From positions 27,512 to 91,511 of the forward strand of contig JBMFIC010000004.1 of NCBI GenBank assembly GCA_049976505.1: a DNA stretch of 64,000 nucleotides, written 5' to 3'. Numbering within the stretch: position 1 is the first letter of the stretch; each line of letters starts with the position of its first letter. The notes beneath the pieces are model-generated. The model was not told where the DNA came from. It did no database searches and saw nothing but the letters and a program-made list of their open reading frames with translations. The stretch comes from Nitrososphaeria archaeon. Lineage in GTDB: Archaea > Thermoproteota > Nitrososphaeria > Conexivisphaerales > UBA164. Position numbers and translations under genes: made by a program. Positions 1-64,000 of the stretch are shown here, piece after piece.

Positions 1-1
1 C

Positions 2-436
2 GTTGGACCTGCCTCTATTGACCTAACGCTGGGAAGCGTGTTCAGGACGTTCAAGAAGTCCATGAAGGTCGTTGAGATAAGGGAGGACACGGACTACAGG
101 GAGCTCACCAACCTCGTGACCCTCGAGAACGGGTACATGCTACTGACCCCTGGGGAGCTGGTACACGGGGTTACAAGGGAGAGGGTAAAGCTTCCCCCGT
201 ACATATCTGGAAGGATCGAGGGCAGGTCGAGGTTCGCGAGGCTCGGGCTCCTCGTGCACATAAGCAGCGGCTTCGTTGCCCCTGGATCGGATGGAAAGAT
301 CGTGCTTGAGATAGCGAACCTCTCCCCTAGCACTGTAGCGATATTCCCTGGCACAAAGATATGCCAGCTGATACTCGAGGAGGTAAGCCCGCCTGCTGAG
401 TACAGAGGGAGGTTCAAGGGACAGGAGCTTCCTTGA
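2..436 (+). CDS. dcd: dCTP deaminase (5'-partial)
   Basis: The frame is open from the window edge (VGPASIDLTLG). It contains the GRSRFARLGL and LEIAN motifs and the KICQL segment typical of trimeric dCTP deaminases. Confidence 0.9.
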   Translation, partial: VGPASIDLTLGSVFRTFKKSMKVVEIREDTDYRELTNLVTLENGYMLLTPGELVHGVTRERVKLPPYISGRIEGRSRFARLGLLVHISSGFVAPGSDGKIVLEIANLSPSTVAIFPGTKICQLILEEVSPPAEYRGRFKGQELP

Positions 437-1707
437 CTTACGACCTCGTCATCGTTGGGGCAGGAATCCTCGGATCCTCGGTTGCCTACCTCGCATCCCT
501 AAGCGGTCTCAGGACCGCCCTCGTTGAGAGGGAGAGCGCCCCTGGAACCCACTCAACCTACAGGAACACAGGCGTTGTCCACAGGCCCTTCTACATAGAT
601 CCCCGCAGGAGGAGGGCATCTGCTCTTGCATCCCAGAGGTCGTACCATTTTCTCAGGAGCTTCTGCGCGCGGAGAGGGCTCACCTGGAGCCAGGTAGGAA
701 CGCTCGAGGTCGCGTACGATGAGGAGGGCGCAAGGAGGATAGAGGACTACAGGAGGTACGCGATCGAGAACGGGATGGACGAGAGCGAGTTCTCCGTCCT
801 TTATGATGGGGAGATAAGGGAGGCTGAGCCTCACGTTAAGGGGATCTCGGCGTTTCTCAGCCTAACAGACGCTGTGGTGAGCTTCAGGGATATAGCAGAG
901 AGGATGGCAGAGGAGGCCGGGGCGAAGGGGGCCGACCTGCTCTTCAGGTGCCGGGCAGATCGGGTTGAGGACGGCAGGGTGATCTGCGGGGAGAGGGAGC
1001 TAAGGGCCAGAGCAGTGGTCGTAGCTGCAGGGGCGGAGAGCTTCACGCTTGCGATGAGGATGGGGCTTAGGGGATACGCCCAGCTGCACTTCAGGGGGGA
1101 CTACTGGAGGCTCTCGGTGCGCAAGGCCCAGCTCTTCAGGAGGAACATATACACGGTGCCAAGGTTCTCGGACTTCCCATTCCTGGACCCCCACATAGTG
1201 AAGAGGCACACGGGACACACGGAGATAGGGCCCAACGCCTTCCTCGTCCCCGGGCCATACGAGTATACTGGAACCCTGGGAGTGATGCTGAGGAACCTGC
1301 TGGGCACGGGGGAGGGCGAGCTTGCGGCGAAGCTGAGGCTCCTAATGAGCCCAGAGCTGCTGAGGCTCGTCGTCTCCGACTGGAGCGTTTCCCTGTTCAG
1401 GAGCTCGATGGTGAGAAGGGTCTCAAGGTTCGCGGAGGGGATAAGCAGGGAAGACCTTGTTGAGAGGGGGATATCGGGCATAAGGCACAACCTGATATCC
1501 GGGGAGGGCTTCGTCCAGGAGCCCCTCATATACGTAAAGGGCAGCGCGGTCTTCGTGCTGAACTACAACTCGCCAGGCGCAACAGGGAGCCCCTGGTACG
1601 CCTCCCAGATCCTGAGGCTGCTGAGGGAGCACGGGCTGAAGGCCGAGAGCCAGGCCATGGTCGGATCCGACGAGGAGCTTGGCGCCCTGAACGTCATCGA
1701 GGGCTAG
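433..1707 (+). CDS. FAD-dependent oxidoreductase, L-2-hydroxyglutarate oxidase/DAO-like
   Basis: N-terminal GAGILG Rossmann motif, STYRNTGVVH segment, LHFRGDY, IGPNA and C-terminal NSPGATGS. Confidence 0.8.
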   Translation: MTYDLVIVGAGILGSSVAYLASLSGLRTALVERESAPGTHSTYRNTGVVHRPFYIDPRRRRASALASQRSYHFLRSFCARRGLTWSQVGTLEVAYDEEGARRIEDYRRYAIENGMDESEFSVLYDGEIREAEPHVKGISAFLSLTDAVVSFRDIAERMAEEAGAKGADLLFRCRADRVEDGRVICGERELRARAVVVAAGAESFTLAMRMGLRGYAQLHFRGDYWRLSVRKAQLFRRNIYTVPRFSDFPFLDPHIVKRHTGHTEIGPNAFLVPGPYEYTGTLGVMLRNLLGTGEGELAAKLRLLMSPELLRLVVSDWSVSLFRSSMVRRVSRFAEGISREDLVERGISGIRHNLISGEGFVQEPLIYVKGSAVFVLNYNSPGATGSPWYASQILRLLREHGLKAESQAMVGSDEELGALNVIEG

Positions 1708-2684
1708 GACACAAGCTCTTCGATGGAGCTCGGGCTGGGTACCCTTATCCCTGCGAGCTCAAGCTGCCTCCTTATGATCCCCGCGTCAAGCTCATAGTGG
1801 TACCTGTAGCTCCTTATCGAGTCGCTGACTATCGAGTACGGAAGGCCGAGGAGCGATGCATATGCAGGGGCGTAGGCCTGGGGGTTCCTCGCGTACTCCT
1901 GTATGCTGCTTTGGAAGAGCCTCACGAAGCCCTCAACGAAGTCACTATCTAGAGACGAGTGGGCGGAAAGAGAGCAGCAGTAGTGCTCATATCCGTAATC
2001 GGCTAGCTCGGAGTAGCCCATCCTCCTGAGCTGGGTCGCGAAGGGCTCCCAGATGCTTATCACGTCGGCCCTGCCTGACGTGAACCGCAGGACTGCATCT
2101 GCGGGGTCATCGAAGTACTCAACGCTCGAGGGCTCCCTGAGCATAGACTGGTTCACCGCGGTCCTCAGGAGGAGCTCCATCGTTGACAGCCTGCTGGTAA
2201 GGGCCCTCAGCCTCTCCATAGAGCTCCTCCCGAAGAGATGGGCTCCACCCGAGCCGGCCGGCGCTACGATCCTTATCGGAAACCTCAGCGATGTCATGAA
2301 GATCTGCATCACGAGAGGGGATATGCCGAATTCAAGCCTCCCGGAGGCCAGCTCCCTCATCACGTCGGCCCCGTTCTCGTATATCCTTATCTCAAGCTCG
2401 TATCCCCTGTCCCTGAGGATCCTAGACAGGGGAACCACGTAGCCGTACTCGGAGGACCTTATAATCCCCAGCCTTATCCTCCTTCCCGGCCTCGCGGCCG
2501 AGCTCAGGGAGACCACGTAGTTCCTCCCTATCCTTCTCCTGACTATCAAGTTCCTCCTCTCCAGCTCGCTGAGCACCTCGGACACCCTGCTCCTGGAGAG
2601 CCCGAGGGATCTCGGGATGCTGCTCTGCAGGGCCTCTCCATCTTTAAGGAGCTCGATTATCCTCCTCTCGGCGTCCTTGTTCAT
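1704..2684 (-). CDS. Transcription regulator: N-terminal winged HTH fused to an NMT1/Thi5-like (PBP2) ligand-binding domain
   Basis: Residues ~5-60 form a wHTH (LQSSIPRSLGLSRSRVSEVLSELERRNLIVRRRIGRNYVV). The rest resembles type 2 substrate-binding proteins (IRLGII..., YENGADVMRELASGRLEFG, DVISIWEPF). No signal peptide. Confidence 0.75.
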   Translation of the reverse strand: MNKDAERRIIELLKDGEALQSSIPRSLGLSRSRVSEVLSELERRNLIVRRRIGRNYVVSLSSAARPGRRIRLGIIRSSEYGYVVPLSRILRDRGYELEIRIYENGADVMRELASGRLEFGISPLVMQIFMTSLRFPIRIVAPAGSGGAHLFGRSSMERLRALTSRLSTMELLLRTAVNQSMLREPSSVEYFDDPADAVLRFTSGRADVISIWEPFATQLRRMGYSELADYGYEHYCCSLSAHSSLDSDFVEGFVRLFQSSIQEYARNPQAYAPAYASLLGLPYSIVSDSIRSYRYHYELDAGIIRRQLELAGIRVPSPSSIEELVS

Positions 2685-2738
2685 CCGAACACTCGTTCGA
2701 AAGAGTTAAATATTAACTTTTCCGAACATATGTTCGGA
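2684..2738. promoter_or_regulatory. Bidirectional promoter with two palindromic operators
   Basis: Perfect 18-bp palindrome TCCGAACATATGTTCGGA at 2721-2738 and a variant TCCGAACACTCGTTCGAA at 2684-2701. They flank the near-palindromic AT core AGTTAAATATTAACT (2704-2718), which lies ~27 bp from both ATGs. Confidence 0.75.
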
Positions 2739-2739
2739 T

Positions 2740-4032
2740 ATGGAGCGCCTCGGGGTTGAGGAGGTGCCCCCTGAGAGGAGACACGGAAAGCCCGTATTTC
2801 AGCTCACCCTCTGGCTCTCGAGCAACCTGACAGTTGCGGACTTCGCGCTGGGCGCCGTTCTCCTCACCCTTGGCCTCTCGTGGGCCTGGATCGCAGCTGC
2901 CCTCACGATAGGGAACGTACTCGGGGCTCTTCTCGTCGGGGTGCTTGCTTCGTATGGGCCCGAGTTCGGGCTCCCCCAGATGATGATATCACGGAGGTTC
3001 TTTGGACCGAGGGGGAACCTGCCGTTCTCTGCTGCCCAGTGGATAAGCACCCTGGGCTGGTTTTCAGTCAACGCAATAATATCCGGGTACGTGCTGGAGT
3101 ACGCCTTCGGGGCCCTTCCCCTCTGGGCCTACATCGCAATCTCGGCGCTCCTGCAGACTGCTATAGCCGTTTACGGCTACGACGCCATACACAGGGCCGA
3201 GTACATCCTGTCCTATGTTCTAGGCGCGTACTTCGTGGCAGCGCTTCTGCTGGCCCTCAGCTCAGGAACGAGGGCGCTTCCTTCATCGGGATCGTTCAGC
3301 CCCTTCGCCTTCGCCGTGGCCCTGGCAACGACGTTCAGCTACATAATGTCCTGGGCTCCATACGCCAGCGACTACAGCAGGTACCTGCCTAAGGACACAA
3401 GCAGGGCCAGGATTGTGCTTTACGTGACGCTCGGGGGAGCCCTGGCCTCCGCCTTCATGGAGGTGGTCGGCATGGTCATGGGGGCAGCAACTGGAAACTA
3501 CTCAGGGCTCCCGGTGGTCCTTGGACAGTTCATGTCAAGGTACGGGGAAGGCGCGGTGGTGCTCTCCGTGATTATGATATTCCTGGGGGCCCTTACGGCT
3601 AACGTCCTTAACATATACTCCAACTCGCTTTCCCTGCTCTCCATGTTCGGCAGGATGAGAAGATGGACGGGGCTGCTGATAGGGGCGACAATAGGACTCA
3701 TCCTCTCGGTCGCGGGAGGGCTGAACTTCATAGGATACTACGAGGGCTTCCTCTACTTCCTGGACTACTGGATATCACCCTGGATAGGCGTGATGATTGG
3801 AGCTCACGCGTCCGGGCTGAAGGACGACAGCATTGGATCCAGGCTGCTCATCGCGTACCTGGCTGCCCTCCTGGTGTCCGTTCCATTCATGAACCTTGGC
3901 GCAGCCACTTCTGGCATGATAGGGTACGTTGGGCCTGTTTCCAGGATGATGGGAGGGGCTGACGTGAGCTTCTTCATCTCCCTCGCGGCAGGCCTCCTGC
4001 TGTCCCTGATTCTCTCGCGGAGAAGGGCCTGA
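2740..4032 (+). CDS. Purine-cytosine permease (NCS1 family)
   Basis: About 12 TM segments; WLSSN, GLPQMMISRRFFG, SWAPYASDYSRY and NVLNIYS motifs. Confidence 0.85.
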   Translation: MERLGVEEVPPERRHGKPVFQLTLWLSSNLTVADFALGAVLLTLGLSWAWIAAALTIGNVLGALLVGVLASYGPEFGLPQMMISRRFFGPRGNLPFSAAQWISTLGWFSVNAIISGYVLEYAFGALPLWAYIAISALLQTAIAVYGYDAIHRAEYILSYVLGAYFVAALLLALSSGTRALPSSGSFSPFAFAVALATTFSYIMSWAPYASDYSRYLPKDTSRARIVLYVTLGGALASAFMEVVGMVMGAATGNYSGLPVVLGQFMSRYGEGAVVLSVIMIFLGALTANVLNIYSNSLSLLSMFGRMRRWTGLLIGATIGLILSVAGGLNFIGYYEGFLYFLDYWISPWIGVMIGAHASGLKDDSIGSRLLIAYLAALLVSVPFMNLGAATSGMIGYVGPVSRMMGGADVSFFISLAAGLLLSLILSRRRA

Positions 4033-4078
4033 CGCCCTGCAAACGCTTAAATCCCTTCCACGATAAGAACAGGGCTGG

Positions 4079-5242
4079 ATGCTTTATCGGAGGCTCTACG
4101 CTCTGCTCGCGGTAAAGGCGCTCAGGACCTTCGTGTTCAGCTACATAAGTTTGGTAATTCCGTACTACCTGCACTACCTAGGATATGGGCCCATCTACGT
4201 TGGTCTCGTCCTCCTGATCATAATGGCGGGGAACGCTGCCTCGAACGTGGCTTTACTGAAGATAAGCTCTCTGCTGGGGGAGAGGACAATACTGGTCATG
4301 TACAGCGCCCTAATAGTGATCTCTGGGATCATGCTGGATGCGTTCAGGAGCCTCCCAATGATAGCTCTGGCCGGGTTCATTGGCAACATAAGCTCTGGGA
4401 CGGAGACCGGGCCCTTTCAGTCCATAGAGTCATCGGCGCTGACCAGGTTCGCGGACCAGAGCTCCAGGAACAGGGCCTACGGCGTTTACAACTTCGTGGG
4501 GTTCATGTTCACGGCTCTGGGTGCCCTCTTCACGTCCTTCGCTGGGCTTCTGATTAAAGGCTTCACTTTCTTCTCCTTCTCATTCGCCCTCTATGCTTTC
4601 CTCGGCGTGTTCCTTATGGCCATGTACTTCGCTCTTGGATGGCCAGAAGTCAGGAAGCCGGCCCTCGGGTCAGCCAGCGGGGAGTCAAGGAGGCACATAT
4701 TCAGGCTCTCGGCGCTCTTCTTCGTGGACAGCTTTGGCGGGGGTTTCATGACCCAGTCCGTTCTATCCTACTGGTTCCTGATAAGGTTCAGGCTGAACAT
4801 AGAGAGCCTGGGGGAGATATTCACTGCAACGAACGTGATCTCCTCGGTATCGATCTACGTTTCATCCTACTTATCGGACAGGATAGGGAACGTGAGGACC
4901 ATGGTCTTCACGCACTTCGCATCGAGCGTTTTCCTGATCCTCTTCGCGCTCTCTCCAACCCTTGGCCTCGCCCTTTCGTTCCTCTTCGCCAGGCAGACCC
5001 TTTCACAGATGGACGTCCCCGCAAGGCAGTCGTTCATCGCGTACATGTTCGGCGAGGACGTGAGGATCTACGCGGTTGCGATAACCAACATATTCAGGAG
5101 CCTTGGGGTTGTTCCGGGGCCTTACATAACCGGGGTGTTCCTGTACCTCGGGTACGCCTCGGCTCCAATACTGACGTCAGCGCTCTCCAAGATGGGGTAC
5201 GACCTCACGCTGTACTACCTGTACAGGGGGTACGAAAGGTAG
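4079..5242 (+). CDS. MFS transporter
   Basis: About 12 TM segments; LSDRIG motif A-like segment, ETGPFQSIE and QMDVPARQS. Confidence 0.85.
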   Translation: MLYRRLYALLAVKALRTFVFSYISLVIPYYLHYLGYGPIYVGLVLLIIMAGNAASNVALLKISSLLGERTILVMYSALIVISGIMLDAFRSLPMIALAGFIGNISSGTETGPFQSIESSALTRFADQSSRNRAYGVYNFVGFMFTALGALFTSFAGLLIKGFTFFSFSFALYAFLGVFLMAMYFALGWPEVRKPALGSASGESRRHIFRLSALFFVDSFGGGFMTQSVLSYWFLIRFRLNIESLGEIFTATNVISSVSIYVSSYLSDRIGNVRTMVFTHFASSVFLILFALSPTLGLALSFLFARQTLSQMDVPARQSFIAYMFGEDVRIYAVAITNIFRSLGVVPGPYITGVFLYLGYASAPILTSALSKMGYDLTLYYLYRGYER

Positions 5243-5264
5243 AGGGCAGTAAACAATCAGCGTA

Positions 5265-5962
5265 TTATAGAGCTCCTCCACTGCTCTGCTGACCGCCCAC
5301 TGCAGCTTTGATCCTGTATTTGTATGAGTAGAGGTAGACCAGGATGGAGCAAACAATGAAAAACGGGATAAGGAGCAGGTCGTTGACGCTCGTGAAGCTC
5401 TCCAGGTACCAGAACGTTGAAAATGAAAGGAGGAGCGCCGATACGAATATCTTCATGTATGCCTGCTTGAGCTTCCTGACCTGGGCCCTGAGCACGTATG
5501 TTTGATCACGATTATTATCCCAGCCGCCGCACCAGTTATGGTTGAGACGAAGCTTATGGGAAGGAGCGCTATGAGGACTATGGCGGCCTCAAAGGCCTCA
5601 ACGGCTCCTACAGTGAAGCCTGTGCTCATGATGCCCTTCTCGTAGTGCTCCTCGGGTGGCTTTGAGCCCTGAAGCCTGGCCTGTATGGCCCTTAGGGCCG
5701 AGCGCCTCGCGCTCCTGGCAAGCCTTACGCCGAAGTAGAGCAGCAGGGTTGCAGCTATGACCCTTACCCAGAAGACCGGAAGGAGGGAAATGGCCTTTCC
5801 AACGACCAGGGTTGGTATGAACACGACGAGGACGCCAAGCGCAACGTATAGGAATGCCCTGGCGTCCCTTGAGTCAGCATAAAGAGCCAGTCCAACAGCA
5901 GCTGCCTCGGTGAGCTCAAGGAGCGTGATCCCAAGGGCAGCCAGAAATATGCCAACGTCCAT
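5265..5962 (-). pseudogene. COG4280-like membrane protein with two ExxE motifs, frameshifted near 5502
   Basis: ORF 5453-5962 is hydrophobic up to GIIIVI. The hydrophobic sequence continues in another frame (TYVLRAQVRKLKQAYMKIFVSALLLSF), with only 2 nt between the frames. Motifs ELTEAA and EAFEAA. Confidence 0.6.
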
Positions 5963-6385
5963 GGCTCCTATTTACGTCTTTGTGCTATTTATATCCTTAC
6001 GGTTAAAACGCAACATGCTCTGTGACCTTTTATGGCGATGTCTTTTTTGCTCTATTACATGGATTAACAAGTTAAGCGTGCAGCTAATCACGCCCCTGTG
6101 GATCATTATTACAGAATCAACGTTCAAAAAGTCACCAAACTGCCTGAGCAGAGCTCGCTGCCCGCTAATAAAATAAATGACGTTCGAAAAAGGTGTGAGA
6201 CGAAATGTGCTGTATCTTCTTATTTTTCAAAGGATGCTCTTTTATTATCAGGGTTACATTTTTTACCAAAAAAGTAAACCTTCTATTTTACTGCGGCCTG
6301 ACAATTTATATTCATAAGTCACATTGCTGTTAATTTTTGAAAAAAATCTAAAGTTTAATAGTTACTTAATATAAATTAACACATA

Positions 6386-7078
6386 ATGAACATATATGAA
6401 ATCAAATTAAAGCTTCATCATGATACCTGCTGGAGCGTTCTATCTGAAAGCTATCAGGGTCTTAACGTTAGAATTGATAACGTTCTCTATTATCCTTTCG
6501 AGGACAAGCTTAAGGCAACTGCAACATTTTATGCTAATAGCGAGAAGGCGTTGAAGGAATTCATTAACGATTTTGAAAAGAGCTACCCAAGCAAGAGAAG
6601 GGTGAAATACATAATAAAGCTTAACAAACGCAACGTCCCTTTTTATACGCCTTACTACGTGTATTTTGAATCCGAATACGATCTGAGCATCTCTAGCGTT
6701 ATATATGAAGCTGAAATACCTTACTGGAGGGAAATAATAACCGGTGGCAACGAGAGATGGAAAATACTGCTTTTCAGCAGACAGCAGCTAAATTACATCC
6801 TTGAAAGATTAAAGCAGATAGCCACTATAAAGGACCTTTCAGTAAACGTGATAGAGCCGCCCAAACTTACCTCCGCGTCAAGCCCGCTGGAGACCCTTCC
6901 GCACAAAGAAAGGGAGATCATACTAAAAGCCTATGAAATGGGCTACTATGATTGGCCAAGAAGGATAAGCCTAGATGAGCTTTCAAAAATATTCAACATA
7001 AGCAAGGCTGCGTTGCTGAAGAACTTAAGAAAGGGTGAGGAGAAATTACTCAAAAAAATACTGGCCGATGATAATTAG
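6386..7078 (+). CDS. Bacterio-opsin-activator (Bat/HTH_10) family regulator
   Basis: The C-terminal EREIILKAYEMGYYDWPRRISLDELSKIFNISKAALLKNLRKGE is the HTH_10 signature. Confidence 0.85.
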   Translation: MNIYEIKLKLHHDTCWSVLSESYQGLNVRIDNVLYYPFEDKLKATATFYANSEKALKEFINDFEKSYPSKRRVKYIIKLNKRNVPFYTPYYVYFESEYDLSISSVIYEAEIPYWREIITGGNERWKILLFSRQQLNYILERLKQIATIKDLSVNVIEPPKLTSASSPLETLPHKEREIILKAYEMGYYDWPRRISLDELSKIFNISKAALLKNLRKGEEKLLKKILADDN

Positions 7079-7079
7079 A

Positions 7080-8102
7080 TCATTTCGCGAGGAGCGACGC
7101 CAAAGCCACCATTATGATTCCTACTATGAAGAGCACGAACATCAGGCCTATCAGATACCATGCGGTCCTGGGTGCGCCCTTTAACTCCTTCCACACAAAG
7201 ACTCCCCAAATTGCGGAGATCATGGTGGCGTTTTGGCCAAGTATGTAAGAAATTGTGACACCAGCTACTGGGGATGAAATGAAGTTCATAACAGTAGCGG
7301 TGCTCCATACAAAGCCACCTAACAGAGCCCACATATGCCAAGAAGCCTTTCCCTTAATCCAGTTTGATAGGCTTGTTGGCTCCTGACCAGGCGTCAGCGG
7401 TTTTTTCATAAAGATGGGTATAAAGACGAAGCTGCTAACCATCGCACCAAGGGTGAGGAACGTAGCTGCCGAGTAGCTGTCTATTGCATGTGCCCCAGTT
7501 ATAGAAAGAGCGAAGAGCGGGTCAAACACCCCTATGAGTATACCTAATATTATGCTCAGTATCAGCCCACGCCTTATGTACTGAGCCTGTCTTACTTCTC
7601 CGCTTGCCTTTCCTTTAATGTTGTAAGCCAGTGCATCCACAATAATTGCGAGCATTATCAGAGCTAAACCGCCAAATTCCAGCCATGCAACACCGTATGG
7701 CCTTACAATATATGAAAGCACAGCGCCTATTACCAGAGAGAGCCCTATTCCAACCGGAAATGCCAGGCTGAATCCTGCCATGGCTATTGCAGCAACAAGC
7801 AGTATGTTGCCAGCATTCCAAACTATGCCGGCCAGTAACGCCCAAAATATATGAATAGGGGTTGCTTCGGACAGAGCTTGAAATGAAGTCAAGCCAGTCA
7901 GGGAGTTAGGAATAAGACCCAGCGTCACCTGATAAAGGAGAGCAAAGATGAACAGGCCTATAGCATAGGTAAGGTAGTAGGACTCGAACCTCCAGCCATC
8001 AGTTCCTTTCATGGTGTTTGCCCAGGATCCCCACCCTATCATGTTTATGACTAACAGCGCCAGCGCTACAGGAACCGTTGGAGGGATCCAGCCACCCATC
8101 AA
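7080..8102 (-). CDS. DMT-superfamily permease (ureide permease/GRP sugar transporter-like)
   Basis: About 10 TM segments with an internal duplication; GWGSWANT...WRFESYY, AGIVWNAGN and SYILGQNATMISAIWGVFVWKE. Confidence 0.7.
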   Translation of the reverse strand: MMGGWIPPTVPVALALLVINMIGWGSWANTMKGTDGWRFESYYLTYAIGLFIFALLYQVTLGLIPNSLTGLTSFQALSEATPIHIFWALLAGIVWNAGNILLVAAIAMAGFSLAFPVGIGLSLVIGAVLSYIVRPYGVAWLEFGGLALIMLAIIVDALAYNIKGKASGEVRQAQYIRRGLILSIILGILIGVFDPLFALSITGAHAIDSYSAATFLTLGAMVSSFVFIPIFMKKPLTPGQEPTSLSNWIKGKASWHMWALLGGFVWSTATVMNFISSPVAGVTISYILGQNATMISAIWGVFVWKELKGAPRTAWYLIGLMFVLFIVGIIMVALASLLAK

Positions 8103-8109
8103 CGCAATT

Positions 8110-9117
8110 TCACCTCTTAAGCTCCTTCAGCGCAGGTATCACCTTCTGTCCCCATACCTTAATGAACTTCTCCTCATCTGGACTTGAGCTGAGATACTGA
8201 ACGTGCGTAAATCCTGCGTCAAGATATTCCTTGGTCTTCTTAATAGCCTGTTCAGGATCTGTGACTATCATCCAGGCCTGAGCTATGTACTCTTTGGAGA
8301 TCATTCTGCCGACGCTTTCGATCACCCTAGGATCGTAGACACCATAGTTGAAGAAGAACGGGACGAGCGCCCCAGCCCAGAATCTTGCGCCCTCTACAGC
8401 TCTGTCAAAGTCCTCATCGTATGATACTATTATCTCTATAATCTTTTCGAGCTTTGAGGGATCCCTTCCTGCGTCCCTTGCACCCTTTTCAAATGCAGGG
8501 AAGAGCGTGTTCCTGTAGTAGTCGAACGGCGCCGGAAGAGTTAGAAGACCGTCGGCATACTTCCCCGCTATGTACGCTGTCTTGGGGCCGTTTGCGGCAA
8601 TGTAGATCGGAATCCTGCTTTTAGGCTTGGTGTAGAGGTTAGCCGTGCTAAGGCTGAAGTACTTTCCTTTGTACGTTACGAAGTCCTTTTCCCAGAGCAG
8701 CTTGATAATTTTTACGGCCTCCTCAAGCCTTTCACGCCTCACGTTAATTGGAGGCCAGGGGAATCCTAGAGGTGACTCGTTCATGGCCTCGCCCGTAGCG
8801 AGCGTCAGAAATACCCTTCCTGGAAACATGTCATCGAGCGTTGCCCAGGCTTGCGCAATAAGGCCTGGATGATACCTGTAACCAGGAGGTGTGACACCGG
8901 TGCCTATCTTTATCCTCTTGGTTGAAGCGAGCGCCGCGCCGATCCAGACCCATGCCTGCCCTCCGTGCGCGTTCGTATGGGCCCATGGGTGGAAGTGATC
9001 GCTGGACCATACGTCATCAAATCCATATTGTTCTGCGAGCTTTACATGCTCAAGCAGCGTTGATGGACCGTATTGCTCATGCGCTGCAAAGTAGCCTACT
9101 GAAAGAGTTTCGCTCAT
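8110..9117 (-). CDS. LLM-class F420-dependent oxidoreductase (F420-G6PDH-like)
   Basis: HEQY, WSSDHFHPW, IGTGVTPP, GRVFLTLATGEAMNE and IPIYIAANGP motifs. Confidence 0.85.
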   Translation of the reverse strand: MSETLSVGYFAAHEQYGPSTLLEHVKLAEQYGFDDVWSSDHFHPWAHTNAHGGQAWVWIGAALASTKRIKIGTGVTPPGYRYHPGLIAQAWATLDDMFPGRVFLTLATGEAMNESPLGFPWPPINVRRERLEEAVKIIKLLWEKDFVTYKGKYFSLSTANLYTKPKSRIPIYIAANGPKTAYIAGKYADGLLTLPAPFDYYRNTLFPAFEKGARDAGRDPSKLEKIIEIIVSYDEDFDRAVEGARFWAGALVPFFFNYGVYDPRVIESVGRMISKEYIAQAWMIVTDPEQAIKKTKEYLDAGFTHVQYLSSSPDEEKFIKVWGQKVIPALKELKR

Positions 9118-9157
9118 TTCAAGAAAACTGAAGGACGAGAAAAGCTATTTGCTTTTG

Positions 9158-9173
9158 GGTTAACATGTTAACC
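9158..9173. promoter_or_regulatory. Palindromic operator GGTTAACATGTTAACC, copy 1
   Basis: Perfect 16-bp palindrome in the divergent intergenic region; identical copy at 12118-12133. Confidence 0.7.
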
Positions 9174-9208
9174 ACATGATCTAATAGCTTCAACGTTAGA
9201 TCTTCGTT

Positions 9209-10321
9209 ATGGAGATGACGGCTCAGAAGTATTTTGATGAAAGCATACAGGCATCAAAGGAGGCATACAACTCGCTGATAAAGCTGCTGAAAGAAAGGGG
9301 AATTGACACCCTTGTCCTTTTCAGGGAGGAAAATATCAGGTACGTAAGCGGCCTGCAGCTCATAATTTCCATAAGGGCAACAAGCGATTCGTATGCTGCC
9401 ATAGTTGATGATAGCGGGGTAAAAGTGCTAACGGGCGAGGATGAGTACAGGAGGCTCAGGGATTACGGATCGTGGGCAGAAGTTGAAAGGTACGGTTCTG
9501 AGGGACTTCTAGGAAAGATAAAGCAGGTCCTTGGAAACAAAAAGGAGATTGGGTTCGAGGATGCAACCATTCTTAACTATCTGTACCAGGCGTTAAGCCT
9601 GAGCTACAACATGAAGCCTGCCTCAGATATAATTCTGCAGGCCAGAGGAAAAAAGAACCGCTATGAGAAGGATCTCATTATAAGGGCGGCTGAAATCCTG
9701 ACTCATGCTGTTTCTGAAGTTCCGAGGCTTTATAGGAAAGGTATGACGGAGGGCGGCCTTCTGGGAGAGCTCGAAAAGCTAATGCGTGAAGAGGGAGCGG
9801 AGGGCTTTGGAACATGGGGACTCCTTACATCCTCTGACGGACTAAAATACGTTCACTACTTTCCAAAGAACAGAGAGGTGAAGGGCATGCTGAACGTGAA
9901 CATCTCAGTCAACTTCTACGGATATTATGCTGATATAGCGAGGGTGTTCACAACTGAGAAGCTGGACAGAGAAAAAAAGGAAAAATATGATGCATTCATT
10001 GAAATAAACAGAAAGCTCATAGACGTGCTGAGGCCCGGTAAGAACATACCATCAATTGCGAACGACGTAGCAGAAGAGTACAGAACCAGGCTCAACGCTC
10101 AGCTAACGCACGCGCTCGGCAGGGGAGTTGGGCTGGAGCTAGTGGAGCCGCCGTTCATAGTACCTGGCTACAGCCAAGCCATCCAGGCAGATCAGGCCAT
10201 CTCAACCAACCCCTGGGTCAGCCTTGGAGACTATAGCTATAAGCTTGTGGACACGGTTCTGGTTGAAGAGGACGGGCCTCACCTGTACACCATCGCGAGC
10301 TACGATCTTATAGAGCTGTAA
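9209..10321 (+). CDS. M24 (creatinase/aminopeptidase P) fold protein lacking most metal ligands
   Basis: Creatinase-type N-terminus (ENIRYVSG) and a pita-bread domain (GYYADIAR, GVGLELVEPP), with the canonical D/H/E/E ligands replaced. Confidence 0.75.
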   Translation: MEMTAQKYFDESIQASKEAYNSLIKLLKERGIDTLVLFREENIRYVSGLQLIISIRATSDSYAAIVDDSGVKVLTGEDEYRRLRDYGSWAEVERYGSEGLLGKIKQVLGNKKEIGFEDATILNYLYQALSLSYNMKPASDIILQARGKKNRYEKDLIIRAAEILTHAVSEVPRLYRKGMTEGGLLGELEKLMREEGAEGFGTWGLLTSSDGLKYVHYFPKNREVKGMLNVNISVNFYGYYADIARVFTTEKLDREKKEKYDAFIEINRKLIDVLRPGKNIPSIANDVAEEYRTRLNAQLTHALGRGVGLELVEPPFIVPGYSQAIQADQAISTNPWVSLGDYSYKLVDTVLVEEDGPHLYTIASYDLIEL

Positions 10322-10375
10322 ACAATTAATTATTGAAGAAGATAATTTTAAATATTTAATTTTGTTTTTGAAGCT

Positions 10376-11071
10376 CTACAAAATCGCGATGGCCCTTACT
10401 GGCGCCCCATCTGAGTCCTTTATTTTGAGGGGCAGAATTATGAAATATGCCCTTTTCTCCTTCCCGCCTTCAAGCACCTGATCCAGGTTGGCAACTTCCT
10501 CGAGAATCAATATGCTTTTACCCAGAAGTATTTTGTGAACCTCCTTGGCCGAACTTGCTATTGGCCCCGCAACTGCAGTTCTGCCACCCCATGCACCTAT
10601 GCTCAGGCCATCTATACCTACGAGCTTTATGCCTATATCAGCTAGATAATTTGCGCCCGAGACCCCAAGGTAGGGCCACCTATAAAGGTATCTAACGTTG
10701 AATCCTCTGTAGTTGCTCCAGCCCGTGTAAAGCATTACGATGTCGTCACGCCTGATTGAAAAAACGCTAAGGTCGTCTCTTTCTATCGCTTCCCCATCTT
10801 TCTTATGACTTAGATTAATCACGATCCCGTTTCCCATTAGTTTATCAAGCTCTATGTTGTCAAGGGTCCTGCCGTTCTCTAGCATGTGTGCCGGCGCATC
10901 GAGATGAGTGCCATGATGGGTGTTGATTATCAGCTGCTTCACGTTGTACCCATCTATGTTTATCTGCTTGAGCTGAGAAACTGAGAGGATCGGATGTGTT
11001 GGCCAGCCTGGCATGTCATGATACATTACATGAGTGAGATCCACTACTTTGTTTCCCTTTATTTCTATCAT
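10376..11071 (-). CDS. Cyclase family metal hydrolase (kynurenine formamidase-like)
   Basis: HHGTHLDAPAH motif, VGIDGLS and LPLKIKDSDGAPVRAIA. Confidence 0.9.
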   Translation of the reverse strand: MIEIKGNKVVDLTHVMYHDMPGWPTHPILSVSQLKQINIDGYNVKQLIINTHHGTHLDAPAHMLENGRTLDNIELDKLMGNGIVINLSHKKDGEAIERDDLSVFSIRRDDIVMLYTGWSNYRGFNVRYLYRWPYLGVSGANYLADIGIKLVGIDGLSIGAWGGRTAVAGPIASSAKEVHKILLGKSILILEEVANLDQVLEGGKEKRAYFIILPLKIKDSDGAPVRAIAIL

Positions 11072-12078
11072 TTTATCCTCCCCAGAATCCTGTACAGCTT
11101 CTCCTCCTCCTTTTCCATAGGATGTTCAAGGGCCAGCTCGTAGAGCTTGTTGAAGTGTATGTAGCCTACCTGCTTTTCCAGCGTCCACTCCTTAGCAAAG
11201 GATCCGTTAAGGATGTCCAGCGCCTCCTTCCTTATGAGCTCCTTTATGCGCTCGTCCGCAAACTGTGGTCCCCTTGTAAGCTGTCCGTACTGGCTAGTCC
11301 TGGAGTGGTTTCTGAGCTGCTTGAAGAGGCCTTGCTCCTTCATTGATCTTGCTATTTCCTCAAGCTCTCCTGATGCGTAGAGCTCGAGAATGACAGCCTC
11401 TGGCGAGGCTCCTAGCTCTGTTGCCACTTCGTAGTAGGCCCTGAACATGAATAATACAGCGCCTGCCCATGTGTGCTCAGTTAGCAGGTCCACCAGCGTT
11501 TCCTCCCTGAAGCTTGACCGGATAGCAACCCCGTTCGGCTTGAAGACGCCTATCGCATCAGTTAGGGCAAGCAGCTGGTCCTCAGCATCGTGCGCGTAGT
11601 CCATGCCTACAGCTATAAGAACTGGGAACCCCTAGCCCTTCAGATAAAGGTCTCTTATGCCAAAACCTATCATTCTTGGCGCTATCATCAGCACGTTTGC
11701 CTTTTCAGGCACCTTTACGAGCCCGTAGAAGTAATTATAGCCTGACGCAAAGACCACTGTGCCGCCCTCCTTGAAATTCCTGTTGATTTCGTTTTCAAAA
11801 ACTTCAGGCTGTATTTCGTCCGGTATCAGAATGAAAAGAATATCAGCCTTTGCGGCGGCCTCACCGATTGAGTACACCTTGAAGCCGTCTTTCTCTGCCT
11901 GCTCCGCGTACTGATCCCTTACGTTGCCCACAATGACGTTCAGTCCACTATCACGCATGTTAAGCGCCTGGGAACGTCCCTGATTTCCGTATCCTATGAC
12001 CGCAATGGTTTTGTCCTTGATGGATCTCCAGACCTTATTCCTCTGCTCTTCCGTTAAACTTGTGATCAGCCTCTCCAT
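11068..12078 (-). pseudogene. ilvC: Ketol-acid reductoisomerase-like gene interrupted by an in-frame TAG at 11632-11634
   Basis: IGYGNQGRSQALNMRDSG, LIPDE and FASGY in the N-terminal half. LYLKG-TAG-GFPVLIAVGMDY reads in frame into the C-terminal half (ETLVDLLTEH, SRTSQYG). Confidence 0.8.
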
Positions 12079-12117
12079 TGCAAATAAACTGTGTCCTATC
12101 CTGAATTAAAGAAAATT

Positions 12118-12133
12118 GGTTAACATGTTAACC
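12118..12133. promoter_or_regulatory. Palindromic operator GGTTAACATGTTAACC, copy 2
   Basis: 40 bp upstream of the ilvC-like ATG; matches copy 1 over about 22 bp in inverted orientation. Confidence 0.7.
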
Positions 12134-12151
12134 CAAAAATCCTAGGATAGG

Positions 12152-12356
12152 TTACGATCTTCCCATCATGCTCCTTCCTATCTCTATCCTGTCGTAGGGC
12201 GGAACGAACGTGCCGTTTATCCTCCCCTTGTAGATCACGTGTATAACATCGCTCAGCTCGAAGAGCTCATCGAGGTGATCGAAGATGAGCAGTACGCCTT
12301 CTCTTGAGCTCCTGAACTCCATCAGCGTTCTTCTCACGAAATCGGTTGAGGCTACA
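12152..12356 (-). pseudogene. C-terminal remnant of a sugar/nucleoside ABC transporter ATPase
   Basis: VASTDFVRRTLMEF...GVLLIFDHLDELFELSDVIHVIYKGRI...IGRSMMG matches the tail of simple-sugar ABC ATPases. The 5' part is missing exactly at the IS end. Confidence 0.75.
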
Positions 12357-12390
12357 TGACCTCCTCCCCGCCATGAAGGGCGAGGCTTTC
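12357..12390 (-). mobile_element. Solo IS200/IS605-type terminal hairpin
   Basis: The minus strand reads GAAAGCCTCGCCCTTCATGGCGGGGAGGAGGTCA, which resembles archaeal IS200/IS605 ends. Related copies at 30922 and 43368. Confidence 0.65.
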
Positions 12391-12540
12391 ACTAACTGTA
12401 AGCGATTTTTACAGAAAACACAACATAACAGCTATCTGAGGACAGGCTTCATGGTTTCGACCTGCTGATATTCAATTTTATTGCTGAGCTGTTACAAAAC
12501 AATTAGTTGCCCCTCTTGCCTATTGCTTTCGAAGGCTCAG

Positions 12541-12891
12541 ATGATAGCTCACAAGAAGGTCTATGAAGAGAAGGAGGAAGGAGATGGCCTCTGGATACTG
12601 GTTGAGAGGCTCTGGCCGCGCGGCGTGAGGAGGGAGAAGATAGACTTGTGGATGAGGGAAGTTGCCCCAAGCGAGGAGCTGAGGAGGTGGTACTCACACA
12701 GGGCAGAGAGATGGGAGGAGTTCAGGAAAAGGTATGAGGAAGAACTCTCCAGCAACCCTAAGATCATAGAGCTGCTGAACATCGTGAAGAGCAGGAAGGC
12801 CACCATCGTCTACGCCACGAGGGACTACGAGCACAGCAGAGTGAGAGTTCTGGTTGAATATCTTGAAAGGCTCATGAGCGGGGAGCATTAA
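12541..12891 (+). CDS. DUF488 (YeaO-like) protein
   Basis: KKVYE...DGLWILVERLWPRGV...VAPSEELRRWYSH...WEEFRKRYEEEL. Start set at ATG 12541. Confidence 0.85.
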   Translation: MIAHKKVYEEKEEGDGLWILVERLWPRGVRREKIDLWMREVAPSEELRRWYSHRAERWEEFRKRYEEELSSNPKIIELLNIVKSRKATIVYATRDYEHSRVRVLVEYLERLMSGEH

Positions 12892-12896
12892 AGCAG

Positions 12897-13364
12897 CTAG
12901 GAGAGCTTAGATGAAATGCACCTAATTACGCTGTCAATTATCTGATCAGCCGTCTCCCTGATAAGCGCCTCACCGAAGAACCTGAGAAGGAGCCCGGCGT
13001 CCACTGTGGCCCTCCAGGGGATCACGGAGGCATTACCACTATCCGCAACTTTGAACTCTATCCTTATCTTAAGGGAGCTCCCAACCACTCTTCCGGAGCC
13101 CTCGAGGATTACCTCCTGAGGCTCCTTCTTCAGGAATTTGAACTTCATCTTTACGGTTACCTGCGATAGGTACTCCACGTGCACCTTTCGGGCAGCCTCG
13201 GAGACGTCCACCTTGAATGTGGCCTCGAACTCGCTTTCGCTTATGATCCTGAGCTCGGTCAGAGTAGGGAGACAGCCGGATATCCACTGAACGTCTGTGA
13301 GCCTTAAAAAGGCCTCTTGGGATCCTGCCCTTACGGAGATCGTTCCGCTAAAGTCCAAGCTCAT
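12897..13364 (-). CDS. CoxG/SRPBCC family protein
   Basis: FSGTISV...AFLRLTDVQWISGCLP is a CoxG-type start; overlaps the glpA-like stop by 4 bp. Confidence 0.75.
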   Translation of the reverse strand: MSLDFSGTISVRAGSQEAFLRLTDVQWISGCLPTLTELRIISESEFEATFKVDVSEAARKVHVEYLSQVTVKMKFKFLKKEPQEVILEGSGRVVGSSLKIRIEFKVADSGNASVIPWRATVDAGLLLRFFGEALIRETADQIIDSVIRCISSKLS

Positions 13365-14665
13365 CTCACCTCTGCAAGAGCGTACAATATAAGCATTTGC
13401 AGGGCGGGCCTGAACCTCTCCTCGTCCACGCTGCCGATCGTTTCTAGCAGCCTCCTGACGAACCAGTAGTCAAGGCCTGATGCCCTTGAAATCCTCTCCG
13501 CGTCCTCCTGTACACGGGCTCCAAGAAGGATTGTCTCCGCTGTTCTGGACCTCCCCCTGGACCCGAGCTTCTCAGCCACCATGTCTGAGACCCTCTCGGC
13601 CATGAGCCTGGCTGTGGTGAATTTCCCGCCTGAGACTGTGATAATCCCGTGTATGCCCTCCTTCTCATGGTCGAAGACCTCGAAGGTCCTTGTTGCCTCC
13701 CTTCCAGCCCTCTCGCCCTCGCCCCTCAACCTCAGGAGCGGCCTGATTGAGGCGTAGTACCTGCTGAAACCGAGCTCCCTCAGCTTGGGAACCATGGCGG
13801 AACCCTCGTCGAGCAGGAGCTGGAGGTCATCCTCAGAGGCAACGAAGCTGTCCGGGTCCTCCACAATGCTGACCGTTGTCCCTGTTATGGAGACGTTCTG
13901 CGAATAGGGGATTATTATGTCGCCGTCGCTGGGCGGCCTCATCCTGTTCAGTATATGGTTAACCAGCTGGAACTGGGTGACGCCCATGACCCCCGCGGTG
14001 GGCATTATCTCAACGTCTGCCCCGGCCATCTGGGCTATCCTTCCAGCCCAAGGGCCTGCAGCGTTCACTATCACGTCCGCGTATATCTCCTCAGTCCTGT
14101 CCCTAATCCTGTTAAGCACCTTCGCCCCCACGACGCCCGATGAGCTCTTTATCAGGGACGTCACCTCCCTGTATGGCATAACGTGAGCCCCATTGGCGTG
14201 GGCCGTCAGGAGGACTGAAATTATGAGGTCGTAGGCATGCATCACCTTGTCTGGAACCCAGAGGGCCGATCTCACGCTTCTGCTGAGGTGCTTCTCCTCC
14301 TTCAGCAGGTCCTCTACCCTGAGCTCCTCAAAGGGTATTCCTGCGCTTCTGAGGCCGCCCTCAAGCCTCTCCTGATAGCTGACCTCATCCTCGTTGAGGG
14401 CTACGAAAACACCGCCCGTATCAACTATGGCGTGCGGGGCTATCCTGGACAGGATCGCGTTCTCGGATATGCACTCCTTAGCTGAAACAGGATCGTTGAC
14501 GGCGTACCTGGCGCCGCTGTGGAGCATCCCGTGGTATCTGCCCGACGTGCCGGAGGCAAAGCCGTTCCTCTCTATCAGGGCAACGCTGAGCCCCCTCAGC
14601 GCGAGATCGAGCGCGGTAAAGGACCCTGTGGCCCCTCCTCCTATCACAAGGACGTCGTATTTCAT
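13361..14665 (-). CDS. glpA: FAD-dependent glycerol-3-phosphate dehydrogenase subunit A-like, without the C-terminal Fe-S domain
   Basis: GGGATG, SGTSGRYHGMLHSGARYAVND, VNAAGPWA, RPPSDGDI, YASIRPL and GGKFTTARLMAE motifs. Confidence 0.85.
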   Translation of the reverse strand: MKYDVLVIGGGATGSFTALDLALRGLSVALIERNGFASGTSGRYHGMLHSGARYAVNDPVSAKECISENAILSRIAPHAIVDTGGVFVALNEDEVSYQERLEGGLRSAGIPFEELRVEDLLKEEKHLSRSVRSALWVPDKVMHAYDLIISVLLTAHANGAHVMPYREVTSLIKSSSGVVGAKVLNRIRDRTEEIYADVIVNAAGPWAGRIAQMAGADVEIMPTAGVMGVTQFQLVNHILNRMRPPSDGDIIIPYSQNVSITGTTVSIVEDPDSFVASEDDLQLLLDEGSAMVPKLRELGFSRYYASIRPLLRLRGEGERAGREATRTFEVFDHEKEGIHGIITVSGGKFTTARLMAERVSDMVAEKLGSRGRSRTAETILLGARVQEDAERISRASGLDYWFVRRLLETIGSVDEERFRPALQMLILYALAEVR

Positions 14666-16507
14666 GTTTTAACTCTGGCACCTAGCGTTAAATAAACGTT
14701 AAAGGGACGAATTTCAGGATATAAAATCGTTTATCGTTCCCCTTTGCCAAAGCGTTCGTGTAATGCATTTATAACGCTGATGGGCTCTTAGCTTAAGCGT
14801 GATTGCCGATTCGCTCACATTCTTCTGCGATTTACAGGAATTTTAAACCCCACTACAGCATGAACCTATGGCTCCTGCAGCTTGCATGTGACTTCTTTTT
14901 CGCTCAGTGATGAGATGCTCACGTAGAAGCCCGTACCATGAACGCACAGCGTAAGCGGCCCAGCTCATTGGCGTTGATCGACCAGAGCTGATATAGGCGG
15001 GCACCAAGCCACATAACGAAACCCTATACTATGTTTCCAATTAGCATTGCAATAATAACAGCATGCGGAACAACTGGTCTTAATATCCTCACTGTCTTAC
15101 CGTTTGCAGTCTTTTTGCGCGCTGAACGAGCTCATCATGAACATAAGCAACTATTATTTTCATGCTAATGCTAAGGTAGGCGAAAAGCTTTACCATGAGG
15201 CCCAACGACATGATCCTTGCATCGCTACAAGAACATTCGATCTTAGACTGTTTTTCCACAATTTTATATGTATGTAAGATTTCATGGCTATGTCGAATGG
15301 CGTTATTATTTAACGCCTATCCTCATTTATTGCGCAGGACATTTCTGAAACAGGAACCTTTTTGCTACTTCGTAAATGTCATAGTTTACGTTACATGCCT
15401 CGGGTTCTTTTAGGAGCTCCCTCAAAAAATTAACTGACGCATTCAGAATGCTATCTGAATTTTTGCAAACAGTGAAAGATTGTTCGCGCCGAAGAGCGCA
15501 TGTTCAAAAGGTCTCCCATAATCTGTAGCGCGGTAATTTACGAGCGCATTTCTTGCCCGCTTTTCCATAATGAGCTTAACTATGTCCTTAATTTTTGCAT
15601 TTTCCTCAGCCTGTATGAGGCCGTTTTGAATATAGCACGCCTTCAGGTCAGACAACACGCTTTTTATGCATAGAGTACAGGATGATATAAGGCGTCATAA
15701 ATGAAACGGGTCTTTTATATGGACAACAGCGTTAGTAAATCTTTTTCGCAGATCTTAAGCATAAAGTAGTGCATGTCCATTGGGAATTCAGTATTAAGAA
15801 ACCTTATTTTTATCGGTATGTTCTTTAACCCGATAGCGTAGAGTTTTCACCACACATATTTGAATTAGGGATGAAATACCTTAAACCGATTACACCGTCG
15901 GTATATGGCTGACGATGGGGGTAGGCCCCAGACTTCGCATCGCTGGTGCGCCTTAATTCAACGACAAACCGGAACTTCGAAATAACCCAGGAGATACAGC
16001 TGATGATCTAAGGAATTTAAGGGGAGTTGGTGCTACGATAACGATATAGGTAAATGAAGGGCATCAAACATCATGAATGCAGGCAGAGGAGGATTGCTGA
16101 CGTTCATGCAGTACACAGTGGTGCCTCCTGAGCCGCTGTAAATGGGAGAAAACGTAAACGGAACCGTGTTCATAAGCACCACAGCATTCTGGCAAGAAAT
16201 TATCTTGCCGAAGCAGAGAAAATTATGCAAAAATAAATAAAATATTAAGGCTTAGGCTTACATGGATTTCTATAGCAATGCTGTAGCTGTATCAACAAAC
16301 GGATCAATTCCTAGAAAAAGAGGTACAGCGGTTCTGCTGTTGTAGACTGGTAGAGCGGGCTAGTCAAAGAGCTTAAACTGGAGAACGTTTTTCATGTTAA
16401 AGATGCGCGATGGTAACATTATCGTCTTGGTATTGCTGTTGCCAAATATAACCTTAATTAAAATATGAAATAAAAAATTTATTAGCATGTTAAATTTATT
16501 AAATTTG

Positions 16508-16831
16508 ATGATTGACATAGAGCCCTATTTGATGAGGATAAAAGAGAGGGCTTTACAGGAGCCGCTGAAGAAGGAGTTTGAGAGCTTCAACAGGAGGGTC
16601 CTCTTCACCTTTACGGACACCGGTGAATCGTACGTTGTTGCGTTCAACAGGGGGGACGTGACGGTGACCAAAGGCCAAGATGCTAGTGCCGAAGTCCAGA
16701 TCACCACTACCACCGACGTTTTAGCTGGAATAATGGACAAGAAGACAAACCCGGTTACGATGTACATCACTAGAAAGATAAAGGTAAAGGGAGAGATGCA
16801 GGACCTGCTCAAGCTTCAGAAACTTCTGTGA
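16508..16831 (+). CDS. SCP2 sterol-carrier domain protein
   Basis: TNPVTMYITRKIKVKGEMQDLLKL is the SCP2 C-terminal signature. Confidence 0.85.
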   Translation: MIDIEPYLMRIKERALQEPLKKEFESFNRRVLFTFTDTGESYVVAFNRGDVTVTKGQDASAEVQITTTTDVLAGIMDKKTNPVTMYITRKIKVKGEMQDLLKLQKLL

Positions 16832-16833
16832 TG

Positions 16834-17940
16834 CTAATATAAAGTGTAGATCTTCGGCTCGAGCTTAGATATTTTTTCCTTTCCTGAGCCCTTGACCAAG
16901 TACGTCTCCTCATCGCCTATCATTATGCCATCATCCGTAGGGGCATACAGCTCTATGTTTATCACCATATTCTCCTCGAACTTCAGGTCTGAAGTAGGGG
17001 AAATGTGCGCCTCCTCCGTTACTAGGCCTATGCTGTGACCGGCTGATGCAAAAAGGGGCTCAAGCCCGTTCTCGACATAGTAGCTTGCAGCTCTCTCATA
17101 TATTTCCGAGAAGGAAGCTCCTGGCCTGATGTCGTCGGCCAGCCTGTTGATGATCCCCAGCAACTTCTCGTAGAGCGAGCTGTACTTCTCGGGAACCTCC
17201 TTTCCCGAGTAAAAATATTTCCTTAGATCTGATACGTACCCCCTGTACACGCTTCCTATGTCAAGGGTCACGAGCTGCTCGGGCTGAAGGCGCTCGTCGA
17301 GCAATATTTCAGGGTTCGAAGCCCCAAAAGCGACAGTAATGTGATCAATAGAGTCGCCTCCGTTAGATAGTATCCTGAGCTTTGCCTCCCTTATCAGCTC
17401 CTCCCTGCTCATACCTATTCTCGCGTAGCTGATGAGCTCGGAGATCACTTTCTCGGAGATCTCAGCGCTCCTCCTCAGAAGTTCGATCTCCATTTCGTTC
17501 TTTACGAGCCTCAGTCTGAGCATCAGCTTGTCCCCATCCTCTATTTGCAATCCCTGAGCCTGCATGATGCCAAGCACATAGCTGGGAACTCCATAGTCAA
17601 CGGCTACCTTTCCACTGATCCTTCTAAAGAAGGAGGTTATCTCGTCCTTCGCACCTGCCAGATCGGCATATGTTACGAGCTCTGATGAAAAATCAACGCC
17701 TAGGGTGACCCCGAACCAAGTGAACAGAGTCACCTTTCCATTATCGTCAACAAAGGCCAGATATGGAAGCTGATTCCTGAGCGCGTAAAGGATTGGGTTC
17801 TCAAAGCAGGGCAGAACTGGGAGTCCCGTCGTGTAATAGACGTTCTCTGGGGACCCAACGAGGATCCCGCTCAGGCCGGACCCTGAGATTAGCTCGGCGG
17901 CCCTTCTTGCATCAAACCCGATGGGCTCCACCCTTCTCAT
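16834..17940 (-). CDS. M24 family peptidase (Xaa-Pro peptidase-like)
   Basis: Metal ligands retained: TLDIG...GYVSD, GHSIG, NIE and DEET. Confidence 0.85.
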   Translation of the reverse strand: MRRVEPIGFDARRAAELISGSGLSGILVGSPENVYYTTGLPVLPCFENPILYALRNQLPYLAFVDDNGKVTLFTWFGVTLGVDFSSELVTYADLAGAKDEITSFFRRISGKVAVDYGVPSYVLGIMQAQGLQIEDGDKLMLRLRLVKNEMEIELLRRSAEISEKVISELISYARIGMSREELIREAKLRILSNGGDSIDHITVAFGASNPEILLDERLQPEQLVTLDIGSVYRGYVSDLRKYFYSGKEVPEKYSSLYEKLLGIINRLADDIRPGASFSEIYERAASYYVENGLEPLFASAGHSIGLVTEEAHISPTSDLKFEENMVINIELYAPTDDGIMIGDEETYLVKGSGKEKISKLEPKIYTLY

Positions 17941-17986
17941 AAGATCTGTTTTGAATTCGATCTATTTAATTTATCGTCGCTGAAGG

Positions 17987-18757
17987 CTAGATGACCTTCA
18001 GCAGTGTGACGATCCCCATAAGGAGGAAAACTACCGAAAGGAAGGCATTAATTGTCCTCTGCGACAGCCTGTGAGCGTATGATGCAAAGAGAAATCCGCT
18101 TATCAGAGAAGCGAGGCCTATGATGGTGGAGTCAACAATGTCTATCCTGCCAAACAGCGCATAGGAGACGGCTCCGCTCGTTGCGGAGAGCATCATGGAA
18201 AGCGTTGCCGTGCCTATCATCAGCCTTACGTCGGCACTGAACAAGAGCGTTGAGAGCATGAGGAACATCATTCCGCCGCTTGCTCCTAACGTTCCAGTTA
18301 TAAGCCCTATCCCCAGGCTGACTGTTACGGCTATGATATATGCGTACCTTTCCCTTATCCTGAGTCTGTTTATCCTTACTACGACGTTCTTTAAGGCCCT
18401 TATCAGGAACTCAGTCGCCATTATAAAAGAAAAGGCGAAGAAACCATATATCAGAAGCCTCTGGGGAAGAGAGACGGAGATTCTAGCGCCGGCCCACGCC
18501 CCTATTACCGCTCCGGTCCCCATGGTTATCGCGATCCTCCAGTTAACGTTCCCGTGCCTGAAGTACTGGGAGACCACGGCGCTGCTGGTTATTAGGTCAA
18601 CCAAAAGACTTGAGCCAACGGAGGAAGGAAAGTCGAGACCTGTGTAAAGAAGAAATGGAACCACCACTATTACTCCGCTTCCCCCAGTTATTCCCGTAAG
18701 CGCTCCGACGGCTAGGCCCACGAGGATCATGACAACATAAAAAAGAATGTTCATCAC
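17987..18757 (-). CDS. TauE/SafE sulfite exporter family protein
   Basis: Duplicated GALTGITGGSGV and GLITGTLGASGG motifs, about 8 TM segments. Confidence 0.85.
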   Translation of the reverse strand: MMNILFYVVMILVGLAVGALTGITGGSGVIVVVPFLLYTGLDFPSSVGSSLLVDLITSSAVVSQYFRHGNVNWRIAITMGTGAVIGAWAGARISVSLPQRLLIYGFFAFSFIMATEFLIRALKNVVVRINRLRIRERYAYIIAVTVSLGIGLITGTLGASGGMMFLMLSTLLFSADVRLMIGTATLSMMLSATSGAVSYALFGRIDIVDSTIIGLASLISGFLFASYAHRLSQRTINAFLSVVFLLMGIVTLLKVI

Positions 18758-18891
18758 AGCAATTAGGTCATTCCTCCTATTTAGTGTTGTAGCCCATTTT
18801 ATTGCGAGCTAGTGCTTTTATCTCGATGCGTGTTCCTCAGCGCCGGCCGCGTTAAAAGTTTAAAAGAGAGAACAACTAAGTTAAGCTTTGA

Positions 18892-19677
18892 ATGATGAAA
18901 CCTCTTATTATAACGGCCACGCCCAATATCAGCTGGCTTCATCCAGAGATCAGGTATCCGCGGAGCCTCGAAGAGTTCGTAGAAGAGGCAAAGCAGAGCG
19001 CTAAGGAGGGAGCATCGATAATACACGTACATGCGGAGGGTGCATGGGGAAAGTACATAGACACGCTCAAGAGGGAGATGAGCGTCATAGTCCAGTGCGG
19101 TATGTCAAGCCTCGACATAAGCAAGAGGATGGAGGTCTTTACCCACAGAGCTGACATGATATCTGTTATACTTGGACACCACGACGAGGCCTTCGTGAAC
19201 GTTCAGACTCACAAGCTTCACACGAGGGAGGAGCTCGAGGAGTATATGAGGCTCAGCGAGAAATATGGAGTAAAGCCCGAGTTCGAGGTCTGGCACCTCG
19301 GACACGTTTGGAACCTCAGGTACCTGATTGGAAAAAACCTGGTGAGTATGCCGTACTTTGCTACTCTTTTCTTCAACTGGCCCGGGGGCAACTGGACTCC
19401 AGCAACGGTTCAGGAGTACAACTACAGGAAGTCTATGATGCCTCCTAATGGGGTCTTCAGCGTGAGCGTGATGGGGGATGAGATGAAGGAGATCCTCGTT
19501 CATGCTGTGCTTGAGGGTGATCACGTAAGGGTTGGGACCGAGGACCATCCGTTCATAGACGGCAGGCCCGCAACTACTCACGAGCTAGTTGCCTGGATCA
19601 GGGACATAGCAAAGGATTTAGGAAGGAAAGTAGCATCACCAGATGAAGCAAAGGCAATCATAAGGGGTGAGTTCTAG
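18892..19677 (+). CDS. Beta-keto acid cleavage enzyme (BKACE/DUF849) family
   Basis: GASIIHVH Zn motif, KPEFEVW and GDHVRVGTED. Confidence 0.85.
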   Translation: MMKPLIITATPNISWLHPEIRYPRSLEEFVEEAKQSAKEGASIIHVHAEGAWGKYIDTLKREMSVIVQCGMSSLDISKRMEVFTHRADMISVILGHHDEAFVNVQTHKLHTREELEEYMRLSEKYGVKPEFEVWHLGHVWNLRYLIGKNLVSMPYFATLFFNWPGGNWTPATVQEYNYRKSMMPPNGVFSVSVMGDEMKEILVHAVLEGDHVRVGTEDHPFIDGRPATTHELVAWIRDIAKDLGRKVASPDEAKAIIRGEF

Positions 19678-20424
19678 ATGAAGAGGGTTGCAGTTATCAC
19701 AGGGGCCGCGCAGGGGATAGGAAGGGCCACCCTCGAGCTGTTCAACGAAAGGGGATACATAACCATTGGGCTTGACATAAAGGACAGCGACGTCTGCAAG
19801 GGAAGGAGCGACTGTGAGTTCCTGAGGTGCGATGTCTCAAAGGAGGATCAGGTTAAGGAGGCCATAGATTACGTCAACAGAAAGTACGGCAGGATAGACG
19901 CACTCATAAACGTGGCCGGGATAGTTCTCGTCAAGCCTATAGAGGAAACCACGTGGGAGGAGTTTCAGAAGCTTTACGAGGTCAATGTTGGAGGGCACTT
20001 TCTCATGATCAAGCATGCCATCCCAATTATGAAGAAGCAGAACGGGGGAGTCATAGTGAACACGGCATCGGTCTCGGGACACGTGGGACAGGTGAGACAT
20101 TCGCTTTACGGAGCCACAAAGGGTGCCATAATAGCCCTGACACGGGCCCTCGCCTGGGAGCTTGCGCCATACAGGATAAGGGTGAACTCGGTGAGCCCTG
20201 GATCCGTGGATACAGAAATGCTCAGAAGCGACATAATGGCTGAGGCAAAGAGGCTGGGAAGGAGCTTTGAGGAGGTCAAGAAGGAGAGGGAAGCTGAGCA
20301 GGCATTCGGAAGATGGGCAGACCCGAAAGAGATAGCTGAGGCCATATTCTTTCTAGCAAGCGATGCGGCATCGTTCATAACGGGGACTGATCTCTTGGTC
20401 GACTGCGGTTGGGTGTCCAAGTAG
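19678..20424 (+). CDS. SDR family oxidoreductase
   Basis: TGAAQGIG, NVAG, YGATK catalytic motif, IRVNSVSPG and FITG. Confidence 0.9.
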   Translation: MKRVAVITGAAQGIGRATLELFNERGYITIGLDIKDSDVCKGRSDCEFLRCDVSKEDQVKEAIDYVNRKYGRIDALINVAGIVLVKPIEETTWEEFQKLYEVNVGGHFLMIKHAIPIMKKQNGGVIVNTASVSGHVGQVRHSLYGATKGAIIALTRALAWELAPYRIRVNSVSPGSVDTEMLRSDIMAEAKRLGRSFEEVKKEREAEQAFGRWADPKEIAEAIFFLASDAASFITGTDLLVDCGWVSK

Positions 20425-20485
20425 CTTAAAACCTTCGAATTTAAATAAAGGTTTAAATGTAATTTTTAGTTTTTAAAATAATCAG

Positions 20486-21493
20486 ATGGAAGGTAAGGTT
20501 AGGATCGGCCTTATTGGGCTTGGCGAAATTTCTCTGATCCACGAAGCTGGGTATCAAGAGAGCGGGGCAGCCCAGTTGGTCGCCTTCTGCGACGTTGACG
20601 TAGAGAGGGCCAGAGAGAGGGCTGAGCCCTATGGGGCCAAGTACTATGATGACTATGAAAAGCTGCTCAAGGATGAGGAGGTTGAGACCGTTGATATAAT
20701 GCTGCCCCACTATCTGCACCATAAGGTTGCAAAGGAGGCGCTTCTGGCTGGAAAGCACGTAATCGTAGAAAAGCCTGTTGCTATGAAGTACGAGGAGGCG
20801 ATGGACCTTATCAGGACAGCCAAGTCCATGGGGCTTAGGTTCTTCGTTGCTGAGAACACGAGGTACGTTAAGGCCTACCAAGAGAGCCTGCGGGTCCTTC
20901 AGAGCGGGGAGCTCGGTAACGTGTACTACGTGAGGACGCTAATAGCAGGCAGCGAGGTTGCTAGATATTCCGATACAGGCAGCTGGATAAGGCAGAAGTC
21001 AAAGTCCGGAGGCGTAGTCCTAGACGCCGGGGTTCACACGTTTTACTTATTCAGGTGGTTCTTCGGCGGCATTAAGGAGATAAAGGATGCGTTCTCATGG
21101 CACCTCTTAGGGGCGGATGCCGAGGATAACGCGTTGATTATAGGGGAGCTGAGCAATGGGGCCTTCTTCGTCTCTCAGTTCTCCGACACCTCTGAGCTTC
21201 CATGGACAGAGAGACTTGAGGTTTACGGTAGAAACGGGGTCCTGCTTGTGGATCAGCTGGTCAACCCGCCTGCGAAGGTCTATCATGGCACTATGGACGA
21301 GGAGGGAAGGACCCTTGAGGTTGAATATGACCCTGTTGGGTGGAAAGCAAGGTCTATCATTGAAGAGATAAAGGACTTTGTGGAGGCTATAGTTGAGAAA
21401 AGAGACTCGCTTGCCGATCCCGAGGACGCCGCGTATGCTGTTAAGGAAGTAGAGGAAGTGCAGTCTAAGCTGAGCGCCCGTGAACACATTTGA
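20486..21493 (+). CDS. Gfo/Idh/MocA oxidoreductase
   Basis: GLIGLG, GKHVIVEKP and GGVVLDAGVH. Confidence 0.9.
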   Translation: MEGKVRIGLIGLGEISLIHEAGYQESGAAQLVAFCDVDVERARERAEPYGAKYYDDYEKLLKDEEVETVDIMLPHYLHHKVAKEALLAGKHVIVEKPVAMKYEEAMDLIRTAKSMGLRFFVAENTRYVKAYQESLRVLQSGELGNVYYVRTLIAGSEVARYSDTGSWIRQKSKSGGVVLDAGVHTFYLFRWFFGGIKEIKDAFSWHLLGADAEDNALIIGELSNGAFFVSQFSDTSELPWTERLEVYGRNGVLLVDQLVNPPAKVYHGTMDEEGRTLEVEYDPVGWKARSIIEEIKDFVEAIVEKRDSLADPEDAAYAVKEVEEVQSKLSAREHI

Positions 21494-22719
21494 TGATACA
21501 AACTAAAAGATCCATAAGGTTCATTCTCGGCTTTTCTGTTTTCTACTTGGGGCTTAACTATCTCTGGATATCCTACAACTCTCTGATACTACCCACCCAA
21601 GTTCTCTACGCCTTCAGCGCTGAGCTGAGGGGCATTGCCCTAGGCGCCATAGCATCAGGGGGAGTTCTGATCGGAGTTTTAATGAACCTAATATCGGGAA
21701 TAATCAGCGATGGCATGATAACGAGGATAGGAAGAAGGAGGCCCCTGATAATGGCCGGGATTGCAGGGCTGATCCCCGTCATGATTATGGCTGCCCTATT
21801 CCCGCCGTTCGGACCTCTTGTTGCATTAGAGTACCTGCTAATGCAGATATTCTCAAACATGGCCCAAGGGTCCTTTCAGCCCCTCCTTCCTGACCTCTTT
21901 CCTAGGACTCAGAGAGGGGAGGCAGGAGGCTTTCTGGGACTGTTCACGCTCATCGGCAATGCCCTTGGATATGGTATAACTGGCCTTCTTATAGGGCTCG
22001 GAAGGCTCAGCGCATCCTGCTTGGTCGTTCTGCCGTTTATTCTTGTTCCATCGGCCATTTCCCTGTACACGATATGGATGCACGACATACCTTCAGGCGC
22101 TAAAAGAAAGGGACTAATGAAGACGCTGAAGGAGCTCTTCAGGCCACGGGAGAGGTCACCGGGGTTCTTCTGGCTCGTCATGGGATCCTTCTTCGTTCTC
22201 CTCGGGCCATCAGGGCTCATGTACTTCGAGCTTTATTACTTTAAGTATGTCCTTGTGCTTAAAAACCCGGCCTTTGGGGTTGCGACAACAGGGCTCGTCG
22301 TTCTTCTGGTGGCGATGACAGCGGCAGTGGGCCTTGGAAAGCTCTCCGACAGGGTTGGAAGAAAGATGCTCCTTATATACACAGGGATTGCGGGAGGCTT
22401 TTTCATGTCTCTGATACCTTTTCTCAGGTCCTTCTACCTTTTCCTTCTCGGGGCAGCTGCTGTTGGCGCCACAACGGGAATATTTTCGAGTATAATGCCC
22501 GCGTTCGCTGGCGACCTCTCTCCACCCAAAGCAACGGGCCAATACATGGCCTACTCGAACCTAGCAATAGGCGGATCATCAGCAGTGGCCCCAATGGTAG
22601 ATGGAGCTGTTATATATCTGCTGGGCTCGGGCTTTACGGGTTTCATGACAATGTTTCTTCTGTCGGGACTTTTCTACTTTATTGGATCTGCCTTCCTCCT
22701 TAGAACTCCCCGCGGATAA
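21490..22719 (+). CDS. MFS transporter
   Basis: Motif A in both halves (GIISDG...GRRRP and GKLSDRVGRK), about 12 TM segments. Confidence 0.85.
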   Translation: MMIQTKRSIRFILGFSVFYLGLNYLWISYNSLILPTQVLYAFSAELRGIALGAIASGGVLIGVLMNLISGIISDGMITRIGRRRPLIMAGIAGLIPVMIMAALFPPFGPLVALEYLLMQIFSNMAQGSFQPLLPDLFPRTQRGEAGGFLGLFTLIGNALGYGITGLLIGLGRLSASCLVVLPFILVPSAISLYTIWMHDIPSGAKRKGLMKTLKELFRPRERSPGFFWLVMGSFFVLLGPSGLMYFELYYFKYVLVLKNPAFGVATTGLVVLLVAMTAAVGLGKLSDRVGRKMLLIYTGIAGGFFMSLIPFLRSFYLFLLGAAAVGATTGIFSSIMPAFAGDLSPPKATGQYMAYSNLAIGGSSAVAPMVDGAVIYLLGSGFTGFMTMFLLSGLFYFIGSAFLLRTPRG

Positions 22720-22899
22720 TGTTAGACATCCACCGGATCCCCTTCCTCAGCCTGTATGTCTCCCTTTCATTTTAAATTACATCTGTGGAACTGTGCTATA
22801 TAAGCCGAGAGTCTTGGATAGGTATATTATCTGGGCAACCTTTAACACGCAGATCACTGTATCTAGGGTATCGTCGAGGTTCGTAGCACATACAACAAT

Positions 22900-23250
22900 C
22901 TCATGTTTCTTAGGAACACCACAACCCTGTCCCGAGCTGCATGTAAAAGCGCTTTAAAAACACCTTTCTGGTGTACTCTGTTCATGATTGGAAACCAGAA
23001 TCGTTTATCCACCTTACAATGTTTTTACAATGTCTTCCGTTTTTGCTCCTTTAAAGTTCACGCCCATATACAGTCTGACGCTGAAAAGCGTTGTAGCGTA
23101 CTTCGCGATACAGCCGGTGTTCAGATCTCTGCTCTCCAGATTGCCCAAGTATTTGAGCAGTAGAGCTCTGTCTTCTTTGGAATCCTCTCGTAGCTCTTGA
23201 TTTTTCGAATGCCCACACAAGTTTCTTTCTGCGGTGTGTACATCTTCCCG
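22900..23250 (-). pseudogene. Decayed N-terminal part of a tyrosine integrase paralogous to 27148-28176
   Basis: DVHTAERNL...KN...LNTGCIAKY... and VRWINDSGFQS*TEYTRKVFLKRF align with DIHNYEARL...KN...LNKGRVAKY... and LWLNGSHYSPHTKSDFKKILKRF of the intact integrase. It has a stop codon and no catalytic domain. Confidence 0.75.
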
Positions 23251-23307
23251 TCCTTCATGTTATATTATAAACTGGAGTTTTCTCCAAACACAGAACCGTA
23301 GATGAGG

Positions 23308-23326
23308 ACGCCCTAGCCGGGTTGAA
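23308..23326 (-). repeat. Degenerate att copy of the tRNA-Asp 3' end
   Basis: ACGCCCTAGCCGGG-TTGAA versus ACGCCCTGGCCGGGATTTGAA at 28230-28250 (13/14 identity in the core). Confidence 0.65.
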
Positions 23327-23573
23327 AGCTTTACGGGTTCTAATCTCTTCTAAGACTAATTAAAAATTTAAAGCATCAAACCGTGCATGATTAACCAGAT
23401 CTATTCAAAGCCTTTTAGCTCAGCCAGAAAAGCATATGATAATTCTTCCCTTAAATCATACCTATCTGACAAAAATAGTGCTAACCTTTAGGACAAACCA
23501 ACTTATTCATTATAATATAACATTTATTCTGCAAAAATATATTTTTAATTTAACAAACTTTACTTTCATTTGC

Positions 23574-25283
23574 TTACTCTAAAAAGTCATTTATGTTTAT
23601 ATACAATCCAAATTTTGTTAATCTTTGTCCTATTATAGCCGTGTCATTTGGTTTGATCTTAGCTATTTCAAGTTTTTCATTTTGATTAAACACGTACTCA
23701 ATTGGGCCATCAAGTAAGATCTCTCCGTTATTTAACACTACTGCTCTGTTACAATATTTTGCAACGAATGTCATATCATGAGTTATTATTATTATTGTTT
23801 TCCCCGCTTTATTGAGAGAACTCAAAAATTTTAAGATCTTGTCAGCTTGTGGAAAATCTTGACCAGTAGTCGGCTCATCGACAATTATAACTTCTGGTTC
23901 CATAGCTAATATTGAGGCTATTGCAACTTTTTGTCTCCACCCTTTGCTTAGAGTAAATGGGTTTTCATTGGCATAACTTTCAGGCAATCCAACTATTTCC
24001 ATTGCCTTGGTTACTCTTCGAACGAGTTCATCTCCCTTAATTCCTAAATTTTTAGGGCCGTAAGCTATTTCATCGAAAACGGTTTGTTCAAAGAGTTGAT
24101 GATCAGGATTTTGAAATATGTATCCTACTTTTGAAGCGACATCTTTTATTTTTGCTCGTGTAACATCCTTTCCATCTATAATTAATTGGCCTTCTGTTGG
24201 TTTTAGAATTCCAGCCATTATTTTAGCCAAGGTCGTTTTTCCTGAGCCATTTTGTCCTATAATAGCTACAAATTCCCCCTTATATATATCTAAATTTATT
24301 CCCTTTAAAGCCAGTGTGCCATCAGGATAGGTATATCTAATTTCTTTCATTTGAATCATTTTTTTTGACGGATCTTTATATGAGGGTTTTTCTTTAATTT
24401 GTGGAAGATCGTCCTTTTTTATTTTACTTAATATGTTATTAAATTTTCCAAGAAACTCCTCCAATGACAGAGATATAGGTCTGTTGAGTAGGTTTCTATG
24501 TATAAAATAATTTTCAATTATATTAAATTCTGGCGGATAAATTCCATGATTAATTAGTTCTTTTGGATCGCTAAAAAATTCTTCAGGCGGCATTGCTTTT
24601 ATTATTTCTCCTTTTTCAAGTAGCACTATCCTGTCAGCCAACTTCATTAATCTGTCAAATCTGTGTTCGGCGATTATAACTGTCATGTTATAATTATCGT
24701 GAATATTTTTTATAACATCAAGTATTTCCGTTTTCCCTAAAGGATCAAGTTGGCTTGTAGGTTCATCAAGAACCAATATAGGCGGTCTCCTTGCTATGAC
24801 AGACGCTATAGCAACTCTTTGTTTTTGACCTCCGCTTAATTCATAAGGCGCTTTGTTCAGATATTCATATGGCAGATTTACTACATCCATCGCCCATTTT
24901 ATCCTATCACGTATTTCATCTATAGGGAGTCCTGCGTTTTCTAATGAAAATGCTATTTCTTCTTCAACGGTCATTGTTAAGAATTGGCTTTCGGGGTCTG
25001 AAAAAACATAACCAACCTTCTCAGATAGAACCTGTGTACTTGATTTCTGCGTATCAATGCCATCTACAATTACTTTGCCTTCCATGATTCCTCGTAAGGT
25101 ATGAGGAATCAAACCGTTTATACACATCAACAAAGAGGTTTTGCCGGAATCATTAGCACCTGCAATTACTACGAATTCGCCTTTGTTTATTGTAAGATTT
25201 ATATTATTTAACGCCTTTTCTTTTGTGCCTAAATATCTCCAGCTTAAATTTTCAAATTTAATTATTTCACTCATCTTTATCAC
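23574..25283 (-). CDS. ECF transporter ATPase with two fused ABC domains (EcfA-A')
   Basis: Two Walker A motifs (GANDSGKT, GQNGSGKT), signatures LSGGQKQR and LSKGWRQK, two DEPT motifs, and FQNPDHQLF. Confidence 0.9.
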   Translation of the reverse strand: MIKMSEIIKFENLSWRYLGTKEKALNNINLTINKGEFVVIAGANDSGKTSLLMCINGLIPHTLRGIMEGKVIVDGIDTQKSSTQVLSEKVGYVFSDPESQFLTMTVEEEIAFSLENAGLPIDEIRDRIKWAMDVVNLPYEYLNKAPYELSGGQKQRVAIASVIARRPPILVLDEPTSQLDPLGKTEILDVIKNIHDNYNMTVIIAEHRFDRLMKLADRIVLLEKGEIIKAMPPEEFFSDPKELINHGIYPPEFNIIENYFIHRNLLNRPISLSLEEFLGKFNNILSKIKKDDLPQIKEKPSYKDPSKKMIQMKEIRYTYPDGTLALKGINLDIYKGEFVAIIGQNGSGKTTLAKIMAGILKPTEGQLIIDGKDVTRAKIKDVASKVGYIFQNPDHQLFEQTVFDEIAYGPKNLGIKGDELVRRVTKAMEIVGLPESYANENPFTLSKGWRQKVAIASILAMEPEVIIVDEPTTGQDFPQADKILKFLSSLNKAGKTIIIITHDMTFVAKYCNRAVVLNNGEILLDGPIEYVFNQNEKLEIAKIKPNDTAIIGQRLTKFGLYININDFLE

Positions 25284-26140
25284 TATATTAGTAAACTAGT
25301 TATGGATTTAGTAATTGTAAACCATCCCAAATAGTCGCCCAACAATATTATACTTAACAATGCAAATAATATTAATAGTACTAAAATGTCTAATGGCCCT
25401 ACATGATATTGACTTAAAATATAATCGGTTCTTTTAATTTTTTGTTTACTAAACAACATAAAACCTCTTGCATCCAGAGCCAAAGATACATCTTCTGCTC
25501 TTCTTAATAGGACGGCTAAAAGTGGAATCACATATAAACCGTACTGCTTTATCTTTTCCATAATGGGCAATGATGAAAGATCAAAAGCCCTAGCCTTCTG
25601 TGCTTCTTGTATAGTGAAAAAATCTATTAGTGAAAGACTTATAGCTCTTAATGCCAATCCTGCAACTAGGCTTATAGTGTATGGTATCTTTAAAAAACGT
25701 AGCCCTTGCACAACTTCTCTTTCTCTGGTCGTTGAAAGAAAAAATATAACCACAAACACAGCAAAAATCAATTTCATAGCAGTGACTAGAGCAAATACTT
25801 CATTTTCATAGCTAATTATTATTGGACCTATGCGATATAAAATTGTATAAGTTGGAGCATAACCGCCTGCGAAAGTATAAACAACCACTACAATAGCAAT
25901 TAAACTAACAATAATGTATTTGTAGTTTTTAAGTATTGAGAGTTCTACTTTAGAAATTTTCAATAAAATAATCATGGTTATTAACCCTAAAGCATTAATT
26001 CCAGGCGTATTAATTAAAAGGGGATACGCGCTAACGATAAGTAAAAATGCTATTTTTGTTATTGGGTGTAATTTATAGATAGGAGAATTTACTGGCATAT
26101 ACCCAAATAATGTTTTAATCATTTTTTTCTCCAATTTCAA
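25283..26140 (-). CDS. ECF transporter T component
   Basis: LHPITKIAF start, QEAQKARA and LALDARGF X-R-X motifs. Confidence 0.85.
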   Translation of the reverse strand: MKLEKKMIKTLFGYMPVNSPIYKLHPITKIAFLLIVSAYPLLINTPGINALGLITMIILLKISKVELSILKNYKYIIVSLIAIVVVVYTFAGGYAPTYTILYRIGPIIISYENEVFALVTAMKLIFAVFVVIFFLSTTREREVVQGLRFLKIPYTISLVAGLALRAISLSLIDFFTIQEAQKARAFDLSSLPIMEKIKQYGLYVIPLLAVLLRRAEDVSLALDARGFMLFSKQKIKRTDYILSQYHVGPLDILVLLILFALLSIILLGDYLGWFTITKSITSLLI

Positions 26141-26160
26141 TCACTAAAAAAATAACGTAT

Positions 26161-26796
26161 TCATGCAAGCCATCCCTTGCAGAATGCGCGTGATTTAATA
26201 ACCATGTTAGAGAGCGCTTTTAGCACAATTATGCCAAATATCAAACTTGGAACACCATTCCCTATTACCCAACCGCTAAAAAACAAGGGAGCTGAGGTAA
26301 CTGTAATCAAGTGCAACGCATTTAGTGCTGTTACTGCCCATGTAGCTCCTAAAATGTTATTTATAATTACTGCAGATAAAATATATGCAACATACCCTTT
26401 CCAACTGTTTAACCTTGGATCTATTTTCAAGTATTTAAAAGTCAAAAAAGGAATGAGTCCCTGAACAAAATTTGAAGGAAAATACGCTAAACTAACATAT
26501 AGCGGTGCTCCGGCTAGAGCGTTACTTATAAAAGGAAATATTGCGCCAGCCAATATACCCCATAAACCAAACCATATTGAACCAACAGCTTGAACTGCGA
26601 CCCCCGGCCAGAATCCTGAGACACCATATCCTAACGGCACTGCAATGCTTCCGAACGCTCCTGTAACTGCACCTATTCCTATTAATAAAGCGAAAACAGC
26701 TACATGTATAGAACCTGGTTTCCTCTTTTCTCCTTCTTCATATACCCATGGATTTTGTTCTTTTTTTAAATTTGTAGATTGTATTATTTTTACCAT
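26161..26796 (-). CDS. Putative ECF S (substrate-binding) component
   Basis: About 6 TM segments in ~200 aa; first gene of the S-T-A operon. Confidence 0.7.
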   Translation of the reverse strand: MVKIIQSTNLKKEQNPWVYEEGEKRKPGSIHVAVFALLIGIGAVTGAFGSIAVPLGYGVSGFWPGVAVQAVGSIWFGLWGILAGAIFPFISNALAGAPLYVSLAYFPSNFVQGLIPFLTFKYLKIDPRLNSWKGYVAYILSAVIINNILGATWAVTALNALHLITVTSAPLFFSGWVIGNGVPSLIFGIIVLKALSNMVIKSRAFCKGWLA

Positions 26797-27147
26797 CGCT
26801 TTTATTTAAGATGAACCGTTTTATATACTTTTCGCTCCCATTAAAACTATCCAATAATTAGTTAAACATAGCAAAACTTAACTGATTATTGGCGCAGGAA
26901 AATGGGTTCGTTTGCTTATATTGCCGGTAAGCAGTCATTATATTAGCAATTTTCTGAAAAATGGGCATAGTTTAAGCTAGGTATCTCCTCAGCGTGTAAG
27001 CGTTAAAGGAACAGGCTGGTCCACCTTTGGGATCTGTAGCATGCTATTATGTCATGCAGTATTGCTACGAGCGTTGTTCCCTTGATCTTGCTCTCGCTAG
27101 ACCTGTAATATAACCTTATACATTTTTTGTTATGTTGCTAAAGACCC

Positions 27148-28176
27148 TCAGCAAGCTTTCTCCTGCCCGCACTTCGGGCATATTATCGGCGCGAACTTCG
27201 GCCTGATCGTTTCAACGGGCCTGCCCGCGTAGATGGCCAGGAGCTTGTCGTCCAGGTCCGCCCCTGAAAGGTGTGCATATGTTCCGGGCATGCTTGAGTC
27301 TCCAGCCCAGCCATACTTCAGGATCAGCTCCCTGTCGCTCAGGTACCTTGAGTCCCTCGTGGCAGCGGTGTGCCTGAAGAGATGCGGGTATATCCGCTTC
27401 TGAACCCCGGCCTTCCTGGCGATCTCCTTGAGGATCCTGGCGGCTTTCTGGTAGCTCAGCGGCCTGTCGACGTGCTTCCTGTTTGGGCTCAGGCTTGGCC
27501 ATAGGAACGCATCAGGATCCCTGGATCTTGGATGCTCCTCGATCCATTTCGCCAGCGCTGCGGCTGAGGTGATCAGCCTTACAATCCTCGGCCCTGTCTT
27601 TCCTGTGACAACAATCCTTGCCCCCCTTTCATCGAACGTTACGTCCTTTATGCGAGCTGGCAGTATTTCGCCTATTCTGAACCCCCCTTCCGCAAGCACC
27701 GCGATCAGGGCCCTGTCCCTTGCGTTGCCTGCCGCTTTTATCATCGACTCGATCTCGTCATCTGTCAGAACCTCTATCTTCTTCCTTTCGTTGGGCTTGA
27801 CCTCGACCTGAATCCACGAAACCTCAGGAGGAAAGGGAACTGATTTGTCCAGGGAACCCGTCTTTAGCCACTTTATAAACCGCTTTAGAATCTTCTTAAA
27901 GTCGCTTTTGGTGTGCGGACTGTAATGAGAGCCGTTAAGCCATAGCATTAACTCCTCCACGTCCTTCTTAGTGAGATCCCTGAAAGGCTTATTTATCCTC
28001 CTTGCCAGTATGGCTAAGCTGTAGATGTATTTGGCAACCCTGCCTTTGTTAAGGCCCATCGAGGCGAGCAATTCGGCAAACTCCTTTATTGCGAGCTTGT
28101 TCTCTTCCAGAATGTCAGCTTTTTCCAGGTTCTTGTAGGTGTTCGCAAGCCTGGCTTCATAGTTATGTATGTCCAA
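27148..28176 (-). CDS. Tyrosine recombinase/integrase with a truncated C-terminus
   Basis: Catalytic set GGFRIGE (R), KTG (K), HLFRH, GW and TYAHL (Y). Ends after a single CPKC. Likely start is TTG 28176 with an upstream GGGAG. Confidence 0.9.
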   Translation of the reverse strand: MDIHNYEARLANTYKNLEKADILEENKLAIKEFAELLASMGLNKGRVAKYIYSLAILARRINKPFRDLTKKDVEELMLWLNGSHYSPHTKSDFKKILKRFIKWLKTGSLDKSVPFPPEVSWIQVEVKPNERKKIEVLTDDEIESMIKAAGNARDRALIAVLAEGGFRIGEILPARIKDVTFDERGARIVVTGKTGPRIVRLITSAAALAKWIEEHPRSRDPDAFLWPSLSPNRKHVDRPLSYQKAARILKEIARKAGVQKRIYPHLFRHTAATRDSRYLSDRELILKYGWAGDSSMPGTYAHLSGADLDDKLLAIYAGRPVETIRPKFAPIICPKCGQEKAC

Positions 28177-28230
28177 CTTTTTCTCCCTATTATTAAATGC
28201 AAAATTGGGATCCATACCCAACAGAAGATA

Positions 28231-28303
28231 CGCCCTGGCCGGGATTTGAACCCGGGTCACGGCGGTGACAGCGCCGCATACTAGGCCGCTATACTACCAG
28301 GGC
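28231..28303 (-). tRNA. tRNA-Asp(GTC)
   Basis: Acceptor stem GCCCTGG/CCAGGGC, anticodon arm CGGCG-CTGTCAC-CGCCG, T arm CCGGG-TTCAAAT-CCCGG. CCA is not encoded. TATA-like AAAAATTTAAA upstream. Confidence 0.97.
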
Positions 28304-28329
28304 TCATAATAGAGTTGAAGGCAAGAGCT

Positions 28330-29697
28330 TTAAATTTTTCTCTCTTTCTCCTTAATGCCCCCGTTCAGGAGCGTCTGAAGGAACGTGTCCCTAACAGGCC
28401 TGTAAACCCTCTCGAAGAAGAGCCTCTGGTCCTCAAGGTACTCGCGTGGAAACTTCCTCAGGTACTCAAGGGCCTCGTTCCAGGCCCTGTCGTAGCTTAC
28501 AATGGAGCTTATCTTCATAGCTATCTCCCTGTCGTAGTCCGATGGGGTCTGAACCCTGTCGCCTATCCTGAACAGCCCCGTCGAAGTATCGACAGGAGCC
28601 TCCTCGTTCCCAACCCTCTCAAAGACCTCCTTCCTCTGGCCTTCTTTCCCCTGCTCTGAGACTGGTGTCCTGGAGCCTCCCTTCCTGGCAGGCCCGTAGT
28701 ATTTAGCCCAGGCATAAAATATTGCCCTGTTGAGCCCGAAGGACTTGGCCCTGTTCAGGTCTCCCTTCAGAAGATAGTACCTGGCAGCCTGAAGCAGTCC
28801 CATTACCTGGAACCTTCCAGCTCCCACAGCAGCCCTCTGAGGCCTTGTCCTTACTGCACTCTGAGGGGACTGTGTTCCTGAGGGGGTGCTCTTCACCGCA
28901 AGCTCTGCGAGCTCATCCGCTTCACCCCTTTCAAACTCCCTCCAGTAGGGGCTGTGCCTAAAGCTCTCAGGATCAGCCCACTGTATGTCGAATGAGCTGA
29001 TCTCGTTTGGCTTGAAGACGACGCAGGAGAGGTTCAGGAAGCGGTGAAGGGAGAGGGGCACCGTGAAGAGCCTCTGTATGTCCATCCTGTTCTCAACCCT
29101 CAGCTCCCTCTCAGCGTTCTTCGCGGAGCGCGATAGCTGGCCAACCTTTTCGCTCACCTCCGATATTATGAGGTCGACGACGGCCCTTGCAACTTTGACA
29201 GGGCCATACCTCTGAAGGACCTCTTCGGAGAAGGCGTTCTCGTTGATGTGAACGTGCACGCCCCTGCCTGACCACTTCAGGTACACGGACTTTATGACCC
29301 CGTGCCTTTCGAGCGCCCCGACTATCTCCTCAGCTGCCTTCAGCGTTATCCTCCAGTCCTCCAGGGAGGCGTCAATGTCAAAGACAGGGGTAACCCTAAA
29401 CACGTTGCTCTCGTCCCTTAGCCCATCTGCTGCAAGTCTTCTGTACACGTTTGCGGTGGCGTAGATGGTCCTGAAGCTGAAGCGGGAGAACCTGTTGAAG
29501 AGCGAAATATAATCAGACTCGCTGCCTATTGAGAGAGGAACGCCCCTGTCGTACCTTATGAAGAGCCTCTCGCCCCCAGAGGGGGCCTCCAGAGCCACCC
29601 ATCTGCCCTTCGAGTACTCCACTATCTCCCTCTTCACGTCGTCCCTCATGTAATAGTCCCTTACCGCCTGAGGCTCCACGATGCCCTCTTCGCCCAT
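28330..29697 (-). CDS. Archaeo-eukaryotic primase (AEP) superfamily domain fused to an uncharacterised C-terminal domain
   Basis: Motif I VFDID, motif II KWSGRGVHVH, motif III MDIQRLFTVPLSLH. An S/T/P/Q-rich linker is followed by GRFQVMGLLQAARYY...SFGLNRAIFYAWAK. Confidence 0.75.
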   Translation of the reverse strand: MGEEGIVEPQAVRDYYMRDDVKREIVEYSKGRWVALEAPSGGERLFIRYDRGVPLSIGSESDYISLFNRFSRFSFRTIYATANVYRRLAADGLRDESNVFRVTPVFDIDASLEDWRITLKAAEEIVGALERHGVIKSVYLKWSGRGVHVHINENAFSEEVLQRYGPVKVARAVVDLIISEVSEKVGQLSRSAKNAERELRVENRMDIQRLFTVPLSLHRFLNLSCVVFKPNEISSFDIQWADPESFRHSPYWREFERGEADELAELAVKSTPSGTQSPQSAVRTRPQRAAVGAGRFQVMGLLQAARYYLLKGDLNRAKSFGLNRAIFYAWAKYYGPARKGGSRTPVSEQGKEGQRKEVFERVGNEEAPVDTSTGLFRIGDRVQTPSDYDREIAMKISSIVSYDRAWNEALEYLRKFPREYLEDQRLFFERVYRPVRDTFLQTLLNGGIKEKERKI

Positions 29698-29797
29698 CAA
29701 TCTTAAACGCAGTATGATCAAAATTTTTTGGTCTCGGGATAAACACGCGGAAAACCCGGATAAAGGATAAAGGACGTCAAATTTCCTATAATAATAT

Positions 29798-30805
29798 ATG
29801 ACAATCAGAATCGTGAGAACTGAGGAGGCCGTCGGAAAGAGGCTCGCCTACGACACAACGCTAGTGACCAAGGAGAAGGCCCAGGTTCTGCTGAGCAGGG
29901 GAAAAATCATAGAGGAGGAGGACGTCGAGAGGCTGAAAAGCTCGGGGGTCTACTACGTGTACGTTGAGGAGGAGGGAGAAAGCAAGGACCTGTGCTATGA
30001 GTGGGAGATCAGCGCCACGATCTGCCAGAGGATCATCGACGGTGAGACCCTTGAGTGCAGGCCGGCGAAGCAGGGAGCCGCGCTGATATACTCAAGGATC
30101 CCCGGCGTGGTTGAGGTAAACAGGGATGTTATGAGAATCGTTAACCTCTCGGGGCTTGCAATGCTGATAACCAGAAGGAGCGGAAGCGCCGTCGGGCAGG
30201 GCGAGCTCGTTGGTGTAGTTGACGCCCTCCCGCTTTACGCTGAGAGAAGGGCCCTGGACGATCTTCTGGGAAGGCTGAGCGCAGGGGTTGCGCTTAGGAG
30301 GTTCATCGTAAAGAGGATAGGGCTCGTCATAACTGGGACGGAGGTCTACGAGGGAAGGAAGAGGGACCAGTACGAGGAGGTCATCAGGAGCAAGGCCGAG
30401 AAGTACGGATGGGAGATAGCTGATAAGGTAATAGTTCCTGACGATGCTGACAGGATCAGGGCGGCCATAGGCTACATGCTCCAGAGGGCTGATGTGGTGA
30501 TAGTCACGGGAGGGATGTCTATCGATGCAACGGACAGGACCCCTGAGGCGATAAGATCCCTTGGAGCCGAAATATTATCGTACGGGCTCCCGATGAAGCC
30601 GACGACGATGTCGATGATAGCCTACTTGAACGGCAAGATAATATTTGGAATCTCCGCCGGCGGCATACACTACAGGGAGCTCAACTCAATAGACGTCTAC
30701 CTCACCAGGCTGATGGCAGGGTGGAGGCCAACTCGGGAGGAGATAGCGGAGATGGGAGATGGGGGCCTGATGCCGAACTTCAACCCCGAATCGAAGCTCC
30801 ACTGA
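29798..30805 (+). CDS. MoeA-like molybdopterin-binding protein
   Basis: AVGKRLAYDTT start, VITGTEVYEG, VTGGMSIDATDRTPEAI and YGLPMKP. Confidence 0.8.
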   Translation: MTIRIVRTEEAVGKRLAYDTTLVTKEKAQVLLSRGKIIEEEDVERLKSSGVYYVYVEEEGESKDLCYEWEISATICQRIIDGETLECRPAKQGAALIYSRIPGVVEVNRDVMRIVNLSGLAMLITRRSGSAVGQGELVGVVDALPLYAERRALDDLLGRLSAGVALRRFIVKRIGLVITGTEVYEGRKRDQYEEVIRSKAEKYGWEIADKVIVPDDADRIRAAIGYMLQRADVVIVTGGMSIDATDRTPEAIRSLGAEILSYGLPMKPTTMSMIAYLNGKIIFGISAGGIHYRELNSIDVYLTRLMAGWRPTREEIAEMGDGGLMPNFNPESKLH

Positions 30806-30829
30806 GCTCCTAAAGTTGTCCGAGCTGAC

Positions 30830-30920
30830 TCAAAGGATCACAACGCTGTTCCTGAACTGGCTGAGCCTTGTACACACCATCCTGATTTGGGAGCCCAAAG
30901 TCCGGCGCCTCCGAGCCAAC
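30830..30920 (-). pseudogene. Remnant of a BCP/AhpC-type peroxiredoxin N-terminus
   Basis: Reads VGSEAPDFGLPNQDG, then a frameshift, then RLSQFRNSVVIL*. It starts right at the IS end. Confidence 0.65.
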
Positions 30921-30921
30921 C

Positions 30922-30955
30922 TGACTTCTTCCCTGCCATGAAGGGCGATGATTGC
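30922..30955 (-). mobile_element. Degenerate solo IS200/IS605-type end
   Basis: TGACTTCTTCCCTGCCATGAAGGGCGA versus TGACCTCCTCCCCGCCATGAAGGGCGA at 12357. Confidence 0.6.
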
Positions 30956-31010
30956 CGTTCGTTGGTCAAACAAAACGATTTCATGAAACCTTGGAGAGCA
31001 GATACGACGC

Positions 31011-31301
31011 CTATTCGTTAATAACCCTCAGCTCGCCGTATCTTCCAACGTTGAGCCTCTTTACCCCTCTGTACGTGTTGACGTATCCGTTCCTTACCTC
31101 CACCGTGTCCCCTTCCTTTACCATGTCTATCTGCTCGTTCCAGAGGTTTAGGACTATGCTTCCTGATTCGTCCTCGAGGACGGCCTCAGCGACCCTAGAC
31201 TCGCCCCTTGACGTGTTAACGCTCTTTGCCTCGGAAATCTTCGTTATCCTGCCTATCACGCTCACGTTTCTGCTGTTCTCCCTTATCTCTGATATTTTCA
31301 A
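31011..31301 (-). CDS. ssb: Single-OB-fold single-stranded DNA-binding protein
   Basis: MKISEI...V.VIGRITKISE...VAEAVLEDESGSIVLNLW...GDTVEVRNGYV...LNVGRYG. Confidence 0.85.
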   Translation of the reverse strand: MKISEIRENSRNVSVIGRITKISEAKSVNTSRGESRVAEAVLEDESGSIVLNLWNEQIDMVKEGDTVEVRNGYVNTYRGVKRLNVGRYGELRVINE

Positions 31302-31430
31302 CGTGTCTACTTTCCGCTCTCCTGTATAAAAACATGTTGTTTTTCCCGAAAGCCCTGGCTGGACATAAAAACAGCTGGCGGACAGCCAAATGTTTATATA
31401 AAAAATATGATAATTTACTTTTTGTCGTTG

Positions 31431-32381
31431 ATGAACTGGCTAGCTTACAACCTTATCAGCTGGCTGATAGTCCTCGCTGCCATCCTCTCCCCGATCCTTA
31501 TACTCGTCTACCCAATAGGGCTAACGGGCCTCAGGTACGTCACGAGGTATGAGGCCCATAGCTCGCTGTTCTACAGGATGAACCCCGCAACAAAGCTCCT
31601 CCTTCTGATAGCGGCATCAGTGACCGCCTCAACGACGCTCTGGCAGATAAACGCCATCCTAAGCGTGGTCCTCCTCCTAAGCTACGCAACCTTCAGGGAC
31701 GGGAGGACCAAGCTCAGGCTCGGGTTCTGGATAATGCTTGCTACGGTGATCGGCATAACATGGACATACGCGCCATCGATGCCCCTCTTCTTCTTCAGGT
31801 TTGAGCACATAAAGCCGGTTGTACTTTGGGTGTGGCCACCATACTTCAGGATAATTGGAGTTAGGGTACTTACGCTTCAGGGGATCATTATAGGCCTTGA
31901 GAACTCCTGCAGGTACACGGCGCCCTTCGTCGTAGCCCTCCTTTTGATAATGACTACAACCCCGTCAGGAATACTCAGGTCGCTCAGGAAGCTCGGGGTT
32001 CCGGACGAGATAAACTTCGCAATAGTGGTGGCGATGAGAACCATCCCGAGGATATTCGATGCAATAGATCTCTCCGTTAAGGCCCAGTTTCTCAGGGGCC
32101 TGGGGTCGCGAGGATCAAAGCTGCTCTGGCCAGCCTACCTCCTTTACGCTCTTCTTGTTTCAGTCATGCCATCGTTCATCTATCTGCTGAAGAACGCGAG
32201 GAACACGGCCATAGCAGCCGATACAAGAGGGTTCAGGGCCATGCCCGAGAGGACATACCTTAACCCGATCAGGTTCACCCGGCTTGACCTGGCCACCATA
32301 TCCCTGACGCTGCTCATGCTGGCCATCACGTTCTACCTGATCTACCTCGGTTACGGCAGCCCGATCCTGAGCTTTCCCTGA
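31431..32381 (+). CDS. Orphan ECF T component
   Basis: RMNPATKLL, SVKAQFLRG and IAADTRGF motifs. No ATPase or S gene adjacent. Confidence 0.8.
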   Translation: MNWLAYNLISWLIVLAAILSPILILVYPIGLTGLRYVTRYEAHSSLFYRMNPATKLLLLIAASVTASTTLWQINAILSVVLLLSYATFRDGRTKLRLGFWIMLATVIGITWTYAPSMPLFFFRFEHIKPVVLWVWPPYFRIIGVRVLTLQGIIIGLENSCRYTAPFVVALLLIMTTTPSGILRSLRKLGVPDEINFAIVVAMRTIPRIFDAIDLSVKAQFLRGLGSRGSKLLWPAYLLYALLVSVMPSFIYLLKNARNTAIAADTRGFRAMPERTYLNPIRFTRLDLATISLTLLMLAITFYLIYLGYGSPILSFP

Positions 32382-32414
32382 AGAACATTTTTATCGGGAA
32401 GCAGAATTATAGCC

Positions 32415-33680
32415 GTGAGCCTGTCAAGAATAGCGGAGGAGTCGCCCTGGACCTCAACGCATGCGCTGCTCCTGATCTCCTTCAGCGTGAGCTCTGCTGT
32501 TGAGGCATACGTCTACTCGCTACCTTACATAGCTGAGACCTGGGCAAGTTTCAGTCCCCCCTTGCTGGCCCTCTTCTCAGCCTGGGCTCCTCTGTGGATC
32601 CTGCTTGGAGGGGCGTTCGCGGGCCCCATCTCCGATGCCCTGGGAAGGAAGAGAGCCTTCTACCTCGCCATGACGATGTACGTTGCAGGAGGAACAGCTC
32701 TGATCCTCAGCGCAGGCCCCCTAGAAATCCTTGCCTCGCTCTCAGTTCTTCTTTTCGCTGCGGGGGGAGAGTACCAGAACGTGCTCGTTGCTGCGCATGA
32801 GCTGGCGCCGAGAAGGAGAAGGAGCGCCATGCTCTTCCTTGCCCTCAACTTCACCAACCTTGGCGGAGCCCTTGCTGCACTTCTCTCCCTGATGAGCTAC
32901 ACTGATCCCGATCATCAGAGGATCGTCCTCGGGGCAACCGTTGTGATCTCGGCGGCCCTGCTTGCCATAATGAGGAACAGGATGCCAGAGTCCGTTGCGT
33001 GGCTGGAGAGGAAGGGCAGAGCCGACGAGGCAGAAAGGGAGATCAGAAGGTACTACGGAGGCATCAGCGCGCTGAGCGCCCAGCACGAAAGGATCGAGCT
33101 TCCCGGCGTACTCTTCAGGATTGCGGTAGGAGGGCTTCTAGGGTGGTCCTACACATCTGTCCTCAGCCTCGTTGTCCTTGCGCTCGGGCCGTACTTCTAT
33201 CCATCCATGACGGCTCTCATAATATTCGCGGCCGGGATCTCCATGTTCGTCAGCGGGCTGATAGGCGTTGTTGCTGACAGGATGAGCAGGAAGGCGCTGC
33301 TTCTTGCGTCTTCCATCCTGTCGCTTCTCACGCTCACCGCAATGGCCCTAACCCAAGACATCTGGGCAGAAAACTTTATCCTCTTCATCATTCTGCTCAT
33401 GCTCTTCTCAGCTCTACTCAACGTGTTCTTCCTGAGCGAGGACGCCCTCAAGTCCGAGTTCTGGCCCACCAGGAGGAGAGGGCTGTACACCTCTGCGGTC
33501 AGGATTATCTCGCTGGGCGGATCAATTCCGGTCCTGGTCATAGCCGCAGGACTGAGCGAAACGGAGTACTTCGCGCTCGCTATGCTCGCCATGCTGGTGG
33601 GCGTGGTGTGCTCAGTACTCTGGTTCAGGTACGGTCCTGAGACAGGCAGAGGAGCAAGCATAAGCTCATGGGACCTTTAG
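32415..33680 (+). CDS. MFS transporter (sugar-porter-like)
   Basis: GPISDALGRKR, ELAPRRRRS, MPESVAWL and ADRMSRK. Confidence 0.85.
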   Translation: MSLSRIAEESPWTSTHALLLISFSVSSAVEAYVYSLPYIAETWASFSPPLLALFSAWAPLWILLGGAFAGPISDALGRKRAFYLAMTMYVAGGTALILSAGPLEILASLSVLLFAAGGEYQNVLVAAHELAPRRRRSAMLFLALNFTNLGGALAALLSLMSYTDPDHQRIVLGATVVISAALLAIMRNRMPESVAWLERKGRADEAEREIRRYYGGISALSAQHERIELPGVLFRIAVGGLLGWSYTSVLSLVVLALGPYFYPSMTALIIFAAGISMFVSGLIGVVADRMSRKALLLASSILSLLTLTAMALTQDIWAENFILFIILLMLFSALLNVFFLSEDALKSEFWPTRRRGLYTSAVRIISLGGSIPVLVIAAGLSETEYFALAMLAMLVGVVCSVLWFRYGPETGRGASISSWDL

Positions 33681-33765
33681 GCTCAGTGCTGTCCGGGACA
33701 GCGTGTACTCCTGCTAAAGCAAGCAGGGGAAAGCTTTTGAAAGAGAAGGGCCGAATTTTTGGACG

Positions 33766-34623
33766 TTGAGGATCGTAGTCGTCTCTGACTGCATTCTGGA
33801 CGTGTACTTTGTGCTGAGCGATGTCAGGGTGAAAAGGATCACGGTTGCACGCAGCGCAGTTTTCTCCCCAGGCGGCGCGTGCACCACGGCTATTGCTGCT
33901 CAGAGGGCCGGCGCTGAGGCCCTGATCGTCGACGACACTGGATCCGATGAAGCTGGATTCATCCTGAAAACGATGCTATCGCGGCTGGGACTTAAAATCG
34001 AGGGGATAGCTGAGAGGAAGGACCTCAGCACCCCTGTCTGCGCAAACCTCCTCTTTAAGGACGGCACGCACTCATTCGTGGGAAGCATGCCCAACAGGAT
34101 ATCGGGGCTGGCAGAGAGGATCGAAGGGCTTGGAAGGTATGAGGCGCTGTTCTTCAACGGATACGCCCTGCTTGCAAACCCGGAGCTGCCTGAGATTGCA
34201 GACAGGCAGAGGGAGAGAGGTGTGAGGGTTTTCTTTGACCCCGGACCACTGAGGCTAGAAGGAAAGCTGAGAGAGAGGATGTGCGAGGTCTCGGATTTTA
34301 TAATTCCGAACGAGAGCGAGTCCAGGAGCTGGACTTTCTGCAGGAAGGCAGCCCTCGTGATAAAGCTCGGAAGGAGGGGAGCGAGGGTGATTGCGGATGA
34401 CAGGATCAGGTGGATAAGGCCGTTCAGAGCGGACAGCGTTGTAACAGGCGTGGGGGCTGGGGACACGTTTGACGGTGCTTTCATGGCCGAGTATCTGAGG
34501 AGCGGGGACGCTGTAAGGGCGGCGGCCTTCGCCTCCGCGGCGGCATCCCTAAAGCTCAGGGGAATAGGGGCTGGATCGATCCCGAATAGGCAGGAGGTTG
34601 AAGGGCTGCTTGGGGATGACTGA
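33766..34623 (+). CDS. PfkB family carbohydrate/nucleoside kinase
   Basis: PGGACTTA, FFDPGP, IKLGRRGA and GAGDTFDGAF anion-hole motif. Confidence 0.9.
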   Translation: MRIVVVSDCILDVYFVLSDVRVKRITVARSAVFSPGGACTTAIAAQRAGAEALIVDDTGSDEAGFILKTMLSRLGLKIEGIAERKDLSTPVCANLLFKDGTHSFVGSMPNRISGLAERIEGLGRYEALFFNGYALLANPELPEIADRQRERGVRVFFDPGPLRLEGKLRERMCEVSDFIIPNESESRSWTFCRKAALVIKLGRRGARVIADDRIRWIRPFRADSVVTGVGAGDTFDGAFMAEYLRSGDAVRAAAFASAAASLKLRGIGAGSIPNRQEVEGLLGDD

Positions 34624-34775
34624 GATAATTTTCAATTTATTACATTGATTTATTTATATCTTAAGCTGTTATGAGCTTTTGGTGGACTTTTCTTAAAATT
34701 ATTAGCAATTTTTAACTTTCATACAGATCCAGGAAGCAAAAATTTTATATATGATTATACAGGTAATATAATAAA

Positions 34776-36449
34776 ATGTCCTCAGAGGAAAAGAGGAAGC
34801 TAGCTCAGGAAATAGACAGGGTCGCAATAACTAAGTTCTACCCGGACAGGGGCTACGTGGAGCTCACAAGGGGCTTCCCTGAGGAGAGCTACCTCTGGAA
34901 TGAGGACTTCCACCCGACGCCGGTGAAGTACAGGAACTGGGGAACGCTCACGTACTTCGCAATCTGGTTCGGCATGTCCATGGAGGTTGAGTCCTGGGCA
35001 TTGGTCTCCATAGCCTACTCCTTTGGGCTGAACTGGTTCTGGGGACTTATGGCGGTGCTCCTTGGAAACCTGATAGTGCTCATCCCGATAATCATAATCA
35101 GCCACGGTGGTGCCAGGTTTGGGATTCCCGAGACCGTCATCACGAGATCGAGATGGGGAGTTTACGGGGCGTGGATACCGAATATAATCAGGGGGATAAT
35201 AGGCGCTGGATGGTGGGGCATAGACACGTGGATCATAGCTGAGTCCTTCGGGGCCATGTACGTAATCCTTACCCATCAGGTTCACACGCTGCTCACCCTG
35301 GCCCAGCAGCAGCCATATCTGCTGCCCTTCCTTGTATCTACGATAAACCCAGGGCTGTTCTGGACCGTGTTCATCGTGACCATAATAGCTAGGATAATCC
35401 TGCTGTACTTTTCCCCACCAAGGACCGGGCAAAGGGTACTTCAGATAGTGAGCTGGAGCGTGCCGTTCATAGCGTTCGTGGGGTTCTTCATAACGTTCTT
35501 CTACGTAATGAGCGAGGCCAGCTGGAACTGGACAGGCATACTGGCTATTCCTAACACGGTATCAGGCTCGGCGTTCTGGTTCGCGCTTATTGGGCTCATA
35601 AACGCAAACGTTGCCTTCTGGGCCACGATGGCCATGAGCATGCCAGACTACAGCAGGTTCGCCAAGAGCCAGTTCGCTCAGACCTTCGGACAGATACCCA
35701 TGCCGCTCCTGATGACCGCCATAGGCGCGTTCGGCCTCGTGACTACCGGGGCATCGATAACAGTGTTCAAGTTCCCCATATGGGACCCGATAGTGCTCAC
35801 CGCCCTCGCGGTGACTAACCCAGCCCTTGCGGTATTTGGGCTGTTCCTGCTCATGCTGGGGGTTATCGTGGTCAACATATACGCGGACACGGTTGGGCCT
35901 GCCTACGACTTTGCCAACCTGTATCCGAAGAAGATAAGCTGGTTCAGAGGGGTCATTATAGTGATACTTATAGCTGCGCTTCTTCAGTCATGGACATACT
36001 ATTTCAGCGCCTTCAGCTACGTCGAGAGCTGGCTGCTTACGTACGGAGCCCTGCTAGGAGGGGTTGAGGGCGTTATCATATTCGACTACGCTGTGATAAG
36101 GAGGTTCAAGTTCGAGCTCCCGGACAACTACCTGACATACGGGAGGTTCAGGTACTGGAGGGGCATAAACCCCGCAGCGGTCATCGCCTTCGTCATCTCG
36201 ATGGTCCTGGTGTTCCCGCCAAACACCTATCTGCCCACTTCAGCATCCCAGCTTTATCCGGGACAGGCCTGGGTCTTCCAGAACGCCTGGATCTCGGCAA
36301 TACTGATAGCAGGCATAATCTACATGATACTGATGAAGTTCTGGATAATACCGAAGTACCAGCCGGAGCTCAAGGGAGGGCTCCTGAGGGGATACATAGC
36401 GGACGACACGAAGCTGATATTCTCCGGAGGAACCAAGGAGAGCTCCTGA
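34776..36449 (+). CDS. NCS1 nucleobase/allantoin/hydantoin permease
   Basis: WNEDFHPTP, GARFGIPETVITRSRWG, WATMAMSMPDYSRFAKSQ and NIYADTV. Confidence 0.9.
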   Translation: MSSEEKRKLAQEIDRVAITKFYPDRGYVELTRGFPEESYLWNEDFHPTPVKYRNWGTLTYFAIWFGMSMEVESWALVSIAYSFGLNWFWGLMAVLLGNLIVLIPIIIISHGGARFGIPETVITRSRWGVYGAWIPNIIRGIIGAGWWGIDTWIIAESFGAMYVILTHQVHTLLTLAQQQPYLLPFLVSTINPGLFWTVFIVTIIARIILLYFSPPRTGQRVLQIVSWSVPFIAFVGFFITFFYVMSEASWNWTGILAIPNTVSGSAFWFALIGLINANVAFWATMAMSMPDYSRFAKSQFAQTFGQIPMPLLMTAIGAFGLVTTGASITVFKFPIWDPIVLTALAVTNPALAVFGLFLLMLGVIVVNIYADTVGPAYDFANLYPKKISWFRGVIIVILIAALLQSWTYYFSAFSYVESWLLTYGALLGGVEGVIIFDYAVIRRFKFELPDNYLTYGRFRYWRGINPAAVIAFVISMVLVFPPNTYLPTSASQLYPGQAWVFQNAWISAILIAGIIYMILMKFWIIPKYQPELKGGLLRGYIADDTKLIFSGGTKESS

Positions 36450-36584
36450 AGCATTCTGCAATTTTTTATTTCTTTATTCATTCTTTCTGATCCTGGGGCG
36501 TCAGGATTCCTGATCGAAGCTTCGACCGTTTGGCTCGGCTTCAAAAAATTTTAAATATGTGAGCGTTCAATTTGATTTTTACCT

Positions 36585-38831
36585 TTGAGCTACCAGGAGC
36601 TCGTTCTAAGGAGCGTTCCTAGGCTCGATTCGAGGGAAAAGGTGACGGGGGTTCTCAAGTTCTTTGGAGATGTCAGGCTGGAGGGCATGCTCCTCGGCTA
36701 CGTGGTGAGGAGCCCGTACCCTCACTGCCTTATCAGGGGGATGGACGTGGAGAGGGCGAGGAGGGTGCCAGGAGTACACGCCGTGGTTACATGGAAGGAG
36801 ATACCGGGAGTTAACAGGTATGGCCCATATGACGATGCACCGATACTTGCCCAGAACAAGGCAAACTACTTTGGAGAGGCGATAGCGCTCATAGCGGCGG
36901 ATAGCATGGAGGCTGCGCTGAGGGCCAAGGAGGAGCTTAACCTGAGGTGCGATGAACTCCCCGCGGTTGGATCCATAGAGGAGGCGCTTGAGGGCAGGGT
37001 TCTGGTCCACGAGAAGGGAAACGTAGCCGTTCACTTTCACGTGAGCAGGGGGAACGTTGATGAGGTGAAGAAGCAGACAGACCTGGTCTTCAGCAGGACC
37101 TACAGGACCCAGTTCCAGAAGCACATGTACCTTGAGCCCGAGAGCGGGTATGCCTACGTAGATGAGAAAGGAAGGATAAACGTTTTCTCCAACGGACAGA
37201 ACCCCCACGCGGACAGAAACGTCATAGCGAGGGCCCTGTCAATACCGGCGGAGAGGGTTAGGGTGGTGAGCTATCCAACTGGTGGCAGCTTCGGAGGAAA
37301 GGAGGAGTCGCCGTTCCCAGCCTTCCTGGCCCTGCTCGCTTACTACGCAGGAAGGCCGGTGAGAATCATGTACAGCAGGGAGGAGTCGGGCATAGCCGCG
37401 GTCCACAGGCATGCCTCGAAGATAGAGCTTGAGACTGGAGTCATGAAGGATGGCACCCTCACGTACAACATATCAAGGGTTTATCTGGACACTGGCGGGT
37501 ACATGATATGGGGCCCGAACGTCCTAGGAACGGCTATGGAGGTCTCGAACGGCCCGTACCGGTTCAGGGCTGTAGACGCCGAGGGGTTCCTTGTCTATAC
37601 CAACAACGGAGTTTCATCAGCGTTCAGGGGATTCGGGGCCCCACAGGGGGCCTTCGCCATGGAGAGCATGCTCGACGAGATATCCTCCGAGCTTGGCATA
37701 GATCCCATCGAGCTGAGGCTGAAGAACCTGCTGAGGGATGGGGAGCTGACGCCCTTCGGAACGAAGGCCAGGGGGCTTGATGGGGTCAGGAGGGCCCTTG
37801 AGATGGCGAAGGAGTCTGAGCTGCTGAGGGAGGAGAAGAGGGCGGAGAGGTTCTACAGGGAGGGCATAGGGGTTGCGCTTGGGATGAAGGGAATTGCCTA
37901 CGGGAGCGACGAGCCACCGGTCAACGTGGCCCTTGAGGTAGACCCGGAGGGCTACGTAGGAGTGTACTTCTCGAACGTTGACTACGGTCAGGGCATAATC
38001 ACTGGAAACGCACAGCTCGTATCGCTGAAGCTGGGAATCCCCCTTTCTTCTGTGAGGGTATACAACGCGGACACGGACGTCAGCCCGGACTCCGGATCTT
38101 CGAACGCATCGAGGAGCACGGTGACGAGCGGAATGGCCCTGGTCCAGGCGTGTGACGTTCTCGTGGAGAGGGTCAGGAACATGCTTGCCCAGAGGCTGGG
38201 AACGGACGTCTCGGAGGTGATTTACAGGAGCGGCACATTTGAAACGCCCTCAGGCAACTTCAGCCTTTTCGATGCTGTCGGGATAGTGAGCTCAGGCAGG
38301 AAGCTGAGGATAGAGCACACGTACCACCCGCCCGAGGTTGAGAGAAAGATAGAGGGCATGAAGGAGGCCCCGAGGTTCTTCTACACGTACGACGTGGCGA
38401 TAACCAAGATAGGGGTTGACCTGCTGACCGGCCAGGTAAAGGTCCTGAAGATGGAGCACTACGTCGACGCCGGAAGGATAATAAACCCGAACATAGCGGA
38501 GACGCAGGTCGAGGGCGCTGCGATAATGGGCCTGGGATTCGCTCTGTACGAGGAGCTCAAGTACGAGAAGGGCATGCCCCAGAACATAAACTACACGACG
38601 TATATCGTTCCGTCGTCGAAGGACGTGCCGGAAATTAAGGTCAGGTTCGTTGACTCCTACGAGCCCCTTGGGCCATTAGGGGCCAAGGGAGTAGGGGAGA
38701 TAGGTCTTGTGCCCGTAGCACCATCAATAGCTAGCGCTCTCAAGGACGCGATTGGAGTATCTGTGTATGAGCTCCCGATCAGCCCTGTCAGGGTTCTCGA
38801 AAGGGTTGGATCAGGCAGTAAGACAGCGTAG
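36585..38831 (+). CDS. Xanthine dehydrogenase/aldehyde oxidoreductase family molybdopterin-binding large subunit
   Basis: HMYLEPE, GGSFGGK, SAFRGFGAPQ, GQG, SNASRS, QVEG and AKGVGE. Confidence 0.9.
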   Translation: MSYQELVLRSVPRLDSREKVTGVLKFFGDVRLEGMLLGYVVRSPYPHCLIRGMDVERARRVPGVHAVVTWKEIPGVNRYGPYDDAPILAQNKANYFGEAIALIAADSMEAALRAKEELNLRCDELPAVGSIEEALEGRVLVHEKGNVAVHFHVSRGNVDEVKKQTDLVFSRTYRTQFQKHMYLEPESGYAYVDEKGRINVFSNGQNPHADRNVIARALSIPAERVRVVSYPTGGSFGGKEESPFPAFLALLAYYAGRPVRIMYSREESGIAAVHRHASKIELETGVMKDGTLTYNISRVYLDTGGYMIWGPNVLGTAMEVSNGPYRFRAVDAEGFLVYTNNGVSSAFRGFGAPQGAFAMESMLDEISSELGIDPIELRLKNLLRDGELTPFGTKARGLDGVRRALEMAKESELLREEKRAERFYREGIGVALGMKGIAYGSDEPPVNVALEVDPEGYVGVYFSNVDYGQGIITGNAQLVSLKLGIPLSSVRVYNADTDVSPDSGSSNASRSTVTSGMALVQACDVLVERVRNMLAQRLGTDVSEVIYRSGTFETPSGNFSLFDAVGIVSSGRKLRIEHTYHPPEVERKIEGMKEAPRFFYTYDVAITKIGVDLLTGQVKVLKMEHYVDAGRIINPNIAETQVEGAAIMGLGFALYEELKYEKGMPQNINYTTYIVPSSKDVPEIKVRFVDSYEPLGPLGAKGVGEIGLVPVAPSIASALKDAIGVSVYELPISPVRVLERVGSGSKTA

Positions 38832-39214
38832 GATCTTCTGATTTTCAGGTCTTGCAAAGCAGAGCTTATCTGGACTCTTTTTAATTCATAACATTCGACA
38901 GGTTCTCCGACCTCTAAGGCACATGGGTTCAAATAGTGGATTTGCATTAAACCACCCAGACCTCACTTACGGAATCTCTTATGAAAAAGGATTAACAACA
39001 AAGTTTTCTTGTTTTTGCATTAAGTTTTTGACTCTAAATGGTTCTCTACGAATAGGTTCTATTTTTCGTACGAAAGGAAAATCACACGCAAGCTCATCGC
39101 CCACATATAATGGGCAAAGCCTCGAAAACGCCACGCTTTTTTCTGCATGCGGATCGAAACAACAGTGAGCTTAATGAGCGCGGTTGCTTCATTAAGTTGC
39201 CGTGCTTTGCAGGT

Positions 39215-39328
39215 GTTTCAAGCCCTTATAGGTAGACTACAAACGCAAAATATACTTATAAAGCCTTAATGCGTCCTGACGCCTTGCATGCAAACACTGT
39301 TTCAAGCCCTTATAGGTAGACTACAAAC
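39215..39328 (-). CRISPR. Orphan CRISPR mini-array: two identical 30-bp repeats and one 54-bp spacer
   Basis: GTTTCAAGCCCTTATAGGTAGACTACAAAC at 39215-39244 and 39299-39328. The reverse complement, GTTTGTAGTCTACCTATAAGGGCTTGAAAC, ends in the canonical TTGAAAC. No cas genes in the window. Confidence 0.8.
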
Positions 39329-39520
39329 TGCTTTTGTTCTCGCCCTATTTAAGCTTTTGAGCCCATTCCGGGCCTCTTTTCCGGGAGGGCGGCGGTCGAC
39401 CTTTATCAGAGAGATGCTGAGCGTGGGTCGACCGGAAAACTTCATGAACCACGGGGGCAAAAACAGATCGCTCCTAGGGCCAGAAGCGGGGGTCGACCGG
39501 AGCGTTTCATGAACCCCAAT
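39329..39520 (-). promoter_or_regulatory. Putative CRISPR leader
   Basis: BRE/TATA-like AAAAGCTTAAATA ends 17 nt before the first repeat on the minus strand; three GGTCGACC motifs. Confidence 0.6.
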
Positions 39521-39603
39521 AAGTGCCAGAGCATTCAGCCGATCTTTACGATATTAACCTTTGCCTGAGTAAAGCTTAAAATTCCCCTTAAGTTAACCAC
39601 CTT

Positions 39604-40464
39604 GTGATCCAGCCCCTGATATATTTCCTCATTCTCGTGATAGCCAGCATGATCTCTGGGATCCTTGGGGCCCTTGTAGGGCTTGGGGGTGGCACCTTCC
39701 TGGTTCCCATATACACGCTTTATCTTAGGATGCCGATAGCTTATGCAACTGGGGCAAGCCTGATATCGACAATAGCTACCTCAAGCGGGGCTGCGAGCGC
39801 CTACATTAAGGACAGGATAACAAACGTGAAGATAGGCATGGGATTGGAGATCGCTACTACGAGTGGCTCCATTGTAGGAGCCCTGACGGTAGCGTACATA
39901 TATTCGCATCACTGGCAGTATATAGTGTACATAATATTCGGGCTGATGCTTCTTTCGCAGGTTTACATTCAGCTTACGAGGGCCAAGTACGAGCTTCCTA
40001 AGGAGATGAAGCCTGACTGGAGCACAAAGCTCTTCAAGCTCTACGGAAGCTACTACGACGTTGTTCTTGGCAAGGAGGTTAACTACTACGGAGTTAGGTG
40101 GTGGCTCGGAGAGACAATAATGTTCTTCGCCGGATTCATATCTGGCCTCCTTGGCATAGGCTCCGGAGCGCTTAAGGTGCTCGGGATGGACTGGGCAATG
40201 AACTTGCCAATGAAGGTTTCAACCACGACTAGCAACTTCATGATAGGAATAACTGCCGCAACTGGAAGCTCGATATACTGGATCTTCGGATACATACAGC
40301 CCTTCATAGCTGCAGGAACCGCAATAGGGGTCCTGATAGGAGCAATAATAGGGACGCGGATCCTTGTCAGGATAACTAACAGGAGCATCAGGTACGTCTT
40401 CTCTGCCATCCTGATATTCCTCGGAATTCAGATGATATTAAGAGGTCTTGGCTATGGATTTTAA
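39604..40464 (+). CDS. TauE/SafE sulfite exporter family protein
   Basis: GALVGLGGG and SGLLGIGSGALKV...MPMKVSTTTSNFM-type motifs. Confidence 0.9.
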   Translation: MIQPLIYFLILVIASMISGILGALVGLGGGTFLVPIYTLYLRMPIAYATGASLISTIATSSGAASAYIKDRITNVKIGMGLEIATTSGSIVGALTVAYIYSHHWQYIVYIIFGLMLLSQVYIQLTRAKYELPKEMKPDWSTKLFKLYGSYYDVVLGKEVNYYGVRWWLGETIMFFAGFISGLLGIGSGALKVLGMDWAMNLPMKVSTTTSNFMIGITAATGSSIYWIFGYIQPFIAAGTAIGVLIGAIIGTRILVRITNRSIRYVFSAILIFLGIQMILRGLGYGF

Positions 40465-40837
40465 CGACGCAATAGCATATGCGCTGAGGGGAGGAGTTAT
40501 CCTGAGCGCAGCCCTTCTTCTTCTTGGCCTAGCGCTCCTCGTGATAAACGGAAGGTCCGGACAGTACACCGTAAGCCAGATAGCCAGCACCGCATCGCTT
40601 GTAAACAGCTCGTACTTCAATGCCAGAGCTATAATAACTGGGGTTCAGACGATGAACCCTGTATCCATAATGTTACTTGGGCTAGTAGTGCTGATAGCGA
40701 CCCCCATAGTCAGGGTAGTGCTCGGAATAGCCCAGTTCATGAAGGAGAAGGACTGGCTCTACACCACGATAACGCTTATAGTGTTCTTCAACCTGATATT
40801 TGCAATATTCATACTGCCTAGCATACTGCATCTTTAA
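40448..40837 (+). CDS. DUF1634 family membrane protein
   Basis: ALRGGVILSA and GLVVLIATPIVRV; the usual partner of this TauE subtype. Confidence 0.8.
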   Translation: MAMDFNDAIAYALRGGVILSAALLLLGLALLVINGRSGQYTVSQIASTASLVNSSYFNARAIITGVQTMNPVSIMLLGLVVLIATPIVRVVLGIAQFMKEKDWLYTTITLIVFFNLIFAIFILPSILHL

Positions 40838-40842
40838 AGACT

Positions 40843-41229
40843 TCACTCAACCGGCTGGGCAAGCTCCTCAAGTTCAGAAGATAGGAATGCCCTTATGTTC
40901 TCCTCAACCGTGTGTCCCTTTGGCCTGTAAATCCTGATGCCCATGTCCTTCAGCCTGTAGAATGCTCCCGGCCCGATTGTATATGTTATAACGGCCGTTG
41001 GCCTGAGGGATACAAGAAAGGCGAAGAAGCCTCCGTGCATGTGTCCATCATGGTGCTCTTGATGCTCATCGTGCTCTGATGCGTATGGGTTCTGAACGAT
41101 TTTGAACGAAACGACTTGGTCGCCTTCTAGCTCAACGACCCCGAAGTACGGGGCCCTTCCAGGGTGACCTGTGACCCTGGAGCTCATGCCGCTGTTGTCC
41201 CTGAGGGGCATCACGATCCTCTGGATCAT
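40843..41229 (-). CDS. NifB/NifX (FeMo-cofactor-binding fold) family protein with a His-rich insert
   Basis: HPGRAPYF, NPY...HDEHQEHHDGHMHG and IGPGA. Confidence 0.8.
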   Translation of the reverse strand: MIQRIVMPLRDNSGMSSRVTGHPGRAPYFGVVELEGDQVVSFKIVQNPYASEHDEHQEHHDGHMHGGFFAFLVSLRPTAVITYTIGPGAFYRLKDMGIRIYRPKGHTVEENIRAFLSSELEELAQPVE

Positions 41230-41267
41230 ATGAAGGGTATGCGGCCGAGGTTTTTAAACTGTTTAAT

Positions 41268-42410
41268 TCAGTACACAGACTCCACTATGTCGTAAAGAAC
41301 AACGGGCGCCTGAAGCTGGATCCCCCTATACCTCAGGTAAGTCTCCTCGATAGCTCTCTTCATTTCCTGAAACTGTTTCCACTTGTCCTCCTCGCTCAGT
41401 TTCCCGAGCTCGGTGAGCATTGAGTAATAGGGGAGATCGGGGTATTCATGTAGCGGTGATATGAAAACCGTATCAAGCCTCTCAAGCTCAAGGCGCGAAA
41501 CGAACCTTGCCGAATCCCTGACGTGCTGTTCCCAGTATTTTCTTCCCCCAGCGCCAGCAAGAAATATCAGCCCAACGTTTATCCCCGCCTTCTTGACCTC
41601 CGATATGAACGACAGCGCCTTTTCCGTACTCATGGGCTTGTTGAGGATCCTGAGCACATCCTCGTTGCCGCTTTCGATCCCGAAGTAAACCTTCGTTAGT
41701 CCAAGATTCCTGAGCTCCCTGAGATCCTCGACCCGAAGCCTCCTTGGCGTAATGAAGCCATCTATGAAGGAGTACATCGGAAGGTTGAACGATTCCCTTA
41801 TAATCCTCATGTAGCTCCTAATTCTGTCCTGCTCAACAAGGAGCGCGTTTGCGTCGCCAAGAAAGATGCTCCTCCTTGACCTTATGGTGGGCCCGAAGTA
41901 CTCGACAAGCCCTTTTATCTGGGCATAAAGCTCCTCGGGCTCAAGAACCCTGTACGCCATATCCCTGTAGAGGTGGCAGAAGGTGCACCTGTTCCAGGCA
42001 CACCCAACGGTCACCTGTACGTATATCGGAAAGTACTGATCAGGCGGGACTATTGGCACTGGGCCGCTGTAAATCGACATGAGCTTTGCCGAGTCGCTCA
42101 CTAGGAACTCCCAGCCCAGGGACTCGATGTTGTCCATGTAGGGTCTGAGCTCTCTCTCAGCCCTCCTGAGAAACGAGTAGGCCTCATCAACAACTATCCT
42201 TGCCTCATCCTCGCTCAGCCTCCGGGCAATCCTTACTGAGTCCCTGTAGCCTACCTCAACGAACACGTTCAGGAGGGACCTCCTGTAGGTTTTTCTCCCG
42301 TTGCTGTATATCAGGATCCTTCCAAGCCTGTCAACGACGAGAACCCTAACCCCATCGGTGATGCTTATGGTGCCATCCTCAACCCTGACTATCATTTTCT
42401 CATCACTCAA
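41268..42410 (-). CDS. Radical SAM protein of unknown function
   Basis: CAWNRCTFC (CxxxCxxC), IFLGDANAL and YFGIESG. Confidence 0.85.
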   Translation of the reverse strand: MSDEKMIVRVEDGTISITDGVRVLVVDRLGRILIYSNGRKTYRRSLLNVFVEVGYRDSVRIARRLSEDEARIVVDEAYSFLRRAERELRPYMDNIESLGWEFLVSDSAKLMSIYSGPVPIVPPDQYFPIYVQVTVGCAWNRCTFCHLYRDMAYRVLEPEELYAQIKGLVEYFGPTIRSRRSIFLGDANALLVEQDRIRSYMRIIRESFNLPMYSFIDGFITPRRLRVEDLRELRNLGLTKVYFGIESGNEDVLRILNKPMSTEKALSFISEVKKAGINVGLIFLAGAGGRKYWEQHVRDSARFVSRLELERLDTVFISPLHEYPDLPYYSMLTELGKLSEEDKWKQFQEMKRAIEETYLRYRGIQLQAPVVLYDIVESVY

Positions 42411-42494
42411 TCACAGAAATGCTATATATCTGCAGCTCATTAACCTCACTTTAATAAAGGAAAAAATAATATTAATGATCAGCGTGGGGTCAGG

Positions 42495-43370
42495 ATGTTG
42501 CAGGCTCTTTATTACGCGCTCAGCGCTCTGGCGTTCATAACAGGATCCTTTCTTATATCGTACGGCATAGACGTTTCTTTCGAGCTGGAGGAGCTGAGCC
42601 CGCTGCTGTACTTTATTTTTCCGTTCCTCACGTCATTTCCGGAGCTTGCAGTTGTGGCCCTTGGGATCGCTACAGGGAGGTCGGGGCCAGAGGTCTCCCT
42701 TGGAACGGCCCTCGGCGAGCCATTCGCAGTCCTGACCATAGGGGTAATGCTCTTCAAGCTATACCGGGGCGAAAGCATCACGGGGGATTCCGGGCTAGAG
42801 ACCGCCCTCTACAGCTTCCTCATAATGGACATCCTGCTGCTGATATCCGTCTTTGTGAGGCTGGCCGCCTGCTCCCTCTTTGTAGCATTTGCAGTCTACG
42901 AGATCCTGGTCTTCAGGGAGTTCAGGAAAAAGACCTATTCGCCCCAGCGCTGGACCTTAGCGCTTTCTGTGGCTGGAGCCATTCTCGTTGTCGCGAGCGC
43001 AAGCGGCGTGGTCATGGGGATAATCTACATGTCTGAGGTGCTGAGCGTTCAGCCAGCCCTGGTCTCGTACTTCATAATACCGCTTATGAGCGCTCTGCCT
43101 GAAATACTGGCACCCTTCGTGCTCAGAAGGAGGGAAAAGAAGGAGAGGCTTGCGTCCCTCTTCTCCGAGCTGCCGATCGAGATGTCCCTCTATCCTGGAG
43201 CGGTCCTGCTCATCTCATCGCCCTCCTTACCCAAGGCCCTGCTCCTCGGGATCGCCGTCAGCGGCCTGCAGGGCGCCCTTGTGCTCCTTGAGCACAGGAC
43301 ACGGATAAGGGTGACCCTTTACTCCTCTGTTCTGCTTTACGTGCTGTACGCTCTGGCCGTCCTTTTCTGA
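42495..43370 (+). CDS. Sodium:calcium antiporter-like membrane protein
   Basis: Two alpha-repeat-like motifs (LTSFPEL, MSALPEI), about 10 TM segments. Confidence 0.7.
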   Translation: MLQALYYALSALAFITGSFLISYGIDVSFELEELSPLLYFIFPFLTSFPELAVVALGIATGRSGPEVSLGTALGEPFAVLTIGVMLFKLYRGESITGDSGLETALYSFLIMDILLLISVFVRLAACSLFVAFAVYEILVFREFRKKTYSPQRWTLALSVAGAILVVASASGVVMGIIYMSEVLSVQPALVSYFIIPLMSALPEILAPFVLRRREKKERLASLFSELPIEMSLYPGAVLLISSPSLPKALLLGIAVSGLQGALVLLEHRTRIRVTLYSSVLLYVLYALAVLF

Positions 43371-43452
43371 ACTCCTCCCCGCCCTGAAGTGGGCGAAACC
43401 CGTCCTCTGTCAGAAGCCAGCCTTCTTCATTGCATGGCTCAGGGCGGGTTCA
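43368..43452. mobile_element. 85-bp MITE-like remnant with IS200/IS605-type ends
   Basis: Left end TGAACTCCTCCCCGCCCTGAAG; right end TCAGGGCGGGTTCA is its partial inverted repeat. The first TGA is the antiporter stop codon. Confidence 0.55.
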
Positions 43453-43551
43453 ATTTCATCATACTGCCAATACTACTTTAATATCCCGATAATTATATAC
43501 GTTTCTGCAGGTATAAGGATATCCTATTGTTTGAAGATCCACGCCTGATCC

Positions 43552-46500
43552 TCATGATCGCTCCATGATCTCAGGGACGGTTACCTTAAGCTTCTCGGCT
43601 ATCTCGTCAACTATCTCGTCGAGAACGGCGAGGTAGCTGGTCTTTCCACTCTCCACGTCGTCCATTTTGCTCTCGAGCTGGGAGGTGAGCTCCTCCCCAA
43701 CGAGGTCCCCAAAGTTGTCTCTCAGGTACCTGTAGACGTTGATCCCGAGCTTGGTCGGTACGATCTTCTTCCTTTCGCTGATGAGGATCACGTACTTCCT
43801 GGTTATTATGGTCTTAACTATGGTCGAGTATGTGCTGGGCCTTCCTATTCCCTTTCTCTTCATTTCATCCACCAGGTCGCCCTCAGAGTAGAGCTCGACC
43901 CTCCTGTACTCGTAGAAGTTCTCGATCCTGACGGTGAACTGGCTCGCCTTCAGCTCCTCGTGGAGCTCCCTGAACGGAGGAGACACACGGGCAAATCCGT
44001 CCTTGACGTACCTGAGCGGGATCTCAAGCGGGTTAGGCTCAACCTCCACGTCCTTTCCGTCCTTCTCGGCGGATAGCTTTATGACCTGCTTAACCACAAC
44101 GGCAGGTGGCATCTGGCTTGCTATGAACCTCCTGAATATCAGATCGTAGACAGCGTAGTGCCTCCAGGCCAGAGCTATCGGGGTGTAGATGAGGCCCTGC
44201 TGGATGTAGTTCTTGAGATCCTGTGAAGAAAGTGGCTTCGTAGGCCTTATCGCTTCATGGGCCCCTCCCTCTCCCCACTTCCTGGGATAGAAGTAGCTCT
44301 CATCGAGGCCCAGTATCTGGGTTATGTAGCTCTTAGCCACAGCCAGGCCCGCGTCGGAGACCCTTGTGCTGTCCGTTCTCGGATAGGTTATGAGGCCTGC
44401 CTCGAAGAGGTCCTGAAGCGTTCCGGCTATCTCGCTCGTCGACATCTTAAGGATGTTGGCAGCGTCCCTCAGGATCTCGCTCATGGTGTACGGGGGAGGC
44501 GGGTTTATCCTGTCCTCAACGATTTCGGAGCTCACGACCTTCACGAGGACCTCGTCGCCGATGGCAAACTTCACCTCCCCTGAGGGATGGAACCTGATCG
44601 ACATCCCATTTATCCTTGAAGAGTAGGCCTTCACGAGGTTGCTCCTGTCCCTGTACTGATCGTACCTCTGTATTATCCAGCCGAGCACCGGCGTCTGTAC
44701 CCTTCCGGCGCTGAGGTTCCTGTTTGGCCTGTCGCAGCCATGCTTCAGGTTCTCCTCGCAGTACTTCTTCCAGAACTCGTTCTGAAGCCTGCTAGAGAGC
44801 TCAAAGCCCAGCCACCTGTCGTCCAGCCTCCTCACCACCTGAGCCTTGACCAGGTTCTCGTTTATTGCCCTTGGCTCGCTAATCGCCTTCAGGAGCGCTG
44901 GCTTCGTGACCTCGTGAAATTCAACCCTCTTTATGTTGGAGTTGAACGGACGGAGAACGTTGTAGATGTCCCAGGATATCTTCTCGCCCTCTGTATCAGG
45001 GTCGGTTCCTATCATCACGAGGTCAACGGCGTAGGCCAGCTTCTCTATGGATCTTATCAGGGAAGTCTTGTCCCTCACGAACTTTGCGCCACAGACAGGG
45101 CAGACGTCTCCTGCGGTGGTGACCTGGTGGTTGTTCTCGCAGACCTTTATGCTGGCGTAATGGGGTATGTACTGCCTCCTCCCGTCCCTGACTATTTCAA
45201 CTCCATGGTAGCCTATCCTGTCGAGGGTAAGGTCCATTATGTGTCCCGCAGTGTACGCTATGTTCAGGAGGTTTCCGCTGACTACCGTTTCAAAGACTAC
45301 GATGCCCTCCCTTATCGTTATCGCTGGCCTCGAGAAGAAGTTGGCTATCGTCTTTGCCTTGTGCGGCGACTCCACTATGAGGAGCATGGATGAGAACTTG
45401 GAGGTCTGCTCAGAGGTTCCGGCCTGTTCCTCGATGACTACCTCCTTTCTGTCGCTGTCTATCCTCCTAAGTATCTCCTTTATGTCGACCTCCTCGGGCC
45501 TCCTCCACTCTATCCCGAAGGTTATTGATGTGAGCTTCCTGAATATCGCGAAGAGGTTGTCGTCGTCAACGAAGAGGATGCTGAGCCCGAGTGTGTTGCC
45601 CCAGGACCTCATCCTTGAGGTCCTTCCGCTGGCCTGTATGTATGTTATCATGTCTGGAACGAGTATGCTGTTGTCCTTCACCACAGCACCAATGCTCGTG
45701 CTCAGCTTCTGGAGGAAGACCGTGTCCTTCAGGGCCTCGTTCACGACGTTGTAAGCTGACATTATGTACTGGTCCTCTATCTCGCCCTCCCTGACCTTCT
45801 TTGCGAGGACCTGTAGGGCAGCGGGGCTCAGCCTAGTTATCTTTCTTCTTATTATCGAGGCAAGCCTGTTAACGTCGGGCCTGTTCACGTAAAGGGCGTA
45901 GGCCGTTAGGATTCTGGTCATGAGAACTGGATGCATCTTCTCCCCAATCCTGAACCTGAACCTTGGTATCCCCACGAATATGGCGTACCTGATCTTCTCG
46001 GGGATGTCTATTCCCCTTACGAGGGTTCCGTAGTGGGTTGCAACGCCTATCAGCACGGAGTACTTACCATTCCTGAACTCGTCCAGGACCCTTACGTTCC
46101 TCCCGCTGACAACGGCGCTCCTGATGCCGGCCTCGTTTAGCCTCGCGCTCAGCTCCTCGGCGTACTCGCTCCCGAGATCCGTGGTGACAAATATGAGGCC
46201 CCCATCGCCGAGCTCGCTCACCTTCCTCTTGATCTCCTGGACCACGTCCTTGGGCATCTCCTCGTAGAGGTCCACGACGTTTCTCGGATAGGAGCCAGGG
46301 GCGCCGGGCCTGAAGCCCATCAGCACCAGGAACAGAGGGCTTGACCTGGTTATGGTTCCCGAGGAGAATATCATTATCCTCTTCATGGCCCTCCTCCTAA
46401 GCTCGTAGACCTTCTCGAGGTCTATCCTCCTCTCCGTCGCTATGGTCTCGCGAGCCCTTTCGATCTCCTCATCGGTGAACCCAGCGAGCCTGAGGACCAG

Positions 46501-47148
46501 CCTGATGCTCTTGTTCGACTTGAGGGCAGCGTCGACGTCGTCAACGAAGACGAACCTGAAGTCCACGGAAGATACCTCATCGAAGTGCATAAAGAGATAC
46601 TTGGAAGTTATTATCGCCACGTCCGCCTCCGCCAGCCCAACGTCCCTGGATCCGTAGGTGTAGACCTTTGGCTCCAGCCCTACCCTCCTGGCATATTCGA
46701 TGATCCTCTGGGCTGACTGCGCCGCCAGTGTCCTCGTGGGGACTATTATGAGGGATTTCATGCCCTTCCTGAGCATGTAAAGCGATACGACAAGCCCGAA
46801 CGTCGTCTTTCCAGCCCCGGGAGGCGAGGTTATAGCGAAGTTCTCCCTCCTGAAGAGCCTTATTGCCCAGAGCCTCTGGGCCCCCGATATCCTGGCCCCC
46901 ACGCATTTCCTGAAGAACTCGGAGAAGCTCTTAAGCTCCTTTATCACCTCATACTCGTCCTTAAGTAGGTTGAGCGTCCCAAGCCTGTGCATCTCCTCCA
47001 GCATGCTTTCGTACGTATATTCCCCATCCTTAGGGAGACACTTCCTGCAGACGAGCCCCCTTCTTAGCCTCTCCGTCTCTATGGGCCCACCGCAGTTCGG
47101 GCATGATGCGTCAAACACAGCCTTTAGGCTCTCCTCATGTAATTGCAC
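43552..47148 (-). CDS. rgy: Reverse gyrase
   Basis: N-terminal Zn finger (CPNC...CRKC), helicase-like domain (PPGAGKTT, DDVD, QASGRTSR), TOPRIM (VESPHKA, DPDTEGE), SAGRVQ and catalytic ITYPRTDS. Confidence 0.97.
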   Translation of the reverse strand: MQLHEESLKAVFDASCPNCGGPIETERLRRGLVCRKCLPKDGEYTYESMLEEMHRLGTLNLLKDEYEVIKELKSFSEFFRKCVGARISGAQRLWAIRLFRRENFAITSPPGAGKTTFGLVVSLYMLRKGMKSLIIVPTRTLAAQSAQRIIEYARRVGLEPKVYTYGSRDVGLAEADVAIITSKYLFMHFDEVSSVDFRFVFVDDVDAALKSNKSIRLVLRLAGFTDEEIERARETIATERRIDLEKVYELRRRAMKRIMIFSSGTITRSSPLFLVLMGFRPGAPGSYPRNVVDLYEEMPKDVVQEIKRKVSELGDGGLIFVTTDLGSEYAEELSARLNEAGIRSAVVSGRNVRVLDEFRNGKYSVLIGVATHYGTLVRGIDIPEKIRYAIFVGIPRFRFRIGEKMHPVLMTRILTAYALYVNRPDVNRLASIIRRKITRLSPAALQVLAKKVREGEIEDQYIMSAYNVVNEALKDTVFLQKLSTSIGAVVKDNSILVPDMITYIQASGRTSRMRSWGNTLGLSILFVDDDNLFAIFRKLTSITFGIEWRRPEEVDIKEILRRIDSDRKEVVIEEQAGTSEQTSKFSSMLLIVESPHKAKTIANFFSRPAITIREGIVVFETVVSGNLLNIAYTAGHIMDLTLDRIGYHGVEIVRDGRRQYIPHYASIKVCENNHQVTTAGDVCPVCGAKFVRDKTSLIRSIEKLAYAVDLVMIGTDPDTEGEKISWDIYNVLRPFNSNIKRVEFHEVTKPALLKAISEPRAINENLVKAQVVRRLDDRWLGFELSSRLQNEFWKKYCEENLKHGCDRPNRNLSAGRVQTPVLGWIIQRYDQYRDRSNLVKAYSSRINGMSIRFHPSGEVKFAIGDEVLVKVVSSEIVEDRINPPPPYTMSEILRDAANILKMSTSEIAGTLQDLFEAGLITYPRTDSTRVSDAGLAVAKSYITQILGLDESYFYPRKWGEGGAHEAIRPTKPLSSQDLKNYIQQGLIYTPIALAWRHYAVYDLIFRRFIASQMPPAVVVKQVIKLSAEKDGKDVEVEPNPLEIPLRYVKDGFARVSPPFRELHEELKASQFTVRIENFYEYRRVELYSEGDLVDEMKRKGIGRPSTYSTIVKTIITRKYVILISERKKIVPTKLGINVYRYLRDNFGDLVGEELTSQLESKMDDVESGKTSYLAVLDEIVDEIAEKLKVTVPEIMERS

Positions 47149-47190
47149 GATATTATTTCTTAACGGTTCTATTATAAACTTTAAGCTTCC

Positions 47191-48093
47191 CTAGTACGTG
47201 AGCCTCTTCATAAGAACCCTGTGGGCATGCCTCAGGACAAAGCCCTCTGATCCTGACATGGCCGCCGTTCTGAGCGCTTCAAGAGCCATCCTTACCCCCC
47301 TGATCTCATCCTCCTCGGTGACCTTGAACTCTATCTGCTTCTCCTCGCCGTAGTATGGGGATACGATAAGAAGGATGCTGCCAAATGAGATCCTGACCCC
47401 CGAGCCCCTGAGCCTCCTCGAGTACAGCTCGCTGAGCAGGGCCATTACTGAGGACTCCATTGAGGTGGCCAAGGCTCCCATGTCCTCGTAGGATCTTCCT
47501 CTGGCCTCTATGACCCATGGTATTGATGACCTCCTCTCGGGATCCTCATCCGCATAGAGAGTGTCCTTGGTTATGCCCGGACCAAACCAAACCCTGTCCT
47601 CCATCCTCAGCCTGCCAACCGCCTCGGCGATATACAGAAGGGCCATAATGTCGGACCTTGCAGGCCACTCCAGCGGCGCTATCTTGGATGAGGCGCCCTC
47701 GTTTCTCACGATGCCCGTCTCAGCTACGTAGTCGCCGGGCCTTACAGCGCTTGACCAGCTGCCTGCTGTCCCTACCCTTATGCTGAAGACCCTCTTCGAG
47801 ATGCTGTAGTTCACGTTTGCGAGGTACTCGGTGTACGCTATTTCAGCTGAGCCAGGGCCCATGCCAGTGCAGAACAGGGTTACCGGGGTGCTGTAGTACT
47901 TGCCTTTGTATACGTAAAGCCCCCTGTTCCTGCTGACCACCTCGACGTTTCTGAGCAGTGAGGACGCCCCCTCGATCCTCTCCGGGCTTCCTGCGTTAAT
48001 CGAGTAGGGGCTGAGCGAGCCCTCCCTGGCCTTTATGTGATATGAAAGTCCCTGCGAATCCCTGAACACCCCCTCGAACAGGCTCATGCCCAT
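47191..48093 (-). CDS. Uridine/nucleoside phosphorylase family
   Basis: YHIK, GSPER, TGMGPGS, IRVGTAGS, VRNEGAS and SMESS. Confidence 0.8.
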   Translation of the reverse strand: MGMSLFEGVFRDSQGLSYHIKAREGSLSPYSINAGSPERIEGASSLLRNVEVVSRNRGLYVYKGKYYSTPVTLFCTGMGPGSAEIAYTEYLANVNYSISKRVFSIRVGTAGSWSSAVRPGDYVAETGIVRNEGASSKIAPLEWPARSDIMALLYIAEAVGRLRMEDRVWFGPGITKDTLYADEDPERRSSIPWVIEARGRSYEDMGALATSMESSVMALLSELYSRRLRGSGVRISFGSILLIVSPYYGEEKQIEFKVTEEDEIRGVRMALEALRTAAMSGSEGFVLRHAHRVLMKRLTY

Positions 48094-48103
48094 ACTAATC
48101 GCT

Positions 48104-49435
48104 CTAAGCGTTTAACGTTTGCGCTCCGCTCCTGGCCTTGGAGACGAGCTCCCTTACCTTCCTCTCCACCTCGTCCTCGACGCCCATCACCTCCTTCAGG
48201 ATCTCCCTCTCGTTCATGGTCAGGACCTCCCTGTCCTTCATGATGACCCTTCCGTCAACTAGCACGTGTGCCACGTCCCTGCCAGAGGCATAGAATGGCA
48301 GGGACACCGGATCATGCAGGGGCAATACTGATGGGCCGGGCCTGATCGCTATTATGTCCGCGTTGTAGCCCACGGCTATCCTTCCCGATCCCTCCTCCCT
48401 GAGCGCCCTGAAGCCGTTCACTGTGGCCATCTTCATGAGGTCATAGAGCCCAACCTCAGAGTAGTAGTGATATGGCGTCGCATGGTATCCATTGAGCGCC
48501 GAGTAAGCGGCCCTGAGCTCCGCAAGTAGATCAAGGGACGAGTTTGCTCCTCCGTCGCTTCCAATGGCGACGTTTATTCCCCTTCTGATCATCTGAGGTA
48601 TCTTCGCGAAGTTCATGTAGGCGTAGTTGACTGCTGGGCAGTGCACCACGCTGGAGCCTCCGGATGCTATGTGATCAACTTCTGAGTCGCTGAGAAACGC
48701 GGCGTGGGCAAGCACTAGGTCCCTCGTCAAGTACTTCATTATTTTGAGATATTCGACGGGCCTGACACCCCATCTCTCCATCGCGTGCTCTATTTCCGAG
48801 TGCTCCTCGGATATGTGCATGGTCACCGGAATCCCCTTTTCCCTTGACGCCTCAAATACAGCCCTTATCAGCCTCTCGCTTGAGATCATTATCTGTCTGA
48901 TGGAGAGCCACCCCCTGACCCTTCCCCTGTACCTCTCGGCCAGCCTTACCCCATCCTTTTCATCGTGAACGTATCCCTCCACCTTATCGGAGGTTGAGTA
49001 CGTCACTGCCCCCTTTATCCCCGCTGAGAGCGCCGCCTCGGCAAGGAGGTCGGGCCTTGGGCCTCCGGCGTCGAGGAACATCACCACGCCGTTCTTTATC
49101 ATGTTCAGCACCGTCAGCTTCGCGCTCAGAGCAGCCTCCTTCTCGGTGAGAGACATCTCGAAGGGTATGAGGAGCCTGAGCCAGAGGGGATGAACGTTGT
49201 AGACATTATCCACGATGCCCCTCAGGAGTATCTGGAAGGCGTGGGTGTGGGCATCAACAAGGCCGGGCAGCAGTATAAGATCCTCGTCGAAGACCTCCTT
49301 GGCGTCGTACCTGAGGTCGCTGCCCATTGCGTATATCTTCCCGTCCTTTATCGCAACCTGACCTCTGCAGAAAGGCCTTGAGTCTACCATGGTAATGCAC
49401 GTTGCGCTCCTGAAGAGCACGTCCACCTCCTCCAT
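48104..49435 (-). CDS. Amidohydrolase, MTA/SAH or nucleobase deaminase family
   Basis: PGLVDAHTH, MHISE, LAHA, HCPAVN and GSDG. Confidence 0.85.
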   Translation of the reverse strand: MEEVDVLFRSATCITMVDSRPFCRGQVAIKDGKIYAMGSDLRYDAKEVFDEDLILLPGLVDAHTHAFQILLRGIVDNVYNVHPLWLRLLIPFEMSLTEKEAALSAKLTVLNMIKNGVVMFLDAGGPRPDLLAEAALSAGIKGAVTYSTSDKVEGYVHDEKDGVRLAERYRGRVRGWLSIRQIMISSERLIRAVFEASREKGIPVTMHISEEHSEIEHAMERWGVRPVEYLKIMKYLTRDLVLAHAAFLSDSEVDHIASGGSSVVHCPAVNYAYMNFAKIPQMIRRGINVAIGSDGGANSSLDLLAELRAAYSALNGYHATPYHYYSEVGLYDLMKMATVNGFRALREEGSGRIAVGYNADIIAIRPGPSVLPLHDPVSLPFYASGRDVAHVLVDGRVIMKDREVLTMNEREILKEVMGVEDEVERKVRELVSKARSGAQTLNA

Positions 49436-49510
49436 GAACCATAGTTAGCCTGTCGACGTAAAAAGCCTTTCACGTGCAAAAGGTTTTATACTGAAAAAGT
49501 CTCGCTAATT

Positions 49511-50518
49511 GTGATGGGTTTAAAGGAGCTCGAGGAAAAGGTCTTCAGAAGCTTTCGTTTTTACACCTCCTTCTCTCGCTATTCGAGCCTGAGCGGCATG
49601 GACGTCTACATGATGTCGAGGAACGTCTTCGTCCTTGACGCTGAGGAGGGAAGGGAGATCGCGTGCTACCCGAACGTCTTCGGAAGCAGGTTTGAGGAGC
49701 TCAACCTCTCGCTCGCGAGGAAGTTCGTTGAGTTTCTCGAAAAGGAGGGGGTCCTCAGCGAAAGGATACTGATGCAGCACGTCCTTAGGGCTTCTTTGGG
49801 TTACAGGGTCTATGATGCTCTGAGGGAAAAGGGCGTTAGCTTCGTGAGCTCCTGGGCAAGGCCGCTCTACAGGTACGTCTCTTTCAGGATGCACACCCAG
49901 AGGGAGCTCGTGATGACGTACGACGAGCCGAAGGTGCTGCCCCCGGGGGATTACGTGGTCCTCAAGCCCGACACAGAGGCCACCGGCAACACTTCACTGT
50001 TTGTGCTCGACAGCCTGTTCAGGAAGTGCGCCCAGTCGGGCTGCAGGATAAGGAAGGTTATCTTCTACGGCTTCATATCTGGGAAAGCTATAGACGTCCT
50101 CGAGAGGTATCTAAACGAGAGGAACGCCGAGGGCGTCTACTACGCCCTCGAGAACGTCACGGCCCTAGCTGACAACGGATATGACATGCCTCTTTACGGG
50201 CTTGACGAGTCCAGGTATCAGAAGGATGGGACAAAGGTGAGGCTTGCCGCAACGGCGCCCGAGGAGGTCATCAGAGGGATGCTCGGATGCTATTACCCGG
50301 GGATGGATCAGCCGGGTGACTGGTCAGAGAGGCAGGTGAGGCTCTTCGATGGCAGGGAGTGGAAGGACGTTGACCTGAGGGTGCACGCAGAGAGGAGCCT
50401 TAGCCTCCTGGATAGGCTGAGGGAGATAAGCTATACGGAGGAGTGGTATGACGAGCTACATGATGAAATCTACAGAAAAATAAGGGTCGAGCTGGCCAAG
50501 TTTTTAGGTGTGGCTTAG
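49511..50518 (+). CDS. Divergent phosphoribosyltransferase-fold protein (UPRT-like)
   Basis: HVLRASLG resembles UPRT ILRAG; VVLKPDTEATGNT resembles the PRPP-binding loop DPMLATGGS. Confidence 0.5.
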   Translation: MMGLKELEEKVFRSFRFYTSFSRYSSLSGMDVYMMSRNVFVLDAEEGREIACYPNVFGSRFEELNLSLARKFVEFLEKEGVLSERILMQHVLRASLGYRVYDALREKGVSFVSSWARPLYRYVSFRMHTQRELVMTYDEPKVLPPGDYVVLKPDTEATGNTSLFVLDSLFRKCAQSGCRIRKVIFYGFISGKAIDVLERYLNERNAEGVYYALENVTALADNGYDMPLYGLDESRYQKDGTKVRLAATAPEEVIRGMLGCYYPGMDQPGDWSERQVRLFDGREWKDVDLRVHAERSLSLLDRLREISYTEEWYDELHDEIYRKIRVELAKFLGVA

Positions 50519-50758
50519 GATCAGGATCGCTATCACTATTCCGTAGATTGCTATCGCCTCTCCCAGCGCAACCATGATCAGAGAGAATGATCTTACCTCC
50601 GGTCTCTCCGGGTGCTCGGCCACCGCGGCGGTGGCGGCGGCTCCCGCTCCACCTATTGCTATGCCAGCGCCGAACGCTGCCAGACCGAAGGCTATTCCGG
50701 CTCCTAGCGTGCTGAAGGATATTGACTGAAACGCGAGCAGAAGCAGTGGCAGCATCAA
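50504..50758 (-). CDS. atpK: A-type ATP synthase subunit K (c), single hairpin
   Basis: GAGIAIGGAGAAA...ALGEAIAIYG with the ion-binding Glu. Confidence 0.9.
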   Translation of the reverse strand: MMLPLLLLAFQSISFSTLGAGIAFGLAAFGAGIAIGGAGAAATAAVAEHPERPEVRSFSLIMVALGEAIAIYGIVIAILILSHT

Positions 50759-50771
50759 CCTCTCTCACCCA

Positions 50772-50903
50772 TTATTTGTCTCCCCCCGCTTTAAGCTTTT
50801 TTATGAGATCATCCTTCAGCTTTTCGTACTCATCGCTCAGGGACTTCTTCATCTCCTCGTGCTTCCTCTTTATTTCCTCCTCTATTCTCTCAAACTCTTC
50901 CAC
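50772..50903 (-). CDS. 43-aa charged helical protein, probable short ATP synthase subunit H/G (missing from the ORF track)
   Basis: GTG start after GGTGAGG; [43 protein letters not shown]; fills the gap between atpD and atpK. Confidence 0.7.
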   Translation of the reverse strand: MEEFERIEEEIKRKHEEMKKSLSDEYEKLKDDLIKKLKAGGDK

Positions 50904-51507
50904 TCGCCCTCACCAGCTTATCCCTGACCTTCTTTATCCTGTTCAGCTCCTCCCTGTCCCTCTCCTCAAGTATGAGCGAAATCGTTCTTATCCTTTCCTC
51001 AGACTCGGGGATGACGACCTTCTCCAGAGCGTTTATAAGCCTGTCAGTGTCCCTAAGGTCCTTTATGAGCTTAAGCACGAATGACTTCTGCCAGGAGGCC
51101 TCGATGAGGCTCGACACGAGCTCTGAGCCCTTCTCAAAGAGCTCCATGAGCGCCCATGAGTTAGGAGTCGAGGTCCTCTGGCTTACCTTGACAGGAACCC
51201 AGTAATGGACGTCCATGTATCTTTCGCTTTTCAGGTCGAGCTCAAGCGTCCCCTCCATAAGCCTCGAGATGTGTTCCAGCTCGGGCTCGCTGTACTCAAG
51301 CGCAACGAGGGAGAAGGCGTAGTAGGCCTCGCCAAGGTCATCGAGCATCTTTGAAACCGACCTCGTAACCTGCGGACCCACCTCGGATATCCTCTGAATT
51401 ATAACGTCCTTTTTGGTTGATAGTATCTTGTCCACGTCTTTCGTTGCCTGAAGCTCCCTCTTTCTCCTTAGAAGCTCAGACTTTGATATTACGTTTCTGA
51501 ACGACAC
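50890..51507 (-). CDS. atpD: A-type ATP synthase subunit D
   Basis: ELLRRKREL...ILSTKKD and [12 protein letters not shown]...LEERDREE. Confidence 0.85.
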
Positions 51508-52873
51508 TCTCGTACACCCTCCTGCTCTTCTCCGTTATGTTCGTCCACTCCCTCTCGGGCAGTATTGACAGGACCTCCCACGCTAGGTTTAGAGTCGTCT
51601 CTATGTCCCTGTTTTCGTACGGGTCCTGGTTCATGAACCTTCTCTCAAAGGCGTCGGCGAACTCCAGGTACTTCTTAGAAGACTCGGGAATTCCCTCCTC
51701 TCCAACTATCTCAGCGAGGGACCTGACGTCCATCGCCTTTGAGTAGGAGTTGTAAAGCTGATCGCTGAGCTCCTTGTGGTCGGCCCTAGTCTTTCCCTCG
51801 CCTACGCCGTCCTTCATAAGCCTGCTCAGGCTCATGAGCACGTTGACCGGCGGATAGATCCCCTTGTGGTACAGCTCCTTGCTGAGAACTATCTGTCCCT
51901 CGGTGATGTACGCGGTAAGGTCGGGTATTGGATGGGTTATGTCGTCCGCCGGCATGGAGAGTATTGGAAGCTGCGTGAGGCTTCCCTTTCTTCCCACCAC
52001 TCTTCCCGACCTCTCGAATATAGTTGCAAGGTCTGTGTAGAGGTACCCAGGATATCCCCTTCTGCTCGGGACCTCCTCCCTCATCATGCTGATCTCCCTC
52101 AGCGCTTCACCATAGTTGGTCATGTCCGTGAGTATTGCGAGCACGTGGTATCCCTCCTCAAAGGCCAGATACTCGGCGGCGGTGAGGGCCACCCTTGGCG
52201 TCACTATCCTCTCAACTGCTGGATCCTCCGCGAGGTTGAGGAAGAGGACGCTTCTCTTGAGAGCACCGGACTCCTCCAGCTCCTTCCTGAAGAACATTGC
52301 CGTGTCCGCCGGGACGCCTATTGCGGCAAACACGACAGCGAACTCCTCGCCCCTTGCTATGGTTGCCTGCCTTGCTATCTGGGCAGCCAGCATGTCGTGG
52401 GGGAGGCCGGAGCCCGAGAATATGGGCAGCTTCTGCCCCCTGACCATGCTGAGCATCCCGTCTATTACGGAGATGCCGGTCTGGATGAACTCGTCAGGGT
52501 ACTCCCTCTTGTATGGGTTGAGTATCTTGCCGTTTATGTCGAGCTCAGCGACGCCAACAGGCTCCGGCATGCCGTCTATGGGCCTGCCGAGCCCGTCGAA
52601 GACCCTTCCCAGCAGCTCCGTAGAAACTGAGAGCTCAAGGGGCCTTCCGAGGAACCTGACCTTGACGCCCTTGGGCGAGATCCCCTGCGTCCCCTCGAAG
52701 ACCTCCACAACGGCTATCTCCTCGCTGACCAGGAGGGACCTGCCCAGCCTCCTCTCTCCGTTCTCGAGCTCTATCTCGACCAGCTCCTCGTACCCCAGCT
52801 TCCCGTTCGTCCTTATCACCATGAGCGAGCCCCTGATGCTCTGAACGCTGCTAAATGTTATGCTGCCGCTCAA
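51476..52873 (-). CDS. atpB: A-type ATP synthase subunit B
   Basis: [27 protein letters not shown] and [14 protein letters not shown]. Confidence 0.97.
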
Positions 52874-54588
52874 AACTCCATCACCTTCTTCATAAGATCC
52901 TCGAAATCATCACGGCTCTTCACGTTGAACCTGGCCCTGACCACGTCGAGGTAAAGCTGGCTTGATATTATCTCGTCCGTGGTCTTTCCCTGTCTGAGCT
53001 TCTCCATAGCCCTGTCGTAGAAGGCCAGTATGAGCTTCAGGAGATAGTACTGTATCTCCGGAGAGCTGTACCTGTCAACCTCATGGTAAGCGCTCTGCTT
53101 GAGGAAGCCCTCCCTGAGCATCCCGGCTATCTGCAGTAGGAGCTTCTCGTCCTCGGGCAGGACGTCCGGGCCGAGGAGCCTCACTATATTCCTCAGCCCC
53201 TCCTCCTTGAAGAGTATGTCAAGCGCCCTTCTCCTGAGCTCGGGAAACTCCTGGGAAACCTTGCTGGACCACCAGCTAAGCAGCATGTCGGCGTAGGAAG
53301 AGTAGCTTGAGATCCAGTTGACGGCGGGATAATGCCTTGAGTAAGCGAGGTTCGGATCAAGAAGCCAGAACGCCTTGACGTACCTCAGCGTGTGGGTTGT
53401 AACGGGCTCCGTGAAGTCCCCTCCTGGCGGCGACACGGCGCCTATTATCGAAACGCTTCCTGGGTCGCCGGCAAGGGTCTCAACGTACCCGGCCCTCTCG
53501 TAGAAGGCCGCTATTCTTGAAGCAAGGTAGCTCGGATAGCCCTCCTCGGCAGGTATCTCCTCCAGCCTGCCGCTGATCTCCCTCAGCGCCTCAGCCCACC
53601 TGCTAGTTGAGTCAGCAAGCATCAGGGCGTCGTATCCCATGTCCCTGTAGTACTCGGCCAGGGTAACCCCAACGTATATGCTGGCCTCCCTTGCCGCAAC
53701 TGGCATGTTGCTGGTGTTTGCGATCATTATGGACTTCTGCATTATGGGCTTCCCGCTGATGGGATCGTTCAGCTTTGGGAAGGTCTTGAGAAGCTCGACC
53801 ATCTCGTTGCCCCTCTCACCACATCCAACGTATATCACCACCCTCGAGTTTGCCCATGATGCTATCTGGTGTAGCAGGACAGTCTTCCCGGTCCCAAAGC
53901 CTCCCGGAACCGCCGCTGAGCCTCCCTTTGCAAGCGGAAAGAACGAATCTATGATCCTCTGTCCGGTTATCAGGGGCTCCGTCGCAGGGAACCTCCTTCT
54001 GAACGGCCTGGGCACCCTCACGGGCCACCTCTGGATCATTGTCAGCTGCCTCTTAGCACCATTCTGAACCTCAGCTATCGGATCGGTCGGCCTGTAGTCT
54101 CCTTCAGGAGCCACGTCGCTCAGGACACCCGATACGTCAGGAGGAACAAGCACGTAGTGCCTTATCAGCTCAGTTTCCTCAACGTAGCCCAGCTTCTCCC
54201 CACCGCTCACCCTGATGCCAGGCTTTGCCATGGGGACGAAGTGCCATTTCCTGTTCATGTCAACTGGATCAGCCGTGTATCCGCGAGTTATCGTGTACCC
54301 CTCGATGCTGCTTAGCGGCCTCTGTAGGCCATCGTATATGTTTCCGATTATCCCTGGGCCCAGGACCACTGAGAGCGGCGAGCCAAGACCCTCAACAGGC
54401 TCACCTGGCCTCAGGCCAGTGGTGAACTCGTACACCTGTATGTAGGCGTTATCGCCCTCTACCCTAACGACCTCCCCTATAAGCCCTAGCTCCCCTACCC
54501 TGGCCATTTCGTTCATCTGAATTCCCGAGACGCCCGTGGCCTTGACTACCGTTCCCCTGACCTCGGTTATCCTGCCCTTCACGCCCAA
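52870..54588 (-). CDS. atpA: A-type ATP synthase subunit A
   Basis: PGGFGTGKT Walker [23 protein letters not shown] and EEGYPSYL. Confidence 0.97.
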
Positions 54589-55136
54589 CTCTTCCTCACC
54601 TCGCCTATTATCACCCTCTTGATTTCCTTCTTCATGTCCAGGACCATCTTGTCGATGTCGTACACAACGGTCTCCTCTCCAGAGACCACCATAAAGCCCC
54701 TGCCGAAATCCGCCTGCCCCTTCATCCTGAACCCGACCTCACCCTGAAGGCCCCTGATGAGCTCGACGTCCAGCCTGCCAGCGTAGACCTCGGCGGAGCC
54801 GCCAAGAGACCTCAGGGCTCCTGTCAGCAGGCCCCTTATTATTCTAGGATACTCGTCGCTCCTGACCAGCTCTTCGTACGCCTCGGATATTAGCTTCTCC
54901 AGCAGATCGTCCTCCCTTACGCTCAGGAGCCTCTTGCCGTCAAGCTCCCTCTGGGACGTTCTGACCGTTCTCTCCTTGTCTATGGACCTCTTCGCATCAT
55001 CCTCTATCCTTCTGCCCTCCTCCTCGGCGGCCCTCATCTCCTCCTCAACTATCCTTATGGACTCAGCCAGCGCTGATTCCAGGAGGCTCAGGGCCTGGGA
55101 CTTTTCCTTTTCGATTACAGCCTTTATGCTCTCCAA
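54579..55136 (-). CDS. atpE: A-type ATP synthase subunit E
   Basis: Coiled-coil N-terminus, GRGFMVVS and operon position. Confidence 0.75.
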   Translation of the reverse strand: MESIKAVIEKEKSQALSLLESALAESIRIVEEEMRAAEEEGRRIEDDAKRSIDKERTVRTSQRELDGKRLLSVREDDLLEKLISEAYEELVRSDEYPRIIRGLLTGALRSLGGSAEVYAGRLDVELIRGLQGEVGFRMKGQADFGRGFMVVSGEETVVYDIDKMVLDMKKEIKRVIIGEVRKSWA

Positions 55137-55137
55137 T

Positions 55138-55431
55138 TCAGAACACCTTCATGACCCTCGTTATTTCCCTCTCAACGGCCTCCGCCGTTTCCTTGACCTC
55201 ATACGGCGGATCCAGAAGCATGATTGGTGCCTCCCACTCCATCGAAAGCTCGTCTATGTACCTCTCAAGGCCAAACGCGATCGATCTGTCGACCACGACT
55301 ATCGCGTACCTGTTGCGGGCCTCCTCCAGCTTCCTTGTCAGCTGCTCCCTGCTCTCCACCTCCTGGCCTACAAATCCAAGTAGCCTGAAGAACGTTGTAA
55401 ATCTTTTAGAACCTATAGCCAAACCTTTCAA
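55138..55431 (-). CDS. atpF: A-type ATP synthase subunit F
   Basis: AIGSKRFTTFFRLLG, YAIVVV and PIMLL; first gene of the operon. Confidence 0.75.
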   Translation of the reverse strand: MKGLAIGSKRFTTFFRLLGFVGQEVESREQLTRKLEEARNRYAIVVVDRSIAFGLERYIDELSMEWEAPIMLLDPPYEVKETAEAVEREITRVMKVF

Positions 55432-55735
55432 CCTACTTGTTATATATTGCTAACATCGATTTTTATTTTTTGCTGGTTAAAATGTAAAGGCTATTTTTAA
55501 ATGAAAATCCAATTTTAAAAATTTAGCGCGCATATTGATTAAATATTTTGCTAATGTTTCATCCTGCGCCACTGAGAGTATAATTAATATAATATGATAA
55601 TTTGCGCATCTCAGCAGCGAACGCCCCTAGCGATCTTCATCTTTATGAATTTTTAAACCCCGTAATAAAATCCGCCCCCTTGAGCTCAGCTTGAGGCCAA
55701 AACTAATTATATTACGCCTGCGCAAAGCCTATGTA

Positions 55736-56269
55736 ATGAAGCCTCTTAGGCGAGGCCTGGTCATAGTCTACTATGGGGATGGGAAGGGAAAGACAACGGC
55801 AGCTCTGGGCATGATATTGAGGGCTGTCGGACACGGGTACAGGGCCGCATACATACAGTTCATCAAGAGCTCCGTGAGCGGGGAGACCAAGTTCCTGTCC
55901 AAGCAGCCTGAGGTTCTGGTGTACACCGGTGGCTCTGGATTCGTCGGAATCATGGGCGACAGGAAGGACATTGAGGAGCACAGAAGAAGGGCAAGGGAAA
56001 CACTTGAATTCGCGGAGAGGATAATGAAGGAGGGCCTTCACTACGTCGTTGTGCTTGATGAAATAAACTGCGCTGTCAGCCTTGGGCTGCTCGATGAGGA
56101 CTCAGTTGTAAGGGCTGTAAACTCAAGAAAAGAAAACGTAAACGTCGTGTTAACAGGGTGTACGGCCTCTGAGAAGATCCTCGAGATGGCTGACATAGCT
56201 ACCCACATGGTAAAAGTAAAGCACATCTACGATCAGGGATATCTGGCCAAGATAGGGGTGGACTTTTAG
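55736..56269 (+). CDS. cobO: Cob(I)alamin adenosyltransferase
   Basis: GDGKGKTTAALG, QFIK, VVLDEIN and VVLTG. Confidence 0.9.
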   Translation: MKPLRRGLVIVYYGDGKGKTTAALGMILRAVGHGYRAAYIQFIKSSVSGETKFLSKQPEVLVYTGGSGFVGIMGDRKDIEEHRRRARETLEFAERIMKEGLHYVVVLDEINCAVSLGLLDEDSVVRAVNSRKENVNVVLTGCTASEKILEMADIATHMVKVKHIYDQGYLAKIGVDF

Positions 56270-56273
56270 TCGA

Positions 56274-57224
56274 TCAGCGCAGGAGGTTGACTACGTAAGC
56301 ACCGCTGTAGTTTCCAAAAAGGCTCGCATCTGCTCCCCCGTGAACCCTTCTTCTGACGGCGACAAAGGGGCCGTCCTCCCAGTTGTTAATGAGCGATCCC
56401 CTTAATTGAGCTGCCCTCCTCTCGGACTCTGATCTCAGCCATCCTTCATCAGAAACGGGCGCTCTCCTGTCGGGTGGACCGAAGATGATCTCGTAGGCAC
56501 GAACCAGCCTCATCAGCTCCTCCCTGTTGTTTGAGTAAACTATCGATACTTCACTGGCTGTTCCTGCCAGACAGGCTGGCGAGTACATGAAAATTGCTTC
56601 TCCCCTGGGCGATTTGTCCGAGGAATAGGTCACGTCCACCAGCGATGAGGGCCCTGGCGGGCTGAGCGTCCTGAGAAGAACACCGAACCTGTTTGGGCTC
56701 TGGGCAAAAGCTGGAAGCCTTCCATCGTAGCCCTCCTGGGAAAGCCTGTAGGGCCTCATTAGCAGGCTCCAGGCTATCATGTCCCAGGATCTCCCTATTG
56801 GCTCAATCAGCGCTATGGCCCTGCTCCTCAGAGAGTGAAGCCATGCGATGAACACCTGCTTTCTGCTCCCCAGGACAAATGCATGATCAACGCCGAGACG
56901 ATCCCTGATGCGCTCAACCTCCATAAGCTTCACGGACGTTCTGCATCTGATTCTCTCTATACTGAAGTCCCCGCCCCTCAGCTCAAGCCCCTGTGCCCTG
57001 AGAGAGTCCAGAAGCAGCAGGTTTATGAGCGCGTGTTCCTCCCTGGAAGGCCTCAGCACGCTGAGCATCTCGAGCTCCCTCTCGTAGTCCTCCAGCCCCA
57101 GGCCTGAGCTCCTCTTTATGTTTGCTATCCTTTTCGATACATCCCTTCTCTCCCTCATTATCTGGACTGCCTTCCTCAGGAGATCCAGCGCCCTTTCCCT
57201 TTCCCTCTGGAGCTCATCGCTCAT
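56274..57224 (-). CDS. Chorismate mutase (AroQ) fused to a degenerate PLP-aminotransferase-like domain
   Basis: N-terminal ERRDVSKRIANIK...DYERE fits AroQ. The remainder shows eroded class I/II aminotransferase motifs without the PLP lysine. Confidence 0.6.
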   Translation of the reverse strand: MSDELQRERERALDLLRKAVQIMRERRDVSKRIANIKRSSGLGLEDYERELEMLSVLRPSREEHALINLLLLDSLRAQGLELRGGDFSIERIRCRTSVKLMEVERIRDRLGVDHAFVLGSRKQVFIAWLHSLRSRAIALIEPIGRSWDMIAWSLLMRPYRLSQEGYDGRLPAFAQSPNRFGVLLRTLSPPGPSSLVDVTYSSDKSPRGEAIFMYSPACLAGTASEVSIVYSNNREELMRLVRAYEIIFGPPDRRAPVSDEGWLRSESERRAAQLRGSLINNWEDGPFVAVRRRVHGGADASLFGNYSGAYVVNLLR

Positions 57225-58302
57225 TTATGAAGCCCCCTCTCAGAGCCATGTCGGCAAGAACGAAGTACGTTAGGGCCTCAGCTATCGGGACTGCCCTCGG
57301 AACTACGCATGCATCGTGCATCCCCCTGAGCTGTAGGGTTCCCTCGCGCATCTCCTTCACGTTAACGGTCCTCTGGGGTCTGTATATTGAGGAAACCGGC
57401 TTGAACGCTATAGTGGCGATCAGCGGCATCCCGTTCGTCATTCCGCCGAGCACTCCGCCGGCGTTGTTAGTAAGGGTCTCTATCCTGCCCTCCCTTATCA
57501 CGTACTGGTCGTTGTTCTCCGAGCCCCTCACTCTGGAGGCCCTGAAGCCGAGCCCGAACTCAACGCCCTTAACCGCGGGGATTGAGAAGTAGGCCTTTGA
57601 GAGCTCCGAGTCAATAGACGAGAAGACCGGCTGACCGAGTCCGACCGGAAGCCTTCCTGTGATGATCCTGACGGTCCCGCCTAGGCTGTCGCCCTCCTTC
57701 CTCGCCCTCTCTATTTCATCCCTCATCATTGAATCGTGCTGTGGGGAAGGGCACCTTGTCTCGAACTCATATCTCCTCCTTGCGCTATCAAGATCGAGAT
57801 CTGGACACTCCACTGTTCCTATGCTCTTCGTGTAGCCCACGACCTCCACGTTAAGGGGCCTCAGGATCTCCTCGGCTACAGCTCCCGCTATAACGAAGCC
57901 CACGGTGATCCTCGCGGAGAATCTTCCGCCTCCGCGCGGATCGTTGAAGCCCCTGTACTTAACGTACGCAGGGTAGTCGGCGTGGCCCGGCCTCACCCAT
58001 CCCTCCTCAGCAAACTGATAGAACTCATCAGCCGCCCCCCTGTTCCTGACTATGGCAACCAGCGGAGCGCCAGTGGCCCTCCCCCTGTAGACCCCGGATA
58101 TTATCTCCACCTTATCCTCCTCCTTCCTCTTAGTTGAGGCAACAGATGCGCTGGGCCTCCTCCTCTCAAGCCACTGGTTTATCCTGCTTTCATCTATAGG
58201 AGTGCCTGGAGGTATGCCCTCTATCAGCACGCCAACTGCGGGGCCATGGCTCTCCCCGAAGCTAACCATCACCAGAGACCTTCCAAGCGCGTTATCGCTC
58301 AA
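57214..58302 (-). CDS. aroC: Chorismate synthase
   Basis: GESHG, RPGHAD, GGGRFSAR, IPAVKGVE and FKPVSSI. Confidence 0.97.
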   Translation of the reverse strand: MSDNALGRSLVMVSFGESHGPAVGVLIEGIPPGTPIDESRINQWLERRRPSASVASTKRKEEDKVEIISGVYRGRATGAPLVAIVRNRGAADEFYQFAEEGWVRPGHADYPAYVKYRGFNDPRGGGRFSARITVGFVIAGAVAEEILRPLNVEVVGYTKSIGTVECPDLDLDSARRRYEFETRCPSPQHDSMMRDEIERARKEGDSLGGTVRIITGRLPVGLGQPVFSSIDSELSKAYFSIPAVKGVEFGLGFRASRVRGSENNDQYVIREGRIETLTNNAGGVLGGMTNGMPLIATIAFKPVSSIYRPQRTVNVKEMREGTLQLRGMHDACVVPRAVPIAEALTYFVLADMALRGGFINER

Positions 58303-59566
58303 CGACCCTCACCTCTGCCCCGTTTCTGACGAGGTCGGTAAAAAACGTTGGGTAGGACTTCTTCACGGCCTCATAGCCGGATATCTCGCACTCGACGCCG
58401 AGAGATGCGCAGAGGGCAGAAAGCGCCATAACGACCCTGTGGTCGTTCCAGCCGCTGAGCTTTGCCCTTTTCTCCAGCCTGGACGGCGGCATAACCTCAA
58501 AGCTCCCGCCCTCATACCTAGTCCTGCAGCCGAGCTTTGCAAGCTCCGCGCTCATGGCCGCTATCCTGTCGCTCTCCTTCAGCCTCACGTGCTCAATCCC
58601 GCTTATGAGAACTGGGATCCTGCAGCCCAAAGCCGATACTGGGGGAAAGAGATCGGGGGAGTTTCTCAGGTTAACGCTCAGCGATTTAGCCGAGATCGTT
58701 CCGGAGACGCTCATACCGGAGCCATCAAACACGGCCCTCACGCCAAGCCCTTCCAGCATTCTGAGAATCTCCTCAAGATCGGCCTGCAGGGGCTCCCTCC
58801 TCAACCCGTGAACGTGAACGTCCCTACCGCTAAGCAGGCCCATGATCACGAAGAACGAGGCCGACGAGGCATCAGCCGGAACCTCGAATGATGCGGGCCT
58901 GTACGATGATGGTTCAACAACAAACTCGTCACCGCCCTCTTGGACTTCAACCCCAAAGGCCCTCATGACGTAAACGGTCATCCTGACGTAGTGCTCCGAG
59001 ACCCTGTTTTTCCAGGTTATTGTCGTTGTGGACCTGTTGTATGGTGATACAAGCAGGAGGGAGCTGACGTACTGCGAGGACTCCGCCTCCTCTATCCTGG
59101 TCCTTCCACCCTTCATCCTTTCGCCCTTAACTATTACAGGGGGAAGATTTCCCCTGGCCGCCAGAGCCCATCCTCCGAGATCGTTTATGGCCCTTACGAG
59201 GGGTCCAACAGGCCTCCTGAGCAGCCCAGCGCTGCCAGATATAACAGTGTATCCGTCCTCAGCAATGGTGGCGTATGAGGTAAGGAGCCTCAGGCTCGTG
59301 CCTGAGCCCCTCACGTCTATCACTCCGTCCGGCACCTTCGGCTCTGAGCCCTTAACGTGTCCCCGCGACACTTCAATGCCCATCCTCCTGAGGGCCCTTA
59401 TCATGACGAGCACGTCCTCTGGCAGGGGCTCCCAGTACCTCACCGTGCTGTCCCCTCGGGCCAGCGACGCGGCTATCAGGGCCCTCTGTGCGTAGCTCTT
59501 GCTCACAGGAGGCGATGCCACCAGCCTGTCGGCAAGCCGGGACCTAAGGATGATGAACGACCTCAG
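58292..59566 (-). CDS. aroA: EPSP synthase, probable CTG start at 59566
   Basis: SKSYAQR, GSGTSLR, SSQYVS, DASSA, KESDR and DHR motifs. The frame is open upstream of the GTG to a CTG overlapping the aroK stop. Confidence 0.9.
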   Translation of the reverse strand: MRSFIILRSRLADRLVASPPVSKSYAQRALIAASLARGDSTVRYWEPLPEDVLVMIRALRRMGIEVSRGHVKGSEPKVPDGVIDVRGSGTSLRLLTSYATIAEDGYTVISGSAGLLRRPVGPLVRAINDLGGWALAARGNLPPVIVKGERMKGGRTRIEEAESSQYVSSLLLVSPYNRSTTTITWKNRVSEHYVRMTVYVMRAFGVEVQEGGDEFVVEPSSYRPASFEVPADASSASFFVIMGLLSGRDVHVHGLRREPLQADLEEILRMLEGLGVRAVFDGSGMSVSGTISAKSLSVNLRNSPDLFPPVSALGCRIPVLISGIEHVRLKESDRIAAMSAELAKLGCRTRYEGGSFEVMPPSRLEKRAKLSGWNDHRVVMALSALCASLGVECEISGYEAVKKSYPTFFTDLVRNGAEVRVVER

Positions 59567-60345
59567 AGAACGGTCACCTCGTAGGGCTGGTTTGCGGGAG
59601 ATGTGGTGAGGTTCTTCATGCCCTCGAACGTCCTTGCCCCATCCTCGTAGATGACGAAGTAGGCCGGGCCGTTCCCGGATATTCCCGATATGAGCCCCTC
59701 CTCGGAGAACCTTAGAAACGGATCCGCGCTGTAGCCGTTTGCCGCTGCCACTATTAGCGAGTTGGTGAGGCTGGCAAGCATCAGCCTCCCGCTCTCGAAC
59801 ATGGACTTTGCCAGAAGCCCCAGTTCCCTGAACGCCTCAAGCTTTTCCCTTTCGACCCTCTTTCTCGAGCCCTCGTAGTACCCAATGGTCACCTTCCAGC
59901 TCTCGGGGGCAGAGATCCTGCTGATCAGCCTTCCATTTGAGTTGTCGGTGAGCACTATTCCTCCGAGAACTGAGGCATAAGCGTCGTCGTAGGCCCCAGT
60001 GTACGACAGACCGAGGGCCCTGCTAACCTTGGCTGAGATCCTGACGGCCCTGAATGGGTCCTCCTCCCCCTTAAGCCTGAGCGCGGCAAGGGCGATTGCC
60101 GACGTGTAGGCGCTTGAGCTCTTTAGGCCCACTCCGACAGGAACCTCGGATCTGACCTTAACCGAGTACCTGCCCTCAAGGCCAACATCCCTTATGATCT
60201 CCTTAGCCACTTCGTCGCAGTCCCAGTCTTTCGAGCGCTCCAGCTCCACCGTCAGGGGCAGCCTGACTGCCATGGCAGAGCCATAGCCGCTTATGAGGGC
60301 GTTCAGGAAGCCTATTCCTCCCCAGACCCTAGCTCTGACCCTCAT
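59563..60345 (-). CDS. aroK: Archaeal (GHMP) shikimate kinase
   Basis: LNALISG, PVGVGLKSSSA, TGAYDDA and SGNGPA. Confidence 0.9.
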   Translation of the reverse strand: MRVRARVWGGIGFLNALISGYGSAMAVRLPLTVELERSKDWDCDEVAKEIIRDVGLEGRYSVKVRSEVPVGVGLKSSSAYTSAIALAALRLKGEEDPFRAVRISAKVSRALGLSYTGAYDDAYASVLGGIVLTDNSNGRLISRISAPESWKVTIGYYEGSRKRVEREKLEAFRELGLLAKSMFESGRLMLASLTNSLIVAAANGYSADPFLRFSEEGLISGISGNGPAYFVIYEDGARTFEGMKNLTTSPANQPYEVTVL

Positions 60346-61105
60346 AAAGCGCCGACCTCATTCTCTCCCTCTCAACTTTAAACCCCTTCCATATCTCTAT
60401 TGAAAGGGCAGCCTGCTCTATCAGGACGTCTATGCCAGATATGTAGCTGCTTCCAGCTATCCTTGATAGGCTCGTTCCCTCAAGCCTGTACGCCAGGTCC
60501 AGGACGGTCCTGAACCTTGCTCCTCTGTAGAACCTTATGAGCTCGGCGTCGTCCTCGTACATGCCCAGAGGAGTCGCGTTTATGAAGACGTCGGCGTCCT
60601 CGGGGGCTGTAACCACCCTTGAGCGCGCCCCCCATCGCTCTATCTGGTTACTGAGGGAGATGGCCCTGCTCTGGGTCCTGTTGTAGATCAGGATCTCGCT
60701 GCACCCAAGCTTTACCATTGCGTATGCTGAGGCCCTAGCCGCCCCGCCGGCCCCGAAGATCAGGGCCCTGTCGCATCTGAGGCCCTTCATTAGGTTCACT
60801 ATCGCCAGGTAGTCCGTGTTGTACCCAACTCCTTTTCCACCCTCCGTCCTGACAACGTTGACGGCTCCTATACTTCTCGCATCCTCAGATATCCTGCTAA
60901 GATGAAGCATGACGACCACCTTGTAGGGTATCGTTACGTTGAAGCCATCGACCAGCGCCAGAAGCCCATCTACTGCCCTGTGAAACCTTTCAGGAGGGAC
61001 CTCAAAAGGCACGTAAAGATCCCCAAAATCCCTCAGTACCGCGCTGTTTATTCTGTATGAAAGGGAGTGCCTGAGGGGGAAGCCGACTACGCCAAAGAGG
61101 GCCAA
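60329..61105 (-). CDS. aroE: Shikimate dehydrogenase
   Basis: HSLS, GFNVTIPYK, GAVN, GYNTD, GAGGAA and NATPLG. Confidence 0.93.
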   Translation of the reverse strand: MALFGVVGFPLRHSLSYRINSAVLRDFGDLYVPFEVPPERFHRAVDGLLALVDGFNVTIPYKVVVMLHLSRISEDARSIGAVNVVRTEGGKGVGYNTDYLAIVNLMKGLRCDRALIFGAGGAARASAYAMVKLGCSEILIYNRTQSRAISLSNQIERWGARSRVVTAPEDADVFINATPLGMYEDDAELIRFYRGARFRTVLDLAYRLEGTSLSRIAGSSYISGIDVLIEQAALSIEIWKGFKVERERMRSALYEGQS

Positions 61106-61767
61106 TTCTTCAGAAACTCGGCGAACTCATACGCTTCGCTTTCCTCGGGCATCCCCTCCACTACCCTTTCGTTCTTCAGATGGGAGTACATCAGGGGGGC
61201 GCCGAGGACCACGGAGAGGTACCTCGTGAAGCTCCATTTGTCGCCCACGGAGAAGGCTATGAGCTTGCCCTTCTCAACGCTCGAGTAGAGCGAGAGGACC
61301 ATGAGAGCCTCGGACATGGTGCTGGGGCTGTTGACCACCTTTAGGTACTTTGCCTTGTCCCTGTTCTCTGAAATGAACGACGTAAGGTCCTGGGGCGTTG
61401 CCTTGGTGAATATAAAGTGCGATGATATTATCAGGTTGAGACCGCTCACGTCGGCGGTCCCTGATATCTTCTTCAGGGTCTCCGCCTCGATGTCGAAGAG
61501 GTACGGCTTCATGTCCTTCATAAGCTCCACGAGCTGGATCACGTTTGTGAGCCTGTAGTCCTTGCTCATTCCCCCCTCCGATGGGCTCCTGTAGGTGATT
61601 ATGCACCTGTCCATTAGCGATCCGAAGTAAGATGGAACGTCCTTTGGGTTAAGGCTCTTAACCGAGTCGAGCCTCAGCTCCAGGATGCTCCTCTCGTCGG
61701 TCCTGCTGACCTTCTTGTACATTTCCTCCAGTGTGTTGCCCATTAAGGATACAACGACCCTTACCAT
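61087..61767 (-). CDS. aroD: Type I 3-dehydroquinate dehydratase
   Basis: ELRLD, TYRSPSEGG, IISSH, YLKVV, and IAFSVG...SFTR. Confidence 0.85.
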   Translation of the reverse strand: MVRVVVSLMGNTLEEMYKKVSRTDERSILELRLDSVKSLNPKDVPSYFGSLMDRCIITYRSPSEGGMSKDYRLTNVIQLVELMKDMKPYLFDIEAETLKKISGTADVSGLNLIISSHFIFTKATPQDLTSFISENRDKAKYLKVVNSPSTMSEALMVLSLYSSVEKGKLIAFSVGDKWSFTRYLSVVLGAPLMYSHLKNERVVEGMPEESEAYEFAEFLKNWPSLA

Positions 61768-61773
61768 TTTACA

Positions 61774-62724
61774 TCAGCTCTCCCTTATCTCCTCTTCAAC
61801 TCTGAGGCCAAAGTGCCTGCCAGATGGCCTCGTCACCATGGCTAATACATTATCTCCCCCCTTTATTTCCGTTACTGCAAGCGGCTTCCCCTCGGGGGTT
61901 ACGAGAGCAACTGTCTCGGCGTACTGCAGAACAACGGTCCCTATGAGGCCCTCGTGCTCAGCAACGATCAGGACCATGGGCCTCCTCTCGAGCTTGTTCC
62001 TCCCCACGAACGTCACCCTAGCGCTGCCCCTGTAGTCGGACACGAGAACCCTGTCGCCTGACCTTATCTCTGAAAGGTACTTCGTCCTGTCCCCGTCAAC
62101 CAGGATGTAGCTGTGAACGGCCCCCGCGTTGACCCTGAACGGTCTTGGCGAAGTGAACGGAGAGCCAAACACCTCGGCATGCACCAGGAAGAGGAAGTTT
62201 GAAAACGATCCCACCAGCATGCCCTCGCCGGAGCCCAGCATCTCTATGGTGTCGACGCAGACCCTTGAGCCCTCACCGACAAGCCTCACCTCCTTGACCT
62301 TCACGGGCATGAGCTCCACCCTCCTGTGCCCCAGCCCAAGAGCATCAGCGTATGATGCGGCCTCGTCGACGCTCTTCGGGGATATTATTACGTAGTCGAC
62401 TCCCTTCTCGAGCACGCCCCTGAGGGCAACCGCGTCGCTTGGGTTCAGCGCCTCCACGTATATTTCGCTCTGGCCCGATAGCTCAGCTATGATGTTCTCA
62501 AGGGGGATTATCCTCCAGCTCTCGGTCTCCACTAGGATCCCCTTGGCCCTTGAGGCCACCTCCTTGAGGCTCTCCACGTCCTTCTGCGACTTCACCGTAA
62601 CGCGCTCAACCCCGAGCTCGCCAAGAGAGGAAATGAAGCTGTCCACGCCGTACTGAGAAAGAAGCGCCCTTATCTCCTCGGCCTTCTTCCTGTCCTCGGG
62701 AAGCTTAACTATTACTTTCTTCAT
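61774..62724 (-). CDS. aroB': 3-dehydroquinate synthase II
   Basis: IIPLENIIA, RVCVDT, RPFRVNAGAVHSY, GRNKLERRP and LQYAETV. Confidence 0.93.
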   Translation of the reverse strand: MKKVIVKLPEDRKKAEEIRALLSQYGVDSFISSLGELGVERVTVKSQKDVESLKEVASRAKGILVETESWRIIPLENIIAELSGQSEIYVEALNPSDAVALRGVLEKGVDYVIISPKSVDEAASYADALGLGHRRVELMPVKVKEVRLVGEGSRVCVDTIEMLGSGEGMLVGSFSNFLFLVHAEVFGSPFTSPRPFRVNAGAVHSYILVDGDRTKYLSEIRSGDRVLVSDYRGSARVTFVGRNKLERRPMVLIVAEHEGLIGTVVLQYAETVALVTPEGKPLAVTEIKGGDNVLAMVTRPSGRHFGLRVEEEIRES

Positions 62725-63502
62725 CGTAAATCCTTACCGCTTCATCAACTTCCGCTTTTTCAAATATAATCTTTCTCAGGGCCCTCACAACCGCCTCGGG
62801 CTTCCTGTCCTGAAAGACGTTCCTGCCGAACGTTACCCCTATCGCCCCAGCCTCAAGCGCGTCCCTTGCCATCTGAAGCACGTCCCTGACGTTCTCGAGC
62901 TTTGGCCCACCAGCTATCGCAACGGGAACGAGGGAGCCCCTGACGACCTCCCTGAACGTATCCACGCTTCCTGTGTAAGGAGCTTTAACTATGTCGGCCC
63001 CCAGCTCCCCGCCAAGCCTGACGGCCCTCTTTATTAGCTCGGGGTCGTACTGGTTCTTCACGTTCTCCCCTCTGACGTACATCATCGCGATGAGAGGCAT
63101 CCCCCATCTGTCAGCCTCGTCAGCAACTCTTCCTAGTTTCATTAACATGTCGTTTTCCATGTTGGCTCCCACGTTAATGTGAAGCGATATGGCATCGGCT
63201 CCAAGAAGAACGGCCTCCTCAACGCTTGAGACCAGAACCTTGTGGTACGGGGTCTGGCCGTAGCTGGTGCTCGCCGAGGCGTGCATTATGATCCCGAGCC
63301 TTGGCTCGTACTTCAGCGCCTTTATTGAGCCCTTGTGTAGTATTACAGAGGTTGCGCCTCCCTCGTCCACCTTCCTGACGATCGCGTTTATGTCCTCCAG
63401 ACCCCTGATCGGACCATCGCTCACCCCATGGTCCATGGGGACGCACAGTATTTTTCCGCTCTCCATTATCCTAGATAGCCTTCTTGCCTTACCTGTAGTC
63501 AT
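62705..63502 (-). CDS. aroA': 2-amino-3,7-dideoxy-D-threo-hept-6-ulosonate synthase (class I aldolase)
   Basis: VPMDHGVSDGP, GADAISLHINVG, AMMYVRG, ELGADIVK and GRNVFQ; lies directly before DHQ synthase II. Confidence 0.9.
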   Translation of the reverse strand: MTTGKARRLSRIMESGKILCVPMDHGVSDGPIRGLEDINAIVRKVDEGGATSVILHKGSIKALKYEPRLGIIMHASASTSYGQTPYHKVLVSSVEEAVLLGADAISLHINVGANMENDMLMKLGRVADEADRWGMPLIAMMYVRGENVKNQYDPELIKRAVRLGGELGADIVKAPYTGSVDTFREVVRGSLVPVAIAGGPKLENVRDVLQMARDALEAGAIGVTFGRNVFQDRKPEAVVRALRKIIFEKAEVDEAVRIYDEESNS

Positions 63503-64000
63503 ACAGCCAGCCCTCCTTCAGGAAGAGCTCGGCGGTCAGGATCGTGTTTCCTGCGGCTCCCCTTATCGTGTTGTGCGACAGCAGAGTGTACCTGAGGGAG
63601 TGATCGTCAAGCCCCTTCCTAATTCTTCCCACAACTACGCTCATACCAGGTACCGATCCCGCGTACCTGTCAAGCCTCGTCTGTGGCCTGTCGGGCTCCT
63701 CCCTGACTATGATCGGCTGCTCAGGGGCCGTGGGAAGCTTCAGCTCCTGCGGAAGTCCCCTGAAGTTCCTTAGCACCTCCGCCGCATCCTCCGGGGTTAT
63801 CCTCTTCTCGGTCTCTATGTAGACGCTCTCCATGTGTCCATCTATCGTGGGCACCCTGTGGCACATGGCAGCCACATCTATGTTGGCGAACTCCACGCGG
63901 TTTCCGACGACCTTACCAAGTATCTTCTGGGTTTCAATGAAGACCTTCTCCTCCTCGTCCTTTATGTAGGGTATCACGTTGTCCAATATGCTCATGCTGG
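63489..64000 (-). CDS. asd: Aspartate-semialdehyde dehydrogenase (5'-partial)
   Basis: SILDNVIPYI, CHRVPTIDGH, DRPQTRLDR and SHNTIRGAAG. Confidence 0.92.
   Translation of the reverse strand, partial: SMSILDNVIPYIKDEEEKVFIETQKILGKVVGNRVEFANIDVAAMCHRVPTIDGHMESVYIETEKRITPEDAAEVLRNFRGLPQELKLPTAPEQPIIVREEPDRPQTRLDRYAGSVPGMSVVVGRIRKGLDDHSLRYTLLSHNTIRGAAGNTILTAELFLKEGWLYDYR

Follow-up and report, generated by a model that had tools for sequence, protein, structure and literature searches.

A 16-bp Ara-box-like palindrome paired with a XylR-like HTH_10 regulator in a sugar-type gene cluster of a Nitrososphaeria archaeon

The window, i.e. the whole 64,000-nucleotide stretch of Nitrososphaeria DNA that was analyzed, contains a gene cluster in which an HTH_10 regulator is accompanied by genes for a permease, a luciferase-like (LLM) dehydrogenase, an M24-fold protein, a cyclase-family hydrolase and a KARI-like reductoisomerase. 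The families named in an earlier note on this DNA were all recovered by Pfam (HTH_10, Sugar_transport/Ureide_permease, Bac_luciferase, M24 with Creatinase_N, Cyclase, KARI_N and KARI_C). The GC content of the cluster is 42-49%, below that of its surroundings.

The permease gene (7080-8102, minus strand) is the second gene of the LLM operon. Its product, 89% identical in congeners, matches PF06800 (E = 6e-12) and PF07168 (E = 1e-11), the Sugar_transport and Ureide_permease families; the best score is with the RhaT/GlcU model TIGR00776 (E = 1e-13, under the cut-off), and the protein is predicted to be a sugar-proton symporter-like permease of the RhaT/GlcU family (DMT). The first gene of the operon (8110-9117, minus strand) encodes a predicted F420-dependent luciferase-like dehydrogenase of the Adf/FGD family (PF00296, E = 7e-61), which reaches 248 bits with the curated F420-dependent family TIGR03557 (cut-off 210.4) and has the F420-dependent alcohol dehydrogenase 1rhc as its nearest solved structure (E = 4e-99). 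Genes for CofH (452 bits) and CofE (262 bits), both above cut-off, are present in the genome, and the host organism should be able to make F420. The proposal of a ureide or nitrogen-containing sugar as substrate finds no support in the RhaT/GlcU score of the permease or in the assignment of the LLM protein to F420-dependent alcohol/sugar dehydrogenases.

The M24-fold protein with Creatinase_N (9215-10321, plus strand, counted from the probable start; the reading frame itself begins at 9209) has lost four of the five metal ligands (D to N, H to R, both E replaced), one Asp being kept. This pattern is conserved in 5/5 orthologues; a paralogue encoded at 16834-17940 retains all five ligands. The KARI-2-like reductoisomerase gene (11068-12078, minus strand) has both the KARI_N and KARI_C domains, and the nearest structure of its product is 6jcv, a "putative KARI 2" (E = 2e-98). 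Its stop codon is overlapped by the start of the gene for a predicted cyclase-family metal-dependent hydrolase of the kynurenine-formamidase fold (10376-11071, minus strand; PF04199, E = 2e-32), which has 8hmo, 1r61 (metal-dependent hydrolase) and kynurenine formamidase as PDB matches. In this genome an in-frame TAG (11632-11634), overlooked in the earlier note, interrupts the KARI-like gene as a nonsense codon; the 4/4 orthologues checked are uninterrupted, the intact proteins having 336 aa. Read-through or pyrrolysine at the TAG was ruled out, as relatives have CAG (Gln) at this codon (two read directly). KARI-2-like homologues at L034, L036 and L038 occur without the cyclase and outside any Ara-box context, hence membership in the regulon described below is not a general property of the KARI-2-like family.

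A former sugar ABC transporter, once counted among the pathway members, was removed from the set: the element at 12152-12388 is a C-terminal fragment only, about 50-78 aa of an ABC ATPase, lying outside the conserved cluster, co-directional with and upstream of the KARI-like gene, and missing from L023 and L024. A DUF1537 kinase, sought in the genome as a link to known acid-sugar routes, was not found, nor did Pfam reveal in the cluster an MR_MLE dehydratase, FAA_hydrolase (KdaD) or aldehyde dehydrogenase (cf. the S. islandicus locus).

The 16-bp palindrome GGTTAACATGTTAACC, identified earlier as two identical copies, is indeed present in the window in exactly two, at 9158-9173 (palindrome 1, common to the divergent LLM and M24 promoters) and 12118-12133 (palindrome 2, upstream of the KARI-like/cyclase operon), neither having a strand of its own. 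The reported 22-bp agreement between the copies holds once copy 1 is reverse-complemented (tGGTTAACATGTTAACCcaaaa), but on the KARI side relatives do not share the bases beyond the 16-mer. None of 100 shuffles yielded three or more matches to GGTTAACATGTTAACC at up to three mismatches, and a scan of the 1.32-Mb assembly at up to two mismatches found nothing beyond the two window sites. Scanning the genome with the Ara-box core AACATGTT and relaxed cores revealed no further site at promoter spacing and no further regulon members. A GGTTAA-N4-TTAACC match on contig C1 was discarded because it falls within coding sequence. Autoregulation via a three-mismatch copy at 6062-6077 was discarded too, since this copy stands 309 nt away from the start codon of the regulator, a spacing that does not fit, and has no counterpart in relatives.

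Between palindrome 1 and the LLM ATG at 9117 (minus strand) there are 40 nt, between palindrome 1 and the first M24 ATG (9209) 35 nt, and between palindrome 2 and the KARI-like ATG at 12078 39 nt, within one base of the 41, 36 and 40 bp given before. The second M24 ATG, at 9215, lines up with the starts of the orthologues and lies 41 nt from the palindrome; with the start moved there, the spacing becomes more uniform, 39-41 nt at the three starts. At each promoter a TATA-like octamer is found 8 nt from the palindrome: AATAGCTT for LLM (9142-9149, minus strand), TAATAGCT for M24 (9182-9189, plus strand) and TTAATTCA for the KARI-like/cyclase operon (12102-12109, minus strand), in agreement with the initial observation that the palindromes lie just upstream of BRE/TATA at three units near an HTH_10 regulator. 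The same layout (palindrome, 8 nt, TATA-like octamer, about 22 nt, ATG) was found in 15/15 promoters of the window and the orthologous clusters, with 37-41 nt from palindrome to ATG. Genome-wide, an AT peak occurs at -29 to -26 relative to start codons, as expected if the genes are leaderless; with start sites so predicted, the palindromes would stand just upstream of the BRE/TATA of leaderless genes. Compared with the upstream regions of all ORFs, the LLM TATA fits the TATA profile of the genome weakly (9th percentile), and the M24 TATA is at the 44th percentile, which is consistent with dependence on an activator; the KARI promoter TATA is not weak (70th percentile).

Four orthologous clusters, taken from MAGs of related Nitrososphaeria and from metagenomes, have retained the palindrome in both places, palindrome 2 as an exact copy in 4/4. 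The half-sites GGTTAA/TTAACC are invariant in all ten sites, from five lineages, with diverged flanks, and the full dyad reads GGTTAAY-AT-RTTAACC (16 bp). In these clusters the regulator is 60-71% and the M24 protein 68-72% identical to that of the window. Among 61 related genomes, the AT-centered palindrome occurs in three, only in regulator carriers and only within this cluster; palindrome and regulator are both missing from the other 58. When the M24 protein was used to look for synteny across 185,579 species genomes, two congeners came up and nothing else. Regulators further off within this clade (41 and 34% identity) are likewise accompanied by the box, with unchanged spacing, before other sugar-type operons: L028 has GGTTAATGTGTTAGCC before KARI-like-cyclase, and L030 has GGTTAATATATTAACT and AGTTAATATATTAACC before its sugar-type operon(s). 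As L028 and L030 keep the box despite changed targets, it travels with the regulator and not with particular targets. The pairing of regulator and box persists in Sulfolobales and Thermogymnomonas.

The regulator (6386-7078, plus strand; 230 aa) consists of an N-terminal double ferredoxin/ACT-like region (residues ~1-156) and a C-terminal, sigma region-4-like HTH_10 domain (PF04967, E = 6e-19, residues 173-223). Its AlphaFold model (pLDDT 93.5) has two beta-alpha-beta ferredoxin/ACT-like units at the N-terminus, the best fold matches being Ta1207 and the ACT domain of IlvH; neither Pfam nor the fold of the model revealed GAF or PAS/PAC domains. The protein is by sequence a full-length homologue of XylR, aligning with Saci_2116 over residues 1-230 versus 2-228 (BLASTP E = 6e-29, 26% identity) and with an hhalign probability of 99.75% over 219 columns. 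A maximum-likelihood tree built from 77 members of the family gives good support to the window clade (99/99) and to the XylR clade (100/99) but connects the two through a polytomy, and the relation to XylR is accordingly given here as homology. The recognition helices are unlike (NISKAALLKNLRK versus GVTKVALDRHIRN), a point against the operator reading given below.

Brouns (2006) and Peng (2009) have reportedly dealt with the arabinose/xylose regulon of Sulfolobales. In this regulon XylR (Saci_2116 / M1627_2327) acts with the Ara-box AACATGTT, and either a point mutation of the box or deletion of xylR abolishes promoter activity, which is the genetic proof of the pair; EMSA could not be performed, as purification of Sulfolobus XylR had failed (van der Kolk, 2020; PMC7264815). 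For the comparison, Saci_2116 was picked out by its location three genes from the CUT2 transporter and M1627_2327 by 54% identity. Both window palindromes contain the Ara-box core, like the Sulfolobales targets, and their 12-bp core TTAACATGTTAA is identical to that of the saci_2122 promoter (GTTTAACATGTTAAAA, 39 nt before the ATG). The xylF promoter of S. acidocaldarius has this core with unchanged spacing. In both systems TATA follows the box after 8 nt and the ATG of the predicted leaderless genes after 34-41 nt (34-39 nt in the Sulfolobales examples), and one box serves two divergent promoters, as in the S. islandicus kdaD/aldehyde-dehydrogenase promoter, where a single central box has TATA 8 nt on either side. 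The regulators share size and architecture (~230 aa, an N-terminal HDxCW-containing domain and a C-terminal HTH_10), and their genes adjoin sugar-uptake genes.

The two systems differ in several respects. The host is a Nitrososphaeria MAG genus, the window regulators group in a clade of their own, only 26% identical to XylR, and GG/CC ends lengthen the box to a perfect 16-mer. Sulfolobus XylR targets a CUT2 transporter and Weimberg enzymes (pentose uptake), whereas the window cluster lacks these and has instead the F420-dependent LLM dehydrogenase, RhaT/GlcU-type permease, metal-less M24 protein, KARI-2-like enzyme and cyclase-family hydrolase. By its sequence the palindrome appears to belong to the Ara-box/XylR kind already known, and the novelty once expected of it, a binding motif for an HTH_10 protein, falls away accordingly. 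Nothing specific was found in the literature on HTH_10 binding motifs.

The earlier comparison of the regulator with Bat, the bacterio-opsin activator of Halobacterium, which works from an upstream site, is correct for the C-terminal HTH_10 DNA-binding domain only. Bat has about three times the length and carries GAF and PAS/PAC sensors, whereas the window regulator has two ferredoxin/ACT-like units in their place, and the Bat binding-site sequences are unrelated to the palindrome. Ptr2 of M. jannaschii, TrmB/TrmBL1 and SurR in its activating mode bind just upstream of BRE/TATA. They resemble the window system in having a dimeric regulator site directly upstream of BRE and in the presumed recruitment of TBP/TFB to weak core promoters, but Ptr2, TrmB and SurR belong to other families (Lrp/AsnC, TrmB, ArsR-like) and have other motifs.

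Taken with the conservation and co-occurrence described above, the palindrome is probably an extended Ara-box, the operator through which the adjacent 230-aa HTH_10 homologue of XylR activates the cluster. We infer that a regulator dimer would bind the palindrome, whose center lies some 48 bp before the start codon and which adjoins the BRE position, and serve three leaderless promoters, those of LLM-permease and the M24-like gene from palindrome 1 and that of KARI-like-cyclase from palindrome 2. The inducer would probably be a sugar, a polyol or a sugar acid that the RhaT/GlcU-type permease imports, and it would bind the N-terminal double ferredoxin/ACT-like domain; the inducer-bound regulator may then help TBP/TFB onto the weak core promoters and so switch the cluster on. 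The direction of control, suggested from the outset to be activation, is favored because the regulator is homologous to a genetically proven activator and the palindrome contains the Ara-box.

If the HTH_10 protein were instead a repressor, it would sit beside BRE and block TFB/TBP at the three promoters until released by the inducer. The palindrome ends 8 nt from TATA, so that a typical footprint of 20-24 bp would touch BRE, and the KARI promoter TATA is reasonably good; against this, the LLM and M24 core promoters are weak, and the homologous XylR/Ara-box pair activates with the same geometry, transcription being abolished by xylR deletion or box mutation (PMC7264815). We consider repression unlikely. 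Still less probable is binding of the palindrome by a different transcription factor, encoded elsewhere, with the neighboring HTH_10 gene as a bystander. The XylR/Ara-box pair was itself established by genetics, which leaves some room for such a factor, but wherever the analysis looked the palindrome and this regulator clade appear together, and both are missing from the 58 related genomes, and their pairing holds when targets change (L028, L030) as well as in Sulfolobales and Thermogymnomonas.

A non-regulatory nature of the palindrome, as a chance repeat, restriction-site cluster, REP-like element or ends of a mobile element, could be suspected from its two GTTAAC (HpaI-type) hexamers and the low GC content of the cluster (42-49%). 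This is scarcely credible given the conservation of the palindrome against diverged flanks in five lineages, the lack of transposase and integrase genes in the cluster, and the genome motif scan, which speaks against a sequence common in non-promoter DNA or spread by a mobile or repetitive element (REP, MITE, TIR), having found two copies only, both at promoter spacing.

Operation of the palindrome as an Ara-box of the XylR-like activator would extend the XylR/Ara-box switch beyond Sulfolobales to a different class of hot-spring archaea, Nitrososphaeria, the T. acidicola locus pointing to a second phylum, and the full 16-bp dyad can now be given in place of the earlier 8-bp core. The comparison would also provide independent evidence, drawn from sequences, for XylR-type proteins as Ara-box binders, and the window orthologues offer alternative proteins for EMSA, footprinting and structure determination, purification of Sulfolobus XylR having failed. 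The short, tight and inducible bidirectional promoter predicted here could be used as a genetic part, a role in which the Sulfolobus ara promoter serves already. The unusual and presumably co-regulated enzymes of this compact set (the F420-dependent Adf/FGD-type dehydrogenase, metal-less M24 protein, KARI-2-like enzyme and cyclase-fold hydrolase) are candidate members of a sugar or acid-sugar pathway, as yet undescribed, of non-ammonia-oxidizing Nitrososphaeria. A broader reading, which we put forward tentatively and regard as rather doubtful, is that the XylR-family/Ara-box switch governs acid-sugar-type catabolism across phyla of thermoacidophilic archaea (Nitrososphaeria, Marsarchaeota-like lineages, Thermoplasmatales), its recurrent target being an undescribed module and thus a new F420-linked pathway of sugar oxidation. 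The module would then combine the KARI-2-like enzyme, running backwards as an "oxidoisomerase" of acid sugars, with a cyclase-fold lactonase, joined in the window genus by an F420-dependent sugar/polyol dehydrogenase and the metal-less M24 enzyme.

The exact 16-mer palindrome GGTTAACATGTTAACC occurs at 9158-9173 and 12118-12133 of the window. The first copy lies inside the 91-bp spacer of two divergent genes, 40 nt from the ATG of a luciferase-like (LLM) gene (9117, minus strand) and 35 or 41 nt from the first (9209) or second (9215) ATG of an M24-like gene; the second lies 39 nt from the ATG of a KARI-like gene (12078, minus strand). The positions and spacings read earlier from the sequence were right within one base. 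A degenerate copy with three mismatches (GATTAACAAGTTAAGC) is located at 6062-6077, 309 nt upstream of the ATG of the HTH_10 regulator gene and 100 nt from the start of an OFeT-like gene. Three matches were reached in none of 100 shuffles of the window. Autoregulation through the degenerate copy was rejected, as it is neither at promoter spacing nor conserved in relatives. No further copies with at most two mismatches were found elsewhere in the whole assembly (a MAG of 1.32 Mb in 63 contigs, 51% GC), and the genome, which is 92% complete, yielded no additional regulon members.

The cluster was assigned by Pfam and NCBIfam to six genes. The regulator (6386-7078, plus strand) matches HTH_10 in its C-terminal domain only. 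The permease (7080-8102, minus strand) matches Sugar_transport and Ureide_permease, its best NCBIfam family being the RhaT/GlcU sugar symporters, below cut-off. The LLM protein (8110-9117, minus strand; Bac_luciferase) scores above the cut-off of the F420-dependent TIGR03557 family; its closest solved structure is the F420-dependent alcohol dehydrogenase Adf (1rhc, E 4e-99), followed by F420 glucose-6-phosphate dehydrogenases. The genome encodes CofH and CofE, both over curated cut-offs, and can thus be expected to make F420. In every one of the five orthologues, the M24-like protein (9209-10321, plus strand in the window; Creatinase_N plus Peptidase_M24) lacks four of its five metal ligands, in contrast to an M24/Creatinase_N paralogue at 16834-17940 (minus strand), which keeps all five. 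The cyclase-family protein (10376-11071, minus strand) matches metal-dependent hydrolases and kynurenine formamidases. Finally, the KARI-like gene, closest to "putative KARI 2" (6jcv, E 2e-98), is present as two pieces on the minus strand with KARI_N and KARI_C domains (11632-12078 and 11068-11604), which form a single frame broken by TAG at 11632-11634. Direct reading of two congeneric genomes revealed CAG (Gln) at this codon, and the genes on two metagenome contigs with orthologous clusters (L023 and L024) were called as intact 336-aa products; recoding is thereby ruled out, and the nonsense change is confined to this genome or to its assembly. Its probable source is recent mutation, variation between strains or an error in assembling the MAG, and the gene, the first in its operon, may be non-functional here.

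Orthologues of the regulator were found in only two of 60 related genomes, both of the same genus (Nitrososphaeria archaeon F8S.bin.2 and Thaumarchaeota archaeon EvPrim.Bin21), with 63-64% identity in that search. Both congeners contain the entire cluster in unchanged gene order, with identities of 91% for LLM, 89% for the permease, 83-88% for KARI, 81% for the cyclase, 68% for M24 and 60-62% for the regulator in the cluster comparison, and the two metagenome contigs carry complete clusters as well. The cluster is present in just three of nine genomes of the genus, and its GC content (6001-12000) is 42-49% versus 55-60% in the left flank and a genome mean of 51%. Such low GC and patchy presence are consistent with an accessory, possibly laterally acquired island.

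The palindrome is retained at both positions in all five clusters, exactly on the KARI side and with differences solely at the central positions (GGTTAAYAKGTTAACC) on the LLM/M24 side. The half-sites GGTTAA and TTAACC do not vary at any of the 10 sites, and the surrounding intergenic DNA aligns poorly between clusters. In a pattern scan of 61 related genomes, the AT-centred palindrome was found in three, exactly the carriers of the regulator, and only within this cluster; one extra GGTTAA-N4-TTAACC match in the window's genome sits within a coding frame. The palindrome is therefore not frequent outside promoters and does not belong to a mobile element, two of the outcomes which the earlier note had named as speaking against a regulon.

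All 15 promoters (three in each of the five clusters) share one layout: palindrome, 8 nt, A/T-rich TATA-like octamer, 21-25 nt, ATG, with 37-41 nt between palindrome and start codon. The M24 gene obeys it only from the second ATG (9215), which is the start position of its orthologues. Upstream of 816 long ORFs genome-wide, A/T content peaks at -29 to -26 relative to the start codon and again, less strongly, at -35/-34, as expected where leaderless transcripts with TATA and BRE are abundant. Given this layout and these peaks, the palindrome would span approximately -56 to -41 and abut the BRE, in agreement with its earlier placement just upstream of BRE/TATA. A TATA profile learned from the window's genome (TTTAWAWA, 5' end at -32 to -29) ranked the LLM, M24 and KARI promoters at the 9th, 44th and 70th percentiles of all ORF upstream regions, and the regulator's own promoter at the 81st. 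The core promoters of LLM and M24, two of the three targets, are thus weak, which would suit genes that depend on an activator, although this is only suggestive.

The 230-aa regulator had been described as Bat-like, which holds for its HTH_10 DNA-binding domain only, since GAF and PAS domains are absent according to Pfam. Its AlphaFold model, built on 70 family sequences (pLDDT 93.5), comprises two beta-alpha-beta ferredoxin-like units (1-156) followed by a helix-turn-helix (167-229), which resembles sigma-factor region 4 in fold matches; the best fold matches of the protein were Ta1207 of Thermoplasma (E 1.5e-4) and the ACT-type regulatory subunit IlvH. A profile of six orthologues matched 1174 proteins among 1.84 billion representatives, most of them of ~210-240 aa and matched over the full length, so the two-domain architecture is widespread. 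A nearly invariant N-terminal HDxCW motif and a conserved Glu (H12, C15, W16 and E123 in the window regulator) recur across this ~220-aa HTH_10 family, including XylR, and may form a site for a ligand or metal in the sensor domain.

The palindrome centre AACATGTT is the Ara-box of pentose-induced promoters in Sulfolobales. In Sulfolobus acidocaldarius, saci_2116 (XylR) is needed for pentose growth and xylF transcription, and the ara promoter is abolished when single bases of the Ara-box are altered (van der Kolk et al., 2020; PMC7264815). The saci_2116 deletion was complemented by the 54% identical S. islandicus homologue M1627_2327; as purification of XylR failed, its direct binding to the Ara-box was only proposed (PMC7264815). 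Our profile matched over its full length an S. islandicus "bacterio-opsin activator HTH" protein (P0011, E 1.7e-23) encoded within a pentose-oxidation cluster next to MR_MLE dehydratase, FAA_hydrolase and aldehyde dehydrogenase genes. Its 54% identical S. acidocaldarius homologue (P0195) lies three genes past a CUT2 ABC transporter composed of a binding protein, a permease and a single ATPase, which is precisely where saci_2116 was published to lie with respect to saci_2120-2122. The window regulator aligns with XylR over the whole length (BLASTP E 6e-29, 26% identity; hhalign 99.75%, 219 columns). The box of the xylF (saci_2122) promoter, GTTTAACATGTTAAAA, lies 39 nt ahead of the ATG and agrees with the window palindrome in 13 of 16 positions and throughout the 12-bp core TTAACATGTTAA. 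The divergent FAA_hydrolase/aldehyde-dehydrogenase spacer of S. islandicus has one central box (AGTAAACATGTTAGCA) with a TATA box 8 nt off on each side and ATGs at distances of 34 and 36 nt; its bidirectional design matches that of window 9118-9214. Regulator homology, the shared core and the shared promoter design together point to an Ara-box/XylR-type switch; homology to XylR also makes the activator role proposed in the earlier note the best supported reading. In a maximum-likelihood tree, the window clade, including three more distant regulators, had support of 99/99 and the Sulfolobales XylR clade 100/99; their relative branching was unsupported, and our claim is therefore one of homology and of equivalent design rather than of orthology. 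Transcription of the xylR gene is reported not to be regulated (PMC7264815), in agreement with the absence of evidence for autoregulation in the window.

The predicted box follows the regulator, as more distant members of the window clade pair the same box with different targets. At locus L028 (regulator 41% identical to the window's, a cluster member being annotated Marsarchaeota), the KARI-like-cyclase operon is preceded by GGTTAATGTGTTAGCC, 8 nt, TAAATACC, 22 nt and ATG, and an MFS sugar transporter adjoins the regulator. In a "Nitrososphaerota archaeon" (L030, 34% identity), GGTTAATATATTAACT lies 39 nt before an operon for an MFS sugar transporter, a metallo-beta-lactamase-fold protein and a MOFRL glycerate kinase, and AGTTAATATATTAACC directly past the regulator gene, ahead of genes for a DUF1537-type (SBD_N) kinase and a PdxA-family dehydrogenase. 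The central bases change symmetrically at L030 (C to T, G to A), which suits a dyad bound by a dimer. The L029 regulator (40% identity) has a CUT2-type sugar ABC transporter as its neighbour, and a search of this short contig revealed no box. Thermogymnomonas acidicola (Thermoplasmatales) has a AACATGTT box with the same 8-nt-TATA layout before an operon of HTH_10, DUF1537-type kinase, KARI-2-like, cyclase and MFS sugar transporter genes. The HTH_10 gene behind this Ara-box (BBCP01000001.1, ~4005-4770) looks frame-shifted in the draft genome, as the RHIDCWS motif of the N-terminus is in another frame than the C-terminal HTH, and only 156 aa are called. Being boxed in the window clusters, L028 and T. 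acidicola, the KARI-like-cyclase pair is a recurrent target; other KARI-2-like genes were found without cyclase or box.

The earlier note also listed a former sugar ABC transporter, of which only a C-terminal ATPase fragment of ~50-78 aa (containing GVLLIFDHLDELFELSDVIHVIYKGRI; 12152-12388, minus strand) was found; its membership of the pathway is not supported. The fragment adjoins palindrome 2 on its upstream side, shares its strand with the KARI gene, is missing from both L023 and L024, and is weakly similar to XylH (E 3e-4, single comparison). CUT2 sugar ABC transporters adjoin both S. acidocaldarius XylR and the L029 regulator, a sister of the window's. The RhaT/GlcU-type permease may have taken the place of an ancestral ABC importer.

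As to substrate, the ureide or nitrogen-containing sugar suggested earlier is not favoured. The transporter type with an Adf/FGD-type F420 dehydrogenase, the homology of the switch to that of the pentose regulon, and the sugar and acid-sugar genes controlled by sister regulators favour uptake and oxidation of a sugar, polyol or acid sugar. Speculatively, F420-dependent oxidation of a hydroxyl group would yield a lactone or ketone, the cyclase-fold enzyme would hydrolyze it, the KARI-2-like enzyme acting in reverse would oxidize and isomerize the resulting 2,3-dihydroxy acid, and the metal-less M24 protein would catalyze a further step. As no DUF1537 kinase was found in the window's genome and the KARI-like gene is interrupted, the pathway may be decaying here. 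That this module is a new acid-sugar route is conceivable, if rather doubtful. The palindrome and the HTH_10 gene are, on comparative grounds, a real and well-conserved predicted operator-regulator pair of the known XylR/Ara-box kind, differing from the Sulfolobales systems in belonging to another lineage and in its unusual target enzymes.

Follow-up and report, generated by a model that had tools for sequence, protein, structure and literature searches.

Why does an archaeon that already encodes PriS and PriL carry a further AEP (primase-polymerase) gene, and what does the domain attached to the C-terminus of its product do? The gene was found in a window (the whole stretch of DNA analysed, 64,000 nucleotides long) from a hot-environment archaeon whose genome comprises 1.32 Mb in 63 contigs and is 92% complete. 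It occupies a single open frame (28330-29721, minus strand) that encodes 463 aa if begun at TTG 29721, and residue numbers for this gene follow that frame throughout. We favor the ATG at 29697 as the real start, because this position is supported by alignment with homologs and by a 455-aa database call (P0004), and because it is preceded, at a distance of about 17-32 nt, by an A/T-rich, TATA-like box. The gene is intact and, from this start, has exactly the extent given in the original prediction, which described its product as a chromosomal, stand-alone repair or repriming enzyme with a novel accessory domain. The features discussed below are listed in Table 1.

Table 1. Features of the AEP/C-dom gene and its immediate surroundings (positions in the window; residue numbers of the 463-aa frame).
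Feature	Position	Strand	Basis or remark
Complete CDS, 455 aa from ATG 29697	28330..29697	(-)	Identical 455-aa database entry P0004; homolog alignment
AEP (primase-polymerase) catalytic domain, residues 11-281	28879..29691	(-)	AlphaFold, pLDDT mostly >90; VIA and Foldseek matches
AEP motif I, D115-I-D117, metal-binding acidic pair	29371..29379	(-)	Invariant in 35 homologs
AEP motif II, S151-G-R-G-V-H156	29254..29271	(-)	S151, G152, G154 and H156 invariant in 35 homologs
AEP motif III, D214...R217..F-T-x-P222-x-S224-x-H226 (originally quoted as DIQRLFTVPLSLH)	29044..29082	(-)	D214, R217, P222, S224 and H226 invariant in 35 homologs
Linker (disordered, basic, low complexity), residues 282-299 (18 aa)	28825..28878	(-)	pLDDT <50; length and sequence variable among homologs
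C-terminal accessory domain (C-dom), residues 300-463, 164 aa	28333..28824	(-)	Model; also exists as an independent protein
Most conserved C-dom block, G302-K340 (GRFQVM..LQAAR..KSFGLNRAIFYAWAK), two long basic helices	28702..28818	(-)	21 invariant positions in 35 fused homologs
Stop codon	28330-28332	(-)	
tRNA-Asp	28231-28303		27 nt past the stop of the AEP/C-dom gene (on the minus strand)
Tyrosine recombinase	27148-28260	Same as AEP/C-dom gene	After tRNA-Asp
SSB-like OB protein	31011-31301	(-)	1.3 kb from the AEP/C-dom gene

The AlphaFold model of the full-length protein (mean pLDDT 87, pTM 0.62) comprises a compact domain at residues ~11-281, a linker and a C-terminal domain (C-dom). C-dom modelled alone reaches a pLDDT of 87 and a pTM of 0.82; the lower pTM of the whole protein suggests that the AEP core and C-dom are not confidently docked. 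All three catalytic motifs quoted in the original prediction are complete and lie where it placed them. Their conservation is far beyond chance: across 35 aligned homologs, each only 42-61% identical to the window protein, they vary little or not at all. Foldseek agrees with VIA on the AEP fold (E 1e-6), with structural matches that cover residues 11-279. The best VIA match is Prim-PolC (6sa0; Z 19.6, 251 residues aligned, rmsd 3.8, 14% identity), followed by the Methanocella NHEJ polymerase (5dmu, Z 19.4) and LigD-Pol (2fao, Z 19.4; 2iru, Z 18.2). Lower scores were obtained for human Pri1 (Z 15.8), archaeal PriS (1zt2 and 1v33, Z 15.6), CAPP (Z 11.9), human PrimPol (7jk1, Z 7.3) and pRN1 (3m1m, Z 5.3). 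According to the model, then, the N-terminal domain is a genuine AEP with a full active site, and its closest structural neighbors are the repair polymerases Prim-PolC and LigD-Pol.

Sequence profiles give weaker signals, and we take the structural comparison as decisive. The window protein scores below the cut-offs of both PriS models (PF01896, 12.3 vs 26.8 bits; TIGR00335, 11 vs 143.5) and has no match to PF21686 (LigD_Prim-Pol). PF01896 is matched by 11 of the 35 relatives at E values up to 1 (best 2.9e-5), and PF21686 by three of them at E 0.022 or worse. Weak matches of the N-terminal domain to PriS are thus commoner than those to LigD-Pol, an observation that runs against a repair reading.

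Mycobacterial Prim-PolC (PolD1) works with LigC in excision repair (PDB 5op0, 6sa0; PMC5663958). Besides being the best structural match, it is, like the window protein, a non-replicative AEP without a Zn knuckle, and each is thematically connected with an ATP-dependent ligase. However, only 14% of aligned residues are identical, the window family falls below the PF21686 threshold, and Prim-PolC has no C-dom. Nor is a ligase adjacent to the gene in this archaeon; the link to ligase is made in other lineages, and through C-dom rather than through the AEP. The polymerases of LigD and of Methanocella paludicola NHEJ (2fao, 2iru, 5dmu) share the AEP fold (Z 18-19.4) and the conserved catalytic motifs, but Ku was not found in the host genome (92% complete) and the window gene has no fused or neighboring ligase or phosphoesterase. 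On the best-supported reading the protein is a non-replicative repair polymerase that would work in the manner of Prim-PolC or LigD-Pol, but it does not qualify as a member of those families or of PriS.

The window AEP is not the only PriS-type protein of the genome. A canonical PriS of 334 aa is encoded on contig C7 (57 bits) and has a CxxC...CxxC Zn knuckle (CRSCH...CPRC), PriL is encoded on contig C6 (87 bits), and a third PriS-like gene lies at a contig edge. We also identified a Y-family polymerase. The only ligase of the genome is a full-length ATP-dependent enzyme (a 609-aa frame on contig C6), and no mini-ligase of the kind described below was found in this genome. PriS belongs to the same superfamily as the window protein, whose N-terminal topology is PriS-like, and PriS, PriL and PriX offer a parallel in that a helical accessory module aids an AEP that is poor at binding DNA alone (PMC12019639). 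In contrast to PriS and PriL, the window protein lacks both a Zn knuckle and Fe-S cysteines in its C-terminal part.

These similarities raise the alternative of an auxiliary primase or repriming enzyme, in which C-dom would take the part that PriX, PriL-CTD or the Zn finger of PrimPol plays elsewhere and hold the initiating nucleotide and the template for de novo starts past lesions. The PriS topology of the N-terminal region fits this alternative, as do its weak Pfam and TIGRFAM matches to PriS. A helical accessory domain fused to an AEP is a typical primase arrangement (PMC5862659, PMC3973330, PMC10250227), and lesion bypass is already provided for by the Y-family polymerase. We nevertheless consider repriming unlikely, although it is a serious rival. 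The repair AEPs are structurally closer than PriS, and there is no Zn or Fe-S ligand: the sole cysteine of the window protein is C233, which leaves neither a Zn knuckle nor a Cys/His cluster for a UL52-like Zn finger. Eukaryotic PrimPol is comparable as a second, non-replicative AEP beside the replicative primase, but its UL52-type Zn finger is absent here and its structural similarity is low (see above). PolpTN2 (PMC3973330) and the Nanoarchaeum equitans primase (PMC10250227) likewise combine an AEP core with a C-terminal accessory module in a single chain. However, their C-terminal domains are related to PriL, whereas the C-dom of the window protein matches nothing known; moreover, PolpTN2 is plasmid-borne and the N. 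equitans enzyme is the only primase of its organism, whereas the window protein is an additional AEP.

The location of the gene bears on whether it belongs to the chromosome at all. Downstream, beyond the tRNA-Asp, lie the tyrosine recombinase and then an island of ECF-transporter genes with 33% GC, all on the strand of the AEP/C-dom gene. This arrangement could be taken to suggest that an integrated mobile element uses the protein as its replication primase-polymerase, like the prim-pols of pRN1, pTN2 or proviruses. However, the tRNA-Asp separates the gene from the integrase. The island was integrated at this tRNA, and the AEP/C-dom gene is therefore on the chromosomal side. GC content is 0.53 at 28-30 kb, as in most of the window, and 0.33 in the adjacent island (24-26 kb), in agreement with the host-like composition noted originally. 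Pfam identified no helicase or P-loop domain in the protein, again as first described. This separates it from pRN1 ORF904-type prim-pols, which differ in having a helicase/ATPase and, as noted, give a low structural score; the window gene is also outside the island. Orthologues in 20 genomes (~12 families) have no integrase or other mobile-element neighbors, and the gene is typically present in a single copy. A mobile-element replicase is thus exceedingly improbable, and is essentially excluded by the tRNA-Asp boundary and by the lack of an integrase beside orthologues. The description of the gene as chromosomal and stand-alone is borne out by the same evidence.

The 8-kb flanks of these 20 orthologous loci contain no conserved neighbors (no integrase, ssb or ligase). 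The genes that recur there, for an aldolase, MarC, an epimerase and a thiolase, are unrelated. The ssb gene mentioned in the original prediction is indeed present in the window, but its proximity is not conserved in the 20 other genomes and so carries no weight. The absence of conserved repair neighbors in these 20 archaeal genomes is a second observation that runs against a repair reading. That neither Ku nor a mini-ligase was found in the host genome points the same way, as do the missing PIP-like tail of the window protein and the archaeal stand-alone C-dom loci described below, which in the set analysed have no ligase neighbor.

We then consider the accessory part of the protein. AlphaFold predicts disorder for the low-complexity linker that had been noticed between the two domains. 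C-dom itself is modelled as a pair of long helices, a basic loop predicted to be disordered, a small sheet of three strands and a bundle of helices. The sequence blocks first singled out as conserved-looking (GRFQVMGLLQAARYY...SFGLNRAIFYAWAK) fall in the G302-K340 region and are invariant or nearly so in the 35 homologs, and this region is also kept in stand-alone C-doms of both archaea and bacteria. The domain is basic (pI 9.7; that of the AEP core is 6.1), and the charge is similar in fused and free forms (median pI 9.6, net +8 to +10). Residues 300-463 contain no cysteine, which agrees with the initial statement that Fe-S cysteines are lacking and distinguishes C-dom from PriL-CTD, where four cysteines hold the 4Fe-4S cluster.

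No match to C-dom was found in Pfam/NCBIfam. Comparison with PDB sequence profiles yielded only weak matches, to the SAP domain of Ku70 (E 0.009, first two helices) and to a TPR design (E 0.012). The best Foldseek match has an E value of 1.4, an exhaustive VIA search gave a best Z of 4.2 (none had Z >=5), and a search of the ESM Atlas returned clusters of its own family only. PriX, PriL-CTD, PriCT and LigD domains are absent from the Pfam/NCBIfam, PDB-profile, Foldseek and VIA matches of C-dom, although a missing match is no proof of a different fold. In these searches C-dom matches no characterised primase module, as expected if the accessory domain is novel.

C-dom is by no means restricted to the fusion protein. 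A profile of the domain compared with 1.84 billion representative proteins matched 257 clusters, many of them of stand-alone proteins of 150-210 aa that align over their full length with the fused C-dom. To describe gene neighborhoods we used the best 80 of at least 536 relatives in one-genome-per-species contigs, and clustered the neighboring genes. The archaeal loci among these 80 are from Bathyarchaeia, Asgard lineages, Brockarchaeota and Conexivisphaerales, and the bacterial loci are from WOR-3, Thermodesulfobacteria, Aerophobetes, Calescamantes, Omnitrophota, Caldisericota, Chloroflexi and others. Of the 38 bacterial-labelled loci of this set, 27 have the C-dom gene next to a gene for a ~190-aa protein that is just the adenylation domain of an ATP-dependent DNA ligase. 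This mini-ligase is encoded directly upstream and on the same strand in 21 of the 27, and the gaps between the two genes range from -36 to +121 nt (mostly <12 nt or overlapping). The mini-ligases have PF01068 as their only domain (E 1e-16 to 1e-20), with an invariant KxDG motif.

A PolX-type gene occurs near C-dom in six loci of the same set (best 80 of at least 536), one of which also has the mini-ligase and five of which do not. Five of these genes encode a mini PolX of ~165 aa (palm and thumb), and the sixth, from the same cluster, a protein of 572 aa. In one Omnitrophota locus, genes for a methylpurine DNA glycosylase, the mini-ligase and C-dom form overlapping ORFs. Apart from that glycosylase, the other bacterial neighbors of the ligase/C-dom pair are unrelated. 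No ligase neighbor was found at any archaeal stand-alone C-dom locus among the best 80 of at least 536 relatives. C-dom is therefore an independent evolutionary unit, which is fused to an AEP in Thermoproteota, free in other archaea and, in bacteria, translationally coupled to a ligase that retains just its adenylation domain and in some loci to a PolX trimmed to palm and thumb.

We also considered whether C-dom proteins of intermediate length might be ligase fusions, and rejected this. Ten were scanned against Pfam and gave no domain match; by BLAST against the N-terminal domain of the window protein, four of the ten are truncated AEP fusions, and P0160 is a fusion that has lost the catalytic motifs. 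A 453-aa ligase fusion from Caldisericota (L136) has a confirmed ligase half; hhalign of its N-terminal half with the AEP/C-dom family gave E 0.044 at a probability of 1.2%, which does not establish a relationship.

One mini-ligase also matches the RNA_ligase family PF09414 (E 4e-6), and the weak VIA matches of C-dom include the helical C-subdomain of the fungal tRNA ligase Trl1 (Z 3.5-3.6). It might be supposed from this that the window protein acts on RNA (in RNA repair, tailing or RNA-templated synthesis) and that its bacterial partner is an RNA ligase. However, the mini-ligases match the ATP-dependent DNA ligase family much more strongly (E values as given above), the neighboring genes include those for a PolX and a methylpurine DNA glycosylase, and a Z of about 3.5 for Trl1 is within the noise. 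We regard a role on RNA as very unlikely.

The simplest inference from the sequences is that C-dom would supply DNA binding, or recognition of gaps or ends. It is assigned this part because it is uniformly basic and because its partners are all nucleotidyltransferases stripped of their usual DNA-binding parts: the AEP lacks PriL and a Zn knuckle, the ligase lacks OB and DNA-binding domains, and PolX lacks its 8-kDa and fingers domains. In bacteria, C-dom is encoded right after a stripped-down DNA ligase, and for this reason we think that the window protein probably belongs to an undescribed system for repair of DNA gaps or breaks. With somewhat better than even confidence, we propose that it is a chromosomal, non-replicative repair polymerase, a second AEP for which C-dom provides DNA binding. 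The original prediction had left the choice between repair and repriming open. Repair is favored by the ranking of the folds and by the bacterial partners of C-dom, ligase and PolX, which are not priming enzymes, and repriming is correspondingly less so. We thus infer that the protein serves physiologically in the repair of gaps or breaks.

Such a repair enzyme may work as follows. The flexible linker would tether the AEP core to the basic C-dom of ~165 aa, and C-dom would contribute the DNA binding, or the end or gap recognition, that the stripped-down nucleotidyltransferases are missing. In this way C-dom could place the acidic AEP core at gaps or breaks in duplex DNA, where it would carry out short repair synthesis. 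The product would then be sealed by a ligase, which in this archaeon would be the single full-length enzyme of the genome. Many orthologues may be recruited by the PCNA sliding clamp through a PIP-like tail, a tail that the window orthologue does not have. More broadly, and only tentatively, since we consider this less likely than not, C-dom may be a hitherto unrecognised, portable subunit for end or gap recognition that serves three unrelated classes of nucleotidyltransferase and replaces the OB fold of the ATP-dependent ligase, the 8-kDa domain of PolX and the PriL of the AEP polymerase. Together these enzymes would then make up a system for repair of gaps or breaks without Ku, common to thermophilic archaea and bacteria, of which the window gene would be the archaeal, fused form.

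How hyperthermophilic archaea without Ku and LigD repair gaps and breaks is an open question, on which a second, dedicated AEP has a bearing. According to a 2025 study, no Ku-independent NHEJ pathway has been reported in Archaea (PMC12019639). In that study, break repair without Ku in Sulfolobales is ascribed to PriSL, the replicative primase, and the AEP/C-dom protein goes unmentioned. The association of C-dom with minimal ligases and minimal PolX enzymes in bacteria makes the question accessible with a handful of recombinant proteins, and the family offers compact, thermostable polymerase and ligase modules.

The AEP/C-dom family is large. More than 557 full-length homologs were scored; every one is labelled 'hypothetical' and lacks a Pfam domain, and our literature searches turned up no account of it. 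The work would give this large group of hypothetical proteins a name. The labels of the homologs include Nitrososphaeria, Thermoprotei, Thermofilaceae, Desulfurococcaceae, Methanomethylicia and some Asgard archaea. Matches were found in 169 of 401 sampled Thermoproteota genomes (~40%), and in none of the 56 genomes of one large family (f2) of the host's class. Where a genome has a second match, it is to a short paralog. An orthologue is also present in a Sulfolobaceae genome.

Three architectures were distinguished: the long form of the window protein, a short form of ~295 aa with a basic tail, and a form of ~400 aa with a different helical C-terminus. A single branch (SH-aLRT 97) of a quick ML tree sets the long forms apart from the other two architectures, and the host PriS is placed on a very long branch. 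Among the long-form orthologues, 29 of 119 end in a PIP-box-like tail (e.g., ...QATLDQLF or ...STLDAFF), vs 0.7% of control windows, which suggests recruitment by PCNA in those lineages; the tail is absent from the window protein and its closest relatives. In the genus g59, which is represented by complete genomes of 1.6 Mb, C-dom is encoded as a separate gene of 170 aa about 1.27 Mb from the AEP gene, and this separation indicates that C-dom is an autonomous module. The gene upstream of the split C-dom gene encodes adenylate kinase.

The basic ~165-residue C-terminal domain (C-dom) of the AEP protein, which is also found as a stand-alone protein, is retained in a 366-aa homologue (P0160) whose AEP-like N-terminal domain has lost all three catalytic motifs. 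Both C-dom and a PIP-box-like tail are intact in this protein, which suggests a separate function for C-dom. PIP-box-like tails (Q/S-x-T-L-D-x-F/L-F/L) occur in 29 of 119 orthologues of the long form, i.e., the window-type AEP with C-dom (including P0046, P0053, P0058, P0069, P0095, P0104 and P0118). The window protein lacks such a tail.

C-dom genes were also identified in bacteria, beside genes for repair-type enzymes. The overlapping methylpurine DNA glycosylase, mini-ligase (adenylation domain only) and C-dom genes of an Omnitrophota MAG form one operon with a base-excision-repair flavour. In WOR-3 genomes, a C-dom gene adjoins one for a ~165-aa PolX comprising only palm and thumb (the tabulated locus, and L061, L067, L068 and L134), and at some of these loci a mini-ligase is present too. 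At one Caldisericota locus, a C-dom gene lies downstream of a gene for a 453-aa ligase fusion, the ~270-residue N-terminal part of which has DIDP and TGNG motifs and may be an AEP (weak hhalign match, E 0.044).

Many Thermoproteota encode paralogs of the window AEP clade (L040-L059), none annotated. The short forms (~295 aa) end in a basic tail and "PLDxxIxxWLKK", and the ~400-aa forms in another conserved helical C-terminus (LEDILSHYVLG...WLLSHGPP). The host genome has a third AEP gene, interrupted by a contig end and adjoined by a RadA/KaiC-like gene. Its product has the motifs VVDVDNY, SGARGFYIHV and DPMRVISVPHTLN, and matches PF01896 at 31 bits.

The XerA-like recombinase gene of the integrative island overlaps the 3' end of tRNA-Asp and is followed by an ECF/ABC transporter operon (GC 33%). 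The island boundary at this tRNA gene shows the AEP gene to be chromosomal.

Coordinates of the island features (window positions) and of the compared loci
Feature	Location	Strand	Remark
Integrative island	22900-28303		At tRNA-Asp
tRNA-Asp	28231-28303		
XerA-like tyrosine recombinase	27148-28260		Integrase
ECF transporter genes	23574-26796		Low GC
AEP-clade paralog	L040:5998-6864		Example
AEP-clade paralog	L043:5632-6834		Example
Third host AEP gene	L002:1-834	-	PriS-like; edge of contig C27
Glycosylase, mini-ligase, C-dom	L064:3812-5483		Omnitrophota MAG
PolX beside C-dom gene	L070:3902-4959		WOR-3
Mini-ligase fusion	L136:3626-4984		Caldisericota
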